A stretch of 64,000 nucleotides of DNA from Octopus vulgaris (lineage: Eukaryota): contig OX597815.1 of the NCBI GenBank assembly GCA_951406725.2, positions 203,980,001-204,044,000 of the forward strand. The letters run 5' to 3'. A program made the translations under genes and the position numbers. Of this stretch, positions 1 to 64,000 are shown piece after piece; within the stretch, counting starts at the first letter, position 1; each line of letters opens with the position of its first letter. A model generated the notes under the pieces. It did not search any database and was not told the DNA's origin. It worked only from the letters and a program-made list of their open reading frames with translations.

Positions 1-220
1 TACTTGGGTATATTGGAAATGGATAAATTGATTGAGAAAGAAATTACAGACAAATTTAAGGTGGAGTACTTGCGCAAACTGAGAGTGATCCTTAAGTCGA
101 AATTAAACGGACAGAATAAGATTGAAGCTATCGACACCTGGGCGGTTTCACTCTGTAGATAGAGAGCAGGGGTAATCGCATGGATAGTAGACGAACTAAA
201 CAGCTTAGACAGAAAAGCAA
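1..220 (+). mobile_element. R4/Dong-like non-LTR retrotransposon RT C-terminal fragment (degenerate)
   Basis: Frame 1 reads YLGILEMDKLIEKEITDKFKVEYLRKLRVILKSKLNGQNKIEAIDTWAVS...*RAGVIAW..DELNSLDRK, homologous to the 35520-35723 peptide; contains an in-frame stop. Confidence 0.7.
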
Positions 221-3200
221 CTAGAAATGTGGCTTCATGCATGATCAGTAAACACGTGTCGCCTTAGTCTGTTAGATGCCGCTTTAGTCTGCTAGATGTG
301 AACAGCTGACACTTTCCCATTATACCCAGTAAAATACTGTGGGGATTTTTATGATATAATAATAATAAATTTTAGCCTAGACGCAAGGTAAAAAATTCGT
401 AGGGAATGGTATCGTCAAGTATGTCGACCCTAGTACTTGAATAATACGAATTTTCTCGAAGTATGAATGGTGTGAGAGGAACTGAACTGAAGTAAACTAA
501 AGGGCACTCGAATAAATAAATGAAGTTACTTTTTCCGATGCTCTAGTGACTTTACTATTACCGATTCAGCAAATGTGTAGTATATGCACAGTTTACTCAT
601 TTTGGGGAAACACTACGCTTGATCTTATTGATCCCTGTACTCAATTGTTACTTATCAACCGCAGATGTATGGACAACAAAGTCATCTATGATTGGGTTTG
701 AATTCAGAACATAAAATACTAAATTATATAACACAAGGATTCTTTTCTAGTGTTTCTGTTACTTTTAACGTAATGTCAAAAGAAAAGCAATATATTGTGC
801 AATGTAGAACGGACATAAAATGCAGTGTTAAGCTTCCTAAATTTAAGTAATGGAGATATCTATTTCTGTAAACACGCAGGCAAGAACAGTTAGTAAGAAA
901 GCACTAAGTCGAAACAAAAATGCAAATTATGAGGCATTAATCAATTGGGTAGTTTTTACTTTATAAAGAGAAATTTGTGAAATATAACTCAGTACACACG
1001 CAGACACGCGCGTGTGTGTGTGAGAGTGCTTGTATGAGTAATCTGAAAATCATATATTTATAGGCCCTTTAATTTACTTATTGTACACTAGACACCTAAT
1101 GACATAGACGCCAGAGTGCAAGGTAAATATCAACTCTATTCTCCAATCAGAGAGTAAACGGTTTGAGGCTAGAACCATTCAAAATCGCTGAAAATGTTAT
1201 TTTCAGGAAACTGTAAGACATTTAAATTTACTTGAATCATGAATTCAACTTTTCAATGCTTTTCTTTCTCTAATCTTTGTCAGACAGAAATCTTCCTTCA
1301 GATCTCATCCCAAGCCGTAGCCCTCTACTTTCCACATTCGTTTTACCTGACAGAAATGGCTCCTTCTTAAATATATTATGCAATGTTTGAAGTGATGGCT
1401 TCTTTGGGGAAAACAGACAATAAATTATTAAAATTCTAGAATCATCCCAATAACAGAAAACTTGCACCATACACATAAACACACAAACTAAAGTACAAAA
1501 AGCTCATTGAACCAGAATAAAAAAAAAAATTGATCCACAATAAAAAAAAAAATTCAAGTCATGAGAATTGATGTTCTGTTACAATACCGTTCCAATGACT
1601 TTGCCTCACCTAGTACACGGACTGCTCGGTAATAAATGGGACTATGTGTAAATGTCACATGCTGAATAGGGTGTCCAATGTAATACAAACAGCCTCGGCG
1701 TACCTTAATATAATAAACCTCACCATGCTACATCCATAATACCTGAAACAAATTGACACTGGTGCATAAAAAGCAATACATACACACATTCCTAATTGTA
1801 TATCAATGGGGCTAAACCTGCCATACCACAGTAGATGCCTCGTAACATATCGAAATCATGTATTCAGTGCAGAGATACTTCAAATGACAATTAGTTACAG
1901 AGAAAAATATGAACATGAAATGTAAACCTAGACGTTAAAAAGGATATAGAAAGCGAAGTGTAGGTAATCGTTCCACCACCAGCCCCATCAATCGCTTTGT
2001 CGAGAAAGAAACTCCCATTAAACTACACCGACATACTACTAACCACCATAACCATTGAAGACATCGATGTATAAAGCATTCTGGTACAAAAACGATAGAA
2101 ATAACACAAGAGAGTATTCAATAGCAACACTGTTGCATCTTAACTACACAGAGTCAACTTATCCACTTATCTTACTTAACTTCAATATGTACGTCTCTCC
2201 AAACATGATATTTTTTGCATACTTAGCTACTACAACCACACATCAAGGCCGAATAATAATTTTTGCTCCATTGAACTGGTTGGTCTTCTATTTCCACAAC
2301 TGAGATATCTCGACCCACTCGATTCTTCACCTCTCATCGCCTTTGGTGTATTCAACCCCACTTTGCTTGCCCTGACTACTGTGCCTTTTCCTTCATCTTC
2401 ACAGCATCCTTCCTCTAGAATCGCCTCCTAGCTCATGTCTTTCCAGTAGATGTTGACCTGCAACGGTTTTAACAGAACATTGACTGCATCATTTCCACTA
2501 ATCTCGGAGCTCCTGCGAGAGTAATAGGTTCTGTCCCTTCCTTCAGACTCTATTTTTACCTGATGAGTCTAGAGGAAGCCATCTTTCGAATCGCTGATGA
2601 CAATCTAATAAACACAGCATCAGGATTACATGCTAATGGATACAATTAAATGTTTATTAACTTTAAACTACATGCGTAGGACCACTTCTTCCGAAACGAT
2701 AAAGCACAGTATTTAATTTCAATACCATTACCGACATAGATATTGCCGAATTAACGAGAAAAATCTTCTTCAATCTACACTACACTACAGAAAGAAAGAA
2801 CAATCTTCATATCAACAGGAGTGCTAAAAGCATATTCTACGCCAATGAATGATCTGTAAAAGACATTCGATTGAACTGTAGGACAACCTGTTCCTGATGA
2901 AATATTGCGAGTGGATTACATAATCAAAATGTAACTGAACGCTATTGCAAACATCATTTGAATATAATGTATTTCACGGGCATCACCAACTACATAATAA
3001 GAATATGTATTGGTACAAATAATAAATTGTTTTTACTTTAAACTGAGAACACCATCTTAGCAGTCAGCAGAGAATTTTGCAAAACACACAGAATTTTATA
3101 ACGTCACGCAACTCGAGAACTGCTAAGAAGACAGAAGCGTAAAAAGAAATCCTCTGTATTGCAGCTAACCTGAAAGTATTCTACGAGCTCAAAAATGATA

Positions 3201-4922
3201 CCATCATCAATAGGGAGGTCAACTTCTTAGATTAATGACCGATAAAGAATATCTAATTTTCAAAGTTGTGCATTTGCGATCAAATAAAGAACTAAAACAC
3301 ATTCCAAATACAAGCATTATAAAAGACTTTAAACACTTCTTGGCGCGATCGGAAACATGGATTATATCACATTTCTGGAGACGCGTCATGCCACAACTCA
3401 CAACATTTTGTTCCCCAAATAAGGCATGATTCTCTTTCAAACCGACATACAATATCATTTATAAGTATTGTCATTACGTAAGTCTAAAGGATACCATTCC
3501 ATAAACATCTCTGCATTTTAAATCTAATAACGACGTAATGTTCCTCTTAAGACTTCAAGCAAATTCAGGCTTAAGAGAAATTATCATCTCGAATGGAAAA
3601 CAGAAAGACATTTATTATTGTCCCAGTTCGTTGCTCAGATGATGGGAGTATTTGATCTAAAGTCACTTTTCAAATGACTAGGTTAATTTTGATGAAGAAC
3701 AAAAATAAATAGAGGGACAGTTGCTTAAGAAGTTGCGCTGCCAATCGCTGATTTTCCACTGGTTTGGATGAATAATAATTGGCGTAAATGTAAATAGCCT
3801 TGGAAAGTTTTGCGTCTTAAAAAATGATATAGAAACACTTCATATATCTTTTGAAAACTCAGTCTAAAGACGGGACAGCATTAATATTCAATATTTTTCT
3901 GAAGTACAGCATGTGACTCTTCATAGTTATTATTGTCTAAATAACAATGCAGGAACATTTGTCTTCGAGTCTACAGCTTCTAATAACAGAAATTTCAAGG
4001 AGAAAATTATGAAAAAGAATTAGACATGTTTAGTGTATATTAATATGCATTTATAATTATATATGAATTTCTTATTAAATTTAGAAATTTCGCATAAGTG
4101 CGTTCGCTATTTAGAAAGACAAAAATTTTCCCAATCCAAATTTCAAACAAATTGAATTTAAATTAATTAATAACATATCCATTACTACCTAAGAGAATAT
4201 ATTTGAAAAATAAATAAAATGCCAACATAGGAAGAAATACAACAGAAAGAAATGAGAAAATTTGACAATGAAACAAGGACAGAAAAAATATTAGTGTTTT
4301 TAATTACGTTCTTACCTTGTAGGAAAGTATATTGTCAGTTGTTTTGTAAGCTGTCGACTGAAATTGGATTAACAGCTTATAACATTTCTATAATTATGGC
4401 GAAATCCGATTTATTCAAATCTTTTATACATCATATTTTACCCGTTCTAATTACACTCTACAAAAGCGATACTATTATCAGGCTCTGCAAGTAATTGCTG
4501 CGATGCTTTTCGGGAAACAATCAATCTACAGAAATATCAAAACTAGCGAGTGTTGAATTTATCATCTTACAAGGGTTGCAGATGGATTAGGTCAAAGGCT
4601 TCTGAGAGAAGATGCTTATTTTGATAAGCTTTACATTCCTATAGAAACACACATATATATACACACACGCATATATACATGTAGATATTTATACACTTCC
4701 AGATTATATATACATACATATGTGTGTGTATATGCGTATTCTTGTGTGTATGTGTCCGTGTGGTTGTATGTGTGTGATTACATACACAAATATTTACATT
4801 TACGTCTATCATTGATACGATGAAGTATATAAAAATATGCCTGTTCACATATACAAATGCATAAAGTATGTTATATTTATATGTGCATGTATATATGTGT
4901 ATGTGTGCGTGCGCGCGTGAAC

Positions 4923-5225
4923 AAGAGTTTATACACGGGGAGGAGACCACCATGTGGATCCCTTATGTGCTAGAGAGGGCAGTCAAAACCCAAACAACAA
5001 GAGAGAGGTTCTTACATTGCACACTACTTGTAGGACACTTGAATGAATAAAAATTTCAGTTAACTGAGATTTTTATTCACTCGCACGGTGGTCTCCTCTC
5101 TGTGTATACACTCTTATACACTATTATATTATAAAAATATTTATCTACTGACTTTTATTACGCCTGTTAACCACTGGTATCATCACCATCAATAATATTA
5201 ATGCGCTAACATTTTATTTTTGTAA
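4923..5225. repeat. Fold-back element: outer arms 4923-4958/5081-5115 plus inner palindrome 5041-5082
   Basis: aagagtttatacacggggaggagaccacc is the near reverse complement of ggtggtctcctctctgtgtatacactctt; the tail shares an ACCAGTGGT..TAGATAAAT-like motif with the 13.7, 30.5 and 43.2 kb elements. Confidence 0.7.
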
Positions 5226-5259
5226 TTATTTAATTAAGCGGAACGAGCTTAATTACAGA

Positions 5260-6440
5260 TTCGCACGACAGTTGTACTCTTCACGAATGCGACAGCAGGT
5301 GTTTGACATAAGCCCAGAGTTCATTCACCTTGAGGCATTGCACAATCGCGTGCAGGACAGTTTCACTGTCCTGCTCGCATCTTGCACAATCTGGCGAAGG
5401 CGCACACCCATGTCTAAAGGGCCTATCTCGAACCGGTAAAGCTCCTCTCTAACATTGCCAGGCCAGGGACTTTTGGTAATTATCCATAGGCCCCGGCCCG
5501 AATGTTCTTTGGAACAGGTTGGCCAGTTGATCTTCGTCGAAGCCTAGGGTTTCTCCCAGAACGTCGTTACACTTGAACTCTACTAACCCTCTATAGAAGA
5601 ACGAGGTAGTACCCCCGCCACCGGCGTTGCCCGACTGGGAGAGAAGCACGAGTGCCTGATGGCATTCCGCATGCCACACGCCCAACCTGGGTCTGCACTT
5701 GATCCATGGGTTCAGTTTGGTAAACGATGTGAACTGTCGAAATAACAGCTTGACGAACGGAGACCACACCTGCTCACCGTCCAGGTAAAGCCAGAGATGC
5801 CTAAGCCTGAGCGCTTGTCTGCGCATTTTTAGCCATGGCATCACTAGCCCACACTTCAGTGACTTTTAACAGCTGATAGACCGCCTTACAGGGGGTCTGC
5901 TGCCCCTCCACAAAAAGCGAAAGAGCATGCGTTCCAGCTTGTTCAGCCACGAATCGGGGCAAGGCACGACGGTTAGGCGGTAAGTGATTACAGAGGCGAT
6001 AAACACCTCTGCAACCTCTGTCCTCCCTTTTAAGGACAGCCTCTGCTCAGACCAGGTCTGAGTTAGAAGAGCTACCTTGCTCGCCACCTCGCTCCAATTC
6101 TTCTCTATCTGGAGATCTGGACCTAACCAGACTCCAAGCATTTTCACTGGCCCTTCCGTCCAACGTCCCACGACGCTGTCGGAAGGCATCGACTTGTCCC
6201 TTCAGGTGCCGAGTTGGCTCCTTCCACCGCTTCGTAATCCCTTAATGCCTCACCTACCCACTGTAGGTGCTCGACCCTGGATACGATGACGGTGATGTCG
6301 TCCATATACACCGAAGTTGACTTTCCGCACCCTAGATCTTGCGGGCGCCCTTCGTAGCTTCCAACTTCCTCAGCAATGGCTCTAGGGCCAAAACTTAGAG
6401 AAGCGGGGAGAGAGGGCACCCTTGGCGTACCGATCGTTCA
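5260..6440 (-). mobile_element. Tx1/L1-like LINE reverse transcriptase fragment (frameshifted pseudogene)
   Basis: YMDDITVIV RT motif; VKMLGVWLGP..NWSEV..WSEQRLSLKGR..LERMLFRFLW thumb region typical of L1/Tx1; split over three ORFs. Confidence 0.8.
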
Positions 6441-6600
6441 GTGGCAAAGCAACAGGTAAGAAAAGAGAGAGCGGGGGAGGGAAAAAGTTAGAGAGAGAGG
6501 TGAAAACTTCGTTGTGGACTGTCTGAGAATTACTGTCTTTCTGTCTGTCTCTATGCCTCTCTCCCTAGGAATGTGTTTGTGTATGTGTGTGCTTGTATTT

Positions 6601-6984
6601 TCTTTTCTTTTACTTGTTTCAATCATTTGACTGCGGCCATGCTGGAGCACCGCCTTTAGTCGAGCAAATCGACCCCGGAACTTATTCTTTGTAAGCCCAG
6701 TACTTATTCTATCGGTCTCTTTTGCCGAACCGCTAAATGACAGGGACGTAAACACACCAGCATCGATTGTCAAGCAATGCTAGGGGGACAAACACAAACA
6801 CACATATATATACATATATACGACGGGCTTCTTTCAGTTTCCGTCTACCAAATCCACTCACAAGGCATTGGTCGGCCCGGGGCTATAGTAGAAGACACTT
6901 GCCCAAGATGCCACGCAGTGTGACTGAACCCGGAACCATGTGGTTTGTTAGCAAGCTACTTACCACACAGCCACTCCTGCGCCT
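6601..6984 (-). mobile_element. tRNA-derived SINE, family A
   Basis: Head GGCGCAGGAGTGGCTGTGTGG (A box) and GGTTCAGTC (B box); near-identical copies at 13.2, 21.4, 45.3, 47.4, 52.5 and 63.2 kb. Confidence 0.9.
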
Positions 6985-7744
6985 GTGTATGTTTGTATGT
7001 ATATGATTGTGCGCAGGATCTCACTCGGCATAACAGCAAACCACAAAATCGCACCAGCCAGCATCACCACTACCTCCAAGCCCATCATGTATGTGTGTAT
7101 GTATGTATGTGTGTGTTTGTGAGTCCCACCATCATCATTGCTTCACACCGATTTTGGTGCATTTGCGTCTCTGTAATTTAGCTGTTTAGCAGGAGAGGCT
7201 GATAGACTAAGCACTAGGCTTACAGGGAATAAGTTCAAGGGTCAATTTCTTCCACTAAAGGGTGGTGCTCTAGCATGGCCACCGTCAAATAAATGAAAAA
7301 GGTAAAAGAATAAAAGAATACCAGAAAAACGTTCCGTACCACTAAACCAAGATGGTTCTTTGAATATGTACGATGTATTTCAAGGTTAAATAGTAATTCC
7401 GTTTACGTTTGTGTAACTGAGATATTTTGGTTGGATTATATAGCCATTGGTGTTACATTACTTTCTATATTCTGTAACTTTTACAACATACTTTTCTAGG
7501 CCTGAAATTTTGCGTGGGGGTGCTAGTTAATTAGATAGACCCAGGACGAAAGGCAGAATTTGAACTCAGAACGTAAAGACAGACGGTCATAATATACAGA
7601 CATTTCTCATGGCACCAGTACGCTGTTTACAGATGCTTATATGTTTAATGTTTTCCGTTGATTTTTCACGGGTCCAGCTAGTTAAGCATTGATATAATAA
7701 TTTTTACCCTGTATATATATGTATATATATATATATATATATAT

Positions 7745-7925
7745 CGGAGGTGAAACGCAGAGTAGATGAAACACGGACAACTGAAGAAGGGGAATATTCC
7801 TTGTGTTGTATATCTTTTACTCTGCTTTTTTTTTTCTTTGTTTGAAAAATAGTTCGTATCTATGTTTTTGTTTTTATGTTTTCGTTTCTCATTGTGTTCC
7901 ACGTTTTTTTTATGTCCTGTACCCA
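7745..7925 (+). repeat. Short (TA)n-flanked interspersed repeat (family with 12960-13140 and 11520-11920)
   Basis: GAAA..GAGTAGATG.ACA..GACAACTG.NGAAGGG motif shared with 12960-13140, followed by a T-rich tail. Confidence 0.5.
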
Positions 7926-7988
7926 TATATGCATGTATATATACATGTATATGTAGGTATGTACATACATGCATGTATATATGCATAG

Positions 7989-8037
<49 letters not shown>

Positions 8038-8433
8038 TGTATGTATATATGTATGTATGCATTTGTGTGTATGGTATGTGCATGAATGTGTAAGCATATG
8101 CTGTGTGTGTGTCTACGCACATACATGCATAAAGATAGTGATGTATGAGGTCTGATGAGGGGGCCAGGCAGTTTGGTGCATAGATGCGTACAAATTTACA
8201 TTTTTGTAAACGGGGTCTAATTGATGACATACATTAATTCCCTCCATATCTTTTATAAAATACAGATGCACATGTCCGCATTTCTCTCGGTGAACGACCT
8301 TAACTAATTTTCACATGTGAAGGAACAATATCTTCTTTTAATGCGCTCATCTAGAATTACAATATGTAAACTTTTTGGCCTTTTTATTATAAACCGAAGG
8401 AAATGAACTAGAATCTAGTATAAACATTTCCCA

Positions 8434-8466
<33 letters not shown>

Positions 8467-8526
8467 TTCTACTACTACTACTACTACTACTACTACCACT
8501 ACTAACACTACCACTACTACTGCTGT

Positions 8527-8587
<61 letters not shown>
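8434..8587. repeat. (TAC)n microsatellite
   Basis: Direct observation. Confidence 0.95.
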
Positions 8588-8798
8588 GTGCAGTATTGGC
8601 AGTGGTAAATACTTTTGATTTCTGACAACATAAAAACTGAGTTTCATAAATAAGTTTCTATTCTTGGGTTTTGAGATAGTAAGACACGGCTATACTTAAG
8701 TATTTAATAGGATGCATTGTCATTAGCGAGGCATTTATATGGCTGTGAAAAGACATTTCAACGCTCAATGATTCAACTTATGCTGCATTAAATATATA

Positions 8799-9577
8799 TT
8801 GGGTTGTCAGAGAAATACCTTAACTCTTTCCAGCGTTATTTCAATTAATATGAAAAATATTTTTAGCGTAGGATTCCATGATTTTTTTTTTTGTTTTTGT
8901 ATCTCTGTTCTTCCTTTTGTTTATCGCTCTTGAAGTTTGAATAAATTTTTAACCACTTTTCAGACACGACGGTGGTGTTTCAGGTAGGAAAAAGGACGAG
9001 CATACTCGACACCTACTCCTCAATCAAGGTTCCAAACCTTTCAAAAGCCACTCGAGACATTTGTGCAATGTACGGGGAAGGCGCTATTATTGAAAGAACT
9101 GAATAGAAATGGGAATTGGATCAGCAGATGGATTGCCTTTGCGGTACTGTTGCTTTTTACTCGATAGGGAAGGCCCAAAAACTCGATGCTACATGTTCCG
9201 GACAAAAGAGACTAACTCTAGCCACCATATACTTAATTTAACCAAAACTTCTATTCAGTAGCTCGATTGGGTAGTTCAACCGCATCAACCATGTTTTCCT
9301 GATATCGCGCCGTCAGATTATCACCTTTTTCGGTCGCTGCCCAGCAGTCTCCCAGGCGTTTCGTTCTACAAAGTCACAGAGATGAAAACGTGGCACAATG
9401 AATTCTTTGAGTCAAAAGCGGGTGATCTCTACCATCAAGGCTGGAACACTGCCAAGAAGTCGTGAACAATGGGGAATATCTTATTGCACTTTTTCTTTTT
9501 TTGGAGATGGGAAGTGTTGATAAAAAATAAGAACTAAAATAATGGGGAAAAAAGAACGAATTTATCTGACCGGACTA
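8799..9577 (+). mobile_element. Internally deleted mariner (DD34D) relic
   Basis: N-terminal EHTRHLL..ATRDICAMYGEGA and C-terminal HQPCFPDIAPSDYHLFRSL (YSPDLAPSDY motif); the ends are approximate. Confidence 0.75.
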
Positions 9578-11034
9578 TGTTTTGATTATTAATAGAGAGA
9601 GAGGCAATGTAAAATTCGTGAGCTGCAGTAAATTTTTGTGTCTTACAGTGTTAGCGCTGCTTGATAGAAACACACACCAACCCAATTTCAAGCAATTTCA
9701 TATAAACAATCTAAAATAAAGTGTTACTTTGTGTGTGTGGGTGGTGTTATTATGAGTCTATATGTTTGTGTGCTGTTTACGTGGGTGTATGTGTGTGAAA
9801 GAATAATTGAGGAAAATTACCCAGAATGTGTAAAAGTTGCACTTCTCTTTAAAAAAGGAAACAAAATTTGGTTTGGTTACTTTATAGCGATATTTTTTTT
9901 TTATAGAAACCCAGTGAAGAGTACACTTTGACAGTGTTAATATAATACTGAGAGTACTATTCGATTTCCTCTTGGCGTATGTACTAATTTTGTTTTAAAA
10001 CAATCTCATGTAACAAGTCTCATTTGTACTGAATCATTTTGTTGGCTCTTAATTAGCTTCGTAATTTGCTGTTTAATTGCAGTTTTAGCTCCACCAATAC
10101 ACTATAATTAATTACTTACTAAGTTTCTTTCATCATTAAAATTCTTTCTTTAACGCTTCTCAAAATCTAGAACTGTATAAGTTTACAGATTATATTACTA
10201 TTTTTTAGGGGACCGATGATTAAAAATAATCCTTCAGCGATTATTTGTAAATTTTTCTATACGCCCATATTGTATTAGAAAATGAAGAAAATCTGCAAGA
10301 TCTTACATATTAGTTTTGTTGCAGCACCCAAAATCTTTGATTTGAAATGACGTAAAATATAATTAGTTAAGCTTCAGAAACACTTATGTTAGCGACCCCT
10401 TGACGACTTGATCTTAGAGCCATTTAAAACCACTTAAATCGCAATGTATAAAAAAAACTGTAAAAAGCTTCACTCCAAGAGTTTATTGAAAAATTTAGAA
10501 TCTATCTTTATACATAGAAAGTAACGGAAATCTACTACACTCTCTGGGACACGAGAACAGCTATAGTAAATTATAAAGGCACATATATGGCGTATACGCC
10601 ATTAATATTTTTTATCTAGTGGAACTAAAACAATCATCCTAACACTGATATCCATAATTTGGAAATATCTCAATATGTGTATTTAGTAATGAAAAATAGT
10701 ACTGTTATTTAATTAATTTCTCTAAACATCGGGGTTGTTCACCCTCACCCCACTGCTTTTCTTGACAAGTAGCAGTCCTTAATATTATAAATATTTCGTC
10801 TTCTTTCTCATCCATGAATCTACGTTCACGCTCAGCTTTTCTTCAAATACAATTACAAATGGAGGAATTCCTGTATGTAGTAATACATATAAATGCATGC
10901 ATATGAAATCTAGTTACATAGATGTATCAATCTGTTCGTGTAGTAATATGGACGTAGAAATGGGTGAGTGTGTGTGTGTGCATAAACACTTCCTATGTGC
11001 GCGTGTGTTTGTGTGTATGTATATATATGTGTAT

Positions 11035-11500
11035 ATACCGTAAATCCTCGAGTATAGTCCGCCCTTGAGTATAATATGCAGGGGATTTTTAGGGAGCTGT
11101 ACCTCAGAAAAACCCAAATATTGTTTATAATACGCACCCCTTCTCTAATTTGAGTCAAGGAGGTCTATATAACGTCTTTGGTTTGTAAAAATGTATACGG
11201 TAACGTCCTTTATTATCATTGTACGTATAACATAATGCAAACGTGTAGCTTATTGTGCATTTTGTTTGCAGAAAATAAAGAAATAACAGTAATAATAGTA
11301 ATAACTTTTAATAAATGTTGCTTATTGTAAGTTATGGATGATTCTTTCATGACTTCATTGCTTTCAGGCTTAGCTTAAGGTATTTTCGCACCCGACATCA
11401 CAAAATGCGTCCGAATAAACATTGCCGGACAGCGAATAGAGACTCGGGCATTGCTTCGAAAATAATTTTCATTTTTAACCCCGTATATAGTACGCACTAG
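11035..11500 (+). mobile_element. Tc1/pogo-like non-autonomous DNA transposon remnant (one TIR visible)
   Basis: TA|CCGTAAATCCTCGAGTATAGTCCGC start resembles Tc2/pogo-type TIRs; right end not found. Confidence 0.4.
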
Positions 11501-12500
11501 AATATGAGTACATAGAATATGAACTAATTTTTTCGAAAAATGAAAGGCACAAATGTAAAACAAAACAACCAACATAAAAAAACGACCCTTCATCTTTTGG
11601 GGATTTTGCGGAGGGTCAGAATTGGTAACACAAAACGGACAGTGAAAACAAACAGGAAGGGATGCTAAGCCTAAACGATGTTGTGGTGGCGAACGCGTAA
11701 ATCAAGCTTGGACAGGAGATAGACAAGAACACGTCTTCCTTGTTTCAGCTACGGCGGAGAGAAAGAAACACAAGTTAGGAGAAAAGAAGAAAGATGGCCG
11801 ACGGTTACGTGAGTTCCATGAGAGTAAGAGAGGAGGAATGAGGGAGAGAGCGTGACAGAGTAATAGGATAGAATAGTGGGAGAAGAGGAGGTAAAAGAAT
11901 AAGAGAAAGGGAGAAAAATATATATGTATGCATAAATATATATTCGACTACATATACTAAGAATATTTTGCTTTTCTTGTTAGCTTGTATGCTGACATAT
12001 AGTGCAGTGGATATGACTCCCTCAAAGTGTCGGGTGTTAAATACTTGAAGTCATAAACAAGGGAGAGAATTCGACCCAAATTCCGCTCAGGAGCGCCGCA
12101 TATCTATGTTTAGCCATTATTGTGGCTTATCAACATGAGCCGAATTGAAAGCAAACTAAACCCCCAGTCTATGACTACATACAAATAGTGTAAAAACCAT
12201 TTTCTGGTATGCATCGTGGGATGCACGCGTATAGATAAATTGAAATATGAATCAGAAGCGGCGCTAGTGTTGTAAATATTATCAACCACATATACTCAAT
12301 ATTCTCCTCGCCTATACATTTTCAGATTGTTTGTTTATCAGAGAATGTCGAGCAACTGTACGATATCATTCAAAACAATGAGAGAAAACGGGCTGCAACC
12401 AGCGGAGTTTAACAACATCCGATAGTCTATTGAAGCTTCGATTGTGATGTACCAGCAGCATGTTCATAATAGACTACGAAAAGAACAATACGATATAAAA

Positions 12501-12504
<4 letters not shown>

Positions 12505-12584
<80 letters not shown>

Positions 12585-12686
12585 AGATAGATAGATAAAT
12601 AGATAAATAGATAGGTAGATAGATAGATAGATAGATAGATACATAGATATATAGATAGATAGATAGAGACAAACAGACAGACAGAC

Positions 12687-12776
<90 letters not shown>
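12505..12776. repeat. Compound (TA)n(GA)n(TAGA)n microsatellite
   Basis: Direct observation. Confidence 0.95.
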
Positions 12777-13196
12777 GAGAGTATTGTAGTTCGCTGGAAG
12801 CATTGAGTATTGTTTGTGAAATATAACGTGTCTTGAATGTTACAACAATACAAATTGAACTTTAACAATTGTTACAACAGTTATTATAGTCCACTCTGCA
12901 CTGCTGTGTCATTCAAGACACGTTATATTTCACATACACACACACGCACACATGTATATGTCGTTGATTGCTCGAAATGAGGAGTAGATGGACAACCGAC
13001 AACTGGTGAAGGGTCGCTTTTTATGTTAATTGTCTTGTTTTCCGTTTGTTTCTCTCGTTGTTCGAATACCAAAGTTTGTCTTCGTATTTCATGTTGTTTT
13101 TGTATTTAGCATTTCATGCTCTTTACGATTTGTGAGGTCGTGTACACATACATGCATATATATACTCATATATATGTATGTATGTGCATATATGTA

Positions 13197-13601
13197 TACT
13201 CTTTACTCTTTTACTTGTTTCATTCATTTGACTGCGGCCATGCTGGAGTACCGCCTTTAGTCGAGAAAATCGACCCCGGGACTTATTCTTTGTAAGCTTA
13301 GTACTTATTCTATCGGTCTCTTTTTGCCGAACCGCTAAGTGACGGGGACATAAACAAACCAGCATCGGTTGTCAAGCAATGCTAGGGGGACAACACACAC
13401 ACACAAACACAGATACATACATATATATACATATATACGACAGCCTTCTTTCAGTTTCCGTCTACCAAATCCACTCACAAGGCATTGGTCGGCCCGGGGC
13501 TATAGTAGAAGACACTTGCCCAAGGTGCCACGCAATGGGACTGAAGCCGGAACCATGTGGTTGGTTAGCAATCTACTTACCACACAGCCACTCCTGCGCC
13601 T
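13197..13601 (-). mobile_element. tRNA-derived SINE, family A
   Basis: Full-length copy with A/B boxes. Confidence 0.9.
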
Positions 13602-13649
13602 ATGTATGCATATATGCATATATATATTCCAATTAATTATAATAATAAT

Positions 13650-13930
13650 AAAGGGTAAATTCATAAATGTGTTTTATCAAGTGGTCAGCGCGAAAATAAA
13701 AGCTCGTAGATAAATTAATATAAATATTTTATAATCAGATACACAATTATAACAAGGGCTTGGCTTGCGCCTCACCATGCACTGAAAAATAGACGTCAAA
13801 AGACACTATTGCCTCCTATGTGTAAAGTGTCGGAGAATTTATTTTCGCAATAGTGTCTATTGACGTCTATTTTTCAGTGCGTGGTGAGGCGCAAGCTAAG
13901 CCTTTGTTATAATTATGTATGTAATTATAA
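13650..13930. repeat. Fold-back element, ~84-bp arms 13729-13812 / 13847-13930
   Basis: caagggcttggcttgcgcctcaccatgcactgaaaaatagacgtcaa matches ttgacgtctatttttcagtgcgtggtgaggcgcaagctaagcctttg in reverse complement. Confidence 0.85.
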
Positions 13931-14004
13931 TTACATGTTGAATCGCTAGCTTCTGCACGCATTTTTTTCTCTCCTTGTTTCTCTCTGTGTTTCTTTTCTC
14001 TGTA

Positions 14005-14042
14005 TCTTTTTGTTGAAGAGCGTAGGCTCGAAACGTAAAAGA
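14005..14042 (+). ncRNA. Minimal type I hammerhead-like motif in a short element (13945-14140)
   Basis: TCTTT-TTGTTGAA-GAGC gtag GCTC-GAA-ACGT-A-AAAGA; core is degenerate here, sister copy at 44291. Confidence 0.55.
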
Positions 14043-14153
14043 CTTGTTTTATTTATATTCCTGAGCGCCATACTAATACAATTGTTTGTTTGTACTCCAC
14101 CTGCCTTCGTCTTTTGTTTATTTTCATAAAGCTTCCCGTTATATATATACATG

Positions 14154-14262
<109 letters not shown>

Positions 14263-14307
14263 CTTATATTATATGATTGAATGCCACGCATCCCTTTCGA
14301 AGTTTAT

Positions 14308-14355
<48 letters not shown>

Positions 14356-14827
14356 TATATTGTGAGTCTGTGTGTATGTATGTGCGTGTCTGTGTATGTT
14401 GTTGTTGACTCTCCTGTCAGACGATAGAGGAGACCTCAGCAATATCTCTTTGAACAACTTGCAGATGGAGGCTTGTCTATAATAGTCAGATGTTTATTCT
14501 TCACACTAGCTTACTCCTTACCATTAAATCTACATTGACTGTACCGGGGAACGGTACAACACCTTAGAAATCGAAGTGATCGCAGAGCAACGCGACAGGT
14601 AATGTTTAGCTGAAGAACACAACACATCGCCCAGCCAAGCAACAGAAACCGCAACCTCACGTGCAAAACTCTAACTGCTAGGCCAAGCGGTGTAATTATG
14701 CATTTGTATATGTGTAGATGTATGTAGTTTTATATATATATATATATATATATCAAAATGTACCGCTGGTACCGCTGGCGATTTTTTTTCCTCTGTCTTC
14801 CCTTCTCGGGATCTTTCCTTCTCCTAT

Positions 14828-14862
14828 GTTTCCGACGAAGAGCTCCGCTCGAAACGTTAAAC
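14828..14862 (+). ncRNA. Minimal type I hammerhead-like motif in a (TA)n-flanked element (14755-14963)
   Basis: GTTT-CCGACGAA-GAGC tcc GCTC-GAA-ACGT-T-AAAC. Confidence 0.65.
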
Positions 14863-14959
14863 CCTCCTTCTTTCTTTCTTTCCTGAGCGTCCAATAATAC
14901 TATATTTGTTCCACGTCCTCGCGTTGTTGTGTTTTTTTTTTGTGCTTTCATGTTTGGAT

Positions 14960-15071
<112 letters not shown>

Positions 15072-15689
15072 CATATTTATCTTTATATATATATACGTAT
15101 ATATATGTATATATATATATACATACATACACACACACATATATATATGTGTATATATACATATACATATATATATATATATATATATATTACCTATATA
15201 ATATATCATATGATATGCGAGAGCGAGTGCATATCTGGGTGCATGTGTACGTGCACAACAATAAATATTGAAACAAGCACGCAGGCGCTAATATGACATA
15301 TGCGCACATCACACATACGTGGATGCGTGTGCATGTGTGTGTGTATCTGTGCGTGTGTGTATGTGTGTGTATCTGTGCGCGTGTGTGTGTATCTGTGCAT
15401 GTGTGTGTGTGTGTACTAAGATAAGGAGAGAGAAACGGGAAAGATAATATTCCTTTGTCGTTTTTTATCTATATAAAAGGTAAGCTAAATCAGGCCGTAT
15501 CTATGGATAAAAGAAAAAAATCTTAGAATTCCATATTGCACTCCATTTGACAACCAAGTGATCAACCGTATAATTTAGGTCAGTTGTTTTTCAATCTGGC
15601 TATTCAAAGCAAACGGTGCTGTCTAATCGCACAGCATTCCACTTCAAAGTGTTCCACTAAACCAGTAGAAAGATTGATAGAGATTAGAG

Positions 15690-15799
15690 GAAGAAGAAGA
15701 AGAAGAAGAAGAAGAAGAAGAAGAAGAAGAAGAAGAAGAAGAAGAAGAAGAAGAAGAAGAAGAAGAAGAAGAAGAAGAAGAAGAAGGAGAAGAAGAAGG

Positions 15800-15832
<33 letters not shown>

Positions 15833-15856
15833 AGAAGAAGAAGAAGAAGAAGAAGA
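15690..15856. repeat. (GAA)n microsatellite
   Basis: Direct observation. Confidence 0.95.
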
Positions 15857-16499
15857 AACGAACCAAGGAATACGAAGTAAATAACTCAATGGGAAGAATG
15901 AAGTAAGAACGAAATAAAAAAAAATAATGTAAGTAAAGAAAAACGGTAGAGGAAAGAAAGAAATAAAACATTTTCTTTGTTCTTTTATTTTTTTGATAGT
16001 TTGGCCATCCTATCAAATTGTTTAATGCATAAGTATTCCAAACAAAATCACTTTTGTGGAGAGAGGACACAAACACTGACCTCTGTCTCTACTAGTATAC
16101 ATCAACAGGACTAAAATATTACATCATTTGAACATAATTTACCATTTTTGAAAAGTTACAAGTTTTACAGAGCATTTTTTTCAGACGCGTTAAGCAGTTC
16201 TTTTCATTCGATTTGTTTGAAGAAAAATCTCAAATACATTTAAGCGCACGATCCCACTTCACTTTAATGTTCACCAGAATATGTGTGCGTGTGTATGTGA
16301 ACATGTGTGTGTGTGTGTGAACATGCGTGTGTGTGTGTGAACACGCGTGTGTGTGTGTGAACATGCGTGTGTGTGTGTGTGTGTGTATGTGTGTATGTAG
16401 AAAGAAAGATATAGAAGAATTGGTTGTGTATAGGTACAAGTTCAATGGCATATTGTTAGATGGCCTTGCTGGCTTGAAACGACAGGAGGTACTTTCGTA

Positions 16500-17110
16500 C
16501 TTGTTAGTTAGTTAGTTAGTTAATTTTTTGGCTCAAAAAGCAAAAAGCAAGGCCATGTAGGGGGACATGGAGTTATGTACAGGGTGGTGTTCATGTAAAG
16601 AGTTCAGGCCACTTGAACCGAGCGGTTGTCGGCATCTTCACCATCTCGTCTGGCAGCTTATTCCACCGATCCGCAACCCGGATGGAGAAAGCCCCTCTCC
16701 TTCGATTGAGATGAAATCGTCGCAGATAGAGCTTTTCGGAATGACCCCGCAGCCGACGCTCTGGAGCAGGAGTGAAGAACAGCTCTTTCGAGAAGTTACA
16801 CTTTCCGCTTATGATGCTGTGAGCAAGAATGAGATCACCACGGCGTCGTTGTTTTTCTAGAGAATAAAGGTCGAGCGTCTTCAGCCTATAAGACAAATTC
16901 TTGAGTCCAAGAACCATGATGCCACTTCGACTCTTCGAGATGCTGTATGTCTTTGAGGAGATAAGGAGAAGAGGCTTGAATCCCGTACTCCAATATGGGT
17001 CTCACCAGCGTGACATAGAGTGTATACAAGAAGCTGAATCTGGTGGTTAGAAAGGGACATTTTTTGAGAAAATTTATCAAGTGTATGCAGGTTAGAGTTG
17101 TATATCATGC
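16500..17110 (-). mobile_element. CR1-type LINE 3' fragment with (TAAC)n tail
   Basis: LYVTLVRPILEY, LYSLEKQRRRGDLI, LRGHSEKL, FSIRVADRWNKLP motifs; short tandem tail at 16502-16522. Confidence 0.85.
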
Positions 17111-17759
17111 AGTCAGCAGAAGCAAAGACTTTTTTGTACCGCAGTTTTTCTCACAGAATTTGAGAAATGATGTAGAAGGAAAAAAGTTCTGCAAAATTGC
17201 TGATTATCATTTTGTCAAATGACGAGAATTGCTGATATACAGAAGCGGTTCAGTTAGTGACCTTGCAGTAGTTGCAGTGCTGATTAAACGCTATCTAGAT
17301 TTTGGGTGTTGATGACTCTCTTCAAGTATGATGGAGTACTTACGGGACATGCTACATTTAGTTTTTGATCTTTGCATGATGTGAAGAGACATACATAACT
17401 AAATAGTTTTAATCATACGACTGTATCCGATGGCTCAAGAGTGAAGCTGATCTCCTGGCAGGATTATTGTGCATGTAACTCACAAAGTACAGCCTATAAC
17501 TAGTTTGACTGATCATCTGAAAACGCTCAACTTTCTATTCCCTACAGCACTCCTTTCCCATTATATATAATTATAACCACTGTTATCTTAGTTCCACCGG
17601 TTACTGCTTCTTCTTATTCAAGTTTTATGTTTCTTTCTCTTCCATTATCGTGTATTCGTTTTTTATTTTCGTTTTTTTTGTGTGCCACTCTGTTTCTGCT
17701 TTTTCCATGCTAACCACGTCCTCTCGCAGTTTTCTTGCCCTATAATTATTATTTCTTTG

Positions 17760-18296
17760 TGAAGTATATTTGCCACCTAAATGTGGCTAACCATTAAGGG
17801 TTAATGCTACTGTAGCTTGTAGCCCCAGGAAGACATCTCCTCCAGCTGGCTATTGACACACTGTCTGTGCCCTATCAGTATTTGCAAAGGGCAGTCATCG
17901 TTCCCATCTCCAGCCTGACGTGATACACACGGACCCGAGTTTCTGCGTATTGACCCATCATCAGCGTGTGACAACCACCGGTTGCGGGGAAATAATTCTC
18001 AATGCAAATATACATGTACTGTTTCCAGTGACGAAAATCACAGCTCTCGAAAAAGTGAAAACTAGCAATAATAAATCTCTGAACGAGGTATAAACAGTAG
18101 CTGCACATCATGAAGTATATTTGCCACTTAAATGTGGCTAACCCTTAAGGGTTGATGCTACTGTAGCTTGTAGCCCCAGGAAGATATCTCCTGCAGCTGG
18201 CTATTGACACACTGTATGTGCCATATCAGTATTTGCAAAGGGAAGTCATCGTTCCCATCTCTAGCTTGACGTGATACACACGGACCCGGGTTTCTG
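17760..18296 (-). mobile_element. Retrozyme/Penelope-pLTR-like element: 1.5 head-to-tail copies of a 351-bp unit
   Basis: 17760-17945 is repeated at 18111-18296; the unit carries a hammerhead ribozyme. Confidence 0.85.
17926..17970 (-). ncRNA. Hammerhead ribozyme, minimal type I, canonical core, GUC site
   Basis: Minus strand CACACG-CUGAUGA-UGGGU caau ACGCA-GAA-ACUCGGGU-C-CGUGUG; the second copy has the perfect palindrome ACCCGGGU. Confidence 0.85.
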
Positions 18297-20318
18297 TTGT
18301 AGATTTTCTAAACATTGTCAGCAATAGGTTTCTGCATCATCCGAATCTAAATTCAGCAAAATCAAAAGAAGCCAACGATGGAGTTTCTTAGACGTTGCAC
18401 GACCTACTAGAAATAATAGTTAATTTTTCGTCGGAGATATACTGCACCACGACAAAGGCACATTGAATAATATAATCCATGTTACATTGCATCTGAAAAA
18501 ACAAATTATTATTGAAATGCGTTCTGATCAGGTATGTCTGATCAGAGCTGACCTAAAGTTAAGCAACACGACAACATCTGTGGGGAAGTAAAGTGAAGCG
18601 TCACAGATTGTGGTGTCGGGGGGTTAACACATGATTTAAACTTTCAGGAACGAAAATATCATAAACATATCAATGTGTAGAAGCAAAATTTATTGGTTTC
18701 TAGATCAAACGAGCGAATGACAAACCTGACCGCGACAAGGATTGAACACAGAACCCGGAGAGCCAAGAGAAATACTAAAAAGGTCTGCTGAAGAAAGACA
18801 AAGAACATCAACTTTATAAAGCGGACAAGAGAGAAGTTACATATGCAATACTCTTTTTCTGAAAATTACTATCAATTAGCAAATGGATCGATTACATCTG
18901 AGTACAAACAATGCAATGATTATCAAACTACTTAACGAAAAAATATCTAAGTATTATCTAGTATTGTCAAAGAGTTTGTTGAAATGTATATCGCAGCAAC
19001 ATAGTTTTAAATGTCGAAACCTTGAGAAAACATTTTTCCCATCGCTCAGTTACGTATATTTGAATAGATATTCAAATACTATTTTAGATATGCTGCTACA
19101 ATTTGTTGCTCTGTCAAATCTTTTCCGAGTCGGTCAACCACCGATGTCAAACAGAAAAGATGACAGTTGTTGGTTTTGCTTATCTGTAACGAGTTGCAAT
19201 AAAATACTACTAACATAGCATCTCACTGTGTTTTTCTGCGGTTTGTGTATATATTACATTTTTTTCTCAACTACTTCAGATTGCGTGCGTTTACTATTTC
19301 TTAGTCATTTATTTATTTATTTGCCTGTCTTTAAAATGCTATTCAACACACAAAACAAACGGCATCGCCTCTCTGCTTCTTGGTCGCCATATGCTCTCAA
19401 AAGTTATGATCATTATATAAGAATCTTTCAATCGATTAGTTCCCAAGCCTAGGAGAAAGAAACTATTAAAATAGCATTACGACATTCAACTGAAACCCTA
19501 ATTCACCTAGAATTTCTTTTGACTGCATTTCTAAGAAGTCGGTTTACGGACAGAAGGGCCTATAGCCTATATATTATCATGTAAACTGTAGTTTAGTCGT
19601 GCTCAGTATAAATAACGTGGAGCATTAGGCTTAAGTGGGAGTAATGTAAATGTAGCCCTGTATCTCTTTTCATCCCAAAATTGGTGATTATAATATCTGT
19701 TACCCCATTGCGTTGAAAAAAGTTGAATTTAATTTATTTGTGGCTAACATCGAATCTGGGTGAGGCACCTTGTTTTTATGTTGGGATTAAGTGTTCATAA
19801 AATGTAATATTTCTATAAAGAGCTTAACTTCTATTTTACCATCAAGTGACAAATTATCGTGCCAGGATTAAAAAGAATGCGCAGTTTAGAAAAAATGGAA
19901 ATATAGATTGAAGTACCATTGGTACTCATGAGTGAGTCAAATAGAGAGGGAGAGAGACAAACATACAGACAGAAAGAGAGTAAGGGAGAGAGAGGCGCTA
20001 GTGGTGATAGTGTTTTGCACATTCTTTAGTAATTTACAGAGGTAACACGTGATACATACATCTGCTCATTGTTATTAATAATGACATACATACATACGTA
20101 CATACATACATACATACATACATACATACAAGCATGCATACATATATACGTACATACAACAAGATCCTTTCCTTCACAGCCTTGCTACCAAGCAGGCGGC
20201 CGACCAAAATTTATTATAAATTCAAAAAAGGGAAAGACCACATACATATGTGAATGCACACACACACACAGATAGATAGATAGACATACATACATACATA
20301 CATACATACATACATACA

Positions 20319-20347
<29 letters not shown>

Positions 20348-20349
<2 letters not shown>

Positions 20350-20579
20350 TTCTTTACTGCCCTCAAGGGGCTAAACAGAGAGGGGACAAACAAGGACAGG
20401 CGAAGGGATTGAGTCGATTATATCGATCCCTGTGCGAAACTGGTACTTAATTTATCGACCCCGAAAGGATGAAAGGCAAAGTCGACCTCGGCGGAATTTG
20501 AACTCAGAACGTAGCGGCAGACGAAATACCGCTGAGCACTTCGCCCGGCGCGCTACCGTGTCTGCCAGCTCACTGCCTT
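20348..20579 (-). mobile_element. tRNA-derived SINE, family B
   Basis: GAGTTCAAATTCC B box and GCCTTTCATCCTTTCGGGGTCGATAAATTAAGTACCAG central domain (resembles Meta/MESC domain); multiple copies in the window. Confidence 0.85.
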
Positions 20580-21448
20580 ACATACACTCATATAGGTGCT
20601 TTGGACAAATGTCTCCTACTATAGCACTGATTCGACGAATGCTCTAAGAGTGAATTTCGTGTGGAAGCTCGTCGTGTATGCAAATGCTTATGTGCGCGTG
20701 TCTTTGTGTCTCCCCACCAGCACCACCACCACCCGCTTGAGAACCTCTATTAATTTGTACATATCCTCGTTACTTAGAGTTTCGGCAAAAGGACCAGATA
20801 GAGTAAAGACAAGACTTTAAAATAAATAGGCATTAGAGTCGATTTAATCTACTAAAACCCTGAAAATGTTGCTCCAGTATGGCTGCAATGTAATAACTGA
20901 AGCAAATAAAGGAACAGAAGAGAATATAAATTGTATAGCTGACACTTTATTCGTGTTTTGACATATAACTGTGAAAATAGCAAAAACAAAAAGGTTATTT
21001 TTGGTGAAACGGAGTACGACATGCATAAAATGCATCAATAACTCACCAGCAGGTTTTATGAGGAATGTCAAGGTGAGGCCAATAACTTAAATATTTCCGT
21101 TGTTATTCAGACAGGTCTTTCAGTCACCAACTTGTTATAGGTGAGCTTTCAAAGATAAAGGTTCAACAGCTAACAGGGATTTGTGTTCATTTTTAGGTCA
21201 CATAAACCAATAATAAAGTGTGACGTTAAAAACCACTGTGTTGCAGTGGGTTTGCTTTATTATAAGCTTTTGTTGTCTTCGGTTGAATAAAACCATTTGA
21301 GGTTTTATAGTTCTTTTCTTTTTCTTTCTTTCTTTCTTTTATTTTTATTTCTTCCCTTTTTAATCCAGTGGCACCCTATTCCTCGTAGTTTAGCAACTTC
21401 TTTCTTGTCTATTTCCAGATCACAATCTAAACTGTGAAAGGTAAATAT

Positions 21449-21816
21449 AGGCGCAGGAGTGGCTGTGTGGTATGTAGCTTGCTAACCAACCACATGGTTC
21501 CGGGTTCAGTCCCACTGCGTGGCATCTTGGGCAAGTGTCTTCTGCTATAGCCCCGGGCCGACCAATGCCTTGTGAGTGGATTTGGTAGATGGAAACTGAA
21601 AGAAGCCTGTCGTATATATGTATATATATATAAGTGTGTGTGTATATGTTTGTGTGTCTGTGTTTGTCCCCCTAGCATTGCTTGACAACCGATGCTGGTG
21701 TGTTTACGTCCCCGTCACTTAGCGGCTCGCCAAAAGTGACCGATAGAATAAGTACTAGGCTTACAAAGAATAAGTCCCGGGGTCGATTTGCTCGACTAAA
21801 GGCGGTGCTCCAGCAT
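21449..21816 (+). mobile_element. tRNA-derived SINE, family A (3' truncated)
   Basis: Matches other family A copies. Confidence 0.9.
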
Positions 21817-21835
21817 GTGTGTGTGTGTGTGTTTA

Positions 21836-22133
21836 GGCACATGGACTAGTGATTAGAGCAGCGGACTCGCAGTCGAGGGATCGCGGGTTCGAATCTCAGA
21901 CCGGGCGTTGTGTGTGTTTATGAGCGAAACACCTAAGCTCCCCGCGGCTCCGGCAGAAGGTAATGGCGAACTTCTGCTGACTCTTTCGCCGCAACTTTCT
22001 CTCACTCTTTCCTCCTGCATTTTGCAGCTCACCTGCGACGGACCGGCGTCCCGTCCAGGTGGGGAACCTACACGCCAAGGAAACTGGGAAACAGGCCCTT
22101 ATGGGCCAGGCATGGCTCGAGAAGGAACAAACA
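21836..22133 (+). mobile_element. tRNA-derived SINE, family C (V-domain-like)
   Basis: A box TGGACTAGTG, B box GGTTCGAATC, and GCGACGGACCGGCGTCCCGTCCAGG resembling the V-SINE domain. Confidence 0.8.
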
Positions 22134-22166
22134 TATATATAAATAAATATATATATATATATATAC

Positions 22167-22251
<85 letters not shown>

Positions 22252-22389
22252 TGTATATATATATATGCACATATATAAACACATATATATGTATAGAGAA
22301 ATAGATGCACACACATACATAAATATAATATATATAGAGTACGCATATAAAAGTTCCTATCTTATTATGTCGGCTACGGCATAATGATA

Positions 22390-22574
22390 ACAATTGCAGC
22401 GTGGAAGGTGTTTGTAAGCCATTTAAGAAACACACAAAAGCCGTTCACTTCACTTCAACATTTAAGTTTAATTTGTCAAAATATTTTCGTCGCTATAAGA
22501 CCGCGCTGCAATTGTTTTCGTTCCAGCACACGATCTCAGATCAAATCACTTGCTATGCAAGTACATCTCCGTAA
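22390..22574. mobile_element. Inverted HHR-family element (same family as 40608-40895) with a 12-bp TSD
   Basis: Two pieces of one element in opposite orientation; flanked by GGCATAATGATA (22378-22389) and GGCCTAATGATA (22575-22586). Confidence 0.75.
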
Positions 22575-22699
22575 GGCCTAATGATACCAACTTGCAAAAG
22601 TAGTTTTATGGGGTAGTAGTGAGGCGTACCGATATAATGTAAGATAAATATGGTAATAATAATTTCTACTCTAGGTACAAGGCCTTGAAAATTTTGGGG

Positions 22700-23400
22700 G
22701 GAAGGGGGTTACTCGATTACATCGACCCCAGAGCGTAACTGGTACTTATTTCATCGAAAGCAAAGTCAACCACGGCGAAATTTGAACTCAGAACGTAGCG
22801 GCAGACGAAATACCAATTTCTTTACGACCCGCAAGGGGCTAAACACAGAGGGAACAAACAAAGACAGACATGTGGATTAAGTCGATTAGATCGACCCCAG
22901 TGCGTAACTGGTATTTAATTTATCGACCCCAAAAGGATGAAAGGCAAAGTCGACCTCGGCGGAATTTGAACTCAGAACGTAGCGGCAGACGAAATACCTA
23001 TTTCTTTACGACCCGCAAGGGGCTAAACACAGAGGGGACAAACAAGGACAGACAAATGGATTAAGTCGATTAGATCGACCCCAGTGCGTAACTGGTGTTT
23101 AATTTATCGACCCCAAAAGGATGAAAGGCAAAGTCGACCTCGGCGGAATTTGAACTCAGAACGAAATACCTATTTCTTTACGGCCCGCAAGGGGCTAAAC
23201 ACAGAGGGGACAAACAAGGACAGACAAATGGCTTAAGTCGATTAGATCGACCCCAGTGCGTAACTGGTATTTAATTTATCGACCCCAAAAGGATGAAAGG
23301 CAAAGTCGACCTCGGCGAAATTTGAACTCAGAACGTAACGGCAGACGAAATATGGCTACGCATTCCGCCCGGCGTGCTGACGTTTCTGCCAGCTCGCTCC
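22700..23400 (-). mobile_element. SINE family B concatemer
   Basis: Head at ~23400 followed by headless ~172-185-bp bodies, joined at GACGAAATACCTATTTCTTTA-type junctions. Confidence 0.85.
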
Positions 23401-23649
23401 ACATAAATAAAGTAATGATAATAATAATGATAATTCAAAGATGGAATTTATAAATATGTTATAAATAATGCATTGTTACACACGTTTCCACAAATCACGT
23501 TTCTTGATCGCAAAAACAACGGGGAGTGTGTAAACGCGCGTAGCGATGAATTAAAATATTTATAAATACCATTCATGGATTATTATTAGTATTACAAAAT
23601 ATGTCTGTGTGTATGTATATATACATATATATATATGTATGTATGTATG

Positions 23650-23727
<78 letters not shown>

Positions 23728-23732
<5 letters not shown>

Positions 23733-24187
23733 AATATTAGGAAATAAATCCAAACTTACAGAGAAAAATCAGATTTAGGATTGAATCCAATTTTATAGTA
23801 AAATATTATATTATATTAAATTAGAGACAAAACCACTATTAGGCAAATCAAACAATGAAAAACTTAAGCCAATACAGAAGATTATTTAATTTATATTATT
23901 TAAATATATAACAAAATTATTAAACAAATATAATTAATATCACACTACGATCGTTTAAACCTCGCCAAGATAAATATTTAAACCACTTGATGAATGACTG
24001 TGACTCGAAAATTTGAAGAAGTTAGCAGCCATGAAACGATCGTAGTGTGATATTAATTATATTTTTTTAATAATTTTGTTATATATTTAAATAATATAAA
24101 TTAAATAATCTTATGTATTGGCTTAAGTTTTTTTCATTGTTTGATTTGCCTAATAGTGGTTTTGTCTCTAATTTAATATAATATATA
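23728..24187. mobile_element. Fold-back element (~150-bp arms 23807-23956 / 24034-24187) next to (TA)n, with an HHR at the turn
   Basis: Arms are reverse complements; family fragments also at 41856-42122 and 57860-57960. Confidence 0.85.
23984..24047 (+). ncRNA. Hammerhead ribozyme motif, type I
   Basis: CAC-TTGATGA-ATGACTG..25 nt..CAGCCAT-GAA-ACGATCGT-A-GTG. Confidence 0.7.
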
Positions 24188-24843
24188 CATACCTATACAT
24201 ACCTACACACACAAACACACACATACTCATACACATACCCACACAGGCATTCACACACATACATATATCCACAAAAGTTAAGGTTACGCATCTCCGTCGT
24301 GTGCTCAGAAACTTGCACGTGAATTTCACGAGCAGTATGTCCTGTTAATCGGATCAAATAGAAAATTTGTCGTCGTAACTGACGAAGTGCCAATGTGTAT
24401 ATGTATATATACAGACGCATTTGCGCACACACACACATGCACAGACGCACGTTCACGCACGCATGCACAGACGAGGACGCATAAATATATATGCGTGTAA
24501 CCAGATAATCACGGGTATACGTCCGCGGCCTCGATGTCTGAGGCGCGTGGCGGAGTGTTTTGTCCACGAAAAGATATTTTATTTCACGCTGTTTCGGTTT
24601 CAAATGCGGAAATCTTGTACCAGAGGTCGATAAAATGTCCACGCCTACTCGCAAAAATACATGCATCTAAAGGATTTTGCAAACACATGGCATATGTTTT
24701 TCTAAGCTCTGTAAAAGAGCGTGGCATGCTTCAAGCCAGGAACTTTTCAGCAACCCTCGTATTACGAGGTTTTATACATTTCTTTATATATGGAGATTCG
24801 AACACATCTCAAATATACATGTGTGTGTGTGCGGGTGTTGTGT

Positions 24844-24891
<48 letters not shown>

Positions 24892-25484
24892 CGGGTTGCC
24901 TCTTCGGCTGCCTCTACAAATACCTATCACGAAGTATCGGTTAATGAAATTAATTTCAACATGGAAAATTTTCGTTTGCAATGAATATTATTAAAGAAAT
25001 CTGGAACAAAGTAGCTTTTTTTTACAAGATAAAGGTGGCGGTATTTTAATATAATGTCTGAGGAATTTTTTATTTTATAAAGATTTTATTTTCAGGGTTA
25101 CATTCATTAGAATTCAAAGTAATATTATAATGAAAGCAAATCAACAAAATTTGTAATTAATAGTTTAATTCAAATTAATTTTGAGACATATGCGTAATAT
25201 CATTTTATGCTAGTATTAGTAAGGATAATCAAATTTCTAATCCTAAGAAATAAGAAGCTAATGAATTTGCGCTAACTGCCAATGAACTGAAAAAGATTAG
25301 AAAAAGAGCGACGGATACTGATTTAGCGAAATAAAATAAAAAGCAAAAACACAATAAATTTAAATATCACTTAATATTAGATTTACACACTTAAAATATT
25401 AACGAATACTAAGTTGTGCCATTTCTGGGAGATGTCGAATTGATCACATTTGAAATCGATTGCAACCATACCATATGCTATATA

Positions 25485-26753
25485 TCCGGTCATCCCATAA
25501 GTTCTGTTCGAATTTTGAATAAAGAAAACAACTGATCAAATGTTATATTTAATTGAAATTTAATCATCAATGTACTTTCCTTGATTATCTATGACTTCCT
25601 TCCATCTAATTACAAGCTTTTTAATCCCATCAATGTGAAACACTTTTGGTTTCAAAGCGAAGAACTCTGAAATGTCAGTTTCGACCACATCCTGGCTTGC
25701 GAAAGTTATGTCCCCCAAATGATTCTGTAAACTACGAAACAAATGATAGTCTGAAGGAACAAGGTTGGGAGAATAAGGTGGATGAGAAATTTTTTCCCAA
25801 CCAAGTTCTCCGATCTTCTGTGATGTGATCTTTGCAGTGTGGTGCCGCACATTGTCCTGATGAAACATCACTCCATTTCGATTCACAAAACCAGTTTTTT
25901 TTTACTTCAAAGCTTGGTTCAAACGCTCTAATTGCTGACAGTAGACTTGAGTATTGATTGTTGCATTAGGTGGTAACAATTCAAAGCGAATTACTCCTTT
26001 GCAATCCCACCAGATAGAGAGAAGAACCTTTTTCCTATGTGGCTGAGCTTTTTCCCTTTTACCAAGCCACTGCTTACGACGTTTAACATTTCGATACAAG
26101 ACTCATTTTTCATCACCAGTCACAAGTCTATCCAAAAAGTGTGAAATGAGTTCGCGAGAATGGAGAGAAGAGCAGATGTCAACTCGGGATTCGCGGTTGC
26201 TTTCGGACAATTCATGAGGCACCCATTTTCCAAATTTATGAACCTTTTCAAATTGTTGAAGATGACAATGAACAGTTGTATGGTTTGAACTAATCTTTAT
26301 TGCCAATTCGTCAACTGATAATGCAAAATTTTCTTCAGGTGATGCCTCAAGGAGCTTATCATCAAACTCAACTGGACGTCCTTTTCGATCTTCATCTTCA
26401 AGGCTGAAATCTCAACTTCTGAATTTTGCAAGCCATCTTCTGCAAGTTCTTTCATTCAAGCATCCTTTCCTATAAACTGAGTGTATGTTTCGAGTCGCTT
26501 CGGCTGCAGAGTTTCCTTTTTGTTCTCATAAAGCATTATGTGCCTCGAATGCTCTTTGGATACTTCCATGTTAGAAAGGGTTTTAATGAAAGAAATTTTA
26601 ATTCTATTATTCTGTAAAATAATATTTAATTAGTTTAAATGTACACGAATGCATAAAAATTATTTTAAATTCCATTACACATTCTAAAACACCATTAAAT
26701 TTCATTCAGTTTTAGAAAAGGTAAGATCGGACAGAACTTACGGGATGACCTGT
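25485..26753 (-). mobile_element. Full-length mariner (DD34D) transposon, ~1.27 kb, inactive
   Basis: TIRs tccggtcatcccataagttctgttcga / tcggacagaacttacgggatgacctgt with flanking TA dinucleotides. Confidence 0.92.
25560..26569 (-). pseudogene. Mariner transposase pseudogene (frameshifts and stops)
   Basis: WVPHEL, LVTGDEK, FHQDN and YSPNLVPSDY motifs spread over several frames. Confidence 0.9.
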
Positions 26754-29700
26754 TAGAAAAGACTTTTTAAAATAAAATAACGTAGGAGATGAACTACGCC
26801 AATTTACGACTGCATTTATTAATTCTATACAAAAAAACAAAACAAAACTAGGATCACTATAAAAAAAACAATAAAAATAGAACTCGTTTAAAATTTTTTT
26901 ACCATTTGGGAAGCGAAAGAGAATTATTTTCTTTTTACGGTTCAGAATATTTTACTATAAATTGAAATCCTCAGCAGGCGGCGCAGTTTGAAGACAATAT
27001 AAAAACACCAATATTGCCTAGAATAAATCGTTCTAATCTTGGATGTTTGGAACTCGGATGGGGAATATTTTAAATTGGAAGATTTTCAAAAGTACTTAAA
27101 TTTGTTTATCATAAATAATACAACCACAAATGTAGTAAGTAAAATCTGAACGGGCTGATTTATAAAAACTGCGGCTCTTCCTAAATCTTGAAATAACATT
27201 ATTTGTTATAAATATATATTATTTAATAAATATATATTAAGAGTGAAAACCATTGTAAATGTACGTTTAAATGAAAATATTAAAAGCAGCTTGAAAATTA
27301 AAATATTAGATAAAACATTTCCTCTTGCTATCCGTGCACAAATCCTCATACAAGTTAATGTGTACGGTGTACAGAAGGGAGCATGAAAAGTATGCATAAA
27401 ATTGTGTTACTACTTTATAAGAAAAACAATTTTATGATTTTGTTAACGTTAATCGTGAGAAAAATAACAAGTATTTTTCTGCGGGGATAAAGTGATTAAA
27501 ATTATGTTCTAAATGGATTTAGCTGATTACTTGTTACCCCCCTGTTGAAATTAACTTTGTGTATAGAGAAAACATATCAAAATTTCATTAAAGAAGTTTA
27601 ATAATGCGTGGTCTAACATACGAAAGTTCTTCTATGTCAGTGATTCTAAACCATTTGTACACCTATGGGTTTCTTTGATTCCCGTTTTATTCTACTAGAC
27701 CCCAATAGCTATGTGTTGTTTAAAAAACACATTTCATAATTAAATATTATTAGAAAGTGTATAAAAAAACTGTTAAAATATTTTATTGTAGCGTGCCCCC
27801 CAAGGGTCATATGGACCCCGGTTCTATGTGGTCATTCGACCTACTAGAAATGGCAACGAATTCACCCTTAATTAATAACAGGGTTTGTAAAAGGTGTACT
27901 TTTCGATATAGGTATAAGAGGGCCTGCCATGGTTTGAAAGCGTTTATTCATAGACCTCTTCAGAAACAAGGTTAAACAGTAACAACAGCATCTATATTTT
28001 AGGTCGACCGGTCACAAATATCAGCCCAATTGCTTTCAACTTAACCGTCTTAAAAATACAAGAACTCCTTAGAAAAGGTATTCCTAGATATTAAAATAAA
28101 ACGAGATTGTCACGGCTGGAACATCTTTATTCATAGATATGCTCGATCAAGTCAGATCTGTGGGTAAACAACAACATATTAATCGACAATTCTGTAGTAT
28201 TTGTAACTAGAACAAAACTCAATGGTTCTTTCAAAACATCTGGATTATGATGTCAGACATAAAACACGTTTCTCTGAATCAAGAACACACTCTGAACTTT
28301 TAGATGACCTTTGACGGTTTCTAACTCTATTGCGAGCAGTCAGATCAGGCATTCTGTCATGTAAACTTCCGTGTCTGTTTAAGACATACTAAGGAGGTCA
28401 TTGACACCTTCCTCCTATTTTCCATTCAAACAAAAGTCAAGTATAACCTTCACACCGTTCCAATTTTAATGTTTGGCATTCTGCATCACATCATACTTGA
28501 TACAGCACACTCTATACTAAAAATAAAATTTTTTTTTTTTCCTTTCAGTCAATGATTCTTTATATAACCTAGATGTTTATTGTCACTGCAAAGACTTGTT
28601 TTTTTGCTGCATGCACCCATCTTAACTCTGACCTAGGTAACCTGCGATCAGCGGCCTTTCAGCCACTAAAATTTCGATATTTGATTATTTTGCTTTTCAT
28701 TGCATCTAGGACTCTTATGAAGTTGTGTGGTCCGGTAGTTAAGTTGTTATCTTACGATCATAAGCTCGTAGGTTTGATTCCTGGACCAGGCGGCACATTG
28801 TCACCTTGAGCAAGGCGCTATATTTTATGTTGATCTAGTATACTAAGCTGAAAATGTATAAAAACTATCTGCTAGTTTAGCTCCATCTCTCTCACATCCT
28901 CTGGCTCAAAATTATTTGTCTGCTCGCGACAACTTAGACATTTAAAACAACTAGCGAAAGCGTAAAACAAGCTACCAGCCATACGTACTTGCAAGTGATG
29001 GGCGGCTTAGTGTATTCAAATATTCGATAGCTTATCTTTTTTTTAAGACATGAGCGGGTAATACGAGTGCAAAACAGTTGGTCGAGCGACCTCATAGATG
29101 ATCGTACGTTAGCTCATGTTAAAACTTATTTATTGGATTGATGTTGTTGAAATATTTAGAAAAGACAACCTTGATAAAATGTATTTTTTTCATCCTTCCT
29201 TTTAAGATGCATTGTTTATTAGTTGAGTAAAGTATTGCTTTGTGAAGTATCATTGATTACATAATACTCACTTTAACAGATTAATCCGTGTCTGTCCCAT
29301 AGTTTGTAAGGAGAAGGGAAGCAATTTAAGGAAGATTGGCTGTCGTTCCTAACAGATCGAATGATGTTGAAAATGTTCCGTTTGTTACGTGTATTAGTGC
29401 AGTATGATGCAATGTAAGGCAGTATTAGGAAGGTAATCATGTGTCTGGACAGTCACCAATATCTCCTGCATTCAAGGCCTTGAAATCTTTTGTCTGAGGG
29501 TATTTGTTCATCGTCTTTCGAGTGTGGTGTCTATAGGTTTTCTCAATGAAGACCTCCAGCCCATCTATCATCCACCTACTGAAAAAGTCATGTCAGCCTT
29601 TCTACAGTCAGCGGGTAAGTCCATGGGTTATTTTTTCTGTTTTCCCCGACTTATTTTCATTTCTCCAATTTTTTTCTCATACGTTTATTAAACTTAGTCT

Positions 29701-30461
29701 CTTACCTCCTTATGTAGTTGAGAAGATTTTGGTGGCTTCTATGTCTGTAAATAATTTGACGTTTTGTTATTTGATTCGCCTGAGGAACTACTTCTCAGCA
29801 GCATTTAAGCATTTATACTTGTTTGATGATGTTCCATGATGCACTGAGAGCTCATTACTTTCTGCAAATAAGAAGCATATATAACCAAGACTTCGACGTT
29901 TGCTATTTGATCCTCAGCATTCGTCTCAGAAACTAACTCGCTGCAGCATTGATAAGCTTTTGCACTTGCTCGATGATATTCCATTAGCAATTAAGAAACA
30001 AGTGTAACGAAGAGACATTGCTATAGCCCTGTTGATCTCATTTCGAGCCCGCAATTATCTGCCATGCATCGCACGTAATTTACCCAGAATTAAACGGATG
30101 ATAGCTACACTTTCAGGGTGAAATATCAAGAAAAATCAACTGAAAAAAATCGCTATTAGTATAACTTGACATGAAATAATATTTGATATACTGTTGTACT
30201 AGTAATGAATTAGTCTAAATGATTTTTCAGGAACATATTTATGTTTCAGTATTTAGAAATTAATATAAAATTTTATTGAAAGCGATATATGTGTAATGAA
30301 ACTACAGATTATTTCACGAGAATTGTAAGTTTTCATTAATAACAACATTAACGGTACATTAGGTCATGAACCAGTAACGTAATGTGCTTTCCATTAAATA
30401 AAATTGCTTGCATAATGTATATTCAATTATTCAAAGGGGGCAGAATTTATTTAGCGAGTGC

Positions 30462-30535
<74 letters not shown>

Positions 30536-30540
30536 TATGT

Positions 30541-31092
30541 ATTAATAAATATCAGGGTAGCAAAAAAATTCTAGAAAAATTTTTTTCCGCTACCAGCGGT
30601 CTAGTGAGAAAGAGAAAGTAGTTAAAGACTATATAATATACATTCAACAATATAGGAATGGCCCTGATAGGCCATTCGACTCACTAGAAAGAGCAGCCAA
30701 ACTCAAACCGCTAAATAGTTGTAATTCTGAAATTGGAAGAGAAATAAAAACATTTACCCCTTTTAATCTCTGGACTATGCATTGTTTCGACAAACTTTGG
30801 TAACCAAATCAATCAAATTAAATTTGCTTACAACTGGCGTGTCTCATCAGCAGAGAAGCCTAGGACGAGAATATGTCCTCGAGGCTACAGCAAGGAAGCC
30901 TCAAGCCAATATGCTCTAAATTTTCAAAATCCACCGCTACCGCGCAGTTTTCTCAGTAGTTTATATTAACTGCTGATTTAATTTCAAAATTAGCTAAAAA
31001 ATCATTAATTAATAAATATCAGGGTAGCAAAAAAATTCTATTTTCTGCTACTAGCGGTCTAGTGAGAAAGATAAAATAGTCAAAGACTATTA
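30541..31092 (-). mobile_element. Retrozyme/pLTR-like element: one 467-bp unit plus an ~85-bp direct repeat
   Basis: aataaatatcagggtagcaaaaaaattc at 30544 and 31011; flanked by microsatellites; contains an HHR. Confidence 0.8.
30768..30855 (-). ncRNA. Hammerhead ribozyme, type I, canonical core, GUC site
   Basis: Minus strand CUCUG-CUGAUGA-GACA..47 nt..UGUC-GAA-ACAAUGCAUAGU-C-CAGAG. Confidence 0.85.
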
Positions 31093-31528
31093 TGTATGTA
31101 TGTATGTATGTATGTATGTATGTATGTATGTATGTATGTATGTATGTATATACATATAGATATATGTATTGTGTATATACATGTGTGTACGCACGCGCGT
31201 GTCTGTGTATCAACTTGTACATGTAGCCACATATCAACGAAGGGGACTACATAATCTCTAAAACTGCTAATGTCCTCTACATTATCCTAACTTCTTGGAA
31301 ATGGGTGGGGGCATCAGCTAATTTAATCCGAGATACTCAACTCCCGACTGAAGTACGTTGTGGCCATGGTTAGAACGCCTATGATCACATTTCAGGTAAC
31401 ACCACAACGTGTACACCCATATGAGCATGATCATGTTAAAATATTGATAAGTACAATGAGTGAAGAAAATCTTATTCAGCTGTTTTTTTTTTCCTTACTT
31501 AAGTACAACACCCAGCATTTATAGGGTA

Positions 31529-31921
31529 CTAGCAGTATCGCCCGGCGTTGCTCGGGTTTGTAAGGGAAATAACTATATAAGCATTTTTAGAGATGTAAAG
31601 TATAATAGCCATCTCAATATGGCTAACCACAAAGGAGGGGTGTTACTGTAGCTTTTTACGTTCTGAGATTTAATAATAAATTTTTAGAGAGTTACTTCCC
31701 TTATATATGCCGCAAATGCATTAAAAATGGGAAAAATTGATGGTAATTTTTTTTTTTAATTCGTAGACTCATCGTAGACGCGCGCTAATACCCAGAAGGG
31801 CTCGATATGAATCACGACTATAAGATACCCGGGTTTGGTTAAACTGCACCGCAAAATGTGGGAGTAGTTAGGAATCTAAATCGTAGGAGACAGACAGCAC
31901 ACAACTTCACTTTTATATAGA
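31529..31921 (-). mobile_element. Non-autonomous Helitron-like element
   Basis: 5' TC start, 3' CCCGAGCAACGCCGGG hairpin and CTAG|T end. Confidence 0.75.
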
Positions 31922-33045
31922 AATGAAACTGAACAATTTAGATCTTTCTGATGATTACCAGCGATATATACAAAGGGAGTTTGTAAAAGCCTTCCTACAC
32001 CGCGCCAAGAAACAGTTCAACAAGTTCTCAACCGAATCTAAGATTAGTGTCGTCACTATGTTTTTGTTTATCTTCTCTCGAAGTGAAGATGATATTAGTA
32101 AAAGTCTATATTCCAAGTTATTTATATAATTTCAGCGTCATTGCTATTCAAATTCATCAAATTCCTCAAGGACATAAATGACTTCTGTTCTTCTCCTAAA
32201 TGTTTAAGCCTTTTATTTGGCTGGAGTTATGGTAGGACGAAATTGTATTGATGATGCCTAATTAGGAAAAAAAAAACACGCATCCCAAACCATTTCCTTT
32301 CCTTCGGATAAAGGGACAAATTCAAAACGGCATTTTTCTTCATAACGTATTGTATCAATGTTTCTTTCTCATTACCTGAAATTATGTCCCCTCATTCGGA
32401 ATCGGCAAAAATTAGTGTTTGTTTGTTTGACTTCTCTTTAGATAAAGATGATTTCTATAAAATACATTACACACAATAGCTTCACGAAAAAAAAAAATCG
32501 CATGACAACTAGATCTAGTATTTCTTAGTCTACTTACCTATTTCAGCACAAGGACAGCGATTTGGTGGAAGGATTAAGTCGATTACATTGACCCAGTGCT
32601 CAGCTTGTACTTATATCATCGACTCCGAGAAAATGAAAGGCAAGATCGACCTCGATAGAATTTGGACTAAGAACGTGAAGCCAGAAGAAATACTAAACAG
32701 CATTTCGTCTGGCGAGCTAACGATTCTGCCAGCTCACCACCTTACCAGCTCTTCTTAAGAGAATTACAGTAACTATCGACGGAAACTACAGCCGCCTAGC
32801 AGTTCTGTAGGCTCCCGGATAAATTCATTTCACTGATCCTTATATTATTTATTTATTAACAATAAACCACAGCATATGTATATCAGAACTGGGCCTCTAG
32901 ATCCGTGAGGACCCTGGGCACTGACGGAAACTCATAAAACCTCCAGCAATATTTCTATTTAGAGCTACATATACTGAACAACTTGTTTAGAGTTAATATC
33001 TCAATCATTTTGCATAGTGTACTCTAATGTCGATATATTAGTATA

Positions 33046-33360
33046 TTATGGCTGCCCCCTCGTTATCGAGTATGGCCATTGCACGAAGCTTAACTGGTGC
33101 TGTGATTGAATGCGACTTTTTAGCCCAGCTAATGATCTACAATGTCTTGTACAGAATTGGTAACTAAAACCTTTACCGGTAATAGCCGGCTGTAGTTGTA
33201 ACTGGGCTTCATGTACCTTTGCATGTCGTTTAAGTCCTCCTGCCGAATTACACTCTCTTCCACATGCCCGACAGATATGATTAGTATGGTATGTTACACC
33301 ACCATCAGCGGCCAGGTTGTCACACATCTGTCTCGCTTTATGACTACGAAGATGACTCTT
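33046..33360 (-). mobile_element. RTE-type LINE 3' end with C2H2-like zinc fingers
   Basis: HICRACGRECNSAGGLKRHAKVH and a second degenerate finger, followed by a short 3' terminus. Confidence 0.6.
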
Positions 33361-33643
33361 AAGTACATACGTACATACATACATACATACATACATGCAT
33401 ACATACCAACATACATACATACATACATACATACATACAAACATACATACATACATACATACATACGTACATACATACATACACACATACCAACATACAT
33501 ACATACATACATACTTACATACATACGTACATACATACATACAACCATACATACATACATACATACATACATACATACATACATACATACATACATACAT
33601 ACATACATACATACATACAAACATACATACAAACAGTATTATA

Positions 33644-33685
<42 letters not shown>

Positions 33686-33689
<4 letters not shown>

Positions 33690-33883
33690 GATATTAGCCA
33701 ACCGAATATGGCTAGGGACAGGGCAGGGTGGTGGGGGTGTCACTGTTGCATTTAGCCCAGGCGAACATCAACGTCACCAGATAGGCCTGACGTTGATGTT
33801 CGCCTGGGGCTAAATGCAACAGTGACACCCCCACCACCCTGCCCTGTCCCTAGCCATATTCGGTTGGCTAATATCCCTTATAT
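33686..33883. repeat. Near-perfect palindrome (~91-bp arms, 11-nt loop) abutting (TA)n
   Basis: 33686-33776 is the reverse complement of 33788-33879 with one indel; homologous to the 3' end of the 17.8-kb HHR element. Confidence 0.9.
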
Positions 33884-33939
33884 TACGGAGCAGTCACTGT
33901 CTATATCTCATTTATTATTATTGAGATATATATATATTG

Positions 33940-33973
<34 letters not shown>

Positions 33974-34245
33974 TTTGTGTGTATGTTATTGTCTGCACGT
34001 GGTCGTGCTGGTATTTATCTGTGCGTATGTGTTTTACTTTTATATTCTTCTTATGTATGTTTACAACGAATTTGCGCACTTTTTAAAGAAATATTTACCT
34101 ATCAATCCTAGTTTAGACATTACGAGATAAAAATACATTTAAATTTAATAATATATAGATGTATTCATACAAATGTCACATGTATGTATATATGTATGTA
34201 TAAACACTCGCAAACATACATATACATCTTTACAGATGTGTACAT

Positions 34246-34281
<36 letters not shown>

Positions 34282-34459
34282 AATATTAATTAATAAATTT
34301 CTCAATTCATTTAAATGATGTAAAACACGGAGTGGTCTTTACATAAAGTAAAGCCTATTATGTAGTAATTTAATATACATGTAACATATACATTAGCAAA
34401 ACACATTTGAAAATAGAAATATTTTTCTCTCTCACTACTTATCTCTATCTATATTTCTT

Positions 34460-34519
<60 letters not shown>

Positions 34520-34659
34520 AACACATATATATGCACACTTACACATACATATGCACATGCAGTTACATTCATATATACATAGACATACATTCATACACAT
34601 ATACATATGTTTGTGTGTGTGTTTATGTTATAATAAAAACAGTTATACTTTAAATTGCT

Positions 34660-36180
34660 GAGAGTTCCAAGTGCACCAGTTACTACTGGTATCACATCTA
34701 CTCTCTTCATTGACCACAACCTTCGTATCTCCGACTTAAAATCACCAAAGTTGTTCAGTTGATCCTGTTGTCACCGAGTTATGCTTCGTCGATTATCATG
34801 CAAATTCTTTCATTTTTATTCACCACATCAACGTCCGATTTCCGATGCTTCGTCAGGTGATCGCACTGGATCATTGCATCCCACAAGATTTTGCAATCTT
34901 CATGCTCAGTTACACCTGGAGTATGGTCGTACCACGCCTATGTTCTTTGTAGGTTGGGATTTTCACAGAGCTCCCAATGCAGGTTTCTTGTCACATTGTC
35001 ATGCGGTCTTTGGAGTCACGTTGTGCCAATTTCGAGCATTCACCAACGTTGTGCCATACCATTTCACCCTTCTCAGCACATATTCTGCATTTGTCGCTGT
35101 CAGTAGTGTTATCTATTCTACACTTCTCATAATTAGTCCTCCACGCTTGCTTTTATGCTTCGCATTTAAGTGCTTCTGTCTCTATCTTCAGGTCACTCTT
35201 TCTCCGGTTTTCTGTTTCTGTCTTGGCATTTGTATCTTTTGCAAGTTGACCGGACATTTTTTTCCTTCCATGCTGTTTCTTTTTTTTTTTTGTGCTCTTT
35301 TCCTCTAAGTTTTTTCTTTGCACAATTATCAATTTTTTTGACGCCGGACTTCTTCACATGTTTCAACTATGACTTCACGCTATTTTTTACATACCACCCT
35401 AAGCTGTTTTCCTCTGTTTCGATACAATCTTGGCAACCGATCAAACCCCCTCCCACCCTTTCTTCTGAACAAGTACAGCCTATCGGTGTCACTCTAAGGG
35501 TGGAAGGCTCCGTGTACTATCAACATTTTTTTCTAGTCTTGGTATCCATTTTATGCATTTCTCTCTTTGGCCATTTCATAGTTCCCGCTCCATATTGAAG
35601 AAATGCTATCACCCACGTATTAACTGCTTGAATTTTATTCCATCCAGTCAATTTTGAGCGCAGCACCAACCTCAGTCTTCGGAAATACTTTATCCTCCAT
35701 TGTTTTTTCATTTTGTTTTCCATTATCTCGTTGCACTCTAGTACACCAAGGTATGTCTATCCTTCCGTATTTATTTACTCAATCAAGTCTCCATTCAGTA
35801 ATACTATCCTTGCTAGGAACCTTGCCTCTTTTTAGGTAGATTATTTTGCACTTATTGAGTCCAAATTCCATTCTAATATCAATACTAAAACAGAGGACCG
35901 TGTCACCAAAAACTCGCTTGTGTCTCATCTTTGCCATACAGTTTCGAATCATCCATGAAGAGGTGATTGATTCTTTGGGATTTTTCTTTTAGTTGGTATC
36001 CTGGATTCATTTTCCTGAGTACCAAGGTCAAAGGTGTCATGCAGAGAACGAAAAGCAACGGAGATAAGCTGTCAACTTGGAAAAACCCTCTTCCGATATC
36101 CAGGGTGCCCAAGTTTCTTCAGTAAGTCGTCGGTTTAGTTTTCCATCCCACCATATTTCTCTTCAGGAAACACGTTACAT
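34660..36180 (-). mobile_element. R4/Dong-like RLE non-LTR retrotransposon fragment
   Basis: FQVDSLSPLLF..INHLFMDDSKLY (RT), KYFRRLRLVLRSKL.., CRIC..H....C zinc knuckle and LWD..HRKSD.. restriction-like endonuclease remnant. Confidence 0.8.
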
Positions 36181-36819
36181 TCCTCGGCACACCGGATAAT
36201 ATGTTTAGCGGCATTTCTTCCGTCTTTATGTTCTCAGATAAAATTGACCTCGGCACTCATCATTTGCTTTGAAGTGAGAGAAAAAATGAGAAAGGAGAAA
36301 GTAAGAAATGTATGTACGTGTGTGTATGTGCTTCTGCGTGAGAGAGAGAGAGAGTAACCGAGTGAAGGTGTGTGTTGTTAGGTATGTATTGTTTTACATA
36401 TATGTGTAAGTGGAACTCTCTTTCTCCATCTCTCTCTCTGACGCACACACACCCACATTGTCTTTCATATACACGTACATAAATATATGTGCATACATAT
36501 TTCTTGTATGTATCTGTGCGTGTGCATGTGAGAGTGAGATTGAGAGAGAGTTACTGTATTTCCTCATACCATATAGAGAAATGGATGTCTTTTAATGAAA
36601 TTCTTTGATCGTGGCTTATTTGATACAATATTAATAAGTGTACGTTTTCATAAATGTTTGTCGGAGTAGAATTCTTTGCATGCGTGAAACATCGGACGAA
36701 AGTGAAAAATTAGAAACGAATCGAAATATTGCCCGAAAATGATCTCAAAATTTTGGGACCCGACCTCGTTTCCGAGGTTATTTTAGTAGTAAAAGCATAG
36801 TTTATTTGCTAGCCTTCAT

Positions 36820-37330
<511 letters not shown>

Positions 37331-38131
37331 CAGACAAATGATAAGCTGCTTTCTTTATTATAATACAGATTTCATTATTCATGCATTATCACGCTCGTAA
37401 TGCAACACTTTGTGATTTTCGTTCAAATTGAAAGTGTGAAACCATTTACGCTTTCTAATGAAACCTGGTCGTTGTAGAACAGTGTCTCCTAAATAATTAT
37501 AGCTGGTTGTTGAGAAAACGTAGAAAGTATGTAAATGAAAATAAAGTTTATTTGGTAGCCGAAAGGGATCTTTTCACTATGACCGGCAGATTTAAAAAAT
37601 AGTTTTTTGCAACTAAACACTTTTAAACTTCGTATACTGATAGAATGTGTCACATAAAACATCTTTTTCTCTTGGCGTTCTTGAGAAATTTCTGTAGTTT
37701 GTAAGCTATTTGTTGTTAAATTTCTCGTATTTCGGCAATTTCAACCAATCAATGACGTCTATTGAGGTGAATACAATTACTGCTGTTGTTTGTCAACAAG
37801 AAGTTCCGGCGGTGTATATATATACACATATGTTTAACACCTGAAACGTTTTATATTCTTCAAATTACATGAAATCAATTCATTTAATACTATCTACTAT
37901 GTCTTCGCACACAATCCTTGAACATTTATTAATCATGAAATGTCAAACTTGGCATATAATAAACAAAAAGCGAAGATATTTGAATACCATGACCAGTGGT
38001 GGATGGATAATACTGAATAAAGGGAATCTATCGTCGTTTGAAAAATAGAGAACGGAATCAACAATGTGATATGATAGTTAAATATTTATATTGTGTTCTT
38101 CTATATAACAAATGTTACGTTTCAGGTTTGT

Positions 38132-38521
38132 GGAGGCGCAATGGCCCAGTGGTTAGGGCAGCGGATCGCGGTCATAGGATCGCGGTTTCGATTCCCAGAC
38201 CGAGCGTTGTGAGTGTTTATTGAGCGAAAACACCTAAAAGCTCCACGAGGCTCCGGCAGGGGATGGTGGTGATCCCTGCTGTACTCTTTCATCACAACTT
38301 TCTCTCACTCTTACTTCCTGTTTCTGTTGTACCTGTATTTCAAGGGGCCGGCCTTGTCACTCTCTGTGTCACGCTGAATATACCCGAGAACTACGTTAAG
38401 GGTGCACGTGTCTGTGGAGCGCTCAGCCACTTACACGTTAATTTCACGAGCAGGCTGTTCCCTTGATTCGGATCAACCGGAACCCTCATCGTCGTAACCG
38501 ACGGAGTGCTTCCATCCATCC
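38132..38521 (+). mobile_element. tRNA-derived SINE with a family C-like head and a different body
   Basis: TGGCCCAGTGG A box, GTTTCGATTCC B box; first ~190 bp similar to 21836-22010. Confidence 0.75.
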
Positions 38522-39817
38522 ATGTTTCAGGTTTAAAAATGATTTGAATATCGGTGATTAGAAACGGAGGCAGACGATTTGTACGGTGAATACTCAATAA
38601 AACTCACTTTTCTTCACTTTGCTAAAACACAAGTATGCGCACACATACACACACACACTCATATATGTGTGTGAGAGTGTGTGTATGTATGTATGTATGT
38701 ATGTATGTATGTATGTATGTATGTATGTATGTATGTATGTATGTATGTATGTATGAGTGCATATCTATATCTGCAAGCATACTTGCATATATGCATAAGG
38801 GTATGTGTGTGAATTTATGTATCGAAGTATGTGTGCGGTTGCATAAGTGTGAGAGAAATATATATTTCAACCCAGGAAATAGTTGCACTAAATATAACTC
38901 ACATGATTTTTTACCGCTGGCAAGTGCACATACCAAGAATGACTATCTAGTTACTTTTATAGATGGTGGTTAATGTAAGTTTATCATATGTGTTATCATA
39001 TGTGTATGTATGTTTGCATGTGTATGTGTGTTTCTGTGCTTCGCAAATATGTATGTAACTGTGTGATATGTAAGGATTTATGTTTTGTCTGGATGTGCTT
39101 TGTGTTTAAGAGGTGTATTTTAATCTCCTGCATCTGTGAAGGATATACCAGACTACGTCGATATATTGCTAACATATCGTCCACAGCAGCTACAACTACA
39201 GCAAGGAATGTGAAATTAAACCACGACATCAAACGTATTAATGAGCATAAAACTGATAGACCAAAAAAACAAGTTTCGGGAACAAAATCTTCACTGAACC
39301 AAACAGACAAAATACCTCATGAATAGTTTCATTTACAAATGCAAAACTTAGCAATGAGACAAAGTCTAAGCAGTAGATTGATCTGTAAGAAATGTCATCC
39401 AAACTTCCCTGAAAGTACACCCATTTTGTTCATTCACACTGTAAAAAATACTTTCATAAGCACTTCACTTCCTATGCAGCATCAGCCATCGACAACTGTT
39501 CTACCTTTGTTCCCGACTCTAGGCTGTTCTTTCCTCTTCCGAATCATATTGAATTTTCACCGATGCTTCTGTAACGTTACTTTTTTTATAAGTAGAGGAA
39601 TTCGCCCCTCTAAGTAGAGGATTTTTGTCGTATTATGTCTCAACAAATGATGGAATAGTCACGGTCGGTAAATCTTTAATGACATTTCTAGTCAATCAAT
39701 GCTTATAACTCAGAGACAGATATTGAAATTCTTGTATGCAATCCATCCCTCCTTCCATCCATCCATCCATCCATTCATACATACATACATACATACATAC
39801 ATACATACATACATACA

Positions 39818-39850
<33 letters not shown>

Positions 39851-40065
39851 TTTCAGAAAAAGAAATCAACCAACTGACTCACATATTACAAATACAATCT
39901 GTAAGTGGAACAGTAAAACTGTACAAGACTTTTCTCAGGTTTAAAATGTGACATTTTTTCGTTATCGACATAGCAATGATGGAGTTTTGTGTCTTTATGA
40001 GAAACCAGCTCCTTCAGAGGAAGAATTTAAATTATTAAATACAGAAGACATACATGAATGCACGC

Positions 40066-40116
<51 letters not shown>

Positions 40117-40607
40117 TACGCCACCCCACCCCCACACATACACAGAATATTAAGCGAATATCACTGAGTTAGTTTTACCACAGTGAATATTATCAAGTAA
40201 AGTCACAGTGGTGCAATTATTATTTTCTTCTAAATTTTGAAATATATATTAAGTTTCAAAATGTAAGTACTTGTTGAATTAAAATAATATTCATTTGAAT
40301 ATTGGCATGGTATACGTTATCCCCAAATAATTTAAGCTATTTATATATCAAATAACGGCCATTTCTTTCTAAAAATAACAATTAATCCTCTATATAACGT
40401 ATTGATTAACTCCATATAAAGTAGCTAAACATTTTAGCATGTGTAAGCAACCGTCTATGAGCATTGTAGAAGTGATGATAAGTATTATATGAACACATAC
40501 ACACACATATTCATATACAAAGGGTATCCCCAAAAAAACCGGAATTTTGCAATATTATTTTATTCACTTAGTTTTTACATATTTACACTTTCATTGCCTT
40601 CAAAGTT

Positions 40608-40895
40608 TTACGGAGATGTACTTGCATAGCAAGTGATTTGATCTGAGATCGTGTGCTGAAACGAAAACAATTGCAGCATGGAAGGTGTTTGTAAGCCATT
40701 TAAGAAACACACAAAGGCCGTTTGATTCACTTCAACATTTAAGTTTAATTTGTGCAGCACGGATTTTTGTCAGTGAACAGGTCGCAGTCTTAAAGCGACG
40801 AAAATATTTTGACAAATTAAACTTAAATGTTGAAGTGAATCGAACGGCCTTTGTGTGCTTCTTAAATGGCTTACAAACACCTTCCACGCTGCAAT
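40608..40895. mobile_element. Fold-back HHR element with an 11-bp TSD
   Basis: Arms 40670-40753 / 40812-40895; GCCTTCAAAGT at 40596-40606 and 40897-40907. Confidence 0.85.
40766..40816 (+). ncRNA. Hammerhead ribozyme variant with a G3-C8 core
   Basis: TTTGTCA-GTGAACA-G-GTCGC agtcttaaa GCGAC-GAA-AATATT-T-TGACAAA. Confidence 0.7.
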
Positions 40896-41799
40896 AGCCT
40901 TCAAAGTATTCTTTATTTAAAGGAATGCATCAGTCCAGACACGTTTTCGACTGTTTGAAGCAGTGCTGGAACTCTTTCAAAGTTATGCCTATTAACTCCT
41001 CCATCTTTCTTTTCTTCGCTTCTTCCACATGTGCAAATTTCGTAGCACCAGCTTTCATCACCAATGATGACCTTCAAAAAAAGGTCCCGATTCATTTCCT
41101 ACTGTTCTTTCATTTTACCACACGCATTCACTCGTGACTGCTTTTGATCTTCCGTGATCAAGCGAGGCATAGATTTTACTGCGCCTTTCATTCGCAATTC
41201 CTCGCTCTAAATTCGTTGGTAGGAGCTCCTGGACACCGCAGTCATATTAACAAGTTCGTCAATTGTTCAGTGATGGTTCGCCAAGATTAGATCAGGAATT
41301 TTCAATGCTTTCATTCTCTCCGGATGTGTCGACGGTCTTCCTGAACGAGGTTGGTCTTCAAGCGACAGGTGACCATTCCTAAAGCGTGAAAACAACTTGT
41401 AAACTTGTGTTTTGATCATAGTAACATCTTTGTAAGCTGTTACAAACATGAAAACTGTTTCGGACACCATTTTCTCCAGCAGAAAACAGAATTTCACGGA
41501 AGCACGTTGTTCCTTCGTTTCAGCCATCGCAAAAATCTACGAACAAGCACTGCGAAGCGAAGTTCGCACCACGTGGCAATAGGATTACACTCAACGACAT
41601 CGGTCAGCATAATAATGATTGAGGGCTGCATCAAGTGATTTCTAGTGGCGGAGGCCTGAACTACAACGCCTTGTCCTACAGACGTTTCCAGTTAATCTTA
41701 GGTATATATACGCAAACACAAACTCACACATACGCACGTACGCACTCATTTCATTTCTTGTTATTTGCACTGTTAGTGACGCCCTGTTGCCATATATGC

Positions 41800-41855
<56 letters not shown>

Positions 41856-41864
<9 letters not shown>

Positions 41865-42117
41865 TTAGAGACAAAACCACTATTTTGCAAAACAAACAAG
41901 GAAAGACTTAATCAATACATAAAATTTTAATAAATAGTCATTTATTATAATAGACTATTTATTAAAATTTTATGTATTGATTAAGTCTTTCCTTGTTTGT
42001 TTTGCAAAATAGTGGTTTTGTCTCTAATAATATTTTATAATATTTTACTATAAAATTGGATTTAATCCTAAATCTGATTTTTTCCCTGTAAATTTGGATT
42101 TATTCCCTAATATTTAT

Positions 42118-42122
<5 letters not shown>
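41856..42122. repeat. Fold-back element in (TA)n (~80-bp arms, 13-nt loop), related to the 23.7-kb family
   Basis: ttagagacaaaaccactatt...aaatagtc / gactattt...aatagtggttttgtctctaa. Confidence 0.85.
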
Positions 42123-42176
<54 letters not shown>

Positions 42177-43148
42177 TGTATGTATGTATGTATGTATACA
42201 GTTGAAACAAAACATACAATACACATAGAATCTTCCCTTTTTTAATTATTGCGCTATCATACTAAGTTCTTTTTTGCCTACGTGACATTTCCTCTATGTG
42301 TTAGTGTTCATACTTGCACTTTAAAATGTGTTATGATGCAATATAATAAACAAAGGCATCTTCTTGGCAATTTAACTGCTATGTTTAACTTCTTTCATAT
42401 ATACATATATATATCAGGTTACTTTCAGAGTTTCTGTGGCATTTCTGTGGTATATAGAATTAAAGTGCTTGCGTGAATTGCGAAACACTTTATATATTGA
42501 AACAATACGCGCTGAATCGATTCGTGACATCACGCTGTAATTACATAATTCACCGAGAAAGAGTTTTAGCAAGCTACTGTCTTCCGTAAACAACACGGAA
42601 GTAGTTAGATGTTCTAACGACTTTCACTTTGCTCAAGACGACGGTATGTTGCTTACGCGTCTGATGTATCGCTCCTACACCTGTCATGTAATCTCACAAA
42701 ACAATTCGTAGCATTTCTTTCAAATGTACTCAGCTCCAGCTCCACTCCCCAAACAATTTGGTATTCGATATTCTCATAGCATGTCAAGCACTCTTATAAG
42801 CTACAAATATGTGCGTGCGTGTGTGTGGTGGCGCGCGTTCCCAGACATATAGATATATAGGTTAAACTTCATCTCTTAATGCATGATCGTTTATCAGGCA
42901 AAGATATATTCTGTAATACTAACGATTAAGTTATAGGTGTTGTATTTATCTTCAGACATATCTTTTTTAGTACTACATTTTAAGTGGTGGAATACACCTT
43001 TCGAACCTGTCACACTCTGGAATGTGTATATTTGTGTGTGCGTACGCACGCAAGTGTGTGTATATATATCAACATATATAGATAGATGCATATAGGCATA
43101 CACTCTCACTCACACAGACACACATACGCACACACACACACACACATA

Positions 43149-43185
<37 letters not shown>

Positions 43186-43192
<7 letters not shown>

Positions 43193-43660
43193 TAAGGGTA
43201 GAAATTGATATTTATCAATTAAGACCAGTGGTCTAGCATATTAAAAAAGAATCCGAAGATTAAAATATTTATATATATATACCAATTAAGGACTGAACAC
43301 GAAAAGTGGACAGTCAACATGCTAGATATAGACGCCAAATCGTCATTCACCACAAAAGATTATGTTCTCAGATCAAACTCAACACAAAACCATAGCAATA
43401 AACAAGTGAAAAATATACGAAATAAAATAATTACCCATGTACTAACTTAGTTTCAGCTGCAGTTTTCCTTGCGGAAAATAACAGCTGAAACTAAGTTAGT
43501 ACATGGGTAATTATTTTATTTCGTATATTTTTCACTTGTTTATTGCTATGGTTTTGTGTTGAGTTTGATCTGAGAACATAATCTTTTGTGGTGAATGACG
43601 ATTTGGCGTCTATATCTAGCATGTTGACTGTCCACTTTTCGTGTTCAGTCCTTAATTGGT
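43186..43660. mobile_element. Fold-back element with 179-bp apparently perfect arms (43281-43459 / 43482-43660) in (TA)n
   Basis: Arms read as exact reverse complements; HHR 3' half GAA-ACTAAGTTAGT-A at the inner ends. Confidence 0.9.
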
Positions 43661-43669
43661 ATATATATA

Positions 43670-44177
43670 TATATATATAAAACTCTAGTTGTGTGAGTGT
43701 CTGTCCCCTTCGATTTAGATTCCTAACTCCTCCCACATTTTGCGGTGCAGTTTAACCAAATTCGGGTATCTTATAGTCGGGATTCATATCGAGCCCGTCT
43801 GGGTATTAGCGCGCGTCTACGATGAGTCTACGATTTAAAAAATAGTTTAACATCATTTTTTATTCCATTTTAATGCATATTTTTTCGTGTGTCGATGGCG
43901 GCGGAGTTGGCGTCCACGCTCAAAGCTGCACCTGTTTGCTTCTCTCCCTTCCCTCCCTCGTGAAGCTGTGGGAAAGGGAGTGTAAAGAAATCAACGTCGT
44001 AATGTGTTGTCAAGGAGACCAGCGTTCTTTTAGAACAACGACTTCATGGCTTGAAGACACCAAAACAGAAATGGCTAAGAAAGCCCGAATTGGCATCTAT
44101 AAGGGAAGTAACTCTCTAAAAATGCTTATATAGTTATTTCCCTTACAAACCCGAGCAACGCCGGGCGATACTGCTAG
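43670..44177 (+). mobile_element. Non-autonomous Helitron-like element
   Basis: Near-identical to 62640-63150; 3' hairpin and CTAG|T. Confidence 0.8.
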
Positions 44178-44290
44178 TATATATATATATATAACGGGAA
44201 GGTTTACGAAAATAAACAAAAGACGAAGGCAGGTGGAGTACAAACAAACAAATGTATTAGTATGACGCTCAGGAGTAGAAATAGAACAAG

Positions 44291-44328
44291 TCTTTTACGT
44301 TTGGAGCCTACGCTCTTCGACAGAAAGA
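44291..44328 (-). ncRNA. Hammerhead-like motif (G12 mutated) in element 44193-44398
   Basis: Minus strand UCUUU-CUGUCGAA-GAGC guag GCUC-CAA-ACGU-A-AAAGA; same family as 13945-14140 and 46483-46570. Confidence 0.55.
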
Positions 44329-44404
44329 TACACAGAAATAAGCAAGGAGAGAAACAAGGAGAGAAAAAAATGCGTGTAGGGGGCTAACGATCTATCATAT
44401 ATAT

Positions 44405-44820
44405 ACTGTATCTCAATGCAAACATTATACAAATTTGGAACACAAAACAATAAACATTTTCAAATATATGAACGAAATATTAATTTTCAAACGTTACAAA
44501 ACTATGTACACCCTAAAGGAAATTTACTATATTCAATATTTCATCCGCTTTTTTGTACTAAGTTCAGTATTGCTGATAATTTGAATTCTAATAACTTATT
44601 TTTCCTGGCATTTTTGCACCGGTCATTGTTATTGCATCTGCAGAAATTTTGATTCGTGTACCGTGATTAAAACCTTCTTCACTGTGATCAAAATGGTACC
44701 AAAAGGAAAAGAATTTTCTGAAGATTTGAAGAAAATTCTTTTTAATTTGCACAAGAATGGTTTAGGATACAAGTTAATTAGCAAACGAATGCGTATTAGC
44801 GCAAATACAGTTGCTATATA
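44405..44820 (+). mobile_element. Tc1-like transposon 5' fragment
   Basis: MVPKGKEFSEDLKKILFNLHKNGLGYKLISKRMRISANTV from ~44693 resembles the Tc1 paired-like HTH; truncated. Confidence 0.65.
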
Positions 44821-45283
44821 AGTTAAGTATGAATTTATAGAGATACAAAAATTAGATTAATTTTATAAATAAATAAAGGCAAATAATAAAATAGTAAAGA
44901 AGTAAAATAAAAATAATCAAGTAGGGCACAACACCATAGAAATGGAATAAAATAGCTTAATTACTAATACTATGGTAAAATATATGTAGCTTATTAACAC
45001 TTATAGAGATTTATAGAAAAAGTATAATAATTCAAAATATATTAGACTAAAACTTATATATTTGCTTATATAGCCAATATCGATAAAAGACTGATGTCTG
45101 GTATCAGCTAAAGGAATATTTAGGTTATGGAACATTCATATCTTACACTAATCTTTTTTTAAAAACTAAGTGTTATATTATAGGTTTAAGAAGTTATTAT
45201 TGTTACTCCCTACATGATATTCATAGTTTCTTAGTGGTTCTTGTTTAGAAGGGTTATTTATATAAAGGCCTTTATAAATACTA

Positions 45284-45705
45284 AGGCGCAGGAGTGGCTG
45301 TGTGGTAAGTAGCTTGCTTGCCAATCACATGTTTCCGGGTTCAGTCCCACTGCGTGGCATCTTGGACAAGTGTCTTCTGCTATAGCCCCGGGCCGACCAA
45401 TGCCTTGTGAGTGGATTTGGTAGACGGAAACTAAGAGAAGCCTGTCGTATGTATATATATATATATATGTATGTGTGTGTATATGTTTGTGTGCCAGTGT
45501 TTGTCTCTCTAGCATTGCTTGACAACCGATGCTGGTGTGTTTATGTCCCCGTCACTTAGCGGTTCGGCAAAAAGAGACCGATAGAATAAGTACTGGGCTT
45601 ACAAAGAATAAGTCCCGGGGTCGATCTGCTTGACTAAAGGCGGTGCTCCAGCATGGCCGCAGTCAAATGACTGAAACAAGTAAAAAAAAAAAGAAAGAAA
45701 GAAAC
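45284..45705 (+). mobile_element. tRNA-derived SINE, family A
   Basis: Full-length copy. Confidence 0.9.
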
Positions 45706-46201
45706 AGAATCAGGAGTGTAGCGCCATTTAAGAAAGAGATAAATCAAGTAATTTCTAAAGATCCCCAGTTTCATTATCGGTGGTCTGCTAGTGGGCGACC
45801 CCCTTAATTGTCAGCTAACATTTTGTTTTAAGTTTTCCTTTTGCCAAACCTCATGGTATTGCTTCAAATAAGTCTTGATTTTTATGACTACACCAACTAT
45901 GATTTCTCTCTGCTCCCTCAGCCCTACCCCTAATACATATTGCCTCTGTTCTTTCAGCCTTAGATATACAAGAATTTGATAAACTAGTCTATAAATTAAA
46001 ACTGACCCTATAAAAGCAACAAAAAAAATCAGTGGCAGGCAGAGTCTGTAACAATGTATATCTTCTTGATAACTTAGTAACTTCTATGCTGGAGTGGAGA
46101 CAGCATGTTCGTTTGTCTATCTCCTTAACTTCTTGAAGATTTTAGGTATAATTATACTAATGCATCCATCTGTTCTAATTTAATTTAATTCTATGTCTTT
46201 G

Positions 46202-46288
46202 TGCAACTGAGGATTGCTCTGCTTTCTAAATTGATCTAATGATTGCATTCTTCAATTAAATGGAATTGCATGAAACGATCGTACTGCA
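46202..46288 (+). ncRNA. Hammerhead ribozyme motif, type I (aged)
   Basis: TGCAA-CTGAGGA-TTGC..50 nt..GCAT-GAA-ACGATCGT-A-CTGCA. Confidence 0.65.
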
Positions 46289-46417
46289 TTACCTCTGGAT
46301 ATCCTTGTTGCTTGTTTTGATTTAAATCACCTTACTTTGAAATTGTGAGGATAATACCGTACTAAATGCTGGTGCCTCAACTTAATTACCACATTCATCT
46401 GAATCTATCTACCCATC

Positions 46418-46484
<67 letters not shown>

Positions 46485-46587
46485 CGGGAAGCTTTATGAA
46501 AATAGACAAAAGACGAAGGCAGGTGGGAAACAAACAAACAATTGTATTAGTATGGCGCTCAGTATGGCGCTTATATATAAGCCGCTG

Positions 46588-46654
<67 letters not shown>

Positions 46655-46724
46655 TATATAACCATTACTATTAATGTATACACATATATATATATAAAAC
46701 CATTACTACTAATATATATATATC

Positions 46725-46761
46725 AAACGATGAATAGCTTTGCGTAAATCATGGTCCGTTT
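46725..46761 (+). ncRNA. Hammerhead ribozyme variant with an A3-U8 core, at the start of a (TA)n-flanked element (46724-46975)
   Basis: AAACG-ATGAATA-GC ttt GC-GTAA-ATCATGGT-C-CGTTT. Confidence 0.55.
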
Positions 46762-46972
46762 TGTTCTCTTACATTATTATCATGTTATAATCATCTCATA
46801 ATAATGACTTTTATGACTCGTATTACTACCTCAGTCAATCTAATTGTATATATTTGTCACTACCTGTCATAAATAGCCTTTTTTTATTTGCAATGTGCAT
46901 TTTCGTAGATTTTTCATATTTTACCCTTACATTTCCACGTGTATTTTATATTTTCTTTTCGTAACATATTTC

Positions 46973-47027
<55 letters not shown>

Positions 47028-47359
47028 GGAAGAGAGAGAGACTATCCATTGCAGCTTTTAAATTATGCCATAATCATTAGTAAAATGGTATGGAGTACAT
47101 ATACACTATCTTATTCAGCGCACGTACCAGAGTTGGGCGGGTCCTGCACATTGCATGAGCGAAAGATCCCTGCTGAAGGGCATCCTGTGCGACACGATAT
47201 CATTTGCACTGCGTAGACAGTGTTGCTATGGTTTCTTCATTCATAACTGAACACTGAAGCTAACTGCACTACTACAACTACGACGACGACGACGATGGTG
47301 ACTACTGTTACTTTTGAACTTCATGTGTGTGCATATATATGTATATATGTGTGTGTGAA

Positions 47360-47406
<47 letters not shown>

Positions 47407-47446
47407 CCCACACACACACAGGCATATATATATGTACATATATATA

Positions 47447-47657
47447 TACTCTTTTACTCTTTTACTTGTTTCAGTCAGTTGACTGCGGCCATGCTGGAGC
47501 ACTGCCTTTAGTCGAGCAAATCGACCCCGGGACTTATTCTTTGTAAGCCCAGTACTTATTCTATCGGTCTCTTTTGCCGAACCGCTAAGTAACGGGGACA
47601 TAAACACACCAGCATCGGTTGTCAAACAATGTTGGGGGGACAAACACAGACACACAA

Positions 47658-47698
<41 letters not shown>

Positions 47699-47857
47699 CG
47701 ATGGGCTTCTTTCAGTTTCCGTCTACCAAATCCACACACAAGGCTTTGGTCGGCCCTAGGCTATAATAGAAGACACTTGTCCAAGGTGCCACGCAGTGGG
47801 ACTGAACCCGGAACCATGTGGTTGGTAAACAAGCTACTTACCACACAGCCACTCCTG
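47447..47857 (-). mobile_element. tRNA-derived SINE, family A
   Basis: Matches other family A copies. Confidence 0.9.
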
Positions 47858-49049
47858 TATCTATGATATTTTTACACAAAGTCTTTCAAGTTGACGTATT
47901 TGATGTTGATATGCTACTGTCTTACTGCTATACAGAAGCGTAGAGATTTTAACAAACCAACGCAACGAAACCTCCGTTTTGAGTATACTTTCAGGTTTGT
48001 GATTAAAGACGTGTATCAGAAGTACCTAAACGCATTTAAGGTTTTGCTCACACTCAGTTTGTAATGAAAGACATGGCATGAGACATACCTTGATACATTG
48101 TGGGTTGATAGTATTTAGTTTCTGATGATATCTGAAAAGAAAGAAGAGTAGCACAAGATGTTGCTGAGAATGGTGAGGATTAAGATTACTTCGGCTATTT
48201 AAAAATGAATAATAAATTGAAATGGTTTTTTTCTGATTCGCGGGGAAACTGAATAAGAAAATTTGTCATTTTATACTTCGATTGTTATACAAACGTATCA
48301 TTAGTGAAGACAAATGCGTCAAAGTTGGTTTATTGAGAGAATTAAGATAAATATGAATGCTTCGAAAACATCATGAGCGACCTTTCGATTTAAGTAATCA
48401 ACTGAAAATGCTTCCAGCGTATCTGTATAGATTTGTAGTTGATATTTCATCGACTCAGGAGTCGTTTGTATTTAAAATATGATAGGTGCTAGTACATAGT
48501 CTTGTTTGGCCCAATACATACATACATACATATATTCTGTCATTATCTTATGCTTTACAACCCTATGACTGTGGCCATGCTGAAGCACCACTAAGGTTAT
48601 TACCTTACAATGCTCATTCTTTAGTGAATGACTTTTGGTGAAGGAGGGAAATGGATATTGCTGCCCTTTTTTTTAGTTTCTTGCCATGATCTAGGTGCAT
48701 CTGGGACTTGGAGCTTTAGAACAGTACAGAGAGGTCAGTTTGGGGGCTTGTATAATTCTCGATGTCAAATTGTCAAAAATGGTGAATTCAGCAGATAGTT
48801 TATAAAATTTTGAAGTAAAGGAAGCATTTAGTTGGACTTATTTGGGCATCCCCTCCACTTTTGACCTAAACTTGGTAACCGGGTGTCATCTACAGCGCCT
48901 TCTTCCGGGTAGATCAAATAAAATTCTCAATCGGAAGCGTTACAAAGACTTACATCTTAATACTATTCCGTACAAGCCCACCTGTAAATATGCTTCCGTA
49001 TGCACTAAAAAAGGGTGAAAGTATGTGTTTTATCGCGCCCGACACACAC

Positions 49050-49106
49050 ACACATATATATATATATTTATGTGCATGTATGTATGTATGTATGTATGTA
49101 TGTATG

Positions 49107-49160
<54 letters not shown>

Positions 49161-49171
49161 TACATATATAC

Positions 49172-49218
<47 letters not shown>

Positions 49219-49260
49219 TACATTCACATATACACACACACTCATATATATATGTATATA

Positions 49261-49318
<58 letters not shown>

Positions 49319-49412
49319 TATACACATATATATATATATAGAGAGAGAGAGATTTATATATACATATATATATATACATATATATATGAGTGTGTGTGTA
49401 TATGTGAATGTA

Positions 49413-49450
<38 letters not shown>

Positions 49451-49510
49451 CCACACCCACCCACATGCACGCGCACATATATACATATACAAAATATATA
49501 TGTATGTACA
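49050..49510. repeat. Compound (TA)n/(GA)n/(TATG)n microsatellite
   Basis: Direct observation. Confidence 0.9.
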
Positions 49511-51213
49511 TACACACACATACAAATTGATGCGTGTGTGTTTGTGTGTGTATATGTATGTTTGTGTCTATTTGTTTTTGTATATTCTCTATGTGTTCTG
49601 AGTGAATGCGGGCAAGAGGGAGTCGGGGTGTCGAGGAAACGATAAAGTTAATCACCATCTTCAAAAGCATGCTACAATACTAACTGTACCTTTGAACATT
49701 TTCGACGTGGAGGGCGAACAAATGATTGCTCTATTATTGTTCTTTTGTCCCAACTGACACCAAACCCTGAATGATGAATATCATTCCAGTTATTTACCTT
49801 CTCGACTTCTTAAAGGTTTTGTTTTAAGATCGAAGACAGTGTTAGAAATAGATTTAGTTGCTATTTTTAGCAGTCAAGTATAGTGAGTTTGAGAGACACT
49901 ATGAACACCGCGGTCAATAAGTTTAATATTGTGCTGACTCTGTTAGTTTCACCTTTCTCTTTTTATAAGCATACAAAGCGATATTTAATCTCCTACATAC
50001 TTACACGCATTATCCGTTAAATATTTTCAAACACGCACCGAAACAAATAAGAGTATATTCACCGCACCTATACAATAAACGTTACGCCCACGTGTACACG
50101 TTGAATCTCTTCAACTGTATTGAAATATCACTCTAGCTTTTATTAATACAATACACCTAAATTGAAACAGATCAATTATCTCTTCACATCCTCGCCTTTC
50201 CTTTGTTCAACGACTAGCCAACACCTGCCCATTACAAATGGCTTAGAAATGTCGTTATTGTTATTTCTCTTTCATAGTTTCCGGTTAACAAGTTCCCTCA
50301 CAGCACAATTGCTACCATTGATATGAAACAGGAGTTAAAGAAGGAAACCACGTCATACTCTTAAGTATTTTATTCACATAGATGATGAAATAGTAGCCAC
50401 TAATTGCACGTAGGCCTTAAACATGACACGCTAGCAGAATAGGTACACAACCTGCCTGGCGGTACTTTGCTACTACGTTCGGAGTTCAAACTCTGCCGAG
50501 GTCATCTTTGCCATTAATCCTTCTGGGCTTGACAAAATTCAAGTACCAATGAAATTCTGACTCGATACGATATAGTCAAGCACATCAATTCTTGGAATTT
50601 ATAACCTTGTTCCAATTTAAGAAATCAATATAAAATTTCATATCTTGTTTCAATAAATCTTTCTATTCTTCAGGTCTCTACTCTTTCCGTTCCGTTAATT
50701 TTACATTTTGAGATTATTTGTTTACGCTTTATATTTTCATATTTAAATATTCTATTCCTTTTTCTCGGGTTTTAATTTGCTAAATTATAATTATAGAACG
50801 TGAAATTATTAATATAGCTCCGATTTTTGTTGTTATAACATTTGCAGTTGATTGATCCTCAGTCAGAATTCCATGAAAGGCGCTGACTTAATTATTATTG
50901 AATTTGCATAGCTGACTATTGGCATTTTGTTTGCATTAGCGAATATACTGTCTTAAAATTTAGAACTAACAATAAACACGTGGTATGCATTTTAATGGAC
51001 AATATTTGTTTATATTTTGTCATGGTTTATTGATATAAGGAAAGATGAACACCATAATTTTTGTATGAACCTTATCAGGGAGAGGGAATAGAAAGAAACT
51101 ATGACTCGTAAGTTGGCTGTTGCTGTAGAAAGCCGCATAGCAAGATATCTATTAATCCTCAGTTTGGAGATCTGATATGCATACCTGAAACAAAGCTAAC
51201 TCCTTTAAATATA

Positions 51214-51812
51214 TATTTCTTTATTGCCCACAAGGGGCTAAACATGGAGGGGACAAGCAAGGACAGACAAACGGATTAAGTCGATTACATCGACCCAGCG
51301 CGTAACTGGTACTTAATTTATCGACTCCGAAAGGATGAAAGGCAAAGTCGACCTCTGCGGAATTTGAACTCAGAACGTAACAGCAGACGAAATGCCTATT
51401 TCTTTACTACCCACAAGGGGCTAAACACAGAGAGGACAAACAAGGACAGACAAAGGGATTAAGTCGATTACATCGACCCCAGCGCGTAACTGGTACTTAA
51501 TTTATCGACTCCGAAAAGATGAAAGGCAAAGTCGACCTCGGCGGAATTTGAACTCAGAACGTAACGGCAGACGAAATACCTATTTCTTTACTACCCACAG
51601 GGAGCTAAACACAGAGAGGACAAGCAAGGACAGATAAACGGATTAAGTCGATTACATCGACCCCAGCGCGTAACTGGTACTTAATTTATCGCCCCGAAAG
51701 GATGAAAGGCAAAGTCGACCTCGGCGGAATTTGAACTCAGAACGTAGCGGCAGACGAAATACGGCTACGCATTTCGCCCGGCGTGCTAATGTTTCTGCCA
51801 GCTCCCCGCCTT
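51214..51812 (-). mobile_element. SINE family B trimer (one head, three bodies at 183-184-bp spacing)
   Basis: Tails start at 51214, 51397 and 51581; TAACTCCT-containing TSD at 51197 and 51812. Confidence 0.9.
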
Positions 51813-52464
51813 AACTCCTCTACATACAACCAAGGTAATGGTGTTAAACCTGTGGACTGAATAGATCTACCGCATAGTTAAGTCAGTCTTAACAATTGCT
51901 GCTTGTGGTGATTGTGGGTAATGATGGGTTTCGTTAGAATAAATCAGTTTCCTTAAAGCAGTATTTCTTAACCTGCACTTTACCCCTCCTTGTTGATATT
52001 GTAAGCTCTCAACGAGACGATAAATATTAAGTGGGGGAGAGCACTACTGAAGTCCCTGGAGAAACTAGGGGATTTTCTTAGAAATCTAATAATTAAACCA
52101 AGTACTATATTTATATTAATATATTTGCAAAAAATATTTTTGTCAGAATTAGAATATGTGCCAGATTGCTGTTAATGACTAATAAATATTATAAACCCCA
52201 TCTTCGGAAGGAAGTAAATTTGCCGTTAGCATTTCCATTCCTCATACCTGACTAAGAAAGGGATCAGACTAAGTAGCATTGTTGTTAGCTAACCAGAGAA
52301 ACTGATTATAAACATGTAAAAGGAAAAGTTAAAGGATTTGGCAAATATAGAATCCGATGATTTTAAATTAGCAAAATATCACCAACCACTAAGCAGCCAT
52401 TGGTAAGTTTTCAAATTTCAAATATGAGGTTTGGAATATCATAATTTGTTAAATTCTTTCTCTT

Positions 52465-52684
52465 TTTTTCTCTTTTACTTGTTTCAGTCATTTGACTGCG
52501 GCCATGCTGGAGCACCGCCTTTAGTCGAGCAAATCGACCCCCGGGACTTATTCTTTTGTAAGCCCAGTACTTATTCTATCGGTCTCTTTTGCCGAACCGC
52601 TAAGTGACGGGGACATAAACACACCAGCATCGGTTGTCAAGCAATGCTAGGGGGACAAACACAGACATACAAACACACGCACAC

Positions 52685-52717
<33 letters not shown>

Positions 52718-52872
52718 TACGACGGGCATCTTTCAGTTTCCGTCTACCAAATCCACTCACAAGGCTTTGGTCGGTCCGGGGCTATAGCAGAAGACACTTG
52801 CCCAAGGTGCCACGCAGTGGGACTGAACCCGGAAACATGTGGTTGGTAAGCAAGCTACTTACCACACAGCCA
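52465..52872 (-). mobile_element. tRNA-derived SINE, family A
   Basis: Matches other family A copies. Confidence 0.9.
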
Positions 52873-52975
52873 AGGCGTCATGGCCATGTCCATTGTTTTT
52901 GCCTTTGTTTTTCTTATAGAAATATGCCATATATTACCATATATTAAACGAAGTGGTTGTTTGTTTGTTAAGAGA

Positions 52976-53356
52976 CTAGCAGTATCGCCCGGCGTTGCTC
53001 GGGTTTGTAAGGGAAATAACTATAAAGCATTTTTAGAGAGTTATAGCCAAAATATAGCAAAAAAATGTGAAAAAAGTTATGGTAAATTTTTTTTAGAGTT
53101 AAAAAGGTGGAGTTGCGTCCCCTAGACAGTCTGTGGTTTGTTTTTGATTCTCGACCCCATGTCGAATTTATCGATTTTTTTCAGAACTGGGGGAACTCTT
53201 CAAAATTTTCACTGCGTTATTTTTGAATTATGACATTGGGCTATGTGTGTGTCAAGTTTCATAAGAATCGGTTGAAAGCCGTAGTCAGGGTGAGGGTACA
53301 AGCAAACAGACACACAGAAACACACACAGACAAACTGCCGTTTATATAGAGAGAGA
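52976..53356 (-). mobile_element. Non-autonomous Helitron-like element
   Basis: A|TC...hairpin-CTAG|T on the minus strand; same 3' end as the other copies with a different interior. Confidence 0.75.
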
Positions 53357-53788
53357 TTACTATCTAAATAGTGTTCAATGTATTTGATATTTGATGGAGG
53401 AGTAGCAACCATATAGAAACTCCTTCGTTAGTTCGATTTGTTTGGAGAACAGTTTGAAGATTCATAGAAATCTAGATTTTTATGGCTAAATGTTGTATCT
53501 GACTGGAAAAACAAAAGATGAGAGGTTTGAAGCTGCACAATCAAAATAGAACGCTGTATGTTTTACTTCTATCAATCAGTTCAGTCAGTTTCTGTTATTA
53601 TCATTATGAAACAAAACAAACGTTTGGCTAAATGAATATTACTAAAGTGGTGGCATTAGAAATACAAAGAAGAGATTGCTCACTTCCAGGAAACTAAAAA
53701 TAAAGCAAACTGGGTTTCACGCGTGCACCTAAATACACACACAAGCGCACCCAGACACGCGCGCGCGCAAAGTTAAACTCGCTGCATT

Positions 53789-54194
53789 AGCTGGCAGAAG
53801 CGTTAGCACGCCGGGCGAAATGCTTAGCCGTATTTCGTCTGCCGTAACGTTGTGAGTTCAAATTCCGCCGAGGTCGACTTTGCCTTTCATCATTTCGGGG
53901 TCGATAAATTAAGTACCAGTTACGAACTGGGGTCGATGTAATGGAATTAATCCCTTTGTCTGTCCTTGTTTGTCCTCTCTGTGTTTAGCCCCTTGTGGGT
54001 AATAAAGAAATAGGTATTTCGTCTGCCTTTACGTTGTGAGTTCAAATTCCGCCGAGGTCGACTTTGCCTTTCATCCTTTCGGGGTCGATAAATTAAGTAC
54101 CAGTTACGCACTGGGTCGATGCAATCGACTTAATCCGTTTGTCTGTCCTTATTTGTCCCCTCTGTGTTTAGCCCTTGTGGGTAGTAAAGCAATC
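53789..54194 (+). mobile_element. SINE family B dimer
   Basis: Junction AAAGAAATAGGTATTTCGTC at ~54005-54022. Confidence 0.88.
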
Positions 54195-54308
54195 TATATA
54201 CACACGTATGTATACAAAAATATATCATACATATATATGTGTGTGTGTGTATGGTATATGTAACTGTGCATGTGTGTCTCTACGCGTATGTGTGTGCGCG
54301 TACGGACA

Positions 54309-54386
<78 letters not shown>

Positions 54387-54497
54387 GTACGTGTGTGTGT
54401 ATGTCTGTGTGCGCGCGCGTATATGTATGCAAAAACACATCATACATATATGTTGGGGGGGGTGGGGGCTGTATGGTATGTGTAACTGTGTATGTGT

Positions 54498-56229
54498 AAA
54501 TTAGTAGACTATCCAAAGAGCACATTAGTAAAAGAACACCATCTCGCCTGGAAATCCATCAAAGACCCATCAGGCAAAAATTGTGGGTCATGAATTAGAA
54601 TTAAAGGGGGATCAGCTAAGAAGCGTTTAGAAAATTGGTCAACCCATTTTAAAAACCTCCTTGGGAAGAATGCCAAAATCCCTGATAACCCCACTCTTCC
54701 AAGTGTGCCTATATCAGACACGCTGGACATCAACACCTCCCCTTTTACCATATTTGAACTAACAGCAGCTACCAAGCAACTAAAAGCCTCGAAAGCATTT
54801 GGTCCCGACAACATCCCAGCTGTAATTTGGAAGGATGATAGATTTCACACACTTTTGCTCAACCTCTGCAACCACACACTTTCCACCTTTGTCGCTCCAA
54901 AGATTTGGCACCAATCTCAAATCATTCCAATACCCAAAAAAGGCGATTTATCCCTCGTCACCAACTACAGGGGTATATCTCTAATGTCAATTGCTGCAAA
55001 ACTGTACAACAAACTGATCCTAAATCGTCTTGTCCTTTTTGTTGAACCTTTGCTCCGAAAGAACCAAAATGGATTCAGACATGGGCGCTCAACGCTGAGC
55101 CAGATACTATGCCTACGCAGACTTATTGAAGAATCAAAAGCATTTAATCGCGATCTTGCAGTGGTATTTGTAGACTTTTCTAAAGCGTTCGATTCTCTAT
55201 ATAGGTACAAGATGTTTGAAATCCTTAAGCTCTATGGGATACCAGACAAAATCATTTCTGCCATCAAGGTCCTCTACACAGATACGTCTTCAACCATCTT
55301 AACCCCTGACGGAGAAACATCATCTTTCTCAATCAAAGCCGGAATACTGCAGGGAGACACACTCGCCCCATTTCTTTTCATCATTGTTGTTGATTATGTG
55401 CTACGTATGTCAGTTGATATCATCTCTGGCAAGGGCTTTGAAATATAACCAAGAAGAAGTTCCAGACACCCAGCTGAGTACTTGACAGATACTGACTTTG
55501 CTGACGACATCGCTCTTATCAGTGATTCTCTCTCCAATGCCCAGTCTCTTTTACAATCTCTTGAACAAGCCTCAAATTGTGTAGGTCTTTACCTCAATGA
55601 GGCCAAAACTGAATACATAAACAAGTGCCTGTCCAACAGTGATTGCATCATCCACACTCTCAACAGTGCACCTTTAAATATGGTTTCTGATTATAAATAT
55701 CTTGGGTCATACATATCATCATCTGGAAAAGACTTTCTAACTAGAAAGTGTATGGCCTGGTCAGCCTGTAATGACATGCATAAGATCTGGTCATCAAATA
55801 TAAGTAGAGACTTCAAACTTGAAATATTCAAAGCCACAGTCGAACCAATTCTACTATATGGCTCAGAAACCTGGACGTTATCAAAGAAGCTTGAGAGGCG
55901 GTTGGATGGAACCTACACTCGCCTCCTTATGAGAGCTCAAAATCTCTCGTGGAAGCGCCATCCAACCAAAATGCAAATATATGGGAAACTACCACCTGTG
56001 TCATCTCTTGTGAAAGGTAGGAGAGTCCAGTTTGCTGGACATTGTTGTAGAGCTGAAAAGCCATCTACTCGCAATACCAGAGGGCGCACACTCTCCTACC
56101 CTGATGTAATCTCCAGGGATACAGGCATCCAGCAACAGGACCTCCGTAATGCCATGATGGACCGTGAAGTCTGGCGTAGCATGGTAAATTCCATTGTCTC
56201 GACCACGGTCGAACAATGATGATGAATGA
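54498..56229 (+). mobile_element. RTE-clade LINE, 5'-truncated, relatively young
   Basis: RT motifs YRGISL, QNGFR, FVDFSKAFDS, GILQGDTLAP, DFADD, YKYLGS; (TGA)n tail; candidate TSD TGTGTATGTGT at 54487 and 56230. Confidence 0.92.
54705..56219 (+). pseudogene. RTE reverse transcriptase, one frame with a single premature stop (55446-55448)
   Basis: ORFs 54705-55448 and 55482-56219 are in the same frame. Confidence 0.88.
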
Positions 56230-56879
56230 TGTGTATGTGTGTCTACGCGTGGGTGGGTGCGCGCGCGCGTAATGTGTGCAAGCGTGTGTATGCGTGGAAA
56301 GTGCACACCCATTAATGTATATTTCTAATAAAATGTTACTCATTGTATACCAAATCGACATTTCTTATCGATTCTAGGTCGAGTGGTTAAGGTATTGGAT
56401 TCCCGATCGTAATGTTGTGGTTTCGATACCCACATCGGTTCGTGTGTCGTTTTATTCAGCAAGGCACTTCATTTCACGTTGCTCCTATCACCTGAATTGG
56501 AAATGTCTGCCAACGGCAGCTGGGGATTTCACCGGCGATGGATGGAAACGCCTTCAGGAAGGTGAGGTCACTATTCCATTCTCAGTCGCTTATAGGCCAT
56601 GGACACATAAAGGGCATGTAGCCTTATTAACAGATTTGAAGCCCAAGAGGAAAATGCAAAGCAAAACCAAATATTTATCTGGATTGGGTTCAGCGATGAA
56701 TGTTCCACTCCGTCGATCAAGTGGAACTGTTTGACTCATTCAATTCTCTAACGTTTCGGTTATCGCTGCACTTAATACACTCGCACATATACAAACGTCA
56801 CACATATACGCACGAACACATGTTTTCATGTGAGGAAGTCGGAGAGAAAGAGGAAAAGATGCGTGTGTGTATATGTAAA

Positions 56880-56894
56880 TATATACATTATATA

Positions 56895-56952
<58 letters not shown>

Positions 56953-57042
56953 GCATATACATATATATATATGCATATATATATATAGATATATGCATAT
57001 ATATCCATATATATATACATATATATATACATATATATATAC

Positions 57043-57075
<33 letters not shown>

Positions 57076-57088
57076 CACACATATATAT

Positions 57089-57144
<56 letters not shown>

Positions 57145-57172
57145 ATATATATATATATATATATACAATATA

Positions 57173-57226
<54 letters not shown>

Positions 57227-57322
57227 AATATATGTATATATATATATATAAATATATATATATACATATACATACATACAAATATATGTATATATATATA
57301 TACATATATATATACATACAAA

Positions 57323-57380
<58 letters not shown>
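56880..57380. repeat. Long imperfect (TA)n microsatellite
   Basis: Direct observation. Confidence 0.95.
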
Positions 57381-57381
<1 letters not shown>

Positions 57382-57757
57382 CACACACACACACATATAT
57401 ACATACACACGTATAAGTATGTACATAGGTGTGTTCATATTAACAATTGCCATATCGGCATATACGGCAATCAGTGTTAGTGATTGCGTAATGCAATGTC
57501 TGTATGCAACATAAATAGATAATTTTCCTTATAACTCTATACTAAACACTTCGGTGAAGGAAAACGCCTACACTGACAAACCGATTGTCGCTAAAACAAT
57601 GGTCGTTTGCTCCCACAGATTCTATTACGGTGAATTAAAATAACAATAGGCATTAAATTTGTATTATAAAAGTGCGAATTTACACAAAGAATAGACACCT
57701 AGAAATAAGGGTTGCATTATATATATATGTGTGTGTGTGTATGTGTGTGTATCTATC

Positions 57758-57792
<35 letters not shown>

Positions 57793-57813
57793 ATGTATCT
57801 ATCTATCTATCTA

Positions 57814-57865
<52 letters not shown>

Positions 57866-58007
57866 TAAATTAGAGATAAAACCACTATTAGGCAAATCAA
57901 ACAGTGAAAAACATAAGCCAATACATAAAATTCCAATTTTATAGTATAAATATATTTTATTATATATATATATATATATATACACATATATATTCATATA
58001 CATACGT

Positions 58008-58038
<31 letters not shown>

Positions 58039-58399
58039 CACACATATGGGTATGTATGTGCGTGTATGTACACAGTATGTGTGTATGTGTGTGCGTGCTA
58101 TTCTTCCGGCATTACCTTCTGGGTTCAAATGTCGTCACGATTGACCTGGTCTTCCATCTTTTCGAGGTCATAAATAATTATCAGTGAGGCACTGGGGCTA
58201 ATACAATAAATTAGGCTCTCTTCACAAAATTTCAGAACTTGTAGCGATAATAATAAGAATAAAAAGAACATTGTTATACTGAATGGTTCCTGCTATCAAA
58301 TATAGTCACGTCAGACAGAACGGATGCGATCGAAGCCGAAAATTTGAGTTTATAGAACACAGAAGCAATACTCATATATCACCTAATGAATCACAAGGT

Positions 58400-58680
58400 G
58401 CTACACAAGGAAGACTGAATCAACGTAACAGCTGAGGTACTAGGAGAGACCGACAGAGCTACGTCTCTGTTCCTTGGAGCGAAGACGGGAGAGCTATGCA
58501 GTGATACGTGTGTGGAAGATACTGGAGGTGCTGGCACTAAACTTTGGAATTGAGAGTTATACCAGACCTGCAACTGGGCGTCACTGCACTGTTCCAAAAG
58601 TCCCAACTGTTCCAAAAGTGGCAACTGATCTACTATCTAAGGTCATGACTGTATACTGCAATAGTTTGGGATGTTTCGAA
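58400..58680 (+). mobile_element. CR1/L2/Jockey-group LINE 3' fragment
   Basis: LRLCSLERRRESYAVIRVWKILE motif. Confidence 0.6.
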
Positions 58681-59214
58681 GTCTTAGTCCTCAATGATCA
58701 CGCAGGAAAAAAACAAAAACGCTATATGGTGAGGAAAAAACCATATCTCTGTGAGGTTTTACTGATAATATTCTTATTTGTCACGTAGTCTACTCGCGCA
58801 AGGAATATCGTGGATTTATATGCCAAGTGAAACTCGAGATAAACTATGCGTTTCATCCTTGTAGGATCGATAACGACTAGACAATGCACAGTGGTCGTTA
58901 AAAACGAATGCACCGTAATCCGAATGTTATAATCTTTTACCGATGCTCGCGATAATTATCACACAGGTATTGTTTTCAAACATAGTTGTCCCAGCATGGC
59001 AGTGGTCCATAAGTGAAACAAGGAAAATTAATAAACTTAGCTACATATTTTAGTGCGAGTATATGTTAGATTATATCAACGCTAGTGCCCGAGTGATATA
59101 TTGTGTGGTCCTCGATAAACTAAAATGCAAAGTTCATAGGCGGGTTTTGAATTCAAAGGGTAAAAGGGCATAAGAAAAAGCTACCAGGTGCTTATTCAGC
59201 GCAGTACAATTATA

Positions 59215-59273
<59 letters not shown>

Positions 59274-59635
59274 TATATAGGGGGCATTATTACACATAAA
59301 TATATATATACTTACACGCATACAACCACGCACATACACACACACGCGCGCACACGTATATATGTATGCAGAGATGTAGACGATATCATTGGTAAAATAG
59401 GGAATTATAAAAATATTTATTACAGTATTATTCTCATTAAATTCTCATTAGATTCCAATCTGCCACGTTTCTACTGCATAAATGTCGTAATGTCATTTGA
59501 AGTAGCATTTATGTGCACTTCGTGTTTCAGTTGCACTATATATTTATCCGGGGTAGACATTCCTATGCAGCTTTATTCAAGGTTTTACCCAGATGGGTGG
59601 GTGAAGCGAACTTAGTAATCCATTGTTACATATAT

Positions 59636-59745
<110 letters not shown>

Positions 59746-59975
59746 GGTTTGAGTAATTGAGATTCAAGTGAATTCTAATGAATTCACATATATCCAAAAT
59801 TTCTTCACATAACTTGATTAACAATTCACAATGAGCTATATATGGACATGCACAAATTCTGTATGTTCAAGACCTTTCATCGGATCTCCAGGAATCGAAC
59901 TTTCTTCAATGCAGTTAAACTCACACCCTCATTTGTATCTACCCCTTTTGATGTTTGGGAATCTCTGATGTTTTT

Positions 59976-60059
59976 TCGGCTGACGAGTACGAGCCATCTA
60001 TATTTACTGCATTTTTTGTAGCCTATTAAAGACGTCCTCGTACGAAACAATTGTACCGA
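59976..60059 (+). ncRNA. Hammerhead ribozyme, type I, canonical core, in a (TA)n-flanked element (59746-60090)
   Basis: TCGG-CTGACGA-GTACGAG..43 nt..CTCGTAC-GAA-ACAATTGT-A-CCGA; all stems perfectly paired. Confidence 0.88.
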
Positions 60060-60087
60060 TATTTTAATCCATTCTTGTTGCTTTTTT

Positions 60088-60221
<134 letters not shown>

Positions 60222-60420
60222 GTAGGTGGCTTGTTAATTCAAAGCCTAAAGGTAAATATATAAACGTCACTAAAGTGGCAACGATACAAAGTTGTACCAC
60301 CATTGCTAGAAATAAGAGTCAAAACAATTCATTAGCCACAAAAAGCACTATCTTAGTAAGTTGACGAGAGAGACAGTTCCCTGCTCTAGTAAAATAAATC
60401 TCCTTATTGAAGTAGCAGAT

Positions 60421-60480
60421 ATACGTATATCACGTGATTTCAAATTGTGTTGCATAACACCTCGATTCTCGTCAGTGGAT
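60421..60480 (-). ncRNA. Hammerhead motif, copy A of the 357-bp unit
   Basis: CUGACGA-GAAUC..GUG uuaugcaa CAC AAUUU-GAA-AUCACGUGAU-A; stem I weak. Confidence 0.65.
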
Positions 60481-60559
60481 CTTACTGCGCCTAGGGTCAG
60501 CTCAACTCGCCTCGTCAACTTACAAGAAAACCGTTGAAAGCATGTGTTTTTTCAGACCG

Positions 60560-61065
60560 GTAGAGGGTAGCGAACTTCTTCACTACTTCAGGGAGTGACG
60601 ACCCTGCCTGACACGAGTTCCGGGCTCAGCTGGCTCCGGCTGACAGTACCCGGTATGGGCCCCTATCCAGGGTTACGGAAAGGAGACAACCTTCAAAGAA
60701 ATCCAGAGTGGAGCCCCGAAGGCGGTTTAGTGTTCGACTCGACACTCTTCCGGCAGCTCCTGCAACCAAGCTGATGCCAAACGTAATGCTCAGCACTCCT
60801 TTGGACTACGTCAGCAAGGTCGAGAGAGGAAACCTGACGATTGGGCTACCCAGGACTTTCTTATCTCTAGCCCAGGCCTGCGCAAAACTGGAGAGGACAC
60901 TTCAGTGCTGCTGTAAAAAGCTGCAGAAACAACACGGGAGGTAACAGATAGGACTACACAGCCACAGCAGGAAATGTATCAGGACATGAAATGTAAAAGC
61001 CGGACTAGACTATTTTATGCGCAACTCCATTGTCTCCCGAGACAAAAAGGATGCCAACAAGACAT
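60560..61065 (+). mobile_element. GC-rich insertion resembling an RTE-type LINE 5' UTR
   Basis: GCAGCTCCTGCAACCAAGCTGATGCCAAACG...CCTTTGGACTACGTCAGC hairpin; interrupts the 357-bp array. The family call is from recollection of RTE 5' ends only. Confidence 0.45.
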
Positions 61066-61223
61066 GTTTACTATAAATAATGTAGGTGGCTTATCAGCAA
61101 TTTAAAACCTAAAGGCAAATTTATAAAAGTCACTAAAGGGAGAAAAGTATAAAGTAGTACCAGCATTGCTAGAAATAAGAGTCAAAACAGCTCATTAACC
61201 ACAAAAAGCAATATCTTAGTAAG

Positions 61224-61280
61224 ATCCACTGACGAATATTGAGGTGGTATGCATCAGAATTCCAAATCACGTGATATGGT
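61224..61280 (+). ncRNA. Hammerhead motif, copy B (G12 mutated)
   Basis: CCA-CTGACGA-...-CAA-ATCACGTGAT-A-TGG. Confidence 0.6.
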
Positions 61281-61581
61281 TGTATCTGCTATTATAGTAG
61301 GGCGCTTTATCTCACTAGAGTAGGGAACTGTCTCTTGTCAATTTACTGAGTGCTTTTTGTGGCTGAGTTGTTTTGACTCTTACTTCTAGTAATTCTGATA
61401 CCACTTTGTACTCTTATCACTTTAGTGACGTTTATAAATGTTCTTTTAGGTTTTAAATTGCTAATAAGCCACCTACATTATTTATAGTATACACTTCTAC
61501 CATTCTGAAACAGCACGTGCTTTCAACAGTTTTCTTATAAATTGACCAGGTGAGTTGAGCTTATCCTCAGGTGCAGTAAGA

Positions 61582-61637
61582 TTCACTGACGAGAATTGAG
61601 GTGTTATGCAACACAATTTGAAATCACGTGATATACG
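61582..61637 (+). ncRNA. Hammerhead motif, copy C
   Basis: CTGACGA-GAATT gag GTG ttatgcaa CAC AATTT-GAA-ATCACGTGAT-A; stem I weak. Confidence 0.65.
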
Positions 61638-61645
61638 TATATCTG

Positions 61646-61871
61646 TTTCTTTATTGCCCACAAGGGGCTAAACATAGAGGAGACAAACAAGGCCAAACGG
61701 AGTAAGTCGATTACATCGACCCCAATGCGTAACTGGTACTTAATTTCTCGACCCCGAAAGGATAAAAGGCAAAGTCGACCTCGGCGGAATTTGAACTCAG
61801 AAGTAACGGCAGACGAGATACGGCTACGCATTTCGCCCAGCGTGCTAACGTTTCTGCCAGCACGCCGCCTT
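61646..61871 (-). mobile_element. SINE family B inserted into the HHR array
   Basis: Full copy; the host unit resumes with a duplicated TCTG. Confidence 0.88.
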
Positions 61872-62155
61872 CTGCTACTTCAGTAGGGAGGTTTGTCTCA
61901 CTAAATTAGGGAGCTCTGTCTCTCTCTCGCTAACTTACTTAGATAGTGCTTTTTTATGGCTAATGAACTGTTTTGACTCTTATTTCTAGCAATGCTGATA
62001 CTACTCTGTACCCTTGTCACTTTAGTGACGTTTATGTATATGTGTGTGTGTGTGTGTGCGTGTGTGTTTGAGTTTGTGTGTGTATTCCTTTAAATTCCTT
62101 CGGAGTAAGTCGTTTCTATATTTCTAATTATGTGTAGAGAGATGGAGAGAGAGAC

Positions 62156-62192
<37 letters not shown>

Positions 62193-62208
62193 TAGGTAGA
62201 CAGACATT

Positions 62209-62302
<94 letters not shown>

Positions 62303-62639
62303 TAATTGATGAGAGAAACGGATAAATTGACTTGGCAGGATTCTTTATTCAACGCGACGATCGTTTCGATCCATTCTACGGGTAGGATTTTGTGGATGAT
62401 ATCAGGGAGCCCAGATGATGAATGTACTTTAATCGGCATATTAATAGACATATATTCAAAGTCCAAATAGTTATTTATGTATATGTGTGTGAGCCTGTCT
62501 GTCTGTCCGTGAGTGCGTGCATATGTATGTATGCATGTATGTACGTATGCATGCATGCAAGTATGTATATATGAATGGCTGTATACATACACACACACAC
62601 ACACACACACACACTGACATGTATAGTGTAAACACATAA

Positions 62640-63150
62640 TCTATATATATAAAACTGTAGTTTGTGAGTGTCTGTCTCCTTCGATTTAGATTCCTAACTA
62701 CTCCCACATTTTGCGGTGCAGTTTAACCAAATTCGGGTATCTTATAGTCGTGATTCATATCGAGCCCGTCTAAGTATTAGCGCGCGTCTACAATGAGTCT
62801 ACGATTTTAAAAATAATTTAACATCATTTTTTATTCCATTTTAATACATAATTTTTCGTGTGTCGATGGCGGCGGAGTTGGCGTCCATGGTCACACCTGC
62901 ACCTGTTTGCTTCTCCCCCTTCTTCCCTCCCTCGTGAAGCTGCGGGGAAGGGAGTGTAAGGAAATCAACGTCGTAAAGCGTTGTCAAGGAGACCAGCGTT
63001 CTTTTAGAACAACGACTTCATGGCTTGAAGACACCAAAACAGAAATGGCTAAGAAATCCCGAATTGGCATCTATAAGGGAAGTAACTCTCTAAAAATGCT
63101 TATATAGTTATTTCCTTACAAACCCGAGCAACGCCGGGCGATACTGCTAG
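62640..63150 (+). mobile_element. Non-autonomous Helitron-like element, complete
   Basis: A|TCTATATATATAAAA...CCCGAGCAACGCCGGG-CGATACTG-CTAG|T, no TSD. Confidence 0.85.
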
Positions 63151-63168
63151 TATTAAATAAAAGTGAAT

Positions 63169-63346
63169 AGGCGCAGGAGTGGCTGTGTGGTAAGTAGCTA
63201 GCTAACCAACCACATGATTCCGGGTTCAGTCCACTGCGTGGCATCTTGGGCAAGTGTCTTCTGCTATAGCCCCGGGCCGACCAATGCCTTGTGAGTCGAT
63301 TTGGTAGACAGAAACTGAAAGAAGGAAAGAACCTGTCGTATATATG

Positions 63347-63383
<37 letters not shown>

Positions 63384-63596
63384 GTGTTTGTGTGTCTGTG
63401 TTTGTCCCCTAGCATTGCTTGACAACCGATGCTGGTGTATTTACCTCCCCGTCACTTAGCGGTTCGGCAAAAGAGACCGATAGAAAAAGTACTGGGCTTA
63501 CAAAGAATAAGTCCCGGGGTCGATTTGCTCGACTAAAGGCGGTGCTCCAGCATGGCCGCAGTCAAATGACTGAAACAAGTAAAAGAGTAAAGAGAG
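63169..63596 (+). mobile_element. tRNA-derived SINE, family A
   Basis: Full-length copy. Confidence 0.9.
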
Positions 63597-64000
63597 TATT
63601 CGATGTTTAAATAACGTATAGTAAAAACGTAATCAGTAATGCTTTAAAACTAGGGTTAAGAATACTTTAATTTTATGTCAAGTAATGGAAATATGAAATA
63701 CGTTATGCCTTTAATTGCAATCGATGAAACTGAAAAAAATACATTATTCGAGTACGGCAAAGAGCCTTACGACTGGTGCCGGAAGTGATTTGTTAAATTC
63801 ATTTATAAATCATGGCGATTTGCAAACGTCATATTAAATATGAATGTGTTTCATCAAATGATAATGAGTGCATTGCATTCCATAAAAATTTGAGATCTAA
63901 AGGTTTGCCAATGTATTTTTATTAAGTATCGCTTTATATATCAACATTTTTGAACCGTTAACATTTTCAATTCCCGATGTGCAATTTCGGACTTCGTAGA

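Follow-up and report, generated by a model that had tools for sequence, protein, structure and literature searches.

Organization of the locus

The window (the whole 64-kb stretch of DNA that was analysed) contains a degenerate mariner relic whose last transposase codons are interrupted by an insert of 290 nt in length (40607-40896). The insert is built of two arms of a Penelope-like element (PLE) family in head-to-head orientation and carries a predicted hammerhead fold. The features of the locus are as follows, with unit positions counted along the PLE pseudo-LTR unit.

22383..22574, no strand assigned: second fold-back of the same PLE family, with a different junction and without the core strand, flanked by a 12-bp duplication with one mismatch
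40517..41705, minus strand: degenerate mariner relic that received the insert, with approximate ends; transposase begins at 41527 (Mos1-type HTH_48)
40596..40606, plus strand: target-site duplication, left copy, 11 bp, single in other mariner copies
40607..40669, minus strand: one-sided PLE pseudo-LTR tail, unit 145-206, encoding part of the first 30 codons of the parent ORF
40670..40753, minus strand: inverted arm, unit 61-144, 96% identical with the right arm; mirror image of the parent start codon at 40699
40754..40896, plus strand: direct arm, unit about 2-144, terminating at the short 3' end of the family
40766..40816, plus strand: predicted minimal type I hammerhead fold (motif scan and folding)
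40773..40780, plus strand: core strand G3 U4 G5 A6 A7 C8 A9, followed by an additional G ahead of G10.1
40866..40896, plus strand: start of the parent PLE ORF (ATG at 40866), interrupted by the arm end; tandem junctions in L302 and L305
40897..40907, plus strand: target-site duplication, right copy, exact match to the left copy

The 11-mer GCCTTCAAAGT is present exactly twice in the 64-kb window, at 40596 and 40897, in agreement with the original prediction that it flanks the whole fold-back inside the mariner relic. Of 19 other mariner copies, the search pattern recovered 10 that could be aligned at the site, and all 10 carry the 11-mer once (exactly in 5); the duplication is therefore genuine and not a property of mariner itself. 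The insert, described as a palindrome, is not a symmetric one: 84 bp are paired at 96%, a 58-nt spacer between them holds the hammerhead, and an unpaired tail of 63 nt is found on the left side only. The arms meet at a 1-nt microhomology (T 40753). Base 98C occurs in both window arms and in none of the others in a set of 261 arms (2/261 in total), which fits the earlier proposal that the inversion originated in a single event. Either one template or a later arm-to-arm conversion could account for the shared 98C, and both arms were likely made in one insertion event. An independent fold-back of the same PLE family lies in another copy of the same mariner, ~35 nt from the window site (L009). Elsewhere in the window we noted an unrelated AT-rich inverted repeat at 41892-42000 (54-nt arms, 96% complementary, 1-nt spacer), another hairpin near 43403-43539, and broken reverse-transcriptase frames of a LINE-like element at 54705-56219 (labelled by eye from the translation).

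A predicted hammerhead with an exchanged 3-8 pair

The fold comprises stem I (TTTGTCA/TGACAAA, 7 bp, 40766-72/40810-16), stem II (GTCGC/GCGAC, 5 bp, 40781-85/40795-99), GAAA at 40800-03 and the palindromic stem III AATATT at 40803-40808, the three stems being as the original prediction had described them, with the predicted cut at 40809/40810 and UUU as the cleavage triplet. Stems I and II, G10.1-C11.1, GAAA, U16.1, H17 and the short palindromic stem III match hammerhead features, whereas the core, GUGAACA, does not match the CUGANGA consensus letters. That positions 3 and 8 are exchanged was borne out by GTGAACA at 40773-40779; the earlier description of the core was right in its letters but overlooked an extra G (40780) between A9 and G10.1, which brings the core strand to 8 nt. 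The inner end of the left arm mirrors 40812, 2 nt downstream of the predicted cut, as had been noted before. Scanning with positions 3, 8 and 9 left free returned this as the sole site in the window, and 20 block shuffles gave 0.15 loose matches per shuffle, none of them with stems of 5 and 7 bp. Rfam gave no hammerhead match at the site at E up to 10, the only models there being hairpin-driven miRNA models below gathering scores, and no hammerhead among the 150 matches listed of 188 over the window. In folding, the probability of stem I fell from ~0.9 to 0.01 once the left arm was included. With the 3' strand of stem I predicted to be taken up by the left arm, the window copy is probably inactive.

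The parent Penelope-like element

The parent was traced by walking upstream from long copies of the family, where a GIY-YIG frame lies ~1 kb upstream of the hammerhead on the same strand. One such locus (L267) contains an open frame of 1025 aa in which RT motifs were recognized by eye, with a CX3CX2C linker (CQSNCAVC) and, at the C terminus, a GIY-YIG nuclease scoring above cut-off with PF01541; the RVT_1 profile gave no score on L267 and stayed below cut-off on P0001, and the 5' end of L267 is interrupted by an inversion. In 26 of the 30 loci nearest the nuclease query the core lies ~1 kb past the stop, and all 26 are G3-C8. At tandem junctions (L302, L304, L305, L309, L314 and L315) the unit runs into the ORF start, the ATG being that at 40866, and in L302 and L305 the sequence continues from the ATG into the RT ORF. 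Because the unit runs into the RT ORF in this way, the insert is, as judged from its sequence, the 3' end of a PLE pseudo-LTR, present as two head-to-head 5'-truncated ends, one with the 63-nt tail. The original prediction thus correctly recognized a fold-back insertion but not its identity as a standard PLE pseudo-LTR insertion, a layout that 33 of 35 inverted family loci share.

A CX2-5CxxC linker before a C-terminal GIY-YIG defines Neptune and Nematis (PMC8557442), and the Cys linker of L267 points to one of these two clades. At L008:1440-1500 and L305:1138-1170, sequence resembling a branch point and a splice acceptor terminates immediately 5' of the unit, and many copies begin within a few bases of this point. 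The place may hold an intron or the start of a transcript, and the contigs examined at this intron-like end contained no consistent spliced exon.

Family layout and origin of the fold-back

A sample of 88 loci was taken from the first listed places on contig C1 after two overlapping loci were dropped; its pattern contains a young-subfamily base, so that it is biased to the younger subfamily. Passengers inflate family counts, since 29 of the 88 loci (L063, L079 and 27 more) are one fold-back with identical junction and flanks, amplified inside another repeat. The remaining 59 loci are independent. Among them 35 are inverted, and 33 of these 35 combine one short arm (ending at or before unit 151, mostly at 144-150) with one tailed arm (197-206). 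Microsatellites flank 38 of the 59 loci, a 9-14-bp duplication is found at 16 of the other 21, and 10 of the 12 inverted loci outside microsatellites show a 12-14-bp duplication. In a few fold-backs the arms differ in loop type or at position 8, indicating that not every fold-back was made from a single template.

The long inverted arms, their duplication and the one fold-back junction that recurs in 29 of 88 loci might be taken to suggest a MITE-like DNA element, or a single copy that was rearranged later. However, the flanks shared by those 29 loci indicate that they ride in another repeat, all other junctions differ, and the arms are unequal and run into the PLE ORF in longer copies, so we regard this explanation as highly implausible. 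The position of the window junction raises another one, namely that self-cleavage set it, the left arm having been copied from cleaved RNA whose 5' end was the cut site. The window arm does end 2 nt from that site, and among the 100 listed family ends in unit 54-61 the most frequent is the first base after the cut, with 25 (hand count). Of these 25, 8 use stem I microhomology, and 10 further listed ends at 57 use the TTTGACAAA palindrome; when such microhomology junctions are left out, the mode amounts to 17/82 (p 0.024, computed without a microhomology null). By contrast, there is no raw excess, with 162 ends in unit 54-61 against 198 in 66-73 and 168 in 44-51. The control windows are rich in small deletions (about 43/100 listed, hand count), whose removal leaves about 113 ends, and the test window comes close to ~113 once the 18/100 junctions attributable to stem I or to the TTTGACAAA palindrome are taken out. 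Furthermore, inner ends elsewhere span the whole unit, and the window arm ends at unit 61 rather than 59. A junction set by cleavage is thus quite improbable, and the end mode at the cut site is a hint from sequence positions.

Because inverted truncated copies and one-sided tails have been published for PLE insertions (PMC8557442) and are the norm in this family, the window fold-back is ordinary PLE behaviour and unsurprising. The protein of the anole PLE cuts both strands and extends them, starting at two internal sites (PMC11167929), and these two bodies of work lead us to propose two-ended priming. The parent GIY-YIG nuclease would cut AT-rich DNA with a stagger of 11-14 nt, and both ends would prime reverse transcription at two internal start sites within the ORF 5' end. 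Start sites at unit about 144-150 and 202-206 would yield a short arm and a tailed one; microhomology would then join the two short cDNAs, with fill-in leaving the target duplication. Head-to-tail tandem units each with a hammerhead, the layout of a non-LTR retrozyme, are not found at the locus, which is head-to-head with one core. Another locus (L185:1855-3235) has a retrozyme-like layout, in which at least 8 hammerhead units, each of ~173 nt, follow one another in tandem with (TA)n between them; this could allow dimer cleavage.

Core states in the family and its relatives

It is the 3-8 pair that holds the hammerhead's general acid in place. When positions 3, 7 and 8 were left free, the core pattern gave 7244 matches genome-wide, comprising 6609 G3-C8, 227 G3-G8 and 183 G3-A8 or G3-U8 copies and 0 C3-G8. 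G3-C8 is thus the family state, and the pairing that the original prediction took to be preserved is Watson-Crick in those 6609 copies but mismatched in the 227 G3-G8 ones. In four sequencing runs, each coded as a separate organism (one with only 3 contigs), no variant at or above 5% was found at position 3 or 8. Loop II differs between the subfamilies, while the core and stems are constant except for a wobble-compatible A-to-G change in stem I. G3-G8 copies outnumber G3-A8 plus G3-U8 copies (227 vs 183), match transition mutants in frequency and were observed above neutral expectation (L390-L419). Some fold-backs carry G8 in both arms, which indicates that mismatched G3-G8 templates were probably copied too, as far as sequence can tell; in others the arms disagree, one having G8 and the other C8. 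G3-G8 is also partly linked to a loop variant (13/43 vs 9/100, p 0.002, hand counts among the copies listed). That G3-G8 is an old-subfamily intermediate was first hinted at by 21 of 27 arms, an idea weakened by a G8 share of ~3% both in the old subfamily (about 77/2350, extrapolated from 43 of 100 listed) and overall (227/7019). Because CUGANGA descriptors and Rfam miss thousands of these motifs, genomic hammerhead counts are too low.

A sister family in the same genome (55-57% aa, support 100/99 in a tree built without named reference elements) has a homologous hammerhead with C3-G8 in 34/34 copies, the same extra G, and a stem II in which one pair is altered on both sides (A-U in place of G-C). 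Its core has C at position 9, where A is normally invariant in hammerheads; going by this core, the clade tolerates departures from the consensus. The sister family is very young, with many 1312-aa frames (L294:58 and 4653, hammerhead CUGAUGC), and L316 also has C9. Since the sister family and the next relative, L317 (weaker support, 84/91), are both C3-G8, the G3-C8 state would most simply be derived from C3-G8. An unconstrained hammerhead scan of 74 related metagenome loci and 4 loci of this genome gave 24 distinct motifs, 23 of them complementary at 3-8 (15 C-G, 7 U-A and 1 G-C, with two of the U-A entries being one probably chance site parsed twice) and one of them A-G, against 0.6 matches in shuffles; G-C was confined to the family of the window. 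A distant PLE relative has a hammerhead-like motif with an A3-G8 mismatch (L378:1736). The extra G recurs in L316, L317, L321, L326 and the sister family. A general GIY-YIG search led to a third PLE family of this genome, which has U3-A8 in 19/30 loci (the scan required pairing) and is not the parent; these loci (L037, L042 and 17 more of L031-L060) have 781-aa frames and hammerheads without the extra base. Because relatives hold C3-G8 (the sister family) or C3-G8 or U3-A8 (more distant ones) against G3-C8 here, the sequences argue that the 3-8 pair covaries in nature. They support the motif well as a homologue of the hammerhead, and moderately as one that still works, because G3-C8 is one evolutionary event to which high copy number adds no independent support.

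Does the reversed pair still cut?

In the anole PLE, cleavage requires protein, and a C3G/G8C double mutant partly restores it, while insertion in vitro can dispense with cleavage (PMC11167929). For a laboratory G3-C8 variant, activity is lower when position 17 is C than when it is G (PMC3884650), which suggests by analogy that U17 is permissive in the window family; G3 may be tolerated next to U17 because a G3-C17 trap is avoided. In our folding, G3 was paired with U17 (wobble) at a probability of 0.65, and nearest-neighbour energies favoured a non-catalytic dimer (-30.0) over a double hammerhead (-25.4). The extra base between 9 and 10.1 is a G, outside the published consensus H. A G at this position reportedly harmed a viroid hammerhead.

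These unfavourable features, that is the extra G, the UUU triplet and the dimer energy, raise the possibility that the hammerhead is a dead relic in which drift had fixed both G3 and C8 in a founder element, the pairing being coincidental and the element moving without cleavage. The excess of G3-G8 over G3-A8 plus G3-U8, its partial tie to the loop variant and the dispensability of cleavage for insertion in vitro (PMC11167929) are consistent with such a relic. However, loop II changes whereas the remaining core positions and the two stems are preserved in young and old subfamilies alike, 3-8 is complementary in 23/24 related motifs, and a random second change would restore pairing only ~1 in 3 at best. 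Therefore, we consider a relic unlikely. At the other extreme, the family might represent a natural active hammerhead whose 3-8 pair was reversed via a mismatched, dead intermediate, with the G3-G8 copies as its traces and the cut-site 5' ends as a record of cleavage in vivo. Such an intermediate would be survivable because PLE insertion does not need cleavage, and PLE families with three different cores, C3-G8, U3-A8 and G3-C8, would then coexist in one genome; the sequences make this a tentative proposal, about which we are doubtful. The reading that we favour as reasonably likely combines head-to-head truncated PLE 3' ends, probably made in one insertion, with a G3-C8 hammerhead that is predicted to misfold here. 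On the branch to the window family, G3-C8 would have arisen from C3-G8 with the 3-8 pair kept. The hammerhead in the parent RNA probably still cuts weakly, and its folding would need a second copy (via AAUAUU) or the protein of the element.

Comparison with known systems

In the literature searched, whose coverage is incomplete so that key papers could hold one, we found no natural G3-C8 hammerhead but only laboratory mutants (PMC11167929, PMC3884650 and PMC8495972), and G3-C8 is unnamed in the portions consulted of PMC6765202, PMC6155905, PMC6962438, PMC2920678 and bioRxiv 10.64898/2026.07.22.740005. The natural G3-C8 core variant is thus apparently undescribed in a comparison with literature; repeat libraries (Repbase, Dfam) may already catalogue the element. 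A family fixed for the reversed pair, with a C3-G8 sister whose stems are homologous, represents a natural test of the 3-8 pair, and the same two families also test what PLE hammerheads are for.

The minimal hammerheads found in the PLE pseudo-LTRs of metazoans (Cervera and de la Pena 2014, PMC4209133) resemble the window motif in the type I fold, G10.1-C11.1, the extra base between 9 and 10.1, the short palindromic stem III, and their place at the end of the element with pairs on opposite strands. They are C3-G8 or U3-A8 with H as the extra base, whereas the window family has G3-C8, an extra G and a 7-bp stem I. The insertions of EN+ PLEs (Craig et al. 2021, PMC8557442) are alike in the inverted truncated copy, the tail at one end and the microsatellite bias, and Neptune and Nematis share the Cys linker before the C-terminal GIY-YIG. 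By contrast, tails are about 56-62 nt in the window family against 30-40 in that work, and thousands of insertions of the window family comprise nothing but the last 200 nt. Anole Poseidon PAc (Frangieh et al. 2024, PMC11167929) is similar in having two 3' ends inside the ORF 5' end and a hammerhead beside the start codon, and its laboratory double mutant has the core of the window family. However, PAc itself is C3-G8 and belongs to the Penelope/Poseidon clade, and its start codon lies inside stem II instead of 56 nt past the cut site. Finally, natural U3-A8 hammerheads (Perreault et al. 2011, PMC3088659; also PMC4209133) are a published case of natural 3-8 covariation like the one described here. 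U3-A8 is separated from C3-G8 by two transitions via a wobble pair, whereas G3-C8 takes two transversions via a mismatch.
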